Shown in pieces: positions 1-24,846 of a stretch of 24,846 nucleotides of DNA. The notes beneath the pieces were generated by a model. It did no database searches, was not told the DNA's origin, and saw only the letters and a list, made by a program, of their open reading frames with translations. The DNA is from a virus. The translations under genes were made by a program, and so were the position numbers. How positions within the stretch are numbered: the first letter of the stretch is position 1; every line of letters begins with the position of its first letter. The stretch is taken from UHGV virus genome UHGV-1599541. One strand, 5' to 3'.

Positions 1-2973
1 ATCCGCCATAGCCTGACTGATTGCCAGTGCATTTTCCTGTTGTGGAGTTTTTGGCGCTGGGATAGCTGTCGGCGCGGTCCCCCTTCCCCGGGCACGTTCT
101 TCGAGGGTTCCCTGAACGACTTCCCGACGCATCCCCCGGCCATTCATGAATTTGTTGACCAGATCATTCATTCCCGTAAACTGACCGATCCGGTCGACCA
201 ATCCACCTTTTTCAAATGGATTTTCGCCAGGAGTAAACGCCAGACCTGTAGACTGATCGATAACAGCGTTATCAGGCAGTGGTCCCCTCACGCCATATTG
301 CGCCCCACCCTGTGTTCCTGCTCCAGGTGTATAGATTTCACCACCTAAATAGCGAGCACGATGAGTATTGACCTTGATCGCGTACTCACGGTTTTCTTTC
401 GATAAGTCACCTGTGCCTTCTTTCCACTTATTAATAGTGCCAAACCCAGCGTTATATGCAGTGATGGCCTCGTTCCAATCTCCCTTTGCTTGTTTCAAAT
501 AATTGCTCATGAGAAGAGCCGCAGCTTCTGCCGATTTTTCCGGATTAAAAGAATCTTCCCGGGATAACCCAGTTTCCTCACGAGCAACGCTCGTAAACTG
601 GAACATTCCGAGAGCGCCACCACTTAGCTTTCCATTTGGTGATCTTGTAAGCGTAGATTTTGCGTTAGGATCACCACCAGATTCAGTTGCAGCGATCGCG
701 TAAAGAGTACCTTCAGGCAGGCTATATTTATTCTCTAGTTCAGCAAAATACGGAGCCAACTTATCGAGATTTGCCTTACCTTCAGCGCCAAGGCTTCCGA
801 CTTTTACATCTAAGTTGCCATTGTTGTAGGTATCCGCAGCTTTCTGAATGTCATTCCTGGTGCCAGTGGTATTAAGCGACGATGATAACGAGCTATTTTG
901 ACCAATAGCTTTATCAATTTTCTGCAACGCGCTATTGCCCGTTTCTACGGCATTTGCATTGATAATCTGATTGGCAGTTTGTTTAACTGTTTTATTGCTA
1001 TCTTTCGCCGTATCTAGGGATGCATTTACAGCACGAGTGACAATATTAGCCTTTTTAGGGGTATATTCAGTCTTAGGAGCATTGTCCTCCTGACTTTCTT
1101 TGGCTGGTGTTTTTAATTCAGGTGTAACCTCTTTCGCATCCGCTTTGTTGACTAGCTTTGATGCAACCCAGGCCACAGGGGTGCTCTGAACGGCGGCATC
1201 TGCAACCTCACCTGAAAGCTCTTTTGCGGCACTCCATAGATTACTGCCAGCCTCTTTAATGTATTTCCCTGGGTTCTTAATGAAATCAATTGCACTATCA
1301 ATTGCATTACTGAAAACCTGTTTCAGGTTATCGACAGTAAAAAATTCTTTGATAGCATCCAGCTTTTCAAGCAGCTTATTAGATGTATCGCTAAACCATG
1401 CTGAAACAGCATCACCAATCTTTGCTGTGTAATCAGCAAACTTGGTAGAAATGGTTTCACCAAGGTTAGAAATATACGTTTCTAAACTGGTAATCCCACT
1501 ATCAATGGCCTGGGCAATACTTTCCGTCGAAAATGATTGCAACATATTGCCGATATCCTCAAATCCAAGTGATTTGAGAACGCCACCAATGGCACTGCTA
1601 ATACCAGATACCAGTCCTCCCATATCGAGAACGTTAGCCAGTGTATAAGCCGCTTTTTGCTGAAAAGATGGATCTTCCCCATCCTTAAGCCCAAAGGTCC
1701 GACGTTGTGCTTCTGTATCATTCCAACCGGTTACCGCATCATAGATACCTCCAGCCACTGTGCCGACTAGGGGAATTGCGCGTAACGCCCCTTTACCAAC
1801 TGCCTTTAATCCAAGTTTACCTGCTGCCCGGGCAACCAAATCTCCGCCTTCATGGGCGAGAGTCTTCTTGCCACCACCGCGTAGCATTCCTACAAGTTTC
1901 TTTGCCCCCAGAGCGCCAAAAGCGAGTGCTCCAGCTTTTTTCAGCATGCCACGCCCCATTAACAACGACGCGACGCCACCGGCTCCCTTCCCTAACAGGC
2001 TAAATAGTTTGGACAGCAAGCCGCCCTTCCTTTTCCCGGTGTTTTTGGCTATCTGATCAAGGGCGCTGAGAATCTTGTCATTGCCCTCTTTAATTTCGCT
2101 GGTCTGCTCCTGAAGTTCCTGAACCGTCCGTTTTTGGGTGTTAACCTGAACGACATCGGCACTATTTTGCGATTTACGCCTAAAAAAACCTTTTCTACGG
2201 CTGTTATCGTCATTGCCACGAATCACATCGGCAATAGACTTTCTGGCACCATTAAGCGATCCACCAACTTCTTTTGATATCCCGCCAAGCTCCTTCCCTG
2301 CAGCCCACAATGGACCAGCAACGGCATAACCTAACGCATCGACGGCACGAGTCTCTGAAGGGTTACCTATGCCTTCAGCTACTTTTGACAGTTTTTTTAA
2401 TAAACCTGATTCAGCATTTAGACGCTCATCATCCTCTTTGCGCCTGGCCTTTTCAGCACGTTCAGCACGGGCATCTTCCGCTGCGGCCTTACTCCCTGAC
2501 TTTCCAATAAAACGACCACGCGCATCGCGTTGGTTTTGGCTTTTTTGCGCACCGCCTTTTTGACCGAACATTTCGCGAGCGTGTTCGGCTGCTTCGGTCC
2601 GTTGCGCCTTTACATCTTCTGTTATAGCCTTCTTGCGTCGTTTTTTACCCTTTCGCGTAGTTGATTTGGCCTGCGGTTCCTGTAGAGCAACATCCTCCTG
2701 AACTACACGAGAAACGTCCCCTAAATTAAGCCGTTTCATTGCCTCAACAATAGGGTCCACTGATGGCGCATTGGCCACAAAGTCTGGCCGGGAATTTTCG
2801 ATTGCGCGATTTAATGCCGACACACTGCGAGAGACAGGATCAACAGTTGCAACGCGACCCCCTTTCAAATCTTCAACAGCTTCCCGGATACCTGCAAGCT
2901 CTTCCAGCTCTTTTGCGCTGGCGGTTTCAACTGTCCTTATAACATCGTCAATGTTGGCGTTTTTTCTTTCCAT
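1..2973 (-). CDS. sit: Tail injection/tape-measure-like protein with soluble lytic transglycosylase (SLT) domain; partial, ORF continues beyond window start
   Basis: Reverse-complement translation from ATG at 2973-2971 stays open to position 1 (about 991 codons, sampled in frame across the ORF). SLT motifs read in frame from about 420-720: LPEGTLYAIAATESGGDPNAKS, GALGMFQFTSVA, AITAYNAGFGTINKW. Absent from the ORF track because it has no stop inside the window. Confidence 0.8.
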   Translation of the reverse strand, partial: MERKNANIDDVIRTVETASAKELEELAGIREAVEDLKGGRVATVDPVSRSVSALNRAIENSRPDFVANAPSVDPIVEAMKRLNLGDVSRVVQEDVALQEPQAKSTTRKGKKRRKKAITEDVKAQRTEAAEHAREMFGQKGGAQKSQNQRDARGRFIGKSGSKAAAEDARAERAEKARRKEDDERLNAESGLLKKLSKVAEGIGNPSETRAVDALGYAVAGPLWAAGKELGGISKEVGGSLNGARKSIADVIRGNDDNSRRKGFFRRKSQNSADVVQVNTQKRTVQELQEQTSEIKEGNDKILSALDQIAKNTGKRKGGLLSKLFSLLGKGAGGVASLLMGRGMLKKAGALAFGALGAKKLVGMLRGGGKKTLAHEGGDLVARAAGKLGLKAVGKGALRAIPLVGTVAGGIYDAVTGWNDTEAQRRTFGLKDGEDPSFQQKAAYTLANVLDMGGLVSGISSAIGGVLKSLGFEDIGNMLQSFSTESIAQAIDSGITSLETYISNLGETISTKFADYTAKIGDAVSAWFSDTSNKLLEKLDAIKEFFTVDNLKQVFSNAIDSAIDFIKNPGKYIKEAGSNLWSAAKELSGEVADAAVQSTPVAWVASKLVNKADAKEVTPELKTPAKESQEDNAPKTEYTPKKANIVTRAVNASLDTAKDSNKTVKQTANQIINANAVETGNSALQKIDKAIGQNSSLSSSLNTTGTRNDIQKAADTYNNGNLDVKVGSLGAEGKANLDKLAPYFAELENKYSLPEGTLYAIAATESGGDPNAKSTLTRSPNGKLSGGALGMFQFTSVAREETGLSREDSFNPEKSAEAAALLMSNYLKQAKGDWNEAITAYNAGFGTINKWKEGTGDLSKENREYAIKVNTHRARYLGGEIYTPGAGTQGGAQYGVRGPLPDNAVIDQSTGLAFTPGENPFEKGGLVDRIGQFTGMNDLVNKFMNGRGMRREVVQGTLEERARGRGTAPTAIPAPKTPQQENALAISQAMAD

Positions 2974-3054
2974 GATCTTATCGCCTACCGTTTCGGTTTA
3001 AGTTTTTCTTCCAGTTTCTCCAACAGGAAAAACGCATAGGATTCAGTAAGCCTT

Positions 3055-3936
3055 TCAGCGTCCTGAATCGGTATACCCCCATACAAAACCAGGTTGGACA
3101 CTAAGGTCTGATAGCTTTTCAATCCCCACCTGTGGAATGAAGTCGGTAGCCCGAAAGGGCACCCACAGACGGGTATATGCACCCTCTGTGGACTCCTTTT
3201 TATCCTGATTTGGGCATTTATGCGGCGGGAGACGAAGACGCATTTCACCTTTATCGATGTAGCACGGTAAACCATGTTCGAGCTTTTCATGTGCCAGTCG
3301 GATGTGTGCCGCCAGCTTCATAAATTCAGTATCAATGGCCATCCGTTTAATCGTTTCATAACGACGCTCAGCCTGATCTTCACGAGTACCGCTAACATCG
3401 TTATAAAGCTCACACTGATAAGCGAATTCCCAAAAACGCAAATCAACGATCGCTTCTTTGAATTCCGCGTCGTCTTCAGGTGGCAATGCTGCACGGCGCA
3501 TCTCCAGCATTTCCATTGCCCAGCCATCAAGCGGCACGATACGCCATTGATAAGGGACTCCCTCTACAGACACCTCAATATCGTCAATGAACGGTTCCAC
3601 TTCCAGGACCTGGATATCTTCAGCCAGAGCATTCATATCGCAATCGTAATAATGCTCTTTACCGCAATGTTTACAGGTGTAGGTGAATGTCTCGACCGGT
3701 GTTTCACGGGAGCCGGTAAATATCCACCATAACGCGGTAATCCGGTCCTGCGCCGTCCATGTCAGGGGATCATGTTTCGCGGGTTCAGCCAGCAAGGCTT
3801 TTAAATACGCCGTTGTCTGTTGTTCTTGTTCCTCCGGTGTTATCGAGTTGAAACGCATCGCATCAGCAATATTTGGCTGACGGAACTGGATCAATTCAGT
3901 TGGCCGCGATGGTAGCGGGAAAAGAGGTAAAAGCAT
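3055..3936 (-). CDS. Hypothetical tail-module protein (293 aa) with Cys-rich motif CKHCGKEHYYDCD
   Basis: ORF track; strong SD (TTAAGGAGCAAGG) directly upstream of ATG at 3936; tightly packed between a tube-like gene and the sit-like gene on the same strand. Function not recognisable from sequence. Confidence 0.6.
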   Translation of the reverse strand: MLLPLFPLPSRPTELIQFRQPNIADAMRFNSITPEEQEQQTTAYLKALLAEPAKHDPLTWTAQDRITALWWIFTGSRETPVETFTYTCKHCGKEHYYDCDMNALAEDIQVLEVEPFIDDIEVSVEGVPYQWRIVPLDGWAMEMLEMRRAALPPEDDAEFKEAIVDLRFWEFAYQCELYNDVSGTREDQAERRYETIKRMAIDTEFMKLAAHIRLAHEKLEHGLPCYIDKGEMRLRLPPHKCPNQDKKESTEGAYTRLWVPFRATDFIPQVGIEKLSDLSVQPGFVWGYTDSGR

Positions 3937-3950
3937 CCTTGCTCCTTAAT

Positions 3951-4562
3951 TCAAAGAGAAAAGCTAAAGTCCAGAAGGGAAGCCAAAGAACTTGAGGATT
4001 GGTTAAACGTGCTGTGCAATGCGAAGGTCATTGGGAATGACTTAAATTCCGTAACCTGATCCCGCGCATAGGTGACATCGCCGGTAGTGACCGGAAATAC
4101 CGTCATCTCATTTTCCAGTTTGGTTAAGCCGGAAGACAGCAACCGATAAATACGCACATTGAGCAAATATTTAGACGGTATATTCCCGGTACCGTCCGGA
4201 TTGATCACCCGACTTTTTGCCGTCTTAAACCAGTCCAAAACGAGGCCATCAACGGTATCCCTGACCATCATTGTTATCTGCCCTGGCGAACGCTCCGTTG
4301 GTTGAAGGATATTCCCTCCGCCGATTTTAATCGTTTCATATTCGATGCTGTAATCGTGGTAGGTAATATCTTTGGCAAAGAAGTCTGCCCCCTCCAGTCC
4401 ATCAACTTCGACAGAGAACTGCCATCCTTGCGCGAACAGCATTTTGTTCATGATGATTGACGTCAGCTTACCAACTTCCCGTTCACCAACGCCGGAGCCA
4501 AATAATGTCGTCGTTAATGCCGAAGATACATAAGACTTTACTGAAGCAACATTAAACCCCAT
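3951..4562 (-). CDS. Putative tail tube-like structural protein (203 aa)
   Basis: ORF track; size and position immediately upstream of the tape-measure-like gene; SD GAGAGGG before ATG. Product is inferred from context and composition only. Confidence 0.45.
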   Translation of the reverse strand: MGFNVASVKSYVSSALTTTLFGSGVGEREVGKLTSIIMNKMLFAQGWQFSVEVDGLEGADFFAKDITYHDYSIEYETIKIGGGNILQPTERSPGQITMMVRDTVDGLVLDWFKTAKSRVINPDGTGNIPSKYLLNVRIYRLLSSGLTKLENEMTVFPVTTGDVTYARDQVTEFKSFPMTFALHSTFNQSSSSLASLLDFSFSL

Positions 4563-4572
4563 ATCAGCCCTC

Positions 4573-5163
<591 letters not shown>

Positions 5164-5219
5164 TTAACAGATTCTACGAGTTGTCATTTGTGACTGTATG
5201 CTCGCAATCGTAGTGATTA

Positions 5220-5759
5220 CTACCACCAACTGCTAGCTTTCTTCTCTCTGGCTTTTCCTTCGCTTTGCAGTAAATCTTTACTTCCTGTAGAAATATTTCT
5301 ATTTGCATCAGCCTCAGACTGAATTACATCTGTCTTAGCTGCTCTCTCCTTCAACTCCTGCTCTATAAAATCGTTTTCTCGCTGGACACGAGCCGCTTTT
5401 GCTTGCAGTTCGAGTTTCATGCTTTCGAGTTGCAGCTTGCGAAGCTCATCCTCATAAGCTTGATCTCGTTTCTTGTCATTTGCTAGCTCGGCTTCTCGTT
5501 TCGCTCTACGTTCATTTTCTGCAGCAACGCGCTGTTTTTCGCGTGCAGCAGCGGCAGATGCTGCTTTTTCTCTTCTAACACGTTCAGCTTGTGCTTGTTG
5601 GCGAATAAGTTCTTTTCTGGCATCCTCAGCTTGCTGCTCTTTAGCTCGCCCTTCATTTTCCGCTTGAGCAATAGCAGCAATTTGACTTTGCAACGAGTTA
5701 GCCAAGGCAGTGCCTGCACTAAACGTAGAAAAGATTAGAAATAAAATAATTTTATTCAT
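5220..5759 (-). CDS. Secreted charged coiled-coil protein (179 aa) with cleavable signal peptide; candidate superinfection-exclusion (Sim-like) factor
   Basis: N-terminus MNKIILFLIFSTFSAGTALA then NSLQ (Ala-x-Ala cleavage site); remainder is A/E/R/K/Q-rich with heptad-like charge pattern (e.g. QAQAERVRREKAASAAAAREKQRVAAENERRAKREAELA). 3-bp spacing to upstream lipoprotein gene. Confidence 0.6.
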   Translation of the reverse strand: MNKIILFLIFSTFSAGTALANSLQSQIAAIAQAENEGRAKEQQAEDARKELIRQQAQAERVRREKAASAAAAREKQRVAAENERRAKREAELANDKKRDQAYEDELRKLQLESMKLELQAKAARVQRENDFIEQELKERAAKTDVIQSEADANRNISTGSKDLLQSEGKAREKKASSWW

Positions 5760-5762
5760 AAA

Positions 5763-6284
5763 TTATTTCTTTTCTGGACAAGTAGCATTTGGCTGAATTC
5801 GGGTTTCATTATCTTTAGTTGAAATGAGCACAGCAAGCCCTGTTGTAAACTGGCATGCTTTACCAACCTGAGTAGAAGTAAACACCTTAGTGCCTTCTTT
5901 ATAAGTCAGTGAAACCCCCTCAACAATTGTTTTATCACTAACCAAAGAACCAGCTGCTGCACCAAGAGCTGCGCCACCAGTACCACCAGCTACAGCACCC
6001 AAAGTCGATGTACCTTTAACATTATAACCGGCGACCCCACCAGCAACAGCCCCCAGTACCGCACCAAATGTCTGTGCTGCTTCTTTATTAGCTTTATTGT
6101 CAACTTTTACTTTAGCTGGAAGCACAGAAATAATATTGACAGTCTTTGTTTCCTGCTTCGAATTCAATTGAGCGGTATCATAAACATCGGCTGCATAATC
6201 AGCACCGTTTGATTGGCAACCAGAAAGAAGGAATGCAGAAACAACCAGAGAGCACAAAACAGATTTTTTAGACATAAGAATCAT
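5763..6284 (-). CDS. SlyB/Pcp-like glycine-zipper outer-membrane lipoprotein (173 aa)
   Basis: Lipobox LLSGC after a hydrophobic leader; Gly/Ala zipper GAVLGAVAGGVAGYNVKGTSTLGAVAGGTGGAALGAAAGS; C-terminal GVSLTYKEG..VFTSTQVG resembles the SlyB C-terminus. Start may be Met4 (MSKKS...). Confidence 0.7.
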   Translation of the reverse strand: MILMSKKSVLCSLVVSAFLLSGCQSNGADYAADVYDTAQLNSKQETKTVNIISVLPAKVKVDNKANKEAAQTFGAVLGAVAGGVAGYNVKGTSTLGAVAGGTGGAALGAAAGSLVSDKTIVEGVSLTYKEGTKVFTSTQVGKACQFTTGLAVLISTKDNETRIQPNATCPEKK

Positions 6285-6566
6285 CCAAGAAAAACAAAAA
6301 ACGGCGAGAAGTTACCACGAGAACGGAAAGCAAACAAGAATACTCCTATTGACTTATATCAATTAATCAACTTTTTATAAGCTATCCCTAACTTATTGGG
6401 TATAGCTAAAGAGTCAGAGACAAGTTCACCACCTGCATTATTTCTTAAGTTAATAGTTTACTGCTAACTTAATTTATGTATCGACTATTGATATCCATCT
6501 TAAAGTTACAATATCCCTCTGTATTATTTTTAATCACAAATAATATTTTCTTTTGTATGAGATTTG

Positions 6567-6583
6567 CCTGCTCTAATAAATTT
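6567..6583 (+). promoter_or_regulatory. C1 repressor operator-like 17-mer (Op51-like) upstream of c4/icd/ant
   Basis: CCTGCTCTAATAAATTT matches the asymmetric P1 C1 operator consensus ATTGCTCTAATAAATTT at 15/17; near-identical copies at 8231-8247 and 22930-22946. Confidence 0.6.
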
Positions 6584-6769
6584 GTATTTTTAAGTCGAAA
6601 ATGCTATCTTTTCGCTTCATATTGACCTTTTAATCGTTCAGGCTTATAGTTCCGCCGTCGTAGCAAATTCTACGACCGGGTTTAGCAGCCTGAATACTCA
6701 TGCGGACAACCGCAGATATCCGATATTGCGGTATTTTTGTGTCCGTAAACCACGTTACGCCCAAATTAT

Positions 6770-6846
6770 GGTGGGGCGTGATGGGGAGGCTTCGGCCTGC
6801 TGGTTTCATGAGTACCAGTCTGCTAACCCCGTCACGTCCTGCCACC
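6770..6846 (+). ncRNA. c4: c4-type antisense repressor RNA (boundaries approximate)
   Basis: Stem 6800-6804/6814-6818 with 9-nt loop TTCATGAGT (6805-6813) complementary to ACTCATGAG at 6879-6887, which covers the icd SD. Adjacent CTGCTAA (6820-6826) is complementary to GTTTAGCAGC, present upstream (6680-6689) and downstream (6848-6857). No long ORF on this strand; a GGC-TTCG-GCC tetraloop hairpin lies at 6788-6797. Confidence 0.5.
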
Positions 6847-6896
6847 CGTTTAGCAGCGGGTAGCAGGTTGTTAATTCAACTCATGAGGCCGTAACT

Positions 6897-7118
6897 ATGG
6901 TTAATGCCAATCCTTGCGCACGCCCAGAATTCATCTGGCGTTTCTATTCCTGTAAAAAACACCACTATCACTTCGTTATCGCAGCAACTGAAGACGAAGC
7001 ACGCTCTCAATTGCCTGATGGCCCCTGCATTTTTACTGCCCGTTTTTCTACTAACTCGCGCAATTCACTTAGTTACTGGAACCTCCCCTTCTCTGCCGAC
7101 GCTCAGGAGGGTTTATGA
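6897..7118 (+). CDS. icd: Icd-like small protein (73 aa), translationally coupled to ant
   Basis: ORF track; SD GAGG 6885-6888; stop overlaps the ant ATG (ATGA at 7115-7118); position between c4 and ant matches the immI layout. Confidence 0.65.
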   Translation: MVNANPCARPEFIWRFYSCKKHHYHFVIAATEDEARSQLPDGPCIFTARFSTNSRNSLSYWNLPFSADAQEGL

Positions 7119-8152
7119 AAAAACCTCTCGTCACCCGGAATGAAATAGCCGAAGCGATCGCCCTGCATACTGCCTGTATGCCGACACGGGAGATCCCCGG
7201 CGCAATTGCCAACTATTTCATGATAACCAGACGTTTTTATACCCGAACAGATAAGGCTGTGATCAACAGGCTACTGATAGCCGAGATCAGGGATTATTTG
7301 ATTGAACAAGGACGTCTACGTTACGCAACGGTGGCAGCAGAAATGAGAAAGGAGGCACATAGAATGACCGGTAATAATTTAAATGTTGAAAAACCAGCAC
7401 CTGTTGCTTCAGCTACGCCAGCACCAGCCGTGAATATCATCCCCAACACCGGAGACACAATCGACAGCCTGACACTGTTAAAGATGGTCAATGAAGCGCG
7501 TAAGTTATGTGGGGAACCAGAGGTTCGGAACAACAAATTCATCGAAAAAATACTCGATGAGCTTGATGGTGAGCACTACACAAAAAGTGTAGTGGAAAAA
7601 ATGAACAAAACATCAATGCTTGTCATAACCATGACTTTCAAACAAGCCCTGCGAGTCGCCGCGCGCGAGTCAAAAGCGGTCCGCCGTTCGCTGATCGACA
7701 AACTGGAAGAATTACAGCAGGCAAACTCACCTACCCCATCGATCCCCCAGACATTACCAGAAGCCCTACGCCTGGCTGCCGAGTTAGCAGAACAGAAAAT
7801 GCAGTTGGAACAACAGCTGGTGGCCGCAGCCCCTAAAGTCGATTTTGCCGACCGGGTATCAGTGGCCAATGGAATCCTGATCGGGAACTTTGCAAAGGTC
7901 GTTGGACTTAAGCAAAACGCCCTTTTCTCATGGTTGCGCCAGAACGGCATTCTCATGGCTTTTGGTGCGCGCAAAAACGTACCGCGCCAACAGTACATCA
8001 ACGCCGGGTATTTCACGGTGAAAGAAGTGGTACTGGATGATGAAAATGGCTACCAGATACGGCTGACGCCCCAATTAACGGGTAAAGGCCAGCAGTGGTT
8101 AACTCGCAAGCTACTTGATGCTGGTTTGTTAAAACCAGTAGCAATAGGTTAA
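7115..8152 (+). CDS. ant: Antirepressor Ant1 (345 aa) with C-terminal KilA-C/ANT domain; nested in-frame Ant2 start at 7364
   Basis: SD CAGGAGGG before ATG 7115. Internal in-frame ATG at 7364 is preceded by AAAGGAGG (7348-7355). C-terminal 125 aa share about 65 percent identity with the KilA C-terminus. Confidence 0.8.
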   Translation: MKKPLVTRNEIAEAIALHTACMPTREIPGAIANYFMITRRFYTRTDKAVINRLLIAEIRDYLIEQGRLRYATVAAEMRKEAHRMTGNNLNVEKPAPVASATPAPAVNIIPNTGDTIDSLTLLKMVNEARKLCGEPEVRNNKFIEKILDELDGEHYTKSVVEKMNKTSMLVITMTFKQALRVAARESKAVRRSLIDKLEELQQANSPTPSIPQTLPEALRLAAELAEQKMQLEQQLVAAAPKVDFADRVSVANGILIGNFAKVVGLKQNALFSWLRQNGILMAFGARKNVPRQQYINAGYFTVKEVVLDDENGYQIRLTPQLTGKGQQWLTRKLLDAGLLKPVAIG

Positions 8153-8160
8153 CAAAAGAA

Positions 8161-8190
8161 AAAAACCTGCCAGCAAACTGGCAGGTTTCT
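8161..8190 (+). terminator. Rho-independent terminator after ant
   Basis: A-run, stem ACCTGCCAG / CTGGCAGGT with loop CAAA, then TTTCT. Confidence 0.6.
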
Positions 8191-8230
8191 GAGCAGATCG
8201 ACCAACCCGATCTGGATCGAGTTAGAAAAA

Positions 8231-8247
8231 TTTGCTCTAATAAATTT
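8231..8247 (+). promoter_or_regulatory. C1 operator-like 17-mer (Op53-like) upstream of kilA-repL
   Basis: TTTGCTCTAATAAATTT, 16/17 to the C1 operator consensus; about 70 bp upstream of the kilA ATG. Confidence 0.6.
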
Positions 8248-8316
8248 CGTTTTCTAAGTGCAAAGAATCACCATTTCGAGCTGGTGATTGAAGGTTGATG
8301 CAAATTTGGAGAAAAA

Positions 8317-9117
8317 ATGCAACAAACATTCAATGCGGATATGAATATATCAAACCTTCATCAAAATGTCGATCCTTCAACCACTCTGCCTGTTATTTGT
8401 GGTGTTGAAATTACGACCGACCGCGCTGGCCGTTACAACCTTAATGCTCTACACAGAGCGAGCGGACTCGGTGCCCATAAAGCGCCAGCTCAATGGCTAA
8501 GAACGCTGTCAGCCAAACAGCTCATCGAAGAGCTTGAAAAAGAAACTATGCAGAATTGCATAGTTTCGTTCGAAGGCCGTGGCGGCGGCACTTTTGCCCA
8601 TGAATTGCTCGCTGTGGAGTACGCAGGCTGGATTTCTCCCGCGTTTCGGCTGAAGGTAAACCAGACATTTATCGACTATCGAGCCGGAAGATTACAACCT
8701 GCTATTCTGCAGAGTCTCCCTGAAGCTCTCCGTTTGGCTGCCGACCTGGCAGAGCAAAAGCAACGGCTGGAGCAAAAAATGCTTATGGATGCACCTAAAG
8801 TCGAATTCGCCGAACGCGTTGCTACCGCCAGCGGGGTTCTGATCGGCAACTATGCCAAAGTGCTCGGCCTGGGCCAAAACTATCTCTTCACCTGGTTGCG
8901 TGATAACGGAATTCTGATCGCAACCGGTGAACGCAGGAACGTCCCCAAACAAGAATACATATCCCGTGGGTACTTCACCCTCAAAGAAACCGTGATCGAT
9001 ACAAGCAACGGAAGCAGGATTTCTTTCACGACTCGTATAACCGGCAAAGGTCAGCAGTGGCTAATGAAGCGATTGCTTGATGCTGGTGTGCTGGTACCTG
9101 TCGCAGCTACGCGCTAA
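8317..9117 (+). CDS. kilA: KilA (266 aa): KilA-N domain plus KilA-C/ANT domain
   Basis: ORF track; N-terminal VICGVEITTDRAGRYNLNALHRASGLG..KAPAQWLRT is KilA-N-like; C-terminal LPEALRLAADLAEQK...TGKGQQWLMKRLLDAGVL is paralogous to the Ant C-terminus. Confidence 0.8.
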   Translation: MQQTFNADMNISNLHQNVDPSTTLPVICGVEITTDRAGRYNLNALHRASGLGAHKAPAQWLRTLSAKQLIEELEKETMQNCIVSFEGRGGGTFAHELLAVEYAGWISPAFRLKVNQTFIDYRAGRLQPAILQSLPEALRLAADLAEQKQRLEQKMLMDAPKVEFAERVATASGVLIGNYAKVLGLGQNYLFTWLRDNGILIATGERRNVPKQEYISRGYFTLKETVIDTSNGSRISFTTRITGKGQQWLMKRLLDAGVLVPVAATR

Positions 9118-9146
9118 CAGACGTAGTAAGAACCACCAGCATTGTA

Positions 9147-9992
9147 ATGCTGGCTAAAGTCACTTTCCTGAGCTGTATAACGATGAGCGATTTTACTTTT
9201 TCTGGCTATGAATTAGCCTGCTTTGTAACACACTCCGGTCTATCCCGTAGTGCCGGGCATATCCTGTCGCAATGTGCAAATCTCGCGGCAACAACCAGTG
9301 AATACTTTATTCACAAGCCTCACCGCATGATCGCGGCAGAAACTGGTTATAGCCAATCAACCGTCGTTCGTGCATTCCGTGAAGCTGTAAACAAAGGAAT
9401 CCTGACGGTAGAGATTATTATCGGCGATCACCGTGAACGCTGCGCTAACCTGTACCGGTTTACACCATCCTTTTTAGCCTTCGCACAACAAGCCAAAAAT
9501 GCGCTGATTGAAAGCAAATTAAAGATCTCTTCAGCCGCAACCAAGGTTAAAGCTGTTCTCGCCAAGACATTGGCTTTATTTGATTTTTTATCCACACCCC
9601 CATGTCAAAATGATACCCCCTCCCCCTGTCAGGATGACGTGGCAATAAAGAATAAGAAGTCACAAATTAAAAAAACAAAAAGATCAGTTTCCGGCGGTGC
9701 CGGAACGACCAGCCTCAAAAAACTGACTTCATGGATCGCTGAGGCAAAAGCAAAGGCTGACAATCTGCGGTTATCCAAAAAACGCGCTCAAAAACATGAG
9801 TTCAAGCAGAAAGTAGAGGCAACAGCGCGGAAATATGCTTACCTGAAAAACAAGCATTCTCCTGATATTGGCGGGGTATCAAACTTCGATAATCTGCCGC
9901 ATTGCATGACGGTAAACGAAGCTCTTAATGCGGTTTTAGCCAAAAATAAAGATAACGAACAATGGGGTATACCGGCAGGATTCAGAGGGTGA
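9147..9992 (+). CDS. repL: Lytic replicon initiator RepL-like protein (281 aa)
   Basis: ORF track; immediately downstream of kilA as in the P1 kilA-repL operon, and matching size. No independent motif recognised, so the call rests on synteny; start codon is uncertain because no clear SD is present. Confidence 0.55.
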   Translation: MLAKVTFLSCITMSDFTFSGYELACFVTHSGLSRSAGHILSQCANLAATTSEYFIHKPHRMIAAETGYSQSTVVRAFREAVNKGILTVEIIIGDHRERCANLYRFTPSFLAFAQQAKNALIESKLKISSAATKVKAVLAKTLALFDFLSTPPCQNDTPSPCQDDVAIKNKKSQIKKTKRSVSGGAGTTSLKKLTSWIAEAKAKADNLRLSKKRAQKHEFKQKVEATARKYAYLKNKHSPDIGGVSNFDNLPHCMTVNEALNAVLAKNKDNEQWGIPAGFRG

Positions 9993-10042
9993 TAGATTGC
10001 TCTAATCTGGAGTCACCTGGCGTTTTCAGTTTGAGGTCGGAG

Positions 10043-10288
10043 ATGCAATCTGATTTTTTACAGTTAGCGATCGCTTTTGCAGGATATGTTTGTATTGGCT
10101 TCTGTGTATACATGATCAGCCGAAAAATGCTTGTCGATATCGACCGCAAAGAACGAGCAGAGGAGACCTTAATATGGATTTTCTTTGGCGCGGTCTGGCC
10201 ATTAGGGGTCATGTTTGCTGCAACATTTCTTCTGATGTGGATATTCACCCTTCCAGGTGATTTCTATAGAAAAAAAGCCAGACATTGA
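10043..10288 (+). CDS. Small two-helix membrane protein (81 aa from internal ATG; rlfA-position gene)
   Basis: ORF 9962-10288 in the track; the ATG at 10043 has SD GAGG 10034-10037; two hydrophobic segments (LAIAFAGYVCIGFCVYMI and IWIFFGAVWPLGVMFAATFLLMWIF). Confidence 0.4.
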   Translation: MQSDFLQLAIAFAGYVCIGFCVYMISRKMLVDIDRKERAEETLIWIFFGAVWPLGVMFAATFLLMWIFTLPGDFYRKKARH

Positions 10289-10470
10289 TACAATCGTTGC
10301 GGGTGCTTGAGGCTATCTGCTTCAGGCATTACCCGAAAAGCAGATAGAAGAAAGCCCCAGATAACATTACGCGTCCTGCAAGACGCTTAACATTAATCTG
10401 AGGCCATATCTATGCTTAGCATACGTAGATTAACCCTCTCCCATTTTAAGGAGCAAGGAATTTTTTACTG

Positions 10471-11103
10471 CTATGCCGCATTTCCAATTATGGATTCAGC
10501 GACCAGAACAACCCCATGCTTACTTCGATCTGGGTGTTCACTCCATATCTCGGATTCAGGAATACTTACCCCGTCATAGCAAACACGTTCGCCGTCAAAC
10601 GGGTAATACTGAGCGGCATCGGTGTCGAGGATAAACACTTTTAGCTCGGAAGAGCGACGGGCGATGTGTTGCCAAAGAGCTTTTCCACCTTCGTATTGCT
10701 CATTATCACTGAGCAAAACAACACCAGCCTTTGAGGCTACGGTTTCGTAAACAAAAGTAGCTAAACCGACATCCCGGACAGTTCCATCAACCACGATACC
10801 TTCAATCTGGGCAACATCGCTATCCTCCCAGAACTTCCTTACCAGTACGCCTTCAAGCTGCGGGCGACGTTGAAGTTCAAGAGTAGCGACAACCTTATGC
10901 CGCATATCACCATCGATAACAGAAGGCGCAGCCTCTATTACAGCTGCAAATGGGGTTTTGGAATCCCATATAACCTGGTAAAGCACACCCTGGATGGTAA
11001 CTCCGTCCAGGATCGAAAATCGACGAGCGACAGTACCCGGGGAGTACGACATTGGAATCACAGCCATTTTAGAGTCCCCCTTTAACAGTACAGGCACAAA
11101 CAT
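10471..11103 (-). CDS. Hypothetical morphogenesis-operon protein (210 aa)
   Basis: ORF track; last gene of the minus-strand operon; the real start may be the internal Met (MAVIPMS...). Confidence 0.5.
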   Translation of the reverse strand: MFVPVLLKGDSKMAVIPMSYSPGTVARRFSILDGVTIQGVLYQVIWDSKTPFAAVIEAAPSVIDGDMRHKVVATLELQRRPQLEGVLVRKFWEDSDVAQIEGIVVDGTVRDVGLATFVYETVASKAGVVLLSDNEQYEGGKALWQHIARRSSELKVFILDTDAAQYYPFDGERVCYDGVSIPESEIWSEHPDRSKHGVVLVAESIIGNAA

Positions 11104-11195
11104 CTACCTCAATAATTGTAGTTTATTAGAACATTAATAATCTAACATAAAACTCCAGACAATGTTATCGATGCATGTTTATATAAAATAGTTAT

Positions 11196-11220
11196 AAAAA
11201 AAGCTCCCGAAGGAGCTTTA
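11196..11220 (-). terminator. Rho-independent terminator (hairpin flanked by A and T runs)
   Basis: AAAAA-AAGCTCC-CGAA-GGAGCTT-TAAAA; on the minus strand the hairpin is followed by a U-run. Confidence 0.6.
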
Positions 11221-11238
11221 AAATACAAGGGATGACTC

Positions 11239-11748
11239 TTAATCCCACTCAATCCAGTTGTAGACGATACGAAGTGACGGGCGCACAGCGGCAGTCACAT
11301 CTTCGGTACTAAAGTCGATTGCATCACTGTAGATTTTGCAGTCCAACATTTCAATTGTTGTAGCAGCTTTTGTCACAGCGTTAACCCCGGAAGATTTGGA
11401 TTCAGGGGTAGCAGCCATCGTGATATCAACATAGTCCTTCGCCGCAATGCGATCCTTAATGAACTGAAGAATATCGCCTTCGATAGTCTCCACGCACTGG
11501 ACCTGGACTTCCCCGGAGTTTCGAATTGGACCGTGCTGGTTGAACTTCACACCATTCGGACCATAGTCCTCCACATCCTCGCGGGTCATTTCAGGGATTT
11601 GCGACGTGCGAACCAGTACGCTGATATCTTCATGGCCTGCAAAAGTGAGCTGGAATTCAGAAGATACCAGTCGTTCGCCTTTGGCCGCGTTGGCAGTATA
11701 GCGGCCCTTAATAAATTTACGGTTTCCCTTAGTGTTATTGTGCCCCAT
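11239..11748 (-). CDS. Putative tail tube/baseplate structural protein (169 aa)
   Basis: ORF track; SD AAGGA 7 nt upstream; size and context inside the tail operon. No catalytic motif seen. Confidence 0.5.
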   Translation of the reverse strand: MGHNNTKGNRKFIKGRYTANAAKGERLVSSEFQLTFAGHEDISVLVRTSQIPEMTREDVEDYGPNGVKFNQHGPIRNSGEVQVQCVETIEGDILQFIKDRIAAKDYVDITMAATPESKSSGVNAVTKAATTIEMLDCKIYSDAIDFSTEDVTAAVRPSLRIVYNWIEWD

Positions 11749-11759
11749 ATAAAATCCTT

Positions 11760-12341
11760 TTACTGGAACGCCCGAACAATATCGGAGCTGTTATATATCG
11801 AAGAACCGGTCAACTGGAGGTTGACGGTGTTTTTCAGGAAATATCCATTACTGTCCCTTGGCGCATCGAGATCAAAACTTAAGTCCTGGATAGCGACATC
11901 GGTGATGTTGATCCGGCGACCAATGTTTAGCGTCACACGCTCCGGGATTCGACCACCAATACTGGCATCTTTAAGTTCCGGGCTAATCATGGCTGTCAAC
12001 GCGGCGATAGCGCCTGAAACTTCAATGAATGGATTGTTCAAAGCAATGAAAGTTACGGGCAGCGTGAACGTCGGCGGTGTCCCCCCTTCCCAAACCATTA
12101 AGCTGTTCCAACGGGCAACCGACGTTGTTTCAGTACCTACTTGCACAAAACCCCCCAGAGCACCAGAAACAGATCCCATGGACATACCGGTAAACGGCGC
12201 TTCCCAATTCTGGGCCATGTTCATTGCCGCCCCCTGGCTGATATATCCGGTAACCTGATACTGAGAGTTCGTTAAAGTAACTTTCAGATATGGCGATACA
12301 CCGTCAGCCTGGCTGTAAACCCCATAAGCTATAGGAGCCAT
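11760..12341 (-). CDS. Putative tail structural protein (193 aa)
   Basis: ORF track; preceded by an SD-hairpin-AUG arrangement (12339-12379). Confidence 0.5.
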   Translation of the reverse strand: MAPIAYGVYSQADGVSPYLKVTLTNSQYQVTGYISQGAAMNMAQNWEAPFTGMSMGSVSGALGGFVQVGTETTSVARWNSLMVWEGGTPPTFTLPVTFIALNNPFIEVSGAIAALTAMISPELKDASIGGRIPERVTLNIGRRINITDVAIQDLSFDLDAPRDSNGYFLKNTVNLQLTGSSIYNSSDIVRAFQ

Positions 12342-12376
12342 TCAAGTTAAAGGCCGGAGTTCCCCGGCCTCCTCCT

Positions 12377-13192
12377 TTAGCCAAGGCGCTTACGGCGCAG
12401 TTTCATTGACTTTTTGCGGGCAAGTTTTGCCGCGCCAGTCTGGGCTTTTCGACGCGCTTTTTTCAGCGCCGATTTTTGAGCCGCAGTCAGACGTTTTTTA
12501 CGCAGGCGTTTACGGATGAGTTTGATCTCACCGTTACGAACAACCTTCTTAAATGCTTCAGTCAGCATTTCATCAGAAGTGCCAGCAACAACAAACGCCG
12601 CTTCCAGTTCGTCACGGTCGTCGCTATCTAAACCAGCGATAGAGGCACCAACATCAGCAGCTGCGTCGTCGTCTTCATCGTCAGCCAGTGCTTCGATCAG
12701 GTCATCATCTACACCGCATGCTGCGAGGAAGTCAGCAACATTTGCCCATGCTTCGTTATAGGCATCGTCCTGTTCTTCTGTAACTTCGGAGTCGTCGTCA
12801 TCAGAGATACCAGCGATAGCCTGAACGAAACCATCAAGGGAGTCGAAAGTCAGATCACCGCTATCAGCCCAGGCGAAAACGGCGTCGGCCGCATCACTCA
12901 ACGCATTCTGCATAGCACTTCGATTTGCAGCTTCCAGAATCATCTGGTGCGCCTGTTCAACGGTCCATTCTTTACCTTCTTTCCCTTCCAGGATTTGCCC
13001 AGGAGCCTGGTCAGGTGGAACGTTCTCGTTAATCTGTGCCGCCGGTTCCGGATTATTATTAATAACCGGATCTGTTGGCGGTTCGGCGCTTGCCCGGGCA
13101 GACTCCATCAGCTGTACAGGATCAGAGTTCAAAGCGAAACGGGACAGTCCATTCCCCAAAAATGCCCCGGATTGAAAAAAGTTTTTGCTCAT
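12377..13192 (-). CDS. Highly acidic protein with polybasic C-terminal tail (271 aa); position of P1 gene 21
   Basis: ORF track; SD AAGGGA; Asp/Glu-rich tracts (SDDDDSEVTEEQDD, ADDEDDDAAADV, DSDDRDELE) followed by a C-terminal about 45 aa that are K/R-rich (KLIRKRLRKKRLTAAQKSALKKARRKAQTGAAKLARKKSMKLRRKRLG). Confidence 0.6.
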   Translation of the reverse strand: MSKNFFQSGAFLGNGLSRFALNSDPVQLMESARASAEPPTDPVINNNPEPAAQINENVPPDQAPGQILEGKEGKEWTVEQAHQMILEAANRSAMQNALSDAADAVFAWADSGDLTFDSLDGFVQAIAGISDDDDSEVTEEQDDAYNEAWANVADFLAACGVDDDLIEALADDEDDDAAADVGASIAGLDSDDRDELEAAFVVAGTSDEMLTEAFKKVVRNGEIKLIRKRLRKKRLTAAQKSALKKARRKAQTGAAKLARKKSMKLRRKRLG

Positions 13193-13201
13193 TGTATTCC
13201 C

Positions 13202-14791
13202 TTACTTAATAAGCAGCGGTACGCCCTGGATACGACGGGCTACGCCAGTCGGGCAGCAGGCCCAGACTACTTCCCATTTATCGAATTCCGCCTGCGTAAC
13301 TTTCAGCACATACGGTTCTGTACCGTCAGCATCAGGATCACGAGGAGCCACCAGAGCGCCGGAGGCGACAAAGCGATCTAAAAGTTTGGTCATCCCTTTA
13401 GTCAGGCCAGCCGCAGTAATACCGTCCGGGCTATGCTTCATCTGGCGGGCTAACTGGACAAAGAAACGGCTGATTGCATTCATCAGGGATGGGACGTGCT
13501 GGAAGTGCAGATAGTTATCCTGCGTGCAGCAAGTTAAAGCATCGTCGATGATCATCTGGCCAGAGGTGCCAACAGATACTTTATTGAGACGGCCCTTGAC
13601 CATTGCTTCTTCGTCCGGGGTATCTTCCGGATACAGCGGTTGAATTGACGCACGAGCAATGACGGCACGTTCTTCACCAGCCGGTGAGTAATGCCAACCG
13701 CCGACATCAGAGTTTTTCTTGACGCCACGAGCTTTCGCCGCGTACGCCACGCCAGACAGACCAAAGACCACACGGGATTGGGTCCATTTGTCTTTGCAGG
13801 AGAACGGGTAGTGATAGACAGAACAGCTTACATAATCGGTACCAAGTAAACCGGTATCTTCAACAGCAGACAGCGCTTCCGTGTACGTCAATGTCGGTTT
13901 AACATCAAAGAAGCCATCAATCAGGCGATCAGAACAGATATTACCTAACGCAGTGATCGCCGCATTGTCATAGCAGCCCAGGCCAAGAACAGCGGTGTAC
14001 ATGTACGGGGCATTGTTCAGCACTTTCACCGCACGCAGGTACGCAGCAGTTGAGATTTTCGATTGATCACCGTTGGTACCACCGGTGAACGCCAACGATT
14101 TTTTGTTTGTTACTTTCGCTGTCGAAATCAGCTCTTCATTAACAACCGCGCGCAGATATTTAGAACGGGCTTCCAGAGCCGTAGGCAGATAACACAAGCG
14201 GCCCATGTCATCTTTCGCTTCTTCCGCCAAAGACACAGTGTGTGTCTCCAGGGTCGTTACCACACCGAGCGAAGTCGTCTGGGTCAGTTTTAAGAGGAAG
14301 CGTTCATTGCCCGCACTGTCCGCTGTTGCCGTTTCGATGGTTAACTCACGGGTAGGTGAAATACACGGATCACCATCATCAACGTAGATAGCAAAGGCTT
14401 CGCCGCTATCAAGTTCAATTTCAGAACCGTATGGCAACGCACTGTAAGCCGGTTCGCCTGATTCATCGAACATAATAATCGGGAACTTCGCATCATCCGG
14501 AACAGCACGGACAACATAACCAGACGTTTGCTGAATAGCTTCGTACACATGACGAATTGGTTCGAACTGTGAGCCGGAAGACGGTTTCAGCGGTTCGCCG
14601 AGAACATCTTCGTAATTGGACTCAGTAACAGCGAGAACAGTAAACGGCTTGCCACGCGCAAATACGCCAATACCAGCCCACAAGCTGCTATTTAATGCAA
14701 CACCGGTAGATAACGTCGCATCGGCATTGATCTGGCTAACCGCGACGCCGGATGCATTACCTAATGACTGTTGAATTGAATATTGAGACAT
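13202..14791 (-). CDS. Putative contractile tail sheath protein (529 aa)
   Basis: ORF track; size about 57 kDa and position next to small tail proteins; assignment by size and synteny with the P1 23-22-21 operon as I recall it, not by a verified motif. Confidence 0.5.
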   Translation of the reverse strand: MSQYSIQQSLGNASGVAVSQINADATLSTGVALNSSLWAGIGVFARGKPFTVLAVTESNYEDVLGEPLKPSSGSQFEPIRHVYEAIQQTSGYVVRAVPDDAKFPIIMFDESGEPAYSALPYGSEIELDSGEAFAIYVDDGDPCISPTRELTIETATADSAGNERFLLKLTQTTSLGVVTTLETHTVSLAEEAKDDMGRLCYLPTALEARSKYLRAVVNEELISTAKVTNKKSLAFTGGTNGDQSKISTAAYLRAVKVLNNAPYMYTAVLGLGCYDNAAITALGNICSDRLIDGFFDVKPTLTYTEALSAVEDTGLLGTDYVSCSVYHYPFSCKDKWTQSRVVFGLSGVAYAAKARGVKKNSDVGGWHYSPAGEERAVIARASIQPLYPEDTPDEEAMVKGRLNKVSVGTSGQMIIDDALTCCTQDNYLHFQHVPSLMNAISRFFVQLARQMKHSPDGITAAGLTKGMTKLLDRFVASGALVAPRDPDADGTEPYVLKVTQAEFDKWEVVWACCPTGVARRIQGVPLLIK

Positions 14792-14851
14792 AACTTTCCC
14801 TGTTATGCGCCCCGCACGGGGGCGCTATGTTAAACGGAGAACTTCCCCTGA

Positions 14852-16579
14852 TTACTCAGAGTCACCGGCATCAATCGTGTTACCGGTCAGGAAGTTAATC
14901 CCGCCATTTTTGGCCATAGTCAGAGTTACACGGGTGAAGTAGTCAGCGCCGTTACGTGGGTGCATATCGTTGATAGCCGACCCCCACAGAGTGGTTCGGT
15001 TGACCAGTGCCGGGGTGGTTGGATGCTGGAATGGGATAGCTGGAACTGCATCACCAGTCACAAAACCCGCTTTGCCCGGATTTTCATCACGGACGTAGCA
15101 CAGCACATCCATCGGGCTGAACTGAATACCTTCGGCGGTCAGGTTCGTGCAAATACCTTCTGGTACTTCGAACACTTTGACGTTACCGAACAGAGTGCCA
15201 ATGTAGTGAACGTATGGTGTCTGGATATAATCTTCTGCTGGCTGGAAGAAATCCTTCGGCAACTGTTTGAAGAAAGATGCCGCATCAGCACCGGCATACA
15301 TACCCATCGCACCAGAAGATCGAACGCGCTCAATAATGCCGCGATATACCGTCTGGAATTTGCCGCGAATGATCGTTGCCCACACATCAAAGGACTGGTT
15401 AACCGGCAGCGCAATGTCAAAGGAGTCGGTAGCCAGAGTTCGCCAGATCATGATACGAAGACGAAGCATATCCTGTTCATGGGACAGGTATTCCTTCAGG
15501 GTGCGGAACTGTAGGGAACCGAGGTCAAGACCAAATTCACGCTGTGCTTCATACGCCGCCTGTACCGTGTGCTCAGCCGCGATGACGAACTGGCTTGGGA
15601 ACAGGGTGTAACTCTTCATTTCGTGGTTGATAAGTGGGATCAGCTCAGGAGCGGCTTCAATATTGATCTCCGCCTCAATGGCGATCTCTGTACCTTTATC
15701 AGGCGCTTTGGAGAACGACAGGGCAATCTGTCCAATGTTGTAGTTCAGAGAGCAGGTAACAGTGATTTGTTCGCCAGCTTTGTTATTGAATGTGTGAAGC
15801 AGAGTACCGGAGCCGTTATCAACAACAGACTTAATACGGTTAACGTAGATATTTGTACGGCCTTTGCGGATCGGGACATTCTGGCCTTCAAAGTCTTCCA
15901 TCTTGAAGGTTGCGGTTTTGCTGGTGCCATCGGAACTTGCCACCAGCACATAGCGGCGGCGCAGTTGGCTGTACACACCAACAGATTGCATATCCAGAAC
16001 ATCACCCGAAGCATAAGAACCAAAAGAGGAACCCGCTACGTTAAAGATTTCATAGATTTCGGACTTGTCACGCGTAACCGGAATGAAGGTACACGCATCA
16101 GCGGTAGCTGCCCCCAACTGAACAGGCAGGATCATCGCGAGGAATAAAGGCAGACGCATAACACCGTCAGAAACGCTCATCATCTCTGCTGCGACGGATT
16201 CCAGCATCGCTTTATTAGTGGCATCCATGCTATTGCGGGTGGACTCAATCAGGCAGTTTTCCAGCGTCTGGTGGCAGGAGGCCAGAATTTCCGGACGCGG
16301 CATAGATTTATGTGCTGCGGCGTAGTCAGCCAGTGCACTTGCCCACGCTGTAGCGATTTGAGCGGTGGCATTATCAGAGATACCCGCAAAAATTGGGTCT
16401 TTACGTGCAGCTTCAAGGATAGATGCGGCACGCGCGGCATCATCTTTAATGAATTGGTTATCAGTACCGAACTGCGCAGTGCTTGCCCAGCCAAGCACAG
16501 CTTTAGAGCGTTTTGCGATATCTGCAATACGATTCTGGTATTCGCGTAAGTTACTCAATTTACTCTTCCTTAAACACAA
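14852..16579 (-). CDS. Putative major head protein precursor (about 570 aa); start codon uncertain
   Basis: ORF track starts at a TTG (16579); a better-placed TTG at 16558-16556 follows SD AAGGAAG by 6 nt. Size about 62 kDa and position upstream of sheath fit the P1 gene 23 slot. Confidence 0.5.
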   Translation of the reverse strand: MCLRKSKLSNLREYQNRIADIAKRSKAVLGWASTAQFGTDNQFIKDDAARAASILEAARKDPIFAGISDNATAQIATAWASALADYAAAHKSMPRPEILASCHQTLENCLIESTRNSMDATNKAMLESVAAEMMSVSDGVMRLPLFLAMILPVQLGAATADACTFIPVTRDKSEIYEIFNVAGSSFGSYASGDVLDMQSVGVYSQLRRRYVLVASSDGTSKTATFKMEDFEGQNVPIRKGRTNIYVNRIKSVVDNGSGTLLHTFNNKAGEQITVTCSLNYNIGQIALSFSKAPDKGTEIAIEAEINIEAAPELIPLINHEMKSYTLFPSQFVIAAEHTVQAAYEAQREFGLDLGSLQFRTLKEYLSHEQDMLRLRIMIWRTLATDSFDIALPVNQSFDVWATIIRGKFQTVYRGIIERVRSSGAMGMYAGADAASFFKQLPKDFFQPAEDYIQTPYVHYIGTLFGNVKVFEVPEGICTNLTAEGIQFSPMDVLCYVRDENPGKAGFVTGDAVPAIPFQHPTTPALVNRTTLWGSAINDMHPRNGADYFTRVTLTMAKNGGINFLTGNTIDAGDSE

Positions 16580-16694
16580 GGCACTTGTGTGAATCCCTTT
16601 TCGGAAGAGATTTTATTGAAAGTCACTTGTTGACTTTCTCGTGACAAGCAATTTTTTTATTTTTTTCGGGAGTAGGGGAGGAAGGTAAAATCCA

Positions 16695-16782
16695 AGGTGA
16701 AATCGTGGCGATTTCACCTTGAAATTTTAGAGAGATTTACCTTAAAAACAGTAGGTTAATAGTGAAATTTGAATGGCGAAAG
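16695..16782. other. parS: parS partition site (centromere) downstream of parB
   Basis: Heptamer box A ATTTCAC/GTGAAAT at 16697-16703, 16711-16717, 16763-16769 and hexamer box B TGGCGA at 16706-16711, 16775-16780, flanking an AT-rich stretch; 10-bp inverted repeat GGTGAAATCG..CGATTTCACC. Confidence 0.75.
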
Positions 16783-16783
16783 T

Positions 16784-17785
16784 TTAAGGCTTCGGCTTTT
16801 TATCGAGGCTCTTTCTAAGGATATGCCCAATCATCCTGTCGAGTTCTTCCTGTAACTCTTTTGAAAGTCGATTAAACTCATAAGAAAATGCACGGCCTTT
16901 CACGCGCTTCCTTGCAAAGCGATCCTTGTCCTCAAATTTCCATAATTCAGTAACTACGGACTTATCTTTAGAACCTTTATCCGTGAGTAGTGAGGCTTCC
17001 TTTGTTATCAAGCGCAGGATTTTATTTTTAACTTCATCTTCGGCCATTTCTTCAATGGATAAGATGTCGTTTATTTCCGGGGATATGTTTTGAATAAGCT
17101 GATCAAACTCTAAATTCTTGTTCCCCATTTCGTCGCCAACAGCACAAAGCGTTTTGTAGTCCGAAAAGGTCAATTCCGACTGCACAGGGAAAAGGGCGAC
17201 TAATTCTTCCGGAGCACTCGCTGCCTGGAGAGCACGCGTGACCTTCGCCTGAGATAGCCCTTCTTTGGCTGCAATATCCTTCTGACTCATCCCATCATTT
17301 TTCATTCGCATCAAACGCAGACCTATTTCTCGAATGCTGTGCTGCAATGCTGTCTGAACGTCTTTCGCTAAATTTTGCGCTTCCTGGACGCTGATCTCCT
17401 GGTCCGTGACTAAAACCCGCAACCCTACGTTCTCTAAGATGGCAGAAGCTCGACGCCGGGAACCATCCAAAATTTCAATTTTCCCTGTAGCACGTCTAAC
17501 ACCTATTGCAGGGTAAAATTGCTGATGCTTAATAGTGCTTCGGATACTTTTTAATGATTTTGGCGTAAGAGATGCCTGGTCACGCCCGTTGTTATGCTGA
17601 TCAACAAAGGTATCGCTTTCTACCTGGTTCGGAGGAATTACCTCCTCGATAAATGTGGCCTGGCGACCAGTAGATAACTTGAATACCTGCTCGACTCGAT
17701 CGCCAGAGGCTGAAGAACTATCAAATCCGCTTAATATTGAAGGATTAAGGGTTCGCCCAATTGTTGGTCTGTTTTTCTTTGACAT
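16784..17785 (-). CDS. parB: Partition protein ParB (333 aa)
   Basis: ORF track; recognised as P1-type ParB (MSKKNRPTIGRTLNPSILSGFDSSSASG...); directly downstream of parA and upstream of parS. Confidence 0.9.
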   Translation of the reverse strand: MSKKNRPTIGRTLNPSILSGFDSSSASGDRVEQVFKLSTGRQATFIEEVIPPNQVESDTFVDQHNNGRDQASLTPKSLKSIRSTIKHQQFYPAIGVRRATGKIEILDGSRRRASAILENVGLRVLVTDQEISVQEAQNLAKDVQTALQHSIREIGLRLMRMKNDGMSQKDIAAKEGLSQAKVTRALQAASAPEELVALFPVQSELTFSDYKTLCAVGDEMGNKNLEFDQLIQNISPEINDILSIEEMAEDEVKNKILRLITKEASLLTDKGSKDKSVVTELWKFEDKDRFARKRVKGRAFSYEFNRLSKELQEELDRMIGHILRKSLDKKPKP

Positions 17786-17801
17786 GGGGGTTTCTTACTC
17801 C

Positions 17802-18998
17802 TCAGTTAGATCTGATAAATTCAATACGGTCAAACACTGCTTTTGCAAAATCTTCCGCAGCAATTCGCGCGTTCTTCAATGCATCAGCACTACCAACATA
17901 CGTTGCCGGGTTAGCTGAAATAACAGTGTCAAAAGACTCGCCGCAGCGTTCAAAACCGTCAAGGCGAGGGAGGACGACATCGAGCATATCCCCACCGAAC
18001 ACTTCTTTAGCCAGGCTATGGCAATACTTATGGTCTGCCTTGTTACTCAACTTGGACATAAAACCAATGTTAGTCGCAAGCTGGCACTCGCAGCCTTCAT
18101 CCGAAATGAGTTTCACCAACTCAGGAAGGCGGGCAACGTATTTAAGCGATGAGTGGAAATCAACCGTTGCAGGCGGCAGAGGTGTAAACAGTATATTGGC
18201 CGAGGCCAAAGCATTTTTCAGGAAGGCGTCAAGGTGAGGACCACTATCAACGAGGATAAAGTCATAATCGCTCTTCAGCTTATCAATCACATTTTCTTTC
18301 AGGACAGCATGGATGTTCTGACCCGGTAGATGCTCATTGCACAGCTCTCTCCAATCGGATGCAATAAAGGCATCGTCAATCGACGCAGGCATAACGTCAA
18401 CCCCAGGTACAACAGAAGGAACAATAAACTCCTCTAACAGCTCTTCACGGCTTACATTCTGCAACATAGCCTGTGCAGATGTTGCGTTTACGATACCAAT
18501 AGAGTGTTTATGGCTTAAAAACATCGTTGCTGAAGATTGCGGATCAAGGTCAATAACCAGAATCCTTAAATCTTCCATCAGAAGATGAGGGTGAGCACGC
18601 ATTGCATGCGCCAGAGAAACCGTCGATACAGTTTTTGACACACCGCCTTTAAGATTGGAGATGAAAATCACATACGCTTCGCTGTAGCGATCCCGGTATT
18701 TTGGCACTCCGCGATGTTCATATATGTCAATGATGTTCTGAATTGACATCGCATATTTCATTGAAGAGCCAGCAGGGCGTTTATCGAAAACATAACCCTT
18801 TTCTTCCATTTCACTCACGGCATAGTCAACGTTCGCTCGAGTCAGTAGAGGCAATTTTGCCAGTGCCGCTTTCGCATAGACCTGGTAAAACTCGTTCGCG
18901 TGTAGCTCATCCTTTTGCAACTGTACTTGTTCAGTCAGAACATTGAGCATTCTGTTTGCTCTTTGAGCAACCTTGTGAAGCTGGCTGGAATCACTCAT
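17802..18998 (-). CDS. parA: Partition ATPase ParA (398 aa), type Ia with N-terminal DNA-binding extension
   Basis: ORF track; deviant Walker A NLKGGVSKT; sequence recognised as P1 ParA (MSDSSQLHKVAQRANRMLNVL...). Confidence 0.9.
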   Translation of the reverse strand: MSDSSQLHKVAQRANRMLNVLTEQVQLQKDELHANEFYQVYAKAALAKLPLLTRANVDYAVSEMEEKGYVFDKRPAGSSMKYAMSIQNIIDIYEHRGVPKYRDRYSEAYVIFISNLKGGVSKTVSTVSLAHAMRAHPHLLMEDLRILVIDLDPQSSATMFLSHKHSIGIVNATSAQAMLQNVSREELLEEFIVPSVVPGVDVMPASIDDAFIASDWRELCNEHLPGQNIHAVLKENVIDKLKSDYDFILVDSGPHLDAFLKNALASANILFTPLPPATVDFHSSLKYVARLPELVKLISDEGCECQLATNIGFMSKLSNKADHKYCHSLAKEVFGGDMLDVVLPRLDGFERCGESFDTVISANPATYVGSADALKNARIAAEDFAKAVFDRIEFIRSN

Positions 18999-19271
18999 CG
19001 AAAGTCATCCTTTATGCTGTATTTTTGAATTTAATTAAAAATGCTGCATAAAATAATAATGTATGCGTAGATGCTTGTACATAGCATTCTCTGCATGCTT
19101 ACTCCTTTGCAAGGTGTGTCACAACATGCTTTGGCATCCTCCACGCATAAAGGACGCGGATTTCTTCTACGTTCAGGTTGTAGCCTGAATCATTTTGGTG
19201 ATTTCCTGCTTCAACGGGCAGCTAGGCTTCACTCTCTATCAACTGGTGAGAACGGCTTGCCCGGCAGCTTC

Positions 19272-19556
19272 GATGTGTGCTGGAGGGAGAATAAAAGTTT
19301 AAGATGTGCGATAGAGGGAAGTCGCATTGAATTATGTGCTGTGGAGGGATCACTGGTATCAAATATGTGTGCTGGAGGGAAAGACAGAGAATTACATGTG
19401 CACTGGAGGGAAAAACAGATGTACAGATGTGTGCTGGAGGGAAAGTCTGGGCAAACTGCGGGGCATCCCCCTCCAGCGCACATCAAAAACAGGAAATTGG
19501 ACAAGCCTTCCCGGCAGCACACATTTTTTTAATGCAGCTTCCCTCCAGCACACACT
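19272..19556. repeat. incA: incA copy-control locus: nine 19-bp RepA iterons (six in one orientation, three inverted)
   Basis: Core TGTGCTGGAGGGA at about 19272, 19303, 19332, 19364, 19394 and 19425; inverted copies (CCCTCCAGCACACA-type) at about 19466, 19507 and 19538; the last copy abuts the repA stop. Confidence 0.85.
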
Positions 19557-20416
19557 TATTCGGGGAGTTTCAGCTTTGGATTGCGAGAATGGACGATTAC
19601 AAAACTTTCCCGGCCTTTCTTCTCAATTGAACAGTCGAGATAGCCGATTGTTTTAAGCTGTTCTATCGCTTTCTTAATGATACGGTTTTGCTCGCCAACA
19701 GCTGACTGTAAAGCCAGGCGCTCACGGATTCGCGCGAACGATAGCGGCAACGGGTTCTGCGGAAGGCTTTCGATGAAAGTGTAAATGGCTTGTGCAGCTT
19801 CTTTCTTCGGAAGGGCACGCAAGGCGTGGTGCTGCAACAGGACGCGATAATCAAGCTGGAACAGCTCCCACAGCTTCGAATCAGCCTCCAGCTCTATCAG
19901 ATCAAGGTCAGCATCAAAACGCCCGACCTTCAGCAGACCAGTCTGATAGCCGCCTTTAGCATCTTTTCCGCGCTTAAAAGCGATACCCTTGTTACGCAAG
20001 CGTCCAAGTGATTCATGAATGGTTAAACGCAGTTTCGCATCCAGACGTTTTGAGGGGAAACCACAGGCTTTAGCGAATTCCTGAAACGATAACTGGATGG
20101 TGTTTGAGGACAAGCCGTATTTGCTGAACGCGTAGATGACACCGATCCACGTTTTGAAATCAGTATCCATATCGAGTCGAGGACCGGTGATTTTAATATC
20201 ATCGTAACCCTCGGCTTTAGCTATCTCCAGCTGGGAAAACGCTTTGGTTGCATCAATCTCTTTACTTTCTCCTTTGCTCTTTGATGGCTTCGGCACGAAT
20301 ACCCCCAAGCGCATCAACGCTACAGGCTGCACAGTGTTGTTTGAATTAACTGTTAGTTCTTTTGCCTTACTTTCAATGTCTGCGTAAAGAATATCGGAGA
20401 TAAAAGATTGATTCAT
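19556..20416 (-). CDS. repA: Plasmid replication initiator RepA (286 aa)
   Basis: ORF track; flanked by iteron arrays on both sides; sequence recognised as P1 RepA (MNQSFISDILYADIESKAKELTV...). Confidence 0.9.
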   Translation of the reverse strand: MNQSFISDILYADIESKAKELTVNSNNTVQPVALMRLGVFVPKPSKSKGESKEIDATKAFSQLEIAKAEGYDDIKITGPRLDMDTDFKTWIGVIYAFSKYGLSSNTIQLSFQEFAKACGFPSKRLDAKLRLTIHESLGRLRNKGIAFKRGKDAKGGYQTGLLKVGRFDADLDLIELEADSKLWELFQLDYRVLLQHHALRALPKKEAAQAIYTFIESLPQNPLPLSFARIRERLALQSAVGEQNRIIKKAIEQLKTIGYLDCSIEKKGRESFVIVHSRNPKLKLPE

Positions 20417-20694
20417 ATTACTTTTTCCGAATTATGTGGATAGTTTTTATAAGCGGTGATAACTACCCAGGCTTTCCCGTCAGCACACATCCTATATCCC
20501 GCCAGCACACATTAGCAACCCGTCAGCACACATTTTTATCCCTCCAGCACACATCGTTTTCCCTCCAGCACACATCGCGATACACTTCTAAGCCAGACGT
20601 GGCGCGGTCTGCAACGATCAGGGATCTATATGGATCTAATTGGGATCTGTATGGACCTAATTATTGGATCTATCCAGTGGATAATGTGGATAAG
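20417..20694. other. oriR: Plasmid origin oriR: DnaA boxes, incC iterons and GATC-rich heptamer repeats
   Basis: DnaA-box-like TGTGGATAG 20435-20443; tandem AGTGGATAA / TGTGGATAA at 20676-20693; five GATC within 20616-20670 in TGGATCT-type heptamers; five iterons between. Confidence 0.7.
20474..20578. repeat. incC: incC: five directly repeated 19-bp RepA iterons upstream of repA
   Basis: CCAGCACACAT-type cores at about 20474, 20496, 20518, 20539 and 20560, spaced 21-23 bp (about two helical turns). Confidence 0.85.
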
Positions 20695-20695
20695 T

Positions 20696-20720
20696 GAAAA
20701 ACCGGCCAACAAAGCCGGTT
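20696..20720 (-). terminator. Rho-independent terminator at the end of the minus-strand operon, facing oriR
   Basis: Stem ACCGGC / GCCGGT with loop CAACAAA; on the minus strand the hairpin is followed by UUUU. Confidence 0.55.
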
Positions 20721-20734
20721 GGAAGGAAGCCGTA

Positions 20735-21127
20735 TTATTCTACGCTTTCGATGAGAAGGCCATGTTCATAACATTTAAGCTCATCGCCTTCGTACAGGAA
20801 TTGGTATCCAATACCACCATTTTCATGGACATTAGGGAATAACTCATAACTCACTGAAGAGCAAATCACACCAATGCAGCGATCAACGCCCTCTCGTTCT
20901 TCAGTGCTGAAAAAATCCTCTTCGGTAAGAACATGAGTACATTGCTCATCAGCATAGGTCGGAAATACATGCTCGATGCAATCCGGGTGTTTTAAACCAA
21001 GCTGATCGGCAAGCTCGAAAGCATGACGGTATTGTTCAGATCCTGGCTTGCCAACAGTGATGTGCTCAATTTTGTAGATTGAAGTCGCTTTGTTGATAGT
21101 TTGCTTTACTGTTACTTTATCAGACAT
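20735..21127 (-). CDS. Hypothetical protein (130 aa), last gene of the spanin-containing operon
   Basis: ORF track; SD AAGGGA 6 nt upstream; the o-spanin-like stop TAA lies just upstream. No recognisable domain. Confidence 0.55.
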   Translation of the reverse strand: MSDKVTVKQTINKATSIYKIEHITVGKPGSEQYRHAFELADQLGLKHPDCIEHVFPTYADEQCTHVLTEEDFFSTEEREGVDRCIGVICSSVSYELFPNVHENGGIGYQFLYEGDELKCYEHGLLIESVE

Positions 21128-21138
21128 AAAAATCCCTT

Positions 21139-21471
21139 TTAGTTACCGCTGATAGCGCGGTTGTAATCATTAACGTTGCGATTCTTCCTGTTAATCCCCA
21201 TCAGCATCGTTTCTGTATCAAGGATATAGGCTGGCAGATCATCAAAATATTCACTGCTAAACTCTGGCATCCTGCACATAAATGCACTTTTGGGGGCAGG
21301 GTGGTTAACCTTTGTCGGCGTCGGCGTTAAATTCGCTGATCGACTCCCGGAGCAACCGCTGAGTGTCAGCAGGAATGCGCTGGCGAACATTACCCGCCGC
21401 AACCAGTTGTTTCTGAACTTCAGCTTTTCGTTCCATTTGCCTGTCAGCATATTTGGCTTGTTCTGATTCAT
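21139..21471 (-). CDS. o-spanin-like outer-membrane lipoprotein (Rz1-type), overlapping the upstream gene in another frame
   Basis: Lipobox LTLSGC; mature part about 70 aa, Pro-rich (LTPTPTKVNHPAPK) with one Cys; the start is either ATG 21471 (SD AGGAAGTG) or internal Met at 21390. Overlaps 21305-21727 by 86-167 bp. Confidence 0.55.
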   Translation of the reverse strand: MNQNKPNMLTGKWNEKLKFRNNWLRRVMFASAFLLTLSGCSGSRSANLTPTPTKVNHPAPKSAFMCRMPEFSSEYFDDLPAYILDTETMLMGINRKNRNVNDYNRAISGN

Positions 21472-21727
21472 TTTTCACTTCCTGGCTGTGAAAATGTTGA
21501 TCCGCTTTATTCATCGTCTCAATGGTCTGGTTAAGATCACTGATTGACTTATCGCGCTCCTTAACAGCCTGATCAAGGCTGCCAATTTTTTCCAAGGCTT
21601 GCTTTAACTGATAACGTTCCCATGCAAACCCAGCACCAACAAGTGCGCAAATCAGGACAAGAACACCAGTAACAGCAAGTTTCTCCTTCAAAGACAAAGC
21701 TGTTTTTAACGTTGAAAAAAACGACAT
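21305..21727 (-). CDS. i-spanin-like protein (Rz-type): N-terminal TM helix plus periplasmic coiled coil (140 aa)
   Basis: SD AGGAGGAA 5 nt upstream; TM LAVTGVLVLICALVGAGFAW; charged helical C-terminal region; classic overlapped arrangement with the lipoprotein gene. Confidence 0.6.
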   Translation of the reverse strand: MSFFSTLKTALSLKEKLAVTGVLVLICALVGAGFAWERYQLKQALEKIGSLDQAVKERDKSISDLNQTIETMNKADQHFHSQEVKNESEQAKYADRQMERKAEVQKQLVAAGNVRQRIPADTQRLLRESISEFNADADKG

Positions 21728-21766
21728 TTCTTCCTCCTGAAGAAAAATTATCTGTGAAGTCCTTTG

Positions 21767-22555
21767 TTAAAGTGTCGCCTTGTTTAATTCATCAAGAACA
21801 GAATCAGGAACCAAAGCTGCGACTGCGCTGGCGGTGCTGGCCTTATTTGCTGATGCTTCCGCCAGCGCGGTTCCGATAGCATGGTTATAAGCAGTTATGG
21901 CTACGTTGGCGCTTTCATTCGCTCGTTCATACTGCTGTTGTAACGCAGTTGTGGACGCTGTTGTCTGGTTGAAAACAACCCCAAACTGTTCAGTTGCTAC
22001 TTTCAGAGATTCAATTTGCTCTTCTGTTAGTGCTGGTGGGGGAGTGACTGCGCCGCCACCTGAATCAGAGCCTGACGAGCTTCCTGAGCCTGTGTTAAGG
22101 GTCTGGTTAATGTCCCCCATAGCAGCGACTAAACTCGACGTATTAAGCGCATTTACAGCGTCCTCAAGCGATTTCGTTGTAGTCGCGTCACCAATGGCAA
22201 TAGAGATCGGCAGTTCTGATACTTCTCGCTCATTAGCACGGCAGTAAACATCCCAACCAATATCGAGTTGAAGGAGCATTGACAGATCAGCATAACCAGC
22301 CAACAGGTCCGCGTGCTGAGTTGCCAGCCCTCCAATATTCGTTAAACCGGTTGCGGTTGTTCTGATCGTTGAAACATAGCTGGTAATAGTGTCGGGATAG
22401 ACAATTGTATCCAGAATTAATCCGGTCAATTCTTCTGCAAGCAGTTTTGCTGTGTTAGCACTGTTTCGTGCCGATGTTATGGCACCAGGTGTTTTCATCC
22501 CACCGGCGGCGGCCAATTTTTTATATGCGGATAACTGGTAGTCTTTTTCCAGCAT
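21767..22555 (-). CDS. Hypothetical Ala/Thr/Ser-rich protein with Gly/Ser linker (262 aa)
   Basis: ORF track ORF 21767-22612; the start is placed at ATG 22555 because of SD TAGGAG 6 nt upstream and no overlap with the preceding gene. Contains GSGSSSGSDSGGG linker. Confidence 0.5.
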   Translation of the reverse strand: MLEKDYQLSAYKKLAAAGGMKTPGAITSARNSANTAKLLAEELTGLILDTIVYPDTITSYVSTIRTTATGLTNIGGLATQHADLLAGYADLSMLLQLDIGWDVYCRANEREVSELPISIAIGDATTTKSLEDAVNALNTSSLVAAMGDINQTLNTGSGSSSGSDSGGGAVTPPPALTEEQIESLKVATEQFGVVFNQTTASTTALQQQYERANESANVAITAYNHAIGTALAEASANKASTASAVAALVPDSVLDELNKATL

Positions 22556-22563
22556 GATATCTC

Positions 22564-22848
22564 CTAACTTACCTGAACCAGGCCGTCTCCTGACGCTACG
22601 GTAGAGCCGCATGAAACAGGGTCACCAACGCATACGACCCCTTTACCATTGACGGTAAACCATGCCCTGGTTGATATAGCTTGCCCACCGTGCGTACTGT
22701 TTCCATCGGTATGCTGTGCATATTGCTTACCATCAACTAACACTTCGACTCCGTTGACTTTAAGTAGTGGTTCACTCTCTACAGGAGGCCTGGATGGGAA
22801 TCCTCCGTGCCCCGAACAAATGCTGTCTTTTGTTGCAATACTTGCCAC
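22564..22848 (-). CDS. Small Gly/Cys/His-rich protein (94 aa), possibly PAAR-like; GTG start
   Basis: ORF track; repeated motifs resembling PAAR-type spike-tip proteins (CSGHGG, VNGVEVLVDG, FTVNGKGVVCVGDPVSCG). Weak, unverified similarity. Confidence 0.45.
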   Translation of the reverse strand: MASIATKDSICSGHGGFPSRPPVESEPLLKVNGVEVLVDGKQYAQHTDGNSTHGGQAISTRAWFTVNGKGVVCVGDPVSCGSTVASGDGLVQVS

Positions 22849-22929
22849 GTTATCACCAATGATTTGCTCTGATTTTCGTTATTTTAACTTAGGTTGTTTG
22901 TGGTCTACATGGCGTTTACTTATTAAAAA

Positions 22930-22946
22930 ATTGCTCTAATAAATAT
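22930..22946 (+). promoter_or_regulatory. C1 operator-like 17-mer in a divergent promoter region
   Basis: ATTGCTCTAATAAATAT, 16/17 to the C1 operator consensus; lies between the minus-strand operon start (22848) and the plus-strand small-ORF start (23018). Confidence 0.6.
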
Positions 22947-23017
22947 TGTTTTTTGTGTCGTGTTTTCGATACCATTCAGCCATCGCCCTTCAATGGGCAT
23001 TTGTTTGGAGTCGTCAA

Positions 23018-23302
23018 ATGCAGATGGAGCTAATAAGCCGCAAGGAGTTCGATAGCCGTGTAACCAGCGGTGAACTCGACAACTTGCAGGCTATCAAGGT
23101 GAAAGAAGGCTTTTGCCTCATTGGGAATCAGAGCGGAACAAATCGCGTTTTTATGCTTCGCCGTACGGATTTGAAGCCATTTGTCTGGAAGAACGAAATT
23201 GGTCCCAGCTCATACGCTCAAACGAGGGGGTGCCACAACCTGGCCTTTTTCTACAAAGACGAGCTTTCTGTGGTTGATATTCAAGGGTTACAACATGTTT
23301 AA
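23018..23302 (+). CDS. Hypothetical protein (94 aa) upstream of the RdgC homolog
   Basis: Track ORF 22946-23302; start placed at ATG 23018 (SD TGGAG 8 nt upstream); overlaps the next gene start by 8 nt. Confidence 0.5.
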
Positions 23303-24200
23303 GCACTGGAAAAACATTACTATTTATAAACTTTCTCGTGAGGCGGATCTGACCGACTTAGAAGATAAAAAGAAAATGATCCTTTTCACGCCATGCGGTA
23401 GTCAGGATATGGCCAAGTTCGGTTTTGTATCGCCATTTGGTGATAATTCCGAAGTTATCGCTATGCATGGAAATGGTTTTATCCTTGTTGAAGCAAAGCG
23501 CGAAACAAAAATTCTTCCCCCGCCGGTTATCCAGCGAGCTATTCAAGAAAAAATTGAAAAACTTGAGCAAGAACAAGCGCGTAAACTGAAGAAAACAGAG
23601 AAGGACTCCCTGAAAGACGAAGTTCTGCATTCTCTTCTGCCACGGGCTTTTTCAAAGTTTTCTGTTATCCAGGCGATCTACGACGGTTCAACTAAACGTA
23701 TCTATATCAATGCCAGCGCGCGGCAGGCAGAGGATATGCTCGCGCTTATGCGTAAGTCTCTGGGTTCTCTTCCTGTTGTTCCCCTGAGTGTTGAAAATCC
23801 CATTGAATTAACGCTGACCGACTGGGTACGTGATGGTAGTGCTCCACAGGGATTTCAAATGGGGGATGCGGCAGAACTTAAGGCAGTGCTTGAGGATGGC
23901 GGTATTGCCCGAGTGAAAAAGCAGGATTTGGGAAGCGATGAAATTTCCACACACCTGGAAGCTGGCAAGCTCGTCACTAAGTTGGCACTCGACTGGCAGA
24001 ACCGCATTAAATTTACTCTGGACCATAACTTCAGCCTTACCAGCGTCAAATTTGCGGATGAATTGCTTGAGCAGAACTCTGATATTGATAGTGAAGATGT
24101 TGCGCAGCGACTGGACGCAGATTTCTTCCTGTTGACCAGTGAAATTTCGTGCCTGGTTGATGCTCTGGTAAATGCCCTTGGTGGAGAGGCTAAGCAGTGA
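23295..24200 (+). CDS. hrdC: RdgC homolog (recombination-associated DNA-binding protein), 301 aa
   Basis: From internal ATG 23295 (SD AAGGG), the protein aligns along its length with E. coli RdgC as I recall it ([73 protein letters not shown]). Confidence 0.85.
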
Positions 24201-24846
24201 AAGAGCTGTGCTATGGATCTGTTTGCAGTGGAATTGAAGCCGCGAGTATTGCCTGGGAACCGTTGGGTATGCGTCCGGCGTGGTTTGCTGAAATCGAGCC
24301 TTTTCCATCAGCCGTTCTTGCGCACCGCTGGCCCCATGTCGCCAACCTTGGAGACATGACAAAACTTGCCAAAAAAGTCCTGGCAGGGGAAATCGAATCC
24401 CCTGATGTGCTCGTCGGGGGAACACCTTGTCAGGCATTCAGTATCGCGGGATTACGTGGTGGGCTTGATGATGAGCGTGGCGCGCTAACTTTAAAGTATG
24501 TGGAGCTTGCAAATGCAATTGACGACAAACGGGCTGAGTCATTTCTCAAACCAGCCGTTATCGTCTGGGAAAATGTCCCAGGAGTCTTGTCATCGGCAGA
24601 TAATGCCTTCGGATGTTTCCTTGCCGGATTGGCTGGAGAAGATGTGCCATTTGAACCAGGTGATCGACCTGAATCAGGAAAAAGTAACGCGTTCTGGCGG
24701 TGGGATGGCAAAACCGGTTGCCATGCTCCAAAGTGGCCGCAGTGTGGTTGTATTTATGGACCGCAGCGAAAGGTGGCCTGGAGAATCCTTGATGCCCAAT
24801 ACTTCGGAGTGGCACAACGACGCCGACGCGTGTTTGTTGTCGCAAG
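24197..24846 (+). CDS. C5-cytosine DNA methyltransferase, N-terminal 216 codons (continues beyond window end); GTG start
   Basis: Frame translation from GTG 24197 (SD GGAGAGG 24183-24189): motif I-like GSVCSGIEA, motif [14 protein letters not shown], motif VI ENVPG, motif VIII QRRRRVF. Start overlaps the RdgC-homolog stop (GTGA). Not in the ORF track, which omits ORFs lacking a stop in the window. Confidence 0.8.

Follow-up and report, generated by a model that had tools for sequence, protein, structure and literature searches.

What does a pair of envelope-directed genes do beside the immunity region of a phage: does it exclude other phages from the lysogen, or does it serve the lysogen's own outer membrane? 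The window analysed here, the whole 24,846-nucleotide stretch from virus genome UHGV-1599541, raises this question at a locus where the first-pass annotation had placed two adjacent minus-strand genes between the tail operon and c4/icd/ant, and had favoured superinfection exclusion. The arrangement itself is confirmed by the open reading frames and the flanking genes. Both ORFs are present at the coordinates first noted (5763..6284 and 5220..5759, minus strand), with pmgC/tub/pmgB/sit on one side and the c4 RNA (Rfam RF01695 match, 6764–6849, 72 bits), icd, ant1/2, kilA, and repL on the other. The yfgH-like gene at 5763..6284 (upf50.5 in P7) encodes a SlyB-family glycine-zipper lipoprotein of 173 aa, with a second ATG at 6275 corresponding to the 170-aa form used by RefSeq. 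The yfgI-like gene at 5220..5759 (upf50.0 in P7) encodes a secreted DUF5384 protein of 179 aa, modelled as one long charged α-helix. The reading frames are separated by a 3-nt gap (TAA TTT ATG; 5760..5762, minus strand), and the two genes probably form one operon with translational coupling.

Both ORFs are real genes rather than chance reading frames, as indicated by the Pfam DUF5384 and SlyB matches, low dN/dS, and conservation of the pair in 58/58 loci. They are also known genes, listed publicly as P7 upf50.5/upf50.0; NCBI has the exact proteins of the window as EER1251227.1 and EER1251226.1, and nucleotide identity to P7 and many P1-like phages is ~95%. DUF5384, upf50.0, and upf50.5 were mentioned in no paper recovered by our literature search. 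Judged by its sequence, the P7-type cassette upf50.5–upf50.0 found here, in a P1/P7-type phage-plasmid, is a diverged copy of yfgH–yfgI, a two-gene operon of proteobacteria, and belongs to a lineage carried by mobile elements.

Cassette borders and the sim locus

The pair lies within an exchangeable cassette (5192..6566, minus strand) that takes the place of P1 simC-simB-simA. The left border is LPsit, a late promoter accompanied by an inverted repeat (5146..5191, minus strand), and sequences part ways from ~5192 in a four-way alignment of P1, P7, Ro157, and the window. The right border is the C1 repressor operator Oc4 (Op51; 6567..6583, plus strand), identified as an operator match with 2 mismatches, where homology among the same four sequences resumes; both borders are annotated in P7 and P1. 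P1 keeps simABC at exactly this position, between the same borders and transcribed away from c4, and the sim region has been described as 'highly variable region 4' of P1-like phage-plasmids (PMC9603915). Within the P1 locus, simC is a superinfection-exclusion gene (PMC2409434), and the locus is dispensable for plaque formation (PMC10695390).

The suggestion that the pair may correspond to sim is supported with respect to position, by the P1/P7 maps and junction alignments, but not with respect to descent. BLASTP of both proteins against two of the three Sim proteins, SimB and SimC (the third, SimA, has 52 aa), returned nothing meaningful; the best match to SimC reached 19 bits over 30 residues, and SimB gave zero alignments. 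Descent from sim was rejected on this comparison with SimB and SimC. The cassette and P1 simABC share an identical slot and orientation, and the products of both appear to be exported; however, simABC comprises three genes rather than two, none of which encodes a lipoprotein, and SimB and SimC are unrelated in sequence to the pair. We accordingly read these alignments as identifying a non-homologous replacement of simABC. Three alternative cassettes are found at the locus, namely simABC, the 158-aa and 215-aa proteins of Ro157c2YLVW, and the yfgHI-like pair, and every product of the three, including SimA, SimB, and SimC, begins with a signal-peptide-like segment.

A SlyB/YfgH-family lipoprotein

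The product of 5763..6284 had been described as a glycine-zipper, SlyB-like lipoprotein, and that description stands. It is 97% identical to P7 Upf50.5 and 68% identical to E. coli YfgH over 171/173 residues (E=3e-75, full length), with 482 homologues at E<=1e-5. Similarity to SlyB (PDB 7ojf) was detected by phmmer (E=1.7e-5, residues 11–165 against 8–154) and with the family profile in a PDB search (E=1.5e-9). The best Foldseek match of the model was 7ojf_A (E=4.2e-6, probability 1.00, TM 0.53/0.64), with the AF2 monomer model itself being of low confidence (pLDDT 57).

A lipobox, L20-S-G-C23, was located by pattern match (6216..6227, minus strand), and Cys23 is invariant in a 42-sequence family alignment. 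Under the sorting rule of the Lol pathway, lipoproteins that lack Asp at position +2 are directed to the outer membrane; the Gln at +2 thus implies that the phage lipoprotein would be sorted there. The glycine-zipper helical hairpin (residues ~73–115; 5940..6068, minus strand) is predicted to be the membrane-inserted, ring-forming part, with GxxxG/A repeats dense at residues 70–116 and AF2 helices at 64–88 and 94–114 that have low pLDDT and align to the SlyB hairpin. The Pfam glycine zipper 2TM family PF05433 (Rick_17kDa_Anti) matched below its gathering cut-off (E=0.0025, 18.1 bits against 24.2), and many close homologues carry precomputed PF05433 or PF13441 matches. The protein agrees with the YfgH-family alignment at each of its 31 invariant columns, and it combines the features of the YfgH orthologue group: full-length similarity, a lipobox with sorting signal, and a DUF5384 gene directly downstream on the same strand. 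Its lipobox, helical hairpin, and small β domain identify it, at the level of sequence and model, as a genuine glycine-zipper lipoprotein of the SlyB/YfgH family.

SlyB (PDB 7OJF/7OJG), a glycine-zipper lipoprotein under PhoPQ control, forms ring-shaped nanodomains in which outer-membrane proteins are encapsulated. The phage lipoprotein is homologous to it over the full length in sequence (26% identity) and in fold, with a lipid anchor, helical hairpin, and β domain in common. The two differ in that SlyB lacks a DUF5384 partner gene; in addition, rings of the phage lipoprotein are what we infer, as opposed to what is seen for SlyB.

A secreted DUF5384 helix protein

The second protein matches Pfam DUF5384 (PF17358) far above the cut-off of 25 (E=2.8e-43, 147.9 bits), with residues 39–179 covering profile positions 4–145 of 145, and is 99% identical to P7 Upf50.0 and 47% identical to E. 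coli YfgI. A signal peptide was read from the sequence at residues 1–20 (5700..5759, minus strand; cleavage between TALA and NS), and the P7 record annotates the same 20-aa sig_peptide for Upf50.0. The conserved C-terminal half (residues 94–179; 5223..5480, minus strand) carries the motifs RDQxYEDELR and QSEADANRN and the C-terminal SWW, and is 62% identical to the host protein, compared with 34% for the N-terminal half. Hence the protein has the Pfam match, signal peptide, C-terminal motifs, and aromatic C-terminus that characterize DUF5384/YfgI proteins.

The AF2 model (pLDDT 87) consists of a single helix spanning residues 3–178; the mature protein (~159 residues, 41% of them charged and 19% Ala) would accordingly be one charged helix of no more than ~24 nm. 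The signal peptide and high charge that had been attributed to this protein are thereby corroborated. The accompanying label of 'coiled coil' fared less well, given that heptad periodicity is marginal (p≈0.03) and hydrophobic residues are few; the protein looks more like a single charged helix than a coiled coil. The proposed resemblance to domain II of TolA holds for composition, both being long, periplasmic helices rich in Ala, Glu, Lys, and Arg that could cross much of the periplasm, but not for homology, as no TolA family was found with the helix protein in Pfam or NCBIfam at E<=1. TolA also possesses an inner-membrane anchor and a TolA C-terminal domain, whereas the helix protein has neither and is predicted to be secreted via its cleavable signal peptide. 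The NCBIfam scan returned noise only for both proteins of the pair.

Kinship with the host operon yfgH–yfgI

The first-pass annotation did not include the kinship with the core operon yfgH–yfgI or the identity with P7 upf50.5/upf50.0. In P7 (GenBank AF503408; AAQ07514 / AAQ07513), the same genes sit at the corresponding site, flanked by tubA(pmgC)/LPsit and Op(c4), and are annotated as coding for an outer-membrane lipoprotein and for a membrane protein, with E. coli K-12 proteins named as similar. The lipoprotein gene of the window differs from that of P7 by 34 synonymous differences (dS 0.32), whereas the neighbouring gene is almost identical (dS 0.03), indicating that the former is a recombinant nucleotide allele with respect to P7. 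The E. coli operon (b2505–b2506; srgI–srgL in Salmonella Typhi) has the same gene order and lengths, and the phage pair retains its lipobox, glycine zipper, two conserved cysteines, and DUF5384 C-terminal motifs. The phage pair differs from the host operon in forming a separate mobile-element clade with an unrelated leader sequence, so that its regulation is presumably different. Host yfgHI is present in 5421/5426 complete E. coli genomes, and wherever upstream DNA was available, in 58/58 bacterial loci from Gamma-, Beta-, and Alphaproteobacteria, a YfgH gene lies directly upstream of YfgI on the same strand.

Recent work on the host lipoprotein, in a preprint that does not treat yfgI, provides a functional frame (bioRxiv 10.64898/2025.12.22.696046). 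YfgH resides in the outer membrane; cells that have lost it are sensitized to SDS/EDTA; the protein co-purifies with BamA, LptD, OmpF/C/A, LamB, and TonB-dependent receptors; and AlphaFold3 predicts SlyB-like rings. YfgH-type proteins limit blebbing and the loss of outer-membrane proteins, and leaky extra expression of YfgH rescues depletion of BamA and LptD, indicating that added dosage alone is beneficial. Kinship with this operon makes stabilization of the outer membrane at least as likely a role as exclusion. By analogy with YfgH, the cassette may strengthen or remodel the outer membrane of the lysogen, which we consider the best explanation, if one that falls a little short of probable. 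Once exported and sorted to the outer membrane, the lipoprotein would oligomerize via its glycine zipper, forming rings of the SlyB/YfgH type that surround outer-membrane proteins and patches of lipid; the helical partner would work alongside it from the periplasm, most probably by means of the conserved C-terminal half. The prophage would thereby add an extra, differently regulated dose of a stabilizing device, and the lysogen would become more tolerant of envelope stress, be it from detergents or bile, chelators, or defects in outer-membrane biogenesis (a form of lysogenic conversion); shielding of receptors could arise as a side effect.

Distribution and selection

P1-like elements occur in ~500 complete E. 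coli genomes; 183 of these have the cassette and 127 have full simABC. Phages also maintain a second allele (80–85% identical) at this site, and in the trees of both genes the mobile copies group together as an old clade of their own. Beyond P1-like elements, two ColE1 plasmids carry the pair, one of 4.2 kb as its sole cargo and one of 7.5 kb together with an LPS phosphoethanolamine transferase, and the pair occurs in an IS-rich genomic island; in a prophage whose tail genes are of P2 type, a relative occupies the end, beside the tail-fibre genes. Phage TL-2011b and about 50 IMG/VR 'viral' matches were set aside as host yfgHI at the edges of prophage predictions, being 68%/47% identical to the pair, as is the E. 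coli chromosomal copy, and hence not phage-borne.

Both genes are under strong purifying selection, with dN/dS of 0.05–0.18 against P7 (0.05 for the lipoprotein gene, with 34 synonymous versus 6 non-synonymous differences), about 0.06 against the second phage allele (for the lipoprotein gene; dS of the other gene is saturated), and 0.12 against the host gene. No hypervariable surface loop was found among the mobile alleles. These observations make it very improbable that the pair is a functionless passenger, i.e. a host-derived fragment caught in a recombination hot spot: although the locus is a known variable region (PMC9603915) and the lipoprotein gene is itself recombinant, both frames are intact and constrained in all carriers, the cassette outnumbers full simABC, and the second allele has been maintained at the same site.

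For the proposed stabilizer, carriage on small ColE1 plasmids and in the island favours a benefit to the host that is independent of P1 biology, and the absence of a hypervariable loop counts in the same direction. Several points count against it: (i) yfgHI is already present in nearly every E. coli, so that it is not evident what a second copy would add; (ii) the separate old mobile clade hints at a specialized role over simple dosage; (iii) the slot is that of a known exclusion locus, and exported products in all of the alternative cassettes favour an exclusion-type role; (iv) confidence in the lipoprotein monomer model is low; and (v) a promoter is not recognizable in the leader. If the pair does protect the envelope, about a third of natural P1-like E. 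coli phage-plasmids would supply an extra outer-membrane stabilizer. In elements that disseminate resistance genes as well, this would matter for survival of bile, detergents, and drugs that act on membranes.

The leader and a possible role in the lytic cycle

The AT-rich leader, first noted as 270 bp, was found to span 282 bp from the start codon to the C1 operator (6285..6566, minus strand), with a GC content of 27–36% over ~6300–6600 compared to ~47% in the surroundings. Alignment of leaders shows that the ~110 proximal bases are common to the second phage allele. A consensus scan revealed no recognizable minus-strand sigma-70 promoter in the leader, and in a position-weight scan of 6260–6660 the best score was 5.6, against a shuffled median of 7.6; nor was a convincing sigmaE-like motif seen by eye, or a second C1 operator found, within the leader.

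These features bear on whether the pair could act in the lytic cycle, either by holding the outer membrane together until the lysis proteins act, or by altering the envelope or vesicles so as to limit re-adsorption of progeny to debris. The cassette does directly precede LPsit and the tail operon and shares their strand; Oc4, at the distal end of the leader, is the sole repressor operator nearby; and limitation of blebbing and of outer-membrane protein loss by YfgH-type proteins would suit such a function. However, no late-promoter element precedes the genes, LPsit being downstream of them; the corresponding P1 genes are dispensable for plaques (PMC10695390); P1-type phages with sim or other cassettes manage without the pair; and the pair also resides on non-phage plasmids and in the island. 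We consequently regard a lytic role as improbable.

Comparison with TraT

TraT is a surface-exclusion and complement-resistance lipoprotein. Its F-like plasmid representative (PDB 9FS5, a decameric ring) resembles the phage protein as a mobile-element outer-membrane lipoprotein with a Gly/Ala-rich helical hairpin. The Pfam TraT family (PF05818) matched the hairpin and following strand below its gathering cut-off (E=7e-5, 23.1 bits against 31), and precomputed PF05818 matches exist on many family members. Stricter comparisons did not sustain the relationship: the family profile did not find TraT in the PDB, hhalign aligned the signal peptide alone, Foldseek against 9fs5_A gave E=0.55, and BLASTP gave E=0.02 over the hairpin. 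Membership in the TraT family was rejected on these grounds, and TraT is kept as a loose analogy.

By that analogy, the cassette could act in virulence conversion of the TraT/Bor type, with a lipoprotein ring raising resistance to complement or antimicrobial peptides, rather than to phage or detergent. In addition to the weak match at the hairpin, Salmonella Typhi srgIL belongs to the SdiA/AHL regulon beside virulence-plasmid genes (PMC11619404), and a preprint reports a connection of SlyB with tolerance of envelope stress and with pathogenesis in Yersinia pestis. Set against these points, TraT membership fails every stricter test, and the proposal overlaps largely with stabilization of the outer membrane, insofar as envelope robustness is the mechanism common to both. 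As a distinct function, virulence conversion seems to us quite improbable.

A possible role in superinfection exclusion

The pair could also be a functional analogue of simABC, whereby the rings and the ~24-nm helix would exclude P1-type or other phages by shielding receptors, i.e. by corralling them in the outer membrane or obstructing periplasmic passage, and so block a step between adsorption and DNA entry, or colicin uptake. The shared slot and borders, the exclusion function of simC (PMC2409434), and its dispensability for plaques (PMC10695390) all agree with this possibility, as do the signal-peptide-like segments throughout the alternative cassettes and the relative of the pair beside prophage tail-fibre genes, a typical moron position. 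Moreover, some of the proteins that co-purify with host YfgH (OmpA/C/F, LamB, and TonB-dependent receptors) are phage or colicin receptors, the mobile copies form their own clade, and the hairpin weakly resembles the surface-exclusion lipoprotein TraT.

Against exclusion, the proteins are without similarity to SimB or SimC; the TraT match is sub-threshold, with profile comparison aligning the signal peptide alone; strong purifying selection without a hypervariable exposed segment is unlike many receptor-directed exclusion proteins; and the pair is also carried by tiny non-phage plasmids. Furthermore, E. coli K-12 has yfgHI yet is fully P1-sensitive, and P1 and P7 classically plate on each other's lysogens; any exclusion of P1 from a single copy must therefore be weak. 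Overall, exclusion by the pair is a serious possibility, if rather unlikely on present evidence. It would amount to a new exclusion mechanism derived from a host stress protein, with non-homologous cassettes substituting for sim.

A related proposal is that the mobile yfgH–yfgI lineage was re-purposed from a housekeeping stress device into a Sim-analogous barrier, in which constitutive rings would corral receptors or LPS patches, and the ~24-nm helix would obstruct passage of the tail tube or of DNA, or translocation of colicins. We consider this conversion unlikely. Were it to have occurred, the commonest allele at the P1 sim locus would be an undescribed system for exclusion or colicin tolerance, and would reveal the role of YfgI. 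In either case, whether the pair stabilizes or excludes, the strict yfgH–yfgI linkage together with the phage copy provides a simple genetic handle on YfgI (DUF5384).

No paper in the literature searched links a glycine-zipper lipoprotein to exclusion. The defence models of PADLOC-DB 2.0 contain zero families that match either protein at E<=1, which counts against exclusion, and SimC and the Ro157 proteins were also without a match. In the same scan, the DUF559 protein of the second allele gave a weak match to the candidate system PDC-S37 (E=1e-5).

Relationship of the module to host yfgH–yfgI

Across 84–93% of its length, the window is 95–97% identical to RCS47, P1, P7, SJ46 and others, and it is part of a punavirus, a phage-plasmid of the P1/P7 type. 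Genes follow the order sit, pmgB, tub, pmgC, the two genes considered here, c4 RNA, icd, ant1/2, kilA, repL, tail and head genes, parBA and repA. The two adjacent minus-strand ORFs described in the first-pass annotation were recovered exactly, encoding a lipoprotein of 173 aa (5763..6284) and a DUF5384 helix protein of 179 aa (5220..5759), with TAA-TTT-ATG as the only spacer. The AT-rich leader reported ahead of the pair was likewise found, as 282 bp (27–36% GC) upstream of the lipoprotein gene, running up to 6567 and ending at the C1 operator Oc4 (6567–6583).

P7 and about ten further P1-like phage records match the 1.6-kb region of the pair at ~95% identity. The P7 record lists upf50.5 as an outer-membrane lipoprotein and upf50.0 as a membrane protein, both without assigned function and each with a remark on similarity to E. 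coli K-12 proteins; the window lipoprotein and helix protein are 97% and 99% identical to these products, and NCBI already holds the exact window proteins, from an E. coli assembly. In a low-stringency DNA search, chromosomal yfgH and yfgI were matched at ~70% identity in 5,421 of 5,426 complete E. coli genomes. At the protein level, full-length identities to YfgH and YfgI of E. coli BL21 are 68% and 47%, and gene order and sizes are the same in the window pair and the host operon. The module is therefore a diverged copy of the core host operon yfgH–yfgI, a relationship that was not visible at first pass. Deposition of the P7 genome had already placed the genes, the lipoprotein nature of one product and the likeness to E. 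coli proteins in GenBank, and sim-region variability has likewise been published. The present analysis contributes an explicit assignment to yfgH–yfgI/SlyB, precise cassette borders, the cassette's frequency compared with sim, a clade of mobile-element copies, strict linkage of the two genes, and data on selection. No feature of the module lies outside known kinds.

Database names for these genes vary. The lipoprotein belongs to PHROG 1277 (E=1.6e-94), which is labelled 'DNA methyltransferase', and this wrong name is attached to the lipoprotein gene in RefSeq records NC_050152 (P7), NC_031129 (SJ46), NC_042128 (RCS47) and NC_019445 (TL-2011b); in phage phi456 the two genes go under 'minor tail protein / tail tip protein'.

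Predicted architecture and linkage of the two proteins

The lipoprotein possesses the lipobox LSGC (Cys23, with Gln at +2) and dense GxxxG/A repeats at residues 70 to 116. Pfam matches were all sub-threshold, to TraT (E=7e-5) and the glycine zipper 2TM domain (E=0.0025); serum resistance of the TraT/Bor type is among the less likely roles for the lipoprotein. Alignment with SlyB of the PDB covered the whole length (E=1.7e-5, or E=1.5e-9 with a 42-sequence family profile). An AlphaFold2 monomer of low confidence (pLDDT 57 overall, 70–78 in the beta parts) is arranged as strand, helix 64–88, helix 94–114 and strands, and Foldseek returned SlyB (7ojf_A) as the sole significant match to this model (E=4e-6, TM 0.53/0.64). 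The likeness to SlyB thus spans both the whole sequence and the predicted fold, supporting the initial description of a SlyB-like lipoprotein.

The second protein is a DUF5384 member (Pfam, E=2.8e-43), and a search for related solved structures found none. Its signal peptide ends in ALA, followed by N, and the 159-residue mature part contains 41% charged residues and 19% alanine. The model is a single unbroken helix (residues 3–178, pLDDT 87), with marginal heptad periodicity (p≈0.03) and 11% hydrophobic residues in the N-terminal half. The C-terminal half is conserved, with motifs RDQxYEDELR, QSEADANRN and a C-terminal SWW/WF, whereas the N-terminal half is variable. These features fit one charged helix, no longer than ~24 nm, better than a classical coiled coil, such that the earlier view of a secreted, charged coiled-coil protein holds for export and charge but is weak on the coiled coil. 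Similarly, the proposed resemblance to TolA domain II is one of composition rather than homology, as Pfam and NCBIfam scans returned no TolA family.

Loci encoding YfgI relatives were collected from one genome per species. The 61 loci recovered span Enterobacterales, Photobacterium, Pseudomonas, Haemophilus, Acinetobacter, beta-proteobacteria and acetic-acid bacteria, and all of those with upstream DNA (58/58) have a same-strand YfgH homologue as the immediate upstream gene. This obligate linkage argues that the YfgH-like and YfgI-like proteins would function jointly; yfgI is unmentioned in a recent YfgH study (10.64898/2025.12.22.696046).

A cassette in the position of P1 sim

Aligning the window with P7, P1 and phage Ro157c2YLVW defined the cassette borders. 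Homology extends across pmgC and the late promoter LPsit, ends at ~5191, and restarts exactly at Oc4 (6567). Between these borders, P1 carries simC-simB-simA, the window and P7 carry the yfgHI-like pair, and Ro157c2YLVW carries a third cassette of two ORFs. The pair had been suggested to correspond to the P1 sim locus; it does occupy the same slot, yet neither window protein shows similarity to SimC or SimB, so the module is a non-homologous replacement of sim, to which it does not correspond by ancestry. For P1-like phage-plasmids, the sim region has been catalogued as 'highly variable region 4' (PMC9603915). Among complete E. coli genomes, P1-like pmgC occurs in about 500, the yfgHI-like cassette in 183 and full-length simABC in 127, with a partial sim match in ~124 more.

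An unexpected regularity is the signal-peptide-like start on every product of all three cassettes, as judged by inspection and hydropathy rather than a dedicated predictor. Exported products throughout, together with the sim slot itself, suggest Sim-like superinfection exclusion, as originally proposed for the pair, or receptor shielding. We consider this main rival to the envelope function discussed below rather unlikely; the pair showed no relationship to SimB, SimC, TraT or PADLOC models, and hosts carrying yfgHI are P1-sensitive. Furthermore, each of P1 and P7 plates on lysogens of the other, which counts against exclusion.

The third cassette (vB_EcoM-Ro157c2YLVW, locus L006, 2599-3774) encodes one secreted protein of 158 aa and another of 215 aa, neither with an informative family; the 215-aa protein has its signal peptide and first ~35 residues in common with P1 SimA, and the cassette leader is common to P1.

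In the leader of the window pair, no candidate sigma-70 promoter scored better than shuffled sequence, and the single C1 operator near the cassette is that at the far end. The host yfgHI operon has an unrelated leader, and the second phage allele, the other yfgHI-like version at the sim slot, has only the ~110 proximal bases in common with the window leader. A role for the pair in the lytic cycle is less likely. Beyond the leader, an Rfam isrK match at 6657-6738 (+), slightly under the gathering score (47.8 versus 50 bits), overlaps the c4 a1/b1 target element (RF03163, 6644-6696), and C4 RNA is matched by Rfam at 6764-6849. Two more C1 operator matches, with 1 mismatch each, lie at 8231-8247 (+), the kilA/repL operator, and at 22930-22946 (+), upstream of the uhr/rdgC region. 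The variable rlfA/rlfB region past repL holds a 210-aa ORF without a Pfam family (10471-11103, minus strand); RCS47 differs there, with an IS605-family transposase.

Other carriers and selection

Related pairs occur on several mobile elements: the second allele, with an extra DUF559 gene, at the sim slot of IncY P1-like plasmids such as pfosA3 (85% / 80% identity to the window pair); an E. coli island rich in IS and integrase (86% / 78%); a prophage or prophage remnant that has P2-type tail genes, at its end beside tail-fibre genes at aspS–yecD (~70% / 68%); a 4.2-kb ColE1-type plasmid with the pair as sole cargo (74% / 63%, partial); and a 7.5-kb ColE1-type plasmid with an LPS phosphoethanolamine transferase (75% / 54%). 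In neighbor-joining trees without bootstrap, the P1-like alleles group with the island and prophage copies in a single clade for both proteins, apart from the vertically inherited Escherichia/Citrobacter/Kluyvera clade, and the ColE1 copies form another lineage. YfgI of named chromosomes is at most ~58% identical to the phage protein, so the capture is old. The moron-like position of the pair in another prophage is a further point in favor of exclusion.

The lipoprotein gene differs from that of P7 by 34 synonymous and 6 non-synonymous changes (dS 0.32, dN/dS 0.05), compared to a dS of 0.03 for the neighboring helix-protein gene. The window lipoprotein gene is thus a recombinant allele, which implies a recombination break within the cassette; its nucleotide allele was not seen in the phage collection. 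Relative to the second allele dN/dS is 0.06, and relative to the host gene 0.12; selection is strongly purifying, and a functionless passenger is less likely. The strong conservation of the protein also weighs against exclusion, and hairpin variability within the mobile clade is not above that of the beta parts, giving no sign of an arms-race surface.

The extra DUF559-domain gene of pfosA3 (NZ_CP047005, E. coli; locus L007, 1425-2684) lies between pmgC and the yfgI-like gene, and encodes a 419-aa protein that has hydrophobic segments at its N-terminus and a proline-rich repeat, and that weakly matches the PADLOC candidate system PDC-S37 (E=1e-5). Small mobilisable plasmids carry yfgH–yfgI as sole cargo or beside a CptA/EptB-like phosphoethanolamine transferase (not MCR family), namely L009 (Citrobacter, 4.2-kb ColE1), L008 (E. 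coli, 7.5-kb ColE1) and L103 (a 7.6-kb contig labelled Acinetobacter sp.). The L103 proteins match those of the E. coli plasmid at 100% identity, pointing to spread across genera or to contamination. In E. coli contigs L090-L093 (7476-8546, aspS–yecD), the mobile-clade pair is flanked by the chromosomal isochorismatase gene and tail-fibre genes of the prophage or remnant with P2-type tail genes. Separately, ~50 predicted prophages of ~40 kb (L033-L089, IMG/VR) end within or beside host yfgH–yfgI, and the TL-2011b record (L005/L069, JQ011317) takes in yfgI, yfgH, yfgG and a 1.5-kb pdeF fragment; these ends point to host flank inside 'phage' records, or to an integration site beside the operon.

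Host YfgH and a candidate envelope function

Functional information on host YfgH comes from a 2025 preprint (10.64898/2025.12.22.696046), in which YfgH fractionates with the outer membrane, its deletion causes SDS/EDTA sensitivity and higher permeability, and suppressors of the deletion map to cardiolipin synthase. YfgH becomes essential once outer-membrane biogenesis genes are depleted, and leaky plasmid expression rescues LptD and BamA depletion. Co-purification partners, stronger with EDTA, are BamA, LptD, OmpF/C/A, LamB and TonB-dependent receptors, and AlphaFold3 predicts SlyB-like rings. The receptor proteins within this interactome could also suit exclusion.

With family membership, architecture, linkage, cassette position, purifying selection and spread on mobile elements established, we tentatively favor a host-beneficial envelope function, in which the pair is an extra outer-membrane stabiliser for the lysogen, because of the YfgH dosage effect and the pair's occurrence as sole cargo of small plasmids. 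The lipoprotein would be sorted to the outer membrane and form glycine-zipper rings around outer-membrane proteins and lipid patches, like SlyB and as proposed for YfgH, while the helical partner may work with it from the periplasmic side via its conserved C-terminal half. The prophage copy could then provide the lysogen with an additional, differently regulated supply of stabiliser. Stabilisation and exclusion are not mutually exclusive.

For yfgI, the sole reported phenotype of E. coli mutants is DNA-damage sensitivity, and the Salmonella Typhi orthologues srgIL, absent from Typhimurium, are induced by SdiA and acyl-homoserine lactone (PMC11619404). A further envelope-directed pair in the window (~21139-21727, minus strand) corresponds to P1 genes mlp and ppfA, named for a membrane lipoprotein precursor and a possible periplasmic function respectively, which are counted among the most conserved P1-like genes (PMC9603915).

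Follow-up and report, generated by a model that had tools for sequence, protein, structure and literature searches.

Genomic setting and features of the locus

The window, that is, the whole stretch of DNA that was analysed, comprises 24,846 nt of the virus genome UHGV-1599541. Over its full length it is about 96% identical to P1-like plasmids, in which, according to their annotation, tail genes are followed by icd, ant, kilA and repL and then by parA/parB/repA. The locus under study carries a C1 operator, two promoters, c4, icd and ant, followed by kilA and repL, and this order matches that of the immI region of P1 (Table 1). The 561-nt region at 6560-7120 shares 93-96% identity with numerous E. 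coli plasmids and with P1, P7, SJ46 and RCS47. Between the C1 operator and ant2, the window and P1 differ by 45 mismatches in 803 nt and no indels and, since the two sequences are colinear without indels, the features of the P1 annotation can be transferred to the window. The P7 annotation of these features likewise maps onto it without indels.

Table 1. Positions of the features of the c4/icd/ant locus, numbered along the window.
Feature	Positions	Strand	Basis
C1 repressor operator Oc4 (former Op51)	6567..6583	+	colinear with P1 annotation
Promoter P2c4 (former P51a), overlapped by the operator	6582..6610	+	-35 and -10 identical to P1 annotation
Promoter P1c4 (former P51b), TTGACC, 17-nt spacer, TATAGT	6622..6650	+	identical to P1 promoter
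Leader motif c4-a1b1, hairpin 6657-6676 followed by a small hairpin with a1 in its loop	6644..6696	+	RF03163
a1 box TTAGCAG, upstream copy of the a' target	6682..6688	+	"putative a1 target site" of P1
b1 box (ACTCATG 6696-6702), upstream copy of the loop target	6696..6703	+	b1 annotation of P1
Mature c4 antisense RNA, 77 nt (GGUGGGG...GCCACC)	6770..6846	+	predicted ends, after P1
b' specificity loop UUCAUGAGU (DNA TTCATGAGT), 9-nt loop of the second hairpin	6805..6813	+	predicted fold; complementary to b1 and b2
a' junction CUGCUAA, 7-nt unpaired strand	6820..6826	+	predicted fold; complementary to a1 and a2
a2 box TTAGCAG, downstream target in the icd leader	6850..6856	+	"target site a2" of P1
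b2 box ACTCATGAG, downstream target overlapping the icd Shine-Dalgarno	6879..6887	+	"target site b2" of P1, mapped at 6879-6886
icd, 73 aa, first cistron of the repressed operon	6897..7118	+	ORF; 96% identical to P1 Icd
ant1, 345 aa	7115..8152	+	ORF; Pfam ANT/KilAC domain, E = 1.3e-30; colinear with P1 ant1/ant2
ant2, in-frame start	7364	+	colinear with P1 ant1/ant2

The operator Oc4 reads CCTGCTCTAATAAATTT in the window and AATGCTCTAATAAATTT in P1, with 15 of 17 positions identical. A promoter scan returned P1c4 as the sole sigma-70-like site, with 10 of 12 matches, and P2c4 is expected to be active by homology with its P1 counterpart. At the other end of the locus, the ATG of ant1 overlaps the icd stop codon in an ATGA (7115-7118), and the protein encoded after Ant is KilA, with KilA-N and KilAC domains.

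The window-wide Rfam scan gave three matches above the gathering score. Two of them fall in this locus and correspond to the C4 antisense RNA (RF01695) and to the family "a1, b1 targets of C4 antisense RNA" (RF03163; 6644-6696 on the + strand, 58.3 bits with a gathering score of 46.7, E = 1.4e-12). The third is a sok-like match at 10301-10475, which is unrelated to c4.

A c4 antisense RNA had been proposed here in a preliminary description of this DNA, and this identity is upheld by the two Rfam models, by the colinearity with P1 and by the presence of Icd and of the KilAC domain. Hence, the element almost certainly represents the immunity switch (immI) of a P1-like phage-plasmid, in which the c4 antisense RNA would block the translation of icd-ant. 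As a member of a known system it is unremarkable: the system is already represented in Rfam and in the GenBank annotation of P1, and its c4/icd/ant mechanism has been worked out since the early 1990s.

The c4 RNA and its predicted fold

The covariance-model search for c4-type RNAs suggested in the preliminary description found RF01695 at 6764-6849 (+) with 72.1 bits (gathering score 45, E = 1.7e-12), and the match covers the full model (positions 1-87). Folding of this 86-nt segment gave a structure of -45.9 kcal/mol (z = -5.36), and none of 200 shuffled sequences was as stable. The minimum-energy structure is the same as the centroid structure and consists of a long closing stem around two hairpins, that is, three helices. 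The nine bases at 6805-6813, which had been read as a loop before the folding was done, form a hairpin loop, and CTGCTAA is an unpaired junction. In fact, the bases complementary to the targets are exactly those of the unpaired loop and junction in the predicted fold. The stems hardly vary among the close relatives sampled, so that our own alignment contributes nothing on stem covariation and the fold is supported by the Rfam model and by the z-score of its energy. ARAGORN found no tRNA or tmRNA in 6400-7000.

The coordinates of the mature RNA were taken from the colinear misc_RNA c4 of P1 (48343-48419 of NC_005856). The c4 RNA has been described as 77 +/- 1 nt long, with RNase P cleavage at a GGW motif (PMC5320573). 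The corresponding sequence features are present in the window (GGU at 6770 and GCCACC as the 3' end), and its c4 is predicted to be processed to about 77 nt with a 5' end made by RNase P.

Target boxes in the icd leader and upstream of c4

The loop TTCATGAGT and the box ACTCATGAG form nine antiparallel pairs, eight of them Watson-Crick and one U-G, and every letter lies where the preliminary description had placed it. As had also been stated there, the downstream box covers the ribosome-binding site of icd: b2 overlaps the Shine-Dalgarno GAGG at 6885-6888, which is separated from the icd ATG (6897) by 8 nt.

Regarding the second complementarity, the 10-mer GTTTAGCAGC had been reported upstream and downstream of c4, and it is indeed found at 6680-6689 and at 6848-6857. 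Its core TTAGCAG, seven of the ten bases, is complementary to CTGCTAA. The two occurrences compare with 0.06 expected in the window. The duplication of the target boxes was therefore correct for the copies of the 10-mer, but the upstream copy of the loop target (b1, ACTCATG at 6696-6702) had been overlooked, and both boxes are in fact duplicated. The combined pattern TTAGCAG-N(5-25)-ACTCATG occurs in three copies within 205 nt, two on the + strand (the targets) and one on the - strand (the c4 loops), versus 0.01 expected in the whole window. A chance origin of the box complementarity is excluded.

Covariation between c4 and its targets

Relatives were gathered as at least 120 IMG/VR loci in which the conserved 5' half of c4 is matched exactly, together with reference and plasmid loci. 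The survey comprises about 125 loci, the alignment holds 46 distinct sequences, and four intermolecular helices were counted. The covariation of the window element, like its sequence, its fold, its family membership and its complementarity, was established directly.

All nine pairs of b'-b2 are kept in the 46 relatives, six of them with double-sided changes, and b'-b1 keeps its seven pairs in every relative (six double-sided). In the same way, the seven pairs of a'-a2 are formed in 100% of the cells (two double-sided), and a'-a1 shows seven of seven pairs in 46/46 relatives, again with two double-sided. No one-sided, uncompensated change was found in the four helices across the 46 distinct sequences. 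When the partners were slid by one to three columns as a control, only 33-49% of the cells were paired, and none of 500 shuffles reached the observed covariation score. Among the loci listed there are at least seven types of b' loop and at least two types of a' junction, with nearly every combination seen. A five-way alignment of the window, P1, P7, SJ46 and D6 displays the same picture: the scaffold is conserved, the differences cluster in b', a' and the four boxes, and every change in the c4 loop is mirrored in both target copies. This perfect compensatory variation supports that the pairing between loop and target is functional.

The predicted energies of the loop-b2 duplexes range from -11 to -12 kcal/mol for cognate combinations (-11.9 kcal/mol for b'-b2 of the window) and from -0.9 to -8.7 kcal/mol for non-cognate ones.

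A more distant relative of the survey (L065) carries the a' junction CGACUAA with matching a1 and a2 boxes (UUAGUCG). Its loop differs too, and the box that matches this loop lies on the ribosome-binding site of a gene that is unrelated. These matched boxes indicate, therefore, that the c4 design reaches beyond the P1 group.

The same alignment bears on two other readings of the locus. The repeated boxes could be sites at the DNA level, bound by a protein or acting as recombination repeats, instead of RNA pairing partners, and a span of 205 bp with two copies in direct and one in inverted orientation would suit such sites. However, the first pair of b'-b2 is an invariant U-G in 46/46 relatives, which is fine in RNA but a mismatch in an inverted repeat of DNA. 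Moreover, the complementary bases coincide with the loop and junction that a stable RNA fold leaves unpaired, one of the boxes overlaps a ribosome-binding site, and two RNA covariance models fit the region. For these reasons, DNA-level sites are considered very improbable.

The other reading is that of a small c4 repressor protein encoded by a 64-codon ORF at 6700-6894, which corresponds to the original annotation of c4. The ORF is present in the window, and the old P1 record X15639 has "c4: CDS". Nevertheless, just 14 of the 46 relatives retain both a start codon and a frame that stays open as far as the same stop. In 26/46 the length of the segment is not a multiple of three and the frame is shifted, and ACG stands at the start position in seven. 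The sequence changes compensate each other in the RNA and do not follow a codon-like pattern. The poor conservation of the frame rules out a coding function for this ORF, so that a repressor protein deserves practically no credence, and c4 is established as an RNA in the literature (PMC5320573).

A rare specificity allele

The RNA reading being retained, the element can be compared with those of known phages by its loop. The loop core of the window is CAUGAGUA, with targets ACUCAUG, versus CACUAACG in P1, CACAAUCG in P7 and CGUAAGUG in SJ46 and D6.

P1 (NC_005856) has the same promoters, a c4 scaffold that is identical except at eight positions, and the same order of elements (Oc4, P2c4, P1c4, a1, b1, c4, a2, b2, icd, ant1/2, kilA, repL). 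It differs from the window in the loop core and in a' (CUGUCAA instead of CUGCUAA), and the b1, b2, a1 and a2 boxes of the window all carry changes that match its own c4. Cross-pairing of the loop of each element with the b2 of the other is predicted at just -1.6 to -2.9 kcal/mol. The context upstream is also different, with sim genes in P1 and lipoprotein genes in the window. P7 (AF503408), the classical heteroimmune partner of P1, is 94.4% identical to the window over 6560-7120 and shares with it the CUGCUAA junction, the a1/a2 boxes and the upstream lipoprotein gene context, whereas its loop CACAAUCG has GAUUGUG targets. Concerning the a' alleles of the remaining phages, SJ46 has the CUGCUAA of the window and P7, and D6 has the CUGUCAA of P1.

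The loop lineage closest to that of the window is formed by Salmonella phage SJ46, E. coli phage D6 and the "ACAAGUG" type (survey loci L054 and L108), which share with the window the b2 flank (U/A)UCAAC. This lineage differs from the window by two transitions in the paired core and one at the loop-closing base, and each loop transition is compensated in b1 and b2. Because CGUAAGUG and CACAAGUG differ from the window's CAUGAGUA by transitions only, the allele differences are compatible with an evolution via G-U intermediates, by which the loop types could be linked. In addition, the c4 loop of the window is predicted to form a duplex of -8.7 kcal/mol with the b2 of the ACAAGUG type, including two G-U pairs (-4.3 kcal/mol for the reverse combination), so full orthogonality to every type is not assured.

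Exact searches for the window loop gave no match in IMG/VR or in GTDB (one genome per species). The loop was found in one gut metagenome contig (OWOO01000658), in two of 5,426 complete E. coli genomes, i.e. two of the 568 that have a c4 locus, and in one of 72,556 PLSDB plasmids. The E. coli plasmid p24AR0070B (NZ_CP195366) and contig OWOO01000658 have c4, a1, b1, a2 and b2 identical to those of the window. p24AR0070B is 98.2% identical over 6560-7120, and the flanks of all three records differ from those of the window. The third record, the E. coli plasmid pEC361_3 (NZ_AP027414), matches a 48-nt stretch of the window c4 exactly, and its module lies in a D6-like backbone and adjoins a Rha-family gene instead of ant. 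The c4 RNA is unannotated in the records of p24AR0070B, pEC361_3 and OWOO01000658.

With its rare b' allele and the matching b1 and b2 boxes, the window element should have its own immunity specificity. It should be neither sensitive to the c4 RNAs of P1, P7, SJ46 and D6 nor able to control their targets.

Possible role of the upstream a1 and b1 boxes

The P1 record labels the upstream a1/b1 sites as "putative". Since the covariation of a1/b1 with c4 is as strict as that of a2/b2, the upstream boxes are under the same constraint as the downstream ones, and the sequences argue clearly, beyond that label, for selection on a1/b1 to match c4.

From the upstream copy, the preliminary description had derived that c4 may pair inside its own precursor. 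The strict covariation of a1/b1 with c4 (46/46 relatives) makes this idea plausible. A refolded cis conformer competes energetically only in the allele of the window.

In one reading, the boxes would act in cis: a1 and b1 would pair with a' and b' in the precursor and hold c4 in an inactive or processing-incompetent state, the alternative being that they are a target or decoy in trans. Besides the covariation, the fold of the window precursor (6657-6905) speaks for the cis role, since its minimum-energy structure, at -105.3 kcal/mol, joins a1 to a' and b1 to b' by seven pairs each and the native c4 fold enforced on the same precursor reaches -104.5 kcal/mol. However, the native c4 fold has the lower energy in 43/46 relatives, by a margin of 0.7 to 7 kcal/mol, and the competitive conformer is limited to three sequences with the allele of the window. 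Furthermore, the covariation fits cis and trans pairing alike, and the fold energies cover nested pairing, with pseudoknotted loop-loop contacts made by a folded c4 lying outside them. A cis role is thus regarded as possible but doubtful. As for a conserved refolding switch with nested a1:a' and b1:b' pairing, it was rejected given that the native fold wins in 43/46, and even for the window allele the advantage of the cis conformer (-0.8 to -0.2 kcal/mol) is within the error of the energy model.

The loop of the window contains a 6-nt palindrome, UCAUGA, and is the only one among the seven types that does. Its predicted self-duplex has -7.4 kcal/mol, whereas the six remaining types range from +1.5 to -4.6 kcal/mol, and the targets of the window share the 7-mer of the loop. 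The palindrome, the shared 7-mer and the near-bistable predicted precursor are the reasons why this allele may go further than the others. The upstream boxes might be no relic but a functional, co-evolving cis mask or decoy that sets the level of free c4, with the window allele adding loop-loop dimers and a near-bistable precursor. This is a speculative proposal and is judged unlikely. If it were true, the antisense allele of the window would limit itself and its repression would have a different set-point.

Proposed mechanism and implications

According to the P1 record and to secondary sources (PMC5320573, PMC12197685, PMC8198154, PMC6906374), c4, icd and ant share one transcript in P1 and P7, b' occludes the ribosome-binding site, a' adds specificity, and a few base differences are enough for the heteroimmunity of P1 and P7. 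The transcription, processing, repression and heteroimmunity of the window element would follow what is described in that P1/P7 work. The constitutive promoter at 6622-6650 would start the transcript at about 6657, with a contribution from the C1-controlled promoter just upstream, and the transcript would carry a1, b1, the c4 RNA, a2, b2, icd and ant1/ant2 in this order. The c4 segment would adopt a tRNA-like three-helix fold and be excised as the 77-nt RNA 6770-6846, with RNase P making its 5' end. In this RNA, a' (CUGCUAA) would pair with a2 (6850-6856) and b' (UUCAUGAGU) with b2 (6879-6887) of the same kind of transcript. The b2 duplex would cover the icd Shine-Dalgarno and leave icd untranslated. 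The translation of ant would be coupled to that of icd through the overlapping ATGA, and an untranslated icd may also permit premature termination. In this regard, Biere, Citron and Schuster are said to have described in 1992 that a block of icd translation stops ant through translational coupling and Rho-dependent polarity. Without the antirepressor, the C1 repressor would maintain the lysogenic prophage, and the sequences of the loop and boxes would determine the specificity of the whole switch. The proposal of an antisense switch on the icd-ant antirepressor operon, already made in the preliminary description, is an interpretation that homology, covariation and the overlap of b2 with the Shine-Dalgarno support.

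The role of the element in (hetero)immunity at immI is likewise suggested by homology and by the difference between cognate and non-cognate duplex energies, and at this locus heteroimmunity towards P1, P7, SJ46 and D6 is predicted for the window element. These findings have little mechanistic import, and they add a rare specificity allele and a comparative data set to the c4 system. The census of loop types could help to predict superinfection compatibility among P1-like resistance plasmids.

Combinations of the c4 specificity elements

The antisense RNA c4 carries two specificity elements spaced about 10 nt apart, the junction strand a' and the loop b', each with an upstream and a downstream target box (a1/a2 and b1/b2). 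The census of the comparative collection (loci L005-L128) distinguishes seven b' loop types. Five were found with both a' alleles, CUGCUAA and CUGUCAA, while the b' type of the window and the ACAAGUG type occurred with one a' allele each. On comparison of the sequences, these combinations indicate frequent recombination between the two elements, or else repeated convergent change.

L045 was the sole locus in the collection in which c4 and the downstream target disagree. Its loop is AUUCGUG and its b1 box is cognate, but the b2 box is of the P1 type (GUUAGU), in flanks that are otherwise of the AUUCGUG type. Judging from this arrangement, the locus could be a recombinant whose icd operon is unrepressible; it could also be an assembly chimera from two co-resident plasmids.

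Specificity loop and neighboring features of the window

The b' loop of the window (6805-6813) includes the 6-nt palindrome UCAUGA, and for this reason the 7-mer UCAUGAG is common to the loop and its target (6879-6887). The predicted c4-c4 loop self-duplex (-7.4 kcal/mol) is the strongest among the seven loop types, the remaining six ranging from +1.5 to -4.6 kcal/mol. The b2 box also contributes an AUG (6883-6885) that falls in the icd Shine-Dalgarno region.

An ORF running through c4 corresponds to the "c4 CDS" that early P1 records carried, an annotation now obsolete; among the 46 relatives (distinct aligned c4-region sequences), just 14 have this ORF open. Concerning the two genes upstream of the c4 promoters, one has a homologue in a related plasmid annotated as a DUF5384 family protein, and the product of the other (173 aa) gave a weak TraT-like match under the Pfam cut-off. 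The arrangement is the same in P7 and SJ46, whereas P1 has simABC at this position.

The sok-like match lies immediately 3' of repL and adjoins, at 10471, an ORF of 210 aa that is read from the other strand. No Hok-like ORF was evident by eye after the match, which may represent a hok/sok addiction module in truncated form.

Features of the window and loci of the c4 collection
Feature	Sequence	Position	Strand	Remarks
Two lipoprotein-like or secreted genes	window	5220-6284	-	directly upstream of c4 promoters
64-codon ORF	window	6700-6894	+	starts at ATG inside b1, crosses c4, stops 2 nt 5' of icd ATG
sok/hok-leader RNA	window	10301-10475	+	strong Rfam match (RF01794, 97 bits)
L045	IMGVR_UViG_2565956613_000015	~130-400 nt from one contig end		c4 locus
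L065	IMGVR_UViG_3300010935_000281	488-737	-	divergent c4 relative

A divergent relative

In L065, a' is CGACUAA with matching a1/a2 boxes (UUAGUCG), and its 11-nt loop is matched by a box located on the ribosome-binding site of an unrelated gene downstream. Since both the a1/a2 boxes and the loop box match, the duplicated-target, two-box design reaches beyond P1-like elements.

Follow-up and report, generated by a model that had tools for sequence, protein, structure and literature searches.

The question raised by gene 21 of the P1-family phages is what a protein of sharply divided charge, encoded among tail genes and annotated as one of their products, contributes to the particle. The gene lies in a 24,846-nucleotide stretch of UHGV virus genome UHGV-1599541 (hereafter the window), which is a P1-family phage-plasmid with 98% identity to RCS47 and SJ46 and 97.7% identity to P1 (over positions 11000-15000). 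The window's gene 21 product is identical to phage P1 gp21 at 268 of 271 residues. The reading frame opens with an ATG that follows a good Shine-Dalgarno sequence and starts 10 nt past the sheath gene (Table 1). The late transcription unit is ordered 23 (major capsid protein, MCP), 22 (sheath), 21, pmgG and bplB (tube), with gene 21 third. The label of tail operon used in the original prediction holds for the sheath, pmgG and tube genes, but the unit starts with the capsid gene 23. In the Vibrio and Mailhella relatives, the operon is unsplit and reads 23, x, 22, 21, pmgG, bplB, pmgC, tub, pmgB, sit; gene 21 and the capsid gene share one operon in every lineage examined. The neighbors of gene 21 differ between lineages: in the P1-like phages the gene is placed between the sheath and tube-linking (pmgG) genes, a position that speaks against the reading of gp21 as a head precursor, while in T4-like lineages the homolog comes after a gp13-like neck gene and not after the sheath.

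Table 1. Gene 21, its predicted parts and cut sites (arrow, scissile bond), and neighboring late genes in the window.
Feature	Position (nt)	Strand	Remarks
Gene 23, major capsid protein	14852..16579	minus	First gene of the late operon of gene 21
Gene 23 propeptide, ORF residues 1-127	16199-16579	minus	Removed at maturation
Gene 23 maturation site M-L-E127↓S128	16196-16207	minus	Equals P1 E120↓S121
Gene 22, tail sheath	13202..14791	minus	Without any cut-site motif
Gene 21 CDS (271 aa plus stop)	12377..13192	minus	P1 gp21 homolog, PHROG 1053
gp21 residues 1-30, N-terminal pre-sequence	13103..13192	minus	Predicted disordered; family consensus M-x4-F-x2-G-x-F-L-x2-G-L
Predicted site 1, L28-M29-E30↓S31	13100..13111	minus	Covaries with capsid maturation site
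Predicted site 2, I67-L68-E69↓G70	12983..12994	minus	End of variable Pro-rich spacer (residues 31-69)
gp21 residues 78-203, acidic all-alpha domain	12584..12961	minus	Six predicted helices (AlphaFold2)
Predicted site 3, I85-L86-E87↓A88	12929..12940	minus	Family motif phi-phi-L-E-A-[AV]
Predicted site 4, L165-I166-E167↓A168	12689..12700	minus	
Predicted site 5, L210-T211-E212↓A213	12554..12565	minus	Adjoins the basic module
gp21 residues 213-271, conserved polybasic module	12380..12556	minus	59 aa, 6840 Da, 15 K + 11 R, net +25
pmgG, tube-linking baseplate protein	11760..12341	minus	Essential
bplB, major tail tube protein	11239..11748	minus	

The charge of gp21 is segregated along the chain. 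Residues 1-214 include 49 D/E versus 7 K/R (net -42), with residues 131-214 being 37% acidic, and residues 224-271 include 23 K/R and no acidic residue (net +23). This degree of segregation is reached in none of 20,000 residue shuffles; thus, the acidic body and polybasic C-terminal tail described in the original prediction are borne out. The accompanying description of the tail as almost entirely Lys/Arg/Ala is right as to its basic nature and somewhat overstated, as K/R/A account for 65% of the last 48 residues (K13 R10 A8 L7 plus S, T, Q, G and M). The bipartite architecture is common to the family and is not peculiar to the gp21 of the window: over 223 family members, the mean charge per residue is +0.36 in the basic module and -0.26 in the 100 aa that precede it. 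The family itself includes 85 homologs by word-indexed search and 598 cluster representatives by exhaustive profile search, nearly all of which measure 200-290 aa and end in the basic segment. The PHROG 1053 profile ('unknown function') matches gp21 over residues 10-270 (E = 1.5e-98) and is matched by 30 of 30 aligned family members.

The AlphaFold2 model of gp21 (mean pLDDT 72) has four parts: (i) a disordered N-terminus (residues 1-70), (ii) the acidic all-alpha domain, in which six helices form a compact bundle at a pLDDT of about 90, (iii) a short beta-hairpin, and (iv) a single long basic helix (residues 237-270). Structure comparison finds no structural relative of the acidic domain, and profile and structure searches find no Pfam, NCBIfam or PDB relative of gp21 as a whole. 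The same is noted of more specific comparisons: gp21 has no Pfam, PHROG or PDB link to tail tube families, no profile or fold match to scaffolding proteins, and no fold or sequence similarity to anti-restriction DNA mimics of the Ocr/ArdA type. The structure prediction proposed as a check of the earlier note thus returns a four-part protein without homology to a standard tail component, and the anti-restriction role that had been offered as one option finds no backing. The related suggestion of a DNA-mimic-like or chaperone-like acidic surface fares better in part, as such a surface is compatible with a pro-region that may mask charge; no similarity to DNA mimics accompanies it. No resemblance is evident between the N-terminal pre-sequence and the corresponding ends of DarB, DarA, DdrB and Hdf. 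Candidates rejected on the way are phrog_1346 (a 127-aa 'tail protein' family; E about 0.01) and a 'head scaffolding' PHROG (E = 0.35), both weak matches reproduced by no family member, and a supposed likeness of the basic module to ribosomal protein bS20 or bS21, which has no profile support.

The tail label of gp21 derives from genetics. The GenBank note on gene 21 reads 'baseplate or tail tube' and is based on classical cistron 21 amber mutants reported as tail-defective; the RCS47 and SJ46 records and UniRef names call the protein 'tail tube protein Gp21'. The RCS47/SJ46 annotation and the UniRef names make up the case for gp21 as a virion structural protein of the tail tube or baseplate, a reading that is for practical purposes already refuted. 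In the cryo-EM models of P1 (2023 and 2026), the tube is BplB, the initiator Tub and the linker PmgG, all baseplate, neck and head densities are assigned to other proteins, and gp21 is never mentioned. LC-MS/MS of trypsin-treated P1 virions detects BplB, PmgG, gp22 and gp23 but not gp21 (27 proteins above a two-peptide cutoff, in a supplement without a sub-threshold peptide list). As full-length gp21 is predicted to yield 4-5 good tryptic peptides, the protein is not an abundant intact component of the virion. In addition, tube proteins are beta-sandwiches and gp21 is predicted to be all-alpha plus disorder. Thus, gp21 is not a tail structural protein, in agreement with the earlier remark that its architecture is atypical of one.

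The phenotype of cistron 21 can be viewed in light of the operon. Classical genetics defined just three cistrons for the five ORFs of the operon, gene 21 is closely followed by two essential tube genes, and the pmgG ATG has no Shine-Dalgarno sequence within about 15 nt, such that pmgG could suffer from polarity when gene 21 carries a nonsense mutation. Together these features make misassignment, or polarity on pmgG and bplB, a plausible but unproven explanation of the tail defect. CRISPRi has scored gene 21 as essential; this result is confounded by polarity according to its authors and, thus, is uninformative on gene 21. The classical tail phenotype, as reported, does not fit the head-precursor reading of gp21.

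Sequence motifs in gp21 point to the head. The reference site for the P1 prohead protease Pro is that of the capsid protein, which is cut at AMLE120↓S121 to give the mature N-terminus SVAAEM (by Edman sequencing). DarA is a known substrate of Pro; it has a single motif, LLE68↓A69, located exactly where the cryo-EM density begins and, thus, probably cut. Hdf, which is reported to be unprocessed, has no motif, and Pro itself has seven, three of which are conserved among the 120 homologs listed. P1 Pro is only weakly linked to the T4-type S77 protease (BLASTP E = 0.008). By this rule, gp21 has five L/I-x-E↓S/A/G motifs, with cuts predicted after E30, E69, E87, E167 and E212. Strict motifs number 4 in gp21 versus 0.18 expected from shuffles of gp21 itself (0/20000). 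Across the 23 proteins of the window, 7 of 11 motifs fall in gp21 or in the removed gp23 propeptide (which contains two cut-site motifs besides its maturation site), and the sheath, tube, PmgG, Tub and PmgB proteins have none. The first of the gp21 sites, phi-phi-E-S (L28-M-E-S31 in P1), is the sole conserved element of the variable N-terminal region. Two of the sites, E87 and E167, fall within helices predicted with confidence, where the protease may not reach them.

The candidate sites of gp21 change together with the capsid site of the same phage. This covariation is based on a species-dereplicated genome scan, used in place of a viral-contig scan that gave only near-identical P1 copies, and includes 27 species-dereplicated loci plus four others, of which 23 were scored. 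The capsid-site hexamer scores 16.6 against the gp21-like N-region of its own phage versus 14.4 +/- 0.6 for shuffled pairs (10/20000, with phylogeny ignored). The best match falls at gp21-like residues ~23-65 in 22 of 23 loci. At locus L110, the automatic best match is not the N-terminal motif, although a MITE↓S can be seen in that region. The sheath, PmgG-like and tube-like control proteins reach scores of 9-12 and show no excess for own pairs.

Three types of phage are distinguished by the P1 position, the last residue before the cut. Most phages are E-type, with E at this position in the MCP and gp21-like sites (e.g., MMLE at all three sites of L115). D-type phages (L108 and Rb1) have D at all three sites: the MCP site AILD↓S is paired with gp21-like QILD↓D and LVLD↓A in the V. 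owensii-type, and IAMD↓S with VTLD↓S and PALD↓A in Xanthomonas phage Rb1. A-type phages have A (L103) or A/A/S (L004 and L112) across the sites: in Pseudoalteromonas, MMLA↓S of the MCP is paired with gp21-like LMLA↓S and MMLA↓A, and at two Vibrio loci A at the P1 position of the MCP is paired with A at the N-terminal site and S before the module. An Ala or Ser at the P1 position, as found in the A-type phages, is odd for a Glu-specific protease. By the capsid tree, the A-type and D-type each have at least two separate origins, such that at least four independent switches from E to A or from E to D are apparent. The protease is also altered in the D-type phage Rb1, where it has no E-type motif and instead has D-type motifs at the positions of the conserved autoprocessing sites of P1 Pro; this comparison covers the D-type (Rb1) only, as the 120 Pro homologs listed include none from an A-type phage. 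E212, which is nearly invariant, becomes D, A or S where the capsid site of the phage has D or A. Since this residue switches along with the capsid sites, a cut is predicted directly before the module, too. Thus, motifs of the prohead-protease type are present in gp21, are enriched, bracket the module (see below), and covary with the capsid and protease sites.

Shared ancestry and chance could generate such a motif pattern, with gp21 acting as a cytoplasmic nucleic-acid-binding or regulatory protein held inactive by its acidic domain. The bipartite charge does resemble that of autoinhibited nucleic-acid binders, and the permutation tests ignore phylogeny. Coincidence is nonetheless a strained account of at least four independent switches at the P1 position that occur in step at up to three gp21 sites and in the protease, while control proteins of the same loci show no covariation. 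The module is, moreover, bracketed by sites in unrelated lineages, and the gene is always in a structural late operon. This reading is therefore considered very unlikely.

Small proteins that assist tail assembly and are not part of the virion offer another comparison. The gpG and gpGT chaperones of phage lambda are encoded directly upstream of the tape measure gene and are related by a -1 frameshift. They are like gp21 in being small and acidic, absent from virions and encoded among tail genes. If gp21 were a factor of this kind (i.e., a chaperone for the tube, sheath or tape measure), its cut-site-like motifs would be irrelevant. The amber-mutant annotation, the gene position between the sheath and tube-linking genes of the P1-like phages and the absence of gp21 from virions would all fit, and the lumen of the P1 tail tube is negatively charged and could be bound by a basic helix. 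Against this, PmgB is the protein encoded just before the tape measure gene, both in the window and in Vibrio, where the operon is unsplit, and gene 21 is without the overlapping same-strand ORF (50 aa or more) that a G/GT-type frameshift needs. The motif is in no other tail protein of the window, and four or more independent switches in step with the capsid and protease sites would be unexpected in a tail chaperone. The placement after a neck gene in the T4-like lineages and the polarity that confounds the CRISPRi essentiality further weaken a role in the tail, which is judged improbable, if less so than a cytoplasmic one.

The basic tail of gp21 is a discrete module. It is predicted to form a beta-hairpin (KVVRNGEIK) followed by the long helix, with a consensus of E-x-x-K-V-V-R-x-G-K-V in its first part and (L/M)(S/T)-x-x-Q-(K/R)-x-A-L-K-K-A-R-x-K-(A/S)-(H/N)-(T/S)-x-x-A-x-x-x-R-x-K-S-M-x-x-R-x-x-x-G-(L/M) in its second. 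Alignment reveals it to be the best-conserved part of the gp21 family. In 19 phages, the median identity to the copy of the window is 62% for the module versus 34% for the MCP, 41% for the sheath, 44% for the tube and 36% for the gp21 acidic domain; thus, the module is the slowest-evolving part of the operon in this comparison. The conservation is positional and not compositional, as module identity is 53% versus 22% for shuffled partners. The basic tail, a positionally conserved segment of ~59 aa, is not a low-complexity appendage.

The module is also marked off from its surroundings. A phi-x-[ED]↓[SAGT] site precedes 184 of 223 modules, and in each of the six proteins that extend well beyond the module, a phi-x-E↓[SG] site directly follows it. 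Three proteins have two modules in one precursor. The module is internal in Bacillus phages HSE3 and SP-15 and in metagenomic T4-superfamily myophage lineages; these metagenomic lineages encode a Peptidase_S77 protease and a Gp23-type capsid protein, and bracketing of the module by sites is seen in lineages of this type as well. The module and the acidic body seem to be parted by cleavage, and the uncut bipartite protein is therefore probably only a precursor. The slow evolution of the module argues for an invariant ligand such as DNA; judging from charge and rate of change, packaged DNA is the most likely ligand.

The main rival to an internal peptide is a pure scaffold role, in which gp21 is a trans-acting scaffold or core protein, the basic module anchors the acidic body to the shell or portal, and all fragments leave the head. 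The protease-site evidence applies equally to such a protein. No separate scaffold is identified in P1, which is said to be without a core protein as well. In all lineages examined, gp21 is encoded in one operon with the capsid protein; its body is acidic and helical with a basic C-terminus, and it is absent from virions. The scaffold protein gp8 of phage P22 is not proteolysed; it exits the head intact and is recycled, and its C-terminus is a helix-turn-helix. Between gp8 and gp21 there is likeness in the acidic helical body, the basic C-terminus (coat-binding in gp8), the absence from mature virions and the electrostatics. By contrast, the C-terminus of gp21 is a predicted hairpin plus one long helix with bracketing cut sites, and the two proteins are without homology. 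Several features are at odds with a scaffold: the module evolves far slower than the capsid protein it would bind, it is predicted to be excised C-terminally wherever sequence follows and is duplicated in some precursors (both hard to explain for a simple anchor), and the predicted fold of the acidic domain is a compact bundle instead of an elongated coiled coil. Scaffold-like regions are, moreover, already provided by the gp23 propeptide and the C-terminal half of Pro, and cistron 21 mutants reportedly still make heads (if cistron 21 is the gene 21 ORF). A scaffold is thus regarded as unlikely, though the least so of the alternatives. A module that is bracketed, sometimes duplicated and far slower-evolving than any phage protein that it might bind favors the released peptide as the functional product.

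For the head-precursor reading, these patterns suggest how gp21 would be cleaved, that this would happen in the prohead, and what fate and function the peptide would have. gp21 would be made from the late operon along with the capsid protein and enter the prohead, where Pro would cut it at L/I/M-x-E↓S/A/G sites (E30↓S31, E69↓G70, E87↓A88, E167↓A168 and E212↓A213). These cuts would remove the 30-residue pre-sequence, for which a targeting role is speculative, and break the acidic region (net -42) into small acidic fragments. The last cut would free the C-terminal 59-residue peptide A213-G271 (6.8 kDa, net +25). Prior to cleavage, the acidic region may serve as a charge-masking pro-region for the basic peptide; thereafter, the mature polybasic peptide would most likely remain on the packaged DNA, in the role of a counter-ion or internal peptide. 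The parts of this scheme differ in strength. The site patterns make it probable that gp21 is a protease substrate and head-internal, while a released peptide that is itself the functional entity and DNA-associated is put at somewhat below even chances; the scheme of a precursor with an acidic pro-region that masks the released polybasic peptide is placed at about even odds. The earlier option of an ejected or internal protein is thereby partly supported, with the internal half fitting prohead-protease sites that covary with the capsid site. The virion data are in conflict with neither the internal-peptide nor the pure scaffold version. The mature products predicted for gp21 give at most 1-2 usable tryptic peptides (after the cut at E87), and the basic peptide essentially none; thus, a retained peptide would have escaped trypsin proteomics.

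Core and internal proteins of the T4 prohead (IPI-III, Alt, gp67, gp68 and gp22) are processed by the T4 gp21 protease at L/I-x-E. The core proteins are fragmented to small peptides, the basic internal proteins stay with the DNA, and N-terminal segments are removed. The gp21 family of the P1-like phages is similar to this group in that both are encoded with head genes and share the same L/I-x-E site rule, and in several gp21-family lineages the protease is of the Peptidase_S77 kind and the capsid protein of the Gp23 type. The T4 internal proteins and gp21 are not detectably similar in sequence or fold, however, and the T4 proteins are not composed, as is proposed for gp21, of an acidic pro-region and an excised polybasic module. 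The gp21 module is also far better conserved than the T4 internal proteins are among T4-like phages, and the place of gp21 in the prohead is a predicted one. In adenovirus, pVII and pX (Mu) are cut by a protease inside the capsid to yield basic DNA-condensing peptides, with pX excised on both sides. The shared logic is that a maturation protease frees a small basic peptide within the particle. This likeness is a functional analogy only: virus lineage and protease are unrelated to those of gp21, there is no homology, and the adenovirus precursors are without a large acidic masking domain. On evidence that is purely computational but consistent, the nearest systems thus appear to be the T4 core/internal proteins and, by analogy only, adenovirus pVII/Mu.

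P1 is a classic model phage whose particle is modelled almost completely, and gp21 has no place in the model. If gp21 is a protease-processed head precursor, then an annotation of 20 years' standing, which has spread as 'tail tube protein', is mistaken and the P1 head has an unrecognised component. It would also follow that small polybasic peptides of the capsid are systematically overlooked by standard tryptic proteomics and by icosahedral or helical cryo-EM, and several hundred sequence clusters, from P1-like phage-plasmids to T4-superfamily myophages of Gram-negative and Gram-positive hosts, would gain a testable function. The covariation of sites provides a practical route from genomes alone to the specificity of a prohead protease (E, D or A at the P1 position) and to its substrates. 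More tentatively, and with the odds somewhat against it, PHROG 1053 may represent a widespread, previously unrecognised class of 'pro-peptide'. Its precursors would be targeted to the prohead, with an acidic domain to neutralise one or two copies of the conserved ~59-residue polycation until the maturation protease excises it; the polycation would then be kept with the genome and possibly co-injected into the host. Such peptides would be to phages what Mu/VII are to adenovirus, or would parallel protamines, and would go unseen in tryptic proteomics and in symmetric cryo-EM.

The P1 prohead protease, Pro, removes a propeptide from the major capsid protein gp23 at a mapped cut (MLE|S), and the removed segment contains two further motifs of the same type, ILE|A (ORF residues 54-57) and LIE|S (residues 110-113). 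Taken together, the mapped cut and these motifs predict that the propeptide is probably cut into three pieces. Relative to the start codon that the P1 annotation assigns to gp23, the ORF in the window reaches 7 codons further upstream, to a TTG. Cut-site-like motifs also occur in other proteins: one each in the portal, DdrB and the adaptor PmgC, which are possible further Pro substrates. Pro itself carries three conserved sites of the autoprocessing type in its C-terminal half.

Features of the window, the phage P1 locus (L117) and T4-superfamily metagenomic loci (L118 to L120)
Feature	Locus	Coordinates	Strand	Remark
gp23 propeptide	window	16199-16579	-	removed; mapped MLE|S cut
Pro	L117	6015-7034		three conserved autoprocessing-type sites in C-terminal half
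Prt (portal)	L117	4313-6022		QILE|SVF near C-terminus, residue 557/569
DdrB	L117	11543-14530		GLFE|S at 439
PmgC (adaptor)	window	4573-5139		LLE|S near N-terminus, residues 24-27
210-aa ORF	window	10471-11103	-	phrog_7522; weak sub-threshold GNAT match
108-aa ORF	window	9962-10288	+	
Basic-module protein	L118	8001-8780		T4-superfamily metagenomic lineage
Basic-module protein	L119	8001-8801		T4-superfamily metagenomic lineage
Basic-module protein	L120	8001-8777		T4-superfamily metagenomic lineage

The late operon of the Vibrio and Mailhella relatives is unbroken (23, x, 22, 21, pmgG, bplB, pmgC, tub, pmgB, sit). When window 5200-11100 is compared to positions 3233-13838 of the Vibrio phage locus (L004), bplB and pmgC of the window are found separated by an extra block, as they are in P1, that includes orf179, a methyltransferase-like ORF, ant, kilA, repL and others. 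This block looks like an insertion that broke up an ancestral structural operon. The position occupied by rlfA, rlfB and pmgF in P1 instead holds the 210-aa and 108-aa ORFs; similarity to P1 begins only at about window 11197, and RCS47 and SJ46 match throughout.

Erroneous names are spreading among the database records of P1-like phages, and include: (i) Pro, labelled 'tail fiber protein' (RefSeq, PHROG 1801), (ii) gp21, labelled 'tail tube protein' (RCS47, SJ46 and UniRef), (iii) PmgG, PmgC and PmgB, labelled 'head morphogenesis' but acting as tube-linker, adaptor and putative tail chaperone, respectively, and (iv) PHROG 1014, the family of the P1 capsid protein, labelled 'unknown function'.

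In the T4-superfamily metagenomic lineages (L118, L119 and L120; proteins P0211, P0188 and P0218), the conserved basic module of the gp21 family is flanked by paired, zinc-ribbon-like CxxC motifs, and some proteins carry two modules in tandem. These arrangements suggest that the gp21 family includes additional domain architectures.

Genes 22, 21 and bplB are preceded by a Shine-Dalgarno-like sequence, unlike pmgG, for which none was found within about 15 nt of the ATG (gene 21-pmgG gap, window 12342-12376). Translation of pmgG may be coupled to translation upstream, in which case nonsense mutations in gene 21 would be polar on pmgG, an essential tail gene.

Follow-up and report, generated by a model that had tools for sequence, protein, structure and literature searches.

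Two overlapping open reading frames (ORFs) close to the plasmid origin of a viral DNA segment raise the question of whether they encode a two-component spanin, as an earlier note on this DNA proposed, and to which known spanin genes they are related. The segment (UHGV-1599541; 24,846 nucleotides, hereafter the window) is that of a P1-like phage-plasmid, with ~96% nucleotide identity to phage P1, and the two ORFs are its ppfA and mlp genes. The locus is 95-96% identical in nucleotide sequence to P1 and P7, both of whose records annotate ppfA (gp064) and mlp (gp063) in the same slot between upfB and upfA near oriR, with equal lengths (140 and 110 aa), overlap and frame; this establishes the identity of the genes, whose originally reported coordinates proved exact (Table 1). 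The PpfA and Mlp proteins share 96% and 98% of their residues with their P1 counterparts, PpfA differing from that of P1 by A19V, H39Y, I45L, M63S and E76D, and Mlp by S7N and V32A; outside the pair, the window is a variant of P1 with other cargo differences. The ppfA/mlp locus is contained in 771 plasmid records, and both genes are within the 21 most conserved genes of 77 P1-like phage-plasmids. Frameshifted PpfA-Mlp fusion ORFs are also found in some public assemblies.

Table 1. Features of the ppfA/mlp operon and its surroundings, in window coordinates.
Feature	Position	Strand	Remarks
Intrinsic-terminator-like hairpin and T-run	20700..20720	-	End of operon before oriR; 8-bp stem, -12.9 kcal/mol
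upfA	20735..21127	-	Last operon gene, 130 aa; variable slot between mlp and oriR
mlp	21139..21471	-	Predicted o-spanin, outer-membrane lipoprotein precursor, 110 aa; mature 71 aa; +1 frame relative to ppfA
Mlp C66 codon	21274..21276	-	Second and periplasmic Cys; candidate for homotypic intermolecular disulfide
Dual-coding overlap, 167 nt	21305..21471	-	C-terminal 55 residues of PpfA, with Mlp signal region, lipobox and first mature residues
Mlp lipobox L-S-G-C	21352..21363	-	Residues 37-40; lipidation predicted at C40
Candidate mlp ribosome-binding site, AGGAAG	21478..21483	-	Within ppfA, for the first ATG; from upstream sequence; 'AGGA' in Kongari table
ppfA	21305..21727	-	Predicted i-spanin, 140 aa, type II inner-membrane protein, helical periplasmic domain
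PpfA transmembrane helix	21620..21679	-	Residues 17-36, LAVTGVLVLICALVGAGFAW; Kyte-Doolittle; Kongari table
ppfA Shine-Dalgarno, AGGAGG	21733..21738	-	5 nt before ATG; read from sequence, marked for P1 in Kongari table
upfB	21767..22612	-	Baseplate 'tripod' protein of P1; P1 cryo-EM assignment, PMC12810830
upfC	22564..22848	-	First operon gene; product a PAAR-like tip of the tail spike, resembling T4 gp5.4; PMC9024508, PMC12810830
Candidate operon -10-like hexamer, TAAAAT (inferred)	22881..22886	-	32 nt upstream of upfC GTG
C1 repressor operator (Odmt/Op68)	22930..22946	+	Divergent upfC-uhr intergenic region; P1 annotation mapped; core TTTATTAGA invariant

The pair, its overlapped layout, its assignment as a spanin and the scattering of the P1 lysis genes are already known from the literature and RefSeq. 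In the supplementary tables of Kongari 2018 the P1 pair is entered as overlapped, with gp064 the i-spanin and gp063 the o-spanin, and in RefSeq mlp bears the label 'Rz-like spanin'. The names first given to the P1 genes were neutral: 'membrane lipoprotein precursor' and 'possible periplasmic function'. Because the pair is already catalogued as the predicted spanin of P1, the reading set out here is sound yet not new, and it carries little weight as a discovery.

The topology signals of the two proteins are those of an i-spanin and an o-spanin. PpfA has a single strongly hydrophobic segment, the N-terminal membrane helix first noted (19-residue Kyte-Doolittle mean 2.48); the tail preceding it carries Lys, and the hydrophobic segment is retained in the family alignment, as in type II topology. 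The helical periplasmic domain proposed at the outset was recovered in an AlphaFold2 monomer model (mean pLDDT only 69), in which helices spanning residues 13-110 and 120-138 are separated by a break at 111-119, giving a helix-break-helix arrangement. The only Cys of PpfA is C27, inside the membrane helix, and its periplasmic domain has none, in agreement with the Kongari 2018 entry for the P1 i-spanin ('one [Cys] in TMD', 0 periplasmic Cys). A Pfam scan of PpfA returned only sub-threshold coiled-coil noise, and one of Mlp returned no match.

Mlp carries the lipobox that had been reported within LTLSGC. Its C40 is invariant in 8 of 8 aligned sequences, and lipobox variants among the relatives are LSAC, LNGC, LNAC and LGGC. 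The mature protein begins CSGS, and since the residue at +2 after the lipidated Cys is Ser (Phe in one variant) and never the Lol-avoidance residue Asp in these eight sequences, Mlp is predicted to be sorted to the outer membrane. Two details of the original description need amending: Mlp has not a single Cys but two, C40 and C66, and it is no more than moderately Pro-rich, with 6 Pro among 71 mature residues (8.5%), clustered in TPTPTKVNHPAP. C66 is invariant in the family and is matched by a Cys in the alignment to P2 LysC. It is the candidate disulfide-forming residue of the pair, and a periplasmic Cys suited to a homotypic intermolecular disulfide occurs in 507 of 528 spanin pairs (Kongari 2018). 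If Met1 is the translation start, the Mlp signal peptide is unusually long, at 39 residues. Judged by the criteria of Summer 2007 and Kongari 2018 for two-component spanins, the pair combines i-spanin topology, a predicted helical domain, a lipobox, a suitable +2 residue, overlapping genes and at least one periplasmic Cys.

Both partners are related to the spanin of phage P2. The informative route to the P2 family was scanning PHROG profiles, not direct pairwise comparison: PpfA matches PHROG 89, the P2 LysB family, over residues 21-139 (E 7e-24; P2 LysB itself, E 6e-61), while BLASTP of PpfA against P2 LysB returned nothing and a profile-versus-sequence hhalign of the two was not significant. 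Mlp matches PHROG 30284 'Rz-like spanin' (E 2e-77) and PHROG 456, the P2 LysC family (E 4e-5); P2 LysC matches PHROG 456 at 2e-31 and also the Mlp family, PHROG 30284, and hhalign aligns Mlp with P2 LysC at a probability of 91.8% (E 7e-7, 35% identity, 62 columns including both Cys). The best NCBIfam matches are likewise LysB for PpfA and LysC for Mlp, both sub-threshold and far below the curated cut-offs (18 bits against 92.75 for the LysB equivalog TIGR03495; 14.3 bits against 27 for NF038368 P2_Rz1). These matches support remote homology to the P2 pair, with PpfA a remote homologue of LysB and not its equivalog. P2 lysB and lysC share the overlapped +1 layout, with an overlap of 146 nt in P2 and 167 nt here, and in both P2 and the window the pair sits among tail genes. 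The differences are that P2 lysBC directly follows holin and endolysin genes, whereas ppfA/mlp has no such neighbours, that P2 LysB has periplasmic Cys residues and PpfA has none, and that Mlp bears a distinct conserved C-terminal motif, INRKNRNVNxYNRAI.

The architecture had been described as that of lambda Rz/Rz1. The layout here is overlapped (Kongari 'ovl'), whereas the lambda genes are embedded, Rz1 lying wholly within Rz and mlp running 166 nt beyond ppfA; the closest architecture is that of P2 lysB/lysC. Like lambda, the window combines a predicted type II inner-membrane protein, helical in its periplasmic domain, with an outer-membrane lipoprotein from the +1 frame, and the proposed mechanism is that of lambda; in lambda Rz1 as in Mlp the mature lipoprotein has a Cys available for a homodimer disulfide. 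However, lambda Rz carries a pair of periplasmic Cys where PpfA lacks any, mature Rz1 (40 aa) is far more Pro-rich than Mlp, and the lambda spanin genes belong to a contiguous S-R-Rz/Rz1 cassette, unlike ppfA/mlp. Neither PpfA nor Mlp matched Pfam Rz or Rz1, hhalign probabilities against lambda Rz and Rz1 were only 1.9% and 4.0%, and the lambda proteins belong to other PHROG families (13 and 3198). Membership in the lambda Rz/Rz1 family was accordingly rejected, for want of significant sequence similarity and on the overlapped rather than embedded layout. A further likeness is to T4 PseT.3/PseT.2, in which the i-spanin also lacks periplasmic Cys and the covalent links are in the o-spanin, as predicted for PpfA and Mlp; the T4 genes are, however, separated and not overlapping, and PseT.2 needs two Cys where Mlp has one periplasmic Cys.

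The absence of a holin or endolysin gene from the window, pointed out from the start, is borne out by synteny with the RCS47 and P1 annotation (sit, pmgB, tub, pmgC, c4/icd/ant, kilA, repL, the tail and head genes 21-23, parBA, repA, upfA, mlp, ppfA, upfB, upfC, uhr, rdgC and dmt) and by PHROG scans, which gave no lysis-category match in the window's non-P1 segments. A dispersed lysis cassette had been suggested on these grounds, correctly, and is a known peculiarity of P1, in which lyz-lydD-lydE, lydA/lydB (of the dar operon) and lydC occupy unlinked sites. The operon that contains the P1 spanin genes is likewise not linked to the remaining lysis genes (Bednarek 2022). The pair's want of holin or endolysin neighbours touches only the label 'cassette member', not the spanin assignment.

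Whether P1 needs this pair for lysis is a separate matter. In a CRISPRi study the efficiency of plating (EOP) on knockdown was 0.24 and 0.19 for mlp and 1.3 and 1.2 for ppfA, and the genes were scored non-essential for plaques; when lambda Rz was knocked down in that study, the EOP fell to 5e-4 in one of the assays. A pair of spanin form might be dispensable or redundant for P1 lysis, being kept for a conditional benefit (for example in particular hosts, where shear is absent or where divalent cations are abundant) or alongside another P1 factor that disrupts the outer membrane. Besides the missing plaque defect, the report that spanins are non-essential in shaken laboratory cultures (Bednarek 2022), the frameshifted fusion variants and the redundant holins already present in P1 would agree with this. 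We nevertheless regard it as unlikely: purifying selection on both frames is strong, the lipobox and C66 are invariant across diverged relatives, and the pair ranks with the most conserved genes of P1-like phage-plasmids, while a plaque assay is a weak read-out for spanins and the CRISPRi values come with no knockdown-efficiency figure for this operon.

The genes are ordered upfC-upfB-ppfA-mlp-upfA in a five-gene operon that ends at a terminator near oriR. The placement of the pair beside oriR, whose five iterons with 21-bp spacing occupy 20473-20576, is right as to position, but the pair does not abut the origin, as upfA and the terminator intervene; in relatives the upfA slot holds a Gp49-like gene instead or is empty. 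The description of the co-transcribed genes as being of unknown function is outdated: UpfC is the tail spike tip (Pfam PAAR_motif, 7e-6; NCBIfam T6SS PAAR domain, 5e-9), and in P1 cryo-EM structures UpfB is a trimeric 'tripod' on the UpfC tip (PMC12810830). The true start of upfB is probably the ATG at 22555, to judge from a PHROG 1559 match that begins at residue 20 and from gene calls of 258-262 aa in relatives.

Transcription of this operon was approached through the Lpa box of the annotated P1 late promoter LP23, AAGTGACTT-N4-TAAAAT, for which the window was searched. None was found upstream of upfC, upfB or ppfA, the sole perfect match in the window being LP23 itself (16610-16628), so late expression of the operon is no more than putative. 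A generic sigma-70 scan likewise gave no convincing operon promoter (count 1, below the shuffled expectation of 4.8) and did not recover P1ppfA and P2ppfA, the promoters predicted in the P1 record, and a P1vir RNA-seq paper makes no mention of the ppfA/mlp operon genes. The only conserved elements upstream of the operon are the -10-like TAAAAT, in which T-A-x-A-A-T is invariant across 7 aligned diverged upstream regions, and the C1 operator of the divergent dmt promoter.

These circumstances (a transcript shared with the genes for the spike-tip proteins UpfC and UpfB, no Lpa box found, a C1 operator in the upstream intergenic region, a plasmid replicon next door and no linked holin or endolysin gene), together with the neutral original names, could suit a non-lytic envelope role, in which a lipoprotein and its periplasmic partner serve the plasmid-prophage state (in exclusion, serum resistance or envelope modification, for example) or take part in entry together with the tail tip. 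We consider such a role very unlikely, given that PpfA and Mlp have their homologues in the two P2 proteins LysB and LysC, with the same overlapped layout, that neither is mentioned in the P1 virion proteome text searched, and that spanin genes unlinked to other lysis genes have a precedent in T4 (Kongari 2018).

Finally, the spanin reading depends on mlp being a gene. That the pair overlaps in different frames, as claimed, is plain: 167 nt are shared, and mlp is read in the +1 frame with respect to ppfA. Many gene callers omit mlp on P1-like phage-plasmids or reduce it to a 46-aa fragment without the lipobox. In five diverged loci, whose PpfA has no more than 59-64% identity, the +1 ORF still ends at the same stop and retains Met1, the hydrophobic core, the lipobox Cys and C66, and since the stop, Met1 and both Cys are kept in all five, the pair is more than a product of chance. 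Nucleotide identity to the diverged loci is 0.77-0.80 in the overlap versus 0.57-0.60 in the part coding for ppfA only. In the part coding for mlp only, downstream of ppfA, substitutions fall mostly at codon position 3 of the mlp frame; against locus L006 the differences there by codon position are 9/7/27, with 24 synonymous versus 9 non-synonymous codon changes. Substitutions within the overlap track the ppfA frame, and the majority are non-synonymous for Mlp. Taken together, the substitution patterns found here indicate purifying selection on both reading frames. That mlp is an untranslated chance ORF over ppfA is exceedingly improbable, and effectively refuted by the conservation data: the gene calls and the ppfA-directed, mostly Mlp-altering changes in the overlap would fit it, but a 110-codon frame preserved with its stop, Met1, lipobox Cys and C66 at ~60% PpfA identity, its third-position bias downstream of ppfA and the homology of Mlp to P2 LysC would not.

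We conclude that ppfA and mlp most likely, indeed with high probability, encode a two-component spanin of the overlapped type, remotely homologous to P2 LysB/LysC; the spanin reading of the earlier note is thus supported, through the P2 homology, the conserved mlp frame, lipobox and second Cys, and the third-position bias. From the lambda, T4 and P2 paradigms we infer complex formation, the disulfide, membrane fusion and the timing of expression. PpfA would be anchored in the inner membrane via its N-terminal helix, with a helical domain of ~100 residues reaching into the periplasm, and Mlp would be exported, receive its lipid at C40 and travel on to the outer membrane. The two proteins would bind through their C-terminal parts to form a periplasm-spanning complex, and C66 would probably disulfide-link two Mlp chains. 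Intact murein would keep the complexes apart and harmless until the LydA and LydD holins, encoded elsewhere, release the SAR endolysin Lyz and the wall is degraded; with the wall lost, the complexes would collapse and the inner and outer membranes fuse, completing lysis.

As to what this means for P1-like phage-plasmids, it is quite unlikely, on our estimate, that the operon departs from a conventional Lpa-driven late unit in a way that would give pre-loaded spanins or a second, membrane-piercing role at the tail tip. Were early or constitutive expression true, the envelope could be pre-loaded with spanin complexes, perhaps in lysogens as well, which would fit the absent knockdown phenotype; were the alternative true, the pair would have a second role tied to the membrane-piercing apparatus of the tail tip. 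For annotation, the conservation data favour the 110-aa mlp frame over automated calls that omit it or shorten it to 46 aa. For the family, the remote homology of both partners to LysB and LysC puts the P1 'singleton' spanin family beside a studied one.

The window matches the P1-like phages (Punavirus) at ~96% nucleotide identity over its full 24.8 kb, and is colinear with positions 41483-67061 of P1 (NC_005856) and with RCS47. The 2.5 kb surrounding ppfA and mlp match P1, P7, SJ46, RCS47 and others at 95-96%, and the locus was found in 771 PLSDB plasmid records (best identity 97.7%), the hosts being mostly Escherichia, Salmonella, Klebsiella and Shigella. Gene order matches that of the P1 RefSeq record (repA, oriR, upfA, mlp, ppfA, upfB, upfC, then divergent uhr-hrdC-dmt), in which mlp is labelled 'Rz-like spanin' and noted as 'membrane lipoprotein precursor ... 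possibly involved in regulation of lysis', and ppfA as 'possible periplasmic function'; other depositors use 'outer membrane lytic protein Rz' and 'outer membrane lipoprotein Rz1'. Two segments are unlike P1 (5220-6284 and 9962-11103): where P1 has simABC, the window encodes a DUF5384-like protein along with a small one resembling DNA methyltransferases, and rlfA, rlfB and pmgF give way to two proteins of unknown function, an arrangement shared with RCS47-type relatives.

An overlapping i-spanin/o-spanin-like pair had been proposed at 21139-21727, and these limits coincide exactly with those of ppfA and mlp, the latter in the +1 frame with an overlap of 167 nt. PpfA follows a strong ribosome-binding site (AGGAGG) and has, as proposed, a single strongly hydrophobic segment (residues 17-36), within which its sole cysteine sits. 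An AlphaFold2 model built from 12 family members (mean pLDDT 69) consists of a long helix (13-110), a break (111-119, AGNVRQRIP) and a second helix (120-138). In Mlp the lipobox LTLSGC is present, with the cysteine at residue 40 and serine at +2. The observation in the earlier note is accurate except on two counts: Mlp contains two cysteines (C40 and C66) rather than one, and it is only moderately proline rich, with no more than 6 prolines in 71 mature residues.

Features of the ppfA/mlp operon and its surroundings (window coordinates)
Feature	Position	Strand	Remarks
oriR iterons	20473-20576		five, 21 bp spacing
Terminator-like hairpin	20700-20720		8-bp stem, -12.9 kcal/mol, then T-run
upfA	20735-21127		between mlp and oriR
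mlp	21139-21471	minus	110 aa
ppfA	21305-21727	minus	140 aa
A5 run	21471-21475		at mlp start codon; a single-A deletion site
-10-like TAAAAT	22881-22886		32 nt upstream of upfC GTG; conserved in diverged loci
C1 operator Odmt	22930-22946		in upfC-uhr region; core TTTATTAGA conserved

P1 is said, in the abstract of the 2007 search for such genes, to have been among the classic phages without annotated Rz/Rz1 equivalents until then. According to Bednarek et al. 2022, the putative P1 spanin genes were identified by Summer et al. 2007 from predicted features; Bednarek et al. place the partially overlapping ppfA and mlp (with the i/o labels swapped) in yet another unlinked operon, the organization being kept in P7 and the other lysis genes scattered (lyz-lydD-lydE; lydA/lydB within the dar operon; lydC). 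Kongari et al. 2018 list gp064 (PpfA) as an overlapped i-spanin of 140 aa with 104 periplasmic residues, no periplasmic cysteine and 'one in TMD', and gp063 (Mlp) as the overlapped o-spanin; the ribosome-binding sites they give are those read in the window. A genome-wide CRISPRi screen scored both genes as non-essential for plaque formation (EOP 0.24 and 0.19 for mlp, 1.3 and 1.2 for ppfA), and both are within the 21 most conserved genes of 77 P1-like phage-plasmids. The Rz/Rz1-type reading agrees with the accepted assignment (Kongari 2018, Bednarek 2022, RefSeq) and with remote homology to P2 LysB/LysC, and there is nothing new in a spanin interpretation as such.

Neither protein has a significant match in Pfam. 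PpfA matches PHROG 89 ('Rz-like spanin', E 7e-24, residues 21-139), and Mlp its own P1 family, PHROG 30284, and PHROG 456 (E 4e-5). When P2 LysB and LysC and lambda Rz and Rz1 were run through the same library, PHROG 89 proved to be the LysB family (6e-61) and PHROG 456 the LysC family (2e-31), and LysC reciprocally matched PHROG 30284. In profile comparison the Mlp family aligned with LysC (91.8% probability, E 7e-7, 35% identity across 62 columns) over the lipobox cysteine, the PTP...PK stretch and the second cysteine. The best NCBIfam matches were LysB and LysC, respectively, both far under curated cut-offs, and direct comparison of PpfA with LysB or lambda Rz was not significant. P2 lysB/lysC share the +1 overlapped layout (overlap 146 nt). 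Lambda Rz and Rz1 belong to different families (PHROG 13 and PHROG 3198) and are resembled in kind only. Taken together, the family, profile and layout matches indicate that the pair as a whole is probably a distant relative of the overlapped P2 spanin.

The reality of the mlp frame was judged from five loci (from Cronobacter, Salmonella, Klebsiella aerogenes and metagenomic assemblies) whose PpfA is 59-64% identical to that of the window. All five keep the synteny (dmt-rdgC-uhr, then divergent upfC(PAAR)-upfB-ppfA, then repA-parA-parB), and in all five the +1 frame is open across 111-126 codons and stops at the identical nucleotide. Every one retains the first methionine and hydrophobic core ASAFLL, the lipobox cysteine (LSAC, LNGC or LNAC), the second cysteine within FMCRMPE, and the motifs EYFDDLPAY and INRKNRNVNxYNRAI; the signal n-region varies freely because the ppfA frame dominates in the overlap. 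Beyond the ppfA stop, differences from the window fall mainly at third positions of the mlp frame (9/7/27 by codon position in locus L006, with 24 synonymous versus 9 non-synonymous codon changes). Nucleotide identity is 0.77-0.80 in the overlap versus 0.57-0.60 in the ppfA-only part, the pattern expected for dual coding. A chance open reading frame was rejected on the frame conservation and third-position bias; with the raised overlap identity, this comparison argues that Mlp is a translated protein under selection. The last of its motifs, at the C-terminus (in the 21139-21303 half), is nearly invariant in the family and lies outside the region aligned with LysC; it may represent a PpfA-binding element peculiar to P1-type o-spanins.

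Variants of the pair also occur. In public protein sets PpfA and Mlp are sometimes fused in frame into a 195-aa product, with no fewer than six different junctions (codons 85, 97, ~104, ~110, ~126 and ~138); such a fusion should abolish normal lipoprotein processing. At the DNA level, three contigs (L012, L013, L016) have lost single A residues from short runs, the A5 at the mlp ATG becoming A4 and an A3 37 nt beyond becoming A2; these losses are either genuine inactivating mutations or sequencing errors in homopolymers. In P0007, a 109-aa Mlp variant from E. coli, residues 62-80 match the locus's other reading frame (CAGCQSLAVNILMICQ; cf. +2 frame), which indicates a local double frameshift inside the mature o-spanin domain; in P0004 (Escherichia albertii), the N-terminal 77 residues of Mlp are joined to a Gp49-family C-terminus, suggesting a recombination junction within mlp.

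As the earlier note had claimed, no holin or endolysin was found within the 24.8-kb window; Sit, the tape-measure/injection protein encoded at the left end, carries an SLT domain, and no other domain in the window acts on murein. The origin lies where the note placed it (the incA iterons being on the opposite side of repA), but the pair does not touch it, as upfA and the hairpin intervene. This slot is variable, holding upfA in the window and P1, a Gp49-like gene (PF13876) in L004, L005, L007 and L008, and no called gene in L006; the repA-upfA segment is known as a variable region and blaCTX-M-55 insertion site, with the insertion present in JL22. Nor are the co-transcribed upstream genes of unknown function, as had been supposed: UpfC, which has a PAAR motif, was predicted as a T4 gp5.4-like spike tip (PMC9024508), and a 2026 P1 cryo-EM study (PMC12810830) resolved it at the gp5 spike tip and assigned UpfB to three trimeric 'tripods' anchored there. 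The operon order is therefore spike tip, tripod, i-spanin, o-spanin, UpfA, a layout recalling the P2 late operon in which the lysis genes are flanked by tail genes. PHROG 1559 aligns only from residue 20 of the annotated 281-aa upfB (21767-22612), and relatives' calls (258-262 aa) begin 9 nt past the upfC stop; the annotated start is probably too far upstream and the true one likely the ATG at 22555, with which the apparent upfC/upfB overlap vanishes.

A promoter of the operon could fit only into the 169 bp between the divergent upfC and uhr (22849-23017), where just two blocks, the C1 operator core and TAAAAT, are conserved across diverged P1-like elements. With an Lpa late-promoter box model taken from annotated LP23, the only perfect match in the window was LP23 itself (16610-16628), and none, weaker matches included, lay upstream of the operon, though it encodes virion proteins. 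Two sigma-70 promoters are predicted within upfB in the P1 record, and a generic promoter scan of the window did not recover them; the timing of spanin gene expression is therefore inferred by analogy with other phages.

Gene identity, coding status, topology signals and homology come from the sequence analysis; the mechanism that follows is modelled on work on lambda, T4 and P2. PpfA would be anchored in the inner membrane, Mlp would be tethered to the outer one, and the C-terminal portions of the two would associate across the periplasm. Nearly all two-component spanins have a homotypic disulfide in at least one subunit (Kongari 2018), and in Mlp C66 may supply it. Once murein had been degraded by Lyz, the PpfA-Mlp complex would collapse and the two membranes fuse.

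Follow-up and report, generated by a model that had tools for sequence, protein, structure and literature searches.

The two genes between positions 21,767 and 22,848 of the window (the whole stretch of DNA analysed, 24,846 nucleotides) very likely encode the two distal-most parts of a P1-type tail puncturing device, a spike-tip cap (UpfC) and a helical tripod attached to it (UpfB), followed by a predicted spanin pair. The window is from a P1-like phage-plasmid (Punavirus) with a DNA identity to P1 of about 96%, although it is not P1 itself, and the genes considered here correspond to P1 upfC, upfB, ppfA, mlp, and upfA. Both open reading frames described in the original prediction are genuine and lie on the minus strand where it had placed them. 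The features referred to in the text are as follows:

upfC, 22564..22848, minus strand: 94 aa from a GTG start; PAAR-repeat spike-tip protein, homologue of T4 gp5.4
upfB, 21767..22555, minus strand: 262 aa from ATG 22555; all-helical, published as the spike-tip "tripod"
UpfB linker, 22025..22090, minus strand: flexible, Gly/Ser/Pro-rich, residues about 156-177, connecting the N-terminal bundle to the C-terminal helical hairpin
ppfA, 21305..21727, minus strand: Rz-like protein, predicted to be the i-spanin; membrane anchor at the N-terminus, coiled part in the periplasm
mlp, 21139..21471, minus strand: Rz1-like lipoprotein, predicted to be the o-spanin; the gene shares the 3' part of ppfA but is read in a different frame
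upfA, 20735..21127, minus strand: last gene of the cluster; PHROG 1453 (function unknown), 125/130 residues identical to P1 UpfA
Hairpin followed by a T run, 20700..20720, minus strand: resembles an intrinsic terminator, 3' of upfA
C1 repressor operator (P1 Op68/Odmt), 22930..22946, plus strand: between the divergent genes upfC and uhr, 82 nt upstream of the upfC start

The identity, fold, metal ligands, and virion position of UpfC are established through the solved structure of a protein that is 98% identical to it. The repeated motifs from which the 94-aa protein had been read as PAAR-like are present (VNG at residues 31 and 66, CxG at residues 11 and 73), and that reading is correct at the level of sequence, predicted fold, solved structure, and literature; so is the suggestion of a virion tip, UpfC being a spike tip of the T4 gp5.4 type. 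The description of the protein as Gly/Cys/His-rich holds for Gly (14 of 94 residues, 15%) but is overstated for Cys and His, since there are only three of each; Val (13) and Ser (11) are also abundant. In phmmer searches, UpfC matched the protein named UpfC in P1 (9vyi_A) with 92 of 94 residues identical (E 2.5e-60), T4 gp5.4 (5iv5/4ku0) with an E value of about 1e-7, and the T6SS protein VCA0105 (4jiv_D) with an E value of 3e-4. It also matched PHROG 281, "PAAR motif" (E 2e-30). Against the Pfam PAAR family PF05488, UpfC scored 26.5 bits (E 7e-6), 0.5 bit short of the gathering cut-off of 27, and all 17 of the 17 aligned UpfC family members matched this family (best E 2.4e-21). A literal PAAR tetrapeptide is absent from UpfC and likewise from the aligned part of T4 gp5.4; the PAAR family admits copies of "similar sequence" in place of Pro-Ala-Ala-Arg.

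The AF2 model of UpfC (pLDDT 95.4, all beta) has the cone-shaped fold of three beta-hairpins typical of PAAR proteins and is superposable on solved members of the family, with a Foldseek probability of 1.00 in each case: P1 UpfC (9vyi; TM 0.96, rmsd 0.7 A), T4 gp5.4 (4ku0_D; TM 0.92), VCA0105 (4jiv_D; TM 0.88), and c1882 (4jiw_D; TM 0.87). His14, His46, His53, and Cys80 are invariant in 17 UpfC homologues and, by alignment, coincide with the three-His, one-Cys site of T4 gp5.4, an apical tetrahedral metal site. The P1 protein (PDB 9vyi chain A; P1_gp066) has the same length and matching gene neighbours, and differs by two conservative substitutions (V71I and S86A). T4 gp5.4 (4ku0_D, 5iv5) is similarly a single-domain PAAR cone of about 95 aa that caps the gp5 beta-helix trimer and is non-essential for plaques, but it shares only 27% identity with UpfC and is encoded within the baseplate cluster, next to gene 5; in addition, T4 gp5 has a lysozyme domain, whereas P1 gp5 does not. 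The T6SS proteins VCA0105 and c1882 also sharpen a trimeric beta-helical spike (VgrG), but they are 14-22% identical to UpfC, belong to a bacterial secretion machine, and may carry effector extensions, whereas UpfC sits on a phage tail and consists of the PAAR domain alone.

Cryo-EM of P1 places monomeric UpfC on trimeric gp5 (PDB 9vyi). By extension, one copy of UpfC would cap the trimeric gp5 beta-helix spike, converting its blunt end to a sharp conical point, with a metal ion bound by His14, His46, His53, and Cys80 holding the apex together. Upon sheath contraction, the UpfC tip would then be the first part of the virion to be driven into the outer membrane.

The start of upfB differs from that in the P1 RefSeq annotation. 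The longest reading encodes 281 aa from ATG 22612, the length annotated for P1. However, the upfC stop codon is overlapped by an AGGAG Shine-Dalgarno sequence whose end is 5 nt before ATG 22555, and UpfB homologues are 240-265 aa long and all begin with MLEKDYQL or MLDKDYQL. Because of this spacing and the length and N-terminus of the homologues, the 262-aa reading is preferred, and the RefSeq-style start at 22612 is probably over-extended. P1 UpfB is 94.6% identical over the 262-aa reading (tblastn), or 262/281 over the RefSeq 281-aa reading, and likewise follows upfC; substitutions between the P1 protein and that in the window concentrate in the C-terminal helical hairpin, at residues about 179-217 of the 262-aa form.

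UpfB had been described as a low-complexity protein with no recognisable domain. The first of these terms applies to residues about 156-177 only (GSGSSSGSDSGGGAVTPPP); elsewhere, helical bundles are predicted with confidence, 113 residues reaching a pLDDT of 90 or more. The second is accurate with respect to Pfam, which gave no match to UpfB and, for 13 homologues searched at E values up to 10, returned only scattered chance matches, but UpfB belongs to PHROG 1559 (E 3e-136, residues 1-261), and a published assignment places the protein in the spike-tip tripod. The AF2 model (pLDDT 79) is all alpha and consists of two modules joined by the Gly/Ser/Pro linker, for which pLDDT falls below 50 at residues 158-171. 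The length of this linker differs among close homologues, and a poly-Pro stretch takes its place in the homologue from locus L004. A profile search with UpfB recovered 82 clusters, whose full-length members are single-domain proteins of about 236-265 aa and whose other members are shorter fragments. Near the C-terminus, UpfB has an invariant motif, TALAEAS...ST.SA..ALVP. A sequence search of the PDB with UpfB returned nothing. Fold searches were uninformative: the matches retrieved from the PDB (PilJ, trypanosome receptors, and BAR domains) were generic helical bundles (Foldseek E >= 0.02, TM < 0.3), and in BFVD the best match had an E value of 4e-3 and a TM of 0.32 and was accompanied by weak matches to DUF7217 phage proteins; both sets were rejected.

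The identification of UpfB as the tripod is moderately supported. A cryo-EM study published in 2026 assigned UpfB to a tripod anchored on the P1 spike tip by fitting an AlphaFold3 model to medium-resolution density, in which no atomic model was built (PMC12810830). The reported stoichiometry differs, with three trimers of UpfB in one paper versus three copies in another. With its two modules and a flexible Gly/Ser/Pro hinge, UpfB may bind the UpfC cone on its faces and so make up the three-legged structure observed under the P1 baseplate.

Comparative evidence independent of the cryo-EM fit points to the same association. In the loci examined, a PAAR gene was always adjacent to or near the genes for UpfB homologues down to 22% identity. 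It lies immediately upstream of homologues with 22-31% identity in loci L003, L006, L007/L008, and L009 and in phage D6, and the PAAR stop overlaps the UpfB start in L003, L006, L007, and D6; in L004 and L010, it lies 1.5-2.6 kb upstream. Outside P1-like phages, no UpfB homologue was found in phage records, and T4 has none. This gene-order conservation suggests, as a new observation, that the PAAR tip has a dedicated partner in UpfB, even in phages where identity has fallen to 22%. The distance from the tail and baseplate genes that was remarked on in the original prediction is a trait of P1 genome organisation from which D6 and the metagenomic relatives differ. In D6 and the metagenomic loci, the PAAR-UpfB pair lies within or directly after the baseplate or spike genes, directly before the major capsid and sheath genes, or both. 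In P1, the plasmid rep/par module lies between the upfC/upfB cluster and the capsid and sheath genes, which is not the case in D6, and the pair therefore looks misplaced in P1.

Several alternative readings were considered. First, UpfB could be an assembly factor or chaperone that folds UpfC or loads it onto gp5, rather than a stable part of the virion, with the tripod density belonging to another protein. PAAR proteins of T6SSs are often accompanied by cognate helical chaperones or adaptors, and the tight linkage of UpfB to PAAR genes would be equally expected of a dedicated chaperone. The tripod density, moreover, was fitted only with a predicted model, and the main text of the LC-MS/MS paper on P1 virions does not mention UpfB. 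That absence is weak evidence, however, because UpfC, gp5, and gp26 were likewise missed. A three-fold object of about the right size is located exactly on the UpfC tip. Furthermore, since plaques are unaffected by deletion of upfC, selection would hardly favour a chaperone dedicated to UpfC, whereas UpfB conservation extends down to 22% identity. A chaperone role is thus considered unlikely.

Second, UpfB might be a T6SS-like cargo carried on the PAAR tip that would reach the outer membrane or periplasm before the DNA does and act there on the envelope. Possible actions include insertion of its distal helical loops, sensing of contact, and local membrane remodelling. This is likewise improbable. 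If true, the recurrence of lysis genes after the PAAR-UpfB pair in distant relatives would hint at a shared envelope-directed module instead of synteny alone.

Third, the downstream genes raise the question of a joint function with PpfA and Mlp, in which UpfB, with or without UpfC, would take part in lysis or target the host envelope; this is the other role that had been put forward. PpfA matches PHROG 89, "Rz-like spanin" (E 7e-24), and has a hydrophobic segment at residues 17-35 with a Kyte-Doolittle mean of 2.48. Mlp has the lipobox LTLSGC and matches PHROG 30284 and PHROG 456, "Rz-like spanin". The P1 annotation of Mlp is "membrane lipoprotein precursor", and ppfA has been named in the literature as a predicted P1 spanin gene. 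PpfA and Mlp are thus predicted to form an i-spanin/o-spanin pair. Like lambda Rz/Rz1, they would combine an N-terminal anchor and a helical periplasmic domain (PpfA) with a small lipoprotein (Mlp) whose gene overlaps ppfA in another frame; unlike lambda Rz/Rz1, the P1 genes are overlapped rather than fully embedded and are unlinked from the P1 holin and endolysin genes.

A shared lysis function would fit the common orientation of the genes, the short gaps between them, and the lack of a terminator until after upfA. It would also fit the lysis genes that follow UpfB homologues in other phages: L006 and L007 have Rz-like genes, D6 an overlapped gene pair, and L009 genes for both endolysin and holin. 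Against this, UpfC and UpfB have no signal peptide, lipobox, or transmembrane segment (maximum Kyte-Doolittle mean over 19 residues of 0.76 for UpfC and 0.97 for UpfB versus that of the PpfA anchor), and UpfC is physically in the baseplate. In L004 and L010, capsid and sheath genes directly follow UpfB and there is no spanin, so that the linkage to PAAR persists where the linkage to lysis genes does not; it is the PAAR gene that is the constant partner of UpfB. Finally, the P1 annotators predict separate ppfA promoters inside upfB. A lysis or host-envelope function for UpfC and UpfB is accordingly very unlikely. More plausibly, UpfC and UpfB belong to the spike tip while PpfA and Mlp act at lysis, and the adjacency of the latter to upfB would reflect inherited gene order rather than shared function.

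The proposal that the 94-aa protein is instead a PAAR protein of the T6SS type, or else a "moron" of bacterial origin on the plasmid prophage, draws on the category of PHROG 281 ("moron, auxiliary metabolic gene and host takeover") and on database names such as "alanine racemase" and "Zn-binding protein involved in type VI secretion", but these database names are annotation transfer errors, UpfC has no effector extension, no T6SS genes are present in the window, UpfC relatives follow phage spike genes (Phage_base_V / PHROG 430) in L004, L009, and L010, and the solved P1 baseplate structure, in which UpfC is seen on the tail spike, already refutes the proposal, which is rejected here as having next to no chance of being correct.

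The original prediction also assumed co-transcription with the spanin genes. The layout is compatible with co-transcription of the five genes upfC-upfB-ppfA-mlp-upfA: the gaps are 8 nt from the upfC stop to the upfB start, 39 nt from the upfB stop to the ppfA start, and 11 nt from mlp to upfA, the ppfA and mlp genes overlap, and from upfC to repA the minus strand has a single terminator candidate, that at 20720..20700, after upfA. No convincing promoter of either the sigma-70 or the P1 late type was found upstream of upfC. A scan for sigma-70 promoters returned none there. The P1 late-promoter pattern, derived from the annotated LPdar and defined as AAGTNACTT, 4 nt, and then a -10 hexamer, matched exactly before gene 23 (16610-16628) but was absent upstream of upfC when up to two mismatches were allowed; the best candidate by eye has four mismatches. 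The C1 operator upstream of upfC matches the consensus at 16 of 17 positions, where 0.18 matches would be expected by chance in the window, and the P1 record annotates Op68/Odmt as the operator of the rightward Pdmt promoter.

The finding on UpfC and UpfB is real but ordinary, in that a spike-tip cap with a helical attachment is already known. The annotation of the P1 reference record gives the similarity of UpfC to T4 gp5.4, a link that was repeated with HHpred in 2022; cryo-EM showed UpfC on the spike in 2025-2026, and the tip tripod was attributed to UpfB in 2026. There is consequently little here that is new to the field, the additions being the corrected UpfB start, the comparative PAAR-UpfB linkage, and the reason for the apparent misplacement of the pair in P1.

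Published deletions and CRISPRi show that upfB and upfC are non-essential. Since phage lacking either gene still make plaques, UpfC and UpfB are accessory proteins, which most likely benefit envelope penetration in its efficiency or host range, as T4 gp5.4 does on deep-rough LPS hosts. By CRISPRi, ppfA and mlp are also non-essential for plaques, as is upfA. Both UpfC and UpfB are retained despite being dispensable in the laboratory.

Both ORFs of the original prediction are present on the minus strand, at the predicted coordinates. The 3-kb stretch around them is 96% identical to positions 62615-65615 of phage P1 (NC_005856), and equally so to P7, RCS47, SJ46, and other Punavirus records, and the whole window aligns with P1 41483-67061. 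With gene names taken from the RCS47 annotation, the window runs from sit, pmgB, tub, pmgC, the immI region (c4/icd/ant), kilA, repL, the tail tube gene, and pmgG through 21, 22 (sheath), 23 (major capsid), parB, parA, and repA/oriR to upfA, mlp, ppfA, upfB, and upfC, followed by the divergent uhr, hrdC, and dmt. The two ORFs are therefore the P1 genes upfC and upfB:

22564..22848, minus strand: upfC, GTG start, 94 aa
21767..22555, minus strand: upfB, 262 aa

UpfC is almost certainly a PAAR-type spike tip that caps the gp5 trimer. The protein contains 15% Gly, three Cys, and three His, with two VNG and two CxG motifs, and its best sequence match in the PDB is the P1 baseplate chain 9vyi_A, itself named UpfC (E 2.5e-60, 92/94 residues identical), followed by a baseplate chain of Klebsiella phage KP1 then T4 gp5.4 (5iv5, 4ku0; E about 1e-7), and the Vibrio type VI secretion PAAR protein VCA0105 (4jiv_D, E 3e-4). 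UpfC alone scores 26.5 bits on PF05488, 0.5 bit below the Pfam cut-off, and all 17 aligned family members match that family (best E 2.4e-21); PHROG 281, 'PAAR motif', matches UpfC at E 2e-30. An AlphaFold2 model built from 15 homologues is all beta (pLDDT 95.4) and superposes on the P1 baseplate chain, T4 gp5.4, VCA0105, and c1882 with TM scores of 0.96, 0.92, 0.88, and 0.87, respectively. [quoted passage not shown] The PAAR tetrapeptide as such occurs neither in UpfC nor in the aligned part of gp5.4. The kinship with T4 had been noted before: the P1 record gives UpfC as 31% identical to T4 ORF 5.4, HHpred matched gp5.4 to UpfC (Gonzales et al. 2022), and a preprint on T4 gp5.4 names the two as the only tail-protein pair common to T4 and P1 by BLAST. 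Two cryo-EM studies place a UpfC monomer on the trimeric gp5 needle. The PAAR-like reading of the 94-aa protein thus holds on the PDB matches, the family-wide PF05488 matches, and the superpositions, and its placement at the virion tip on the cryo-EM studies and the near identity to 9vyi. Gonzales et al. (2022) found that deletion of upfC causes no plaque defect and did not detect UpfC in virions by LC-MS/MS. It should be noted that many UpfC homologues carry the database name 'alanine racemase', apparently a propagated mis-annotation, and that PHROG 281 is filed under 'moron/auxiliary metabolic gene' although the family is a structural tail protein.

UpfB is probably the tripod of the spike tip. 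PMC12810830 (2026, PLoS Pathogens) describes it as a novel 'tripod', formed by three trimers that are anchored to the tip of the spike. The assignment comes from fitting an AlphaFold3 trimer into density of medium resolution, with no atomic model built; a later paper reports three copies of UpfB bound to UpfC, and the two papers thus differ in stoichiometry. The paper on P1 virion proteomics (Gonzales et al. 2022) does not mention UpfB in its main text; its authors constructed an in-frame upfB deletion, and a CRISPRi study found upfB non-essential and cites the deletion work as in agreement. UpfB had no Pfam match, even over 13 homologues at E up to 10, and no match in a PDB sequence search; it matches PHROG 1559, whose function is unannotated, at E 3e-136. 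In its all-helical AlphaFold2 model (pLDDT 79, pTM 0.76), the N-terminal part (residues 24-155 or so) folds into a bundle and residues of about 178-236 into a long helical hairpin at the C-terminus; the stretch between them (about 156-177, pLDDT below 50) is a disordered linker of Gly, Ser, and Pro. The linker differs in length between close homologues and is replaced by a poly-proline stretch in the L004 homologue; what is conserved is therefore a flexible hinge at this place rather than its composition. Foldseek returned nothing meaningful against the PDB (best E 0.02, TM below 0.3) or BFVD (best E 4e-3, TM 0.32). Profile searching across 1.84 billion representatives recovered only 82 clusters, whose full-length members have a single domain and a length of about 236-265 aa, the remainder being shorter fragments. 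Among isolated phages, UpfB occurs only in P1-like ones (Punavirus, Cronobacter JK004, Escherichia D6).

The gene neighbourhoods of UpfB homologues 22-31% identical to that of the window were compared (loci designated L):

L003: wedge, tail, and baseplate proteins, PAAR, UpfB (PAAR stop and UpfB start overlapping), a 103-aa protein carrying a membrane anchor and a coiled segment, major capsid
L009: spike (Phage_base_V), PAAR, UpfB, a 101-aa protein, GH108 endolysin, holin-like protein
L006 and L007/L008: PAAR, UpfB, Rz-like protein (overlapped by a small gene in L007), Rep3 or ParAB plasmid genes
L004 and L010: spike and PAAR 1.5-2.6 kb upstream of UpfB, major capsid and sheath directly after it
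Phage D6 (L012): PAAR, UpfB (overlapping), an overlapped small-gene pair, two genes, gene 23, sheath; partition genes on the opposite side

What stays with UpfB throughout these loci is the PAAR gene, which argues for a physical partnership without recourse to the cryo-EM fit. The relatives share the order baseplate/spike, PAAR, UpfB, then in many cases lysis genes, and finally capsid and sheath. In P1-type genomes, oriR-repA-incA-parA-parB separates upfA from gene 23, and the spike genes are located elsewhere, which explains why the upfC/upfB pair seems isolated from the tail genes. The order of the block is kept across P1-like phage-plasmids though their plasmid modules differ (Rep3, ParAB, StbA). 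Lysis genes recur after the spike-PAAR-UpfB block in L003, L006, L007, L009, and D6 as Rz-like proteins, an overlapped small-gene pair, or a GH108 endolysin plus holin, with capsid and sheath genes next. A PHROG 3108 protein of 165-173 aa is encoded between the PAAR gene and UpfB in L004 (4522-5043) and L010 (2420-2917). One relative (L007, 435-1246) carries a TacAT-like toxin-antitoxin pair just upstream of PAAR-UpfB, made up of a TacA1-like antitoxin gene and a GNAT acetyltransferase gene with a weak match.

The capping of the gp5 trimer by a single UpfC to form a metal-stabilised point can be regarded as established, and this point would be the first to meet the outer membrane on sheath contraction. 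UpfB, as reported with moderate support, would join the UpfC cone as a three-legged helical structure. By analogy with T4 gp5.4, which T4 can assemble without but requires for fitness and for infection of deep-rough LPS mutants (gp5.4 preprint), both proteins may be accessory, making envelope penetration more efficient or widening its host range. The main points on upfC and upfB have all been published earlier and are thus already known.

Two readings of upfB exist, 281 aa from ATG 22612, as in the P1 RefSeq record, and 262 aa from ATG 22555. An AGGAG Shine-Dalgarno sequence, overlapping the stop codon of upfC, ends 5 nt upstream of ATG 22555, and UpfB homologues are all 240-265 aa and begin with MLEKDYQL or MLDKDYQL; the 262-aa length, as originally predicted, is therefore the better call. 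The RefSeq-style start (22553-22612, minus strand), with its 49-nt overlap with upfC, is probably over-extended. Gaps are short (upfC-upfB, 8 nt; upfB-ppfA, 39 nt; ppfA and mlp overlapping; mlp-upfA, 11 nt) and the single minus-strand terminator candidate (20720..20700) lies past upfA, making one upfC-upfB-ppfA-mlp-upfA transcription unit plausible; the P1 record predicts two internal sigma-70 promoters for ppfA within upfB. A promoter scan upstream of upfC found no sigma-70-like promoter, and the P1 late-promoter pattern, derived from LPdar, was absent there at up to two mismatches (four at best by eye). The regulatory matches in the window are:

6567-6583, plus strand: C1-repressor operator match, near the immI region
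8231-8247, plus strand: C1 operator match, before kilA/repL
22930-22946, plus strand: C1 operator match (16/17), 82 nt upstream of upfC, between upfC and uhr
16610-16628, minus strand: exact late-promoter match (AAGTGACTT, TCAA, TAAAAT), about 30 nt ahead of the ORF of gene 23 (major capsid, 14852..16579)

The three C1 matches carry one or two mismatches to ATTGCTCTAATAAATTT, with 0.18 expected by chance; the P1 annotation assigns the one at 22930-22946 to the rightward dmt promoter.

Co-transcription with spanin genes had suggested, as the alternative to a virion tip or injection component, a lysis or host-envelope function for UpfC and UpfB. The neighbours do resemble spanins: PpfA carries a strongly hydrophobic anchor near its N-terminus (residues 17-35, KD 2.48) and is matched by Rz-like PHROGs at E 7e-24, the lipobox LTLSGC is present in Mlp, mlp overlaps the 3' part of ppfA, and the literature lists both as predicted P1 spanins, each non-essential for plaques in the CRISPRi study. 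Both UpfB and UpfC lack signal peptides and membrane segments, so nothing links them functionally to lysis, and such a role is not supported. PMC9025707 labels ppfA the o-spanin and mlp the i-spanin; the sequences say the opposite, with the lipobox in Mlp and the N-terminal membrane anchor in PpfA. The annotated Mlp (110 aa) has an unusually long 27-residue stretch (MFASAFLLTLSGC) ahead of Met28, suggesting that an internal mlp start may be the real one.
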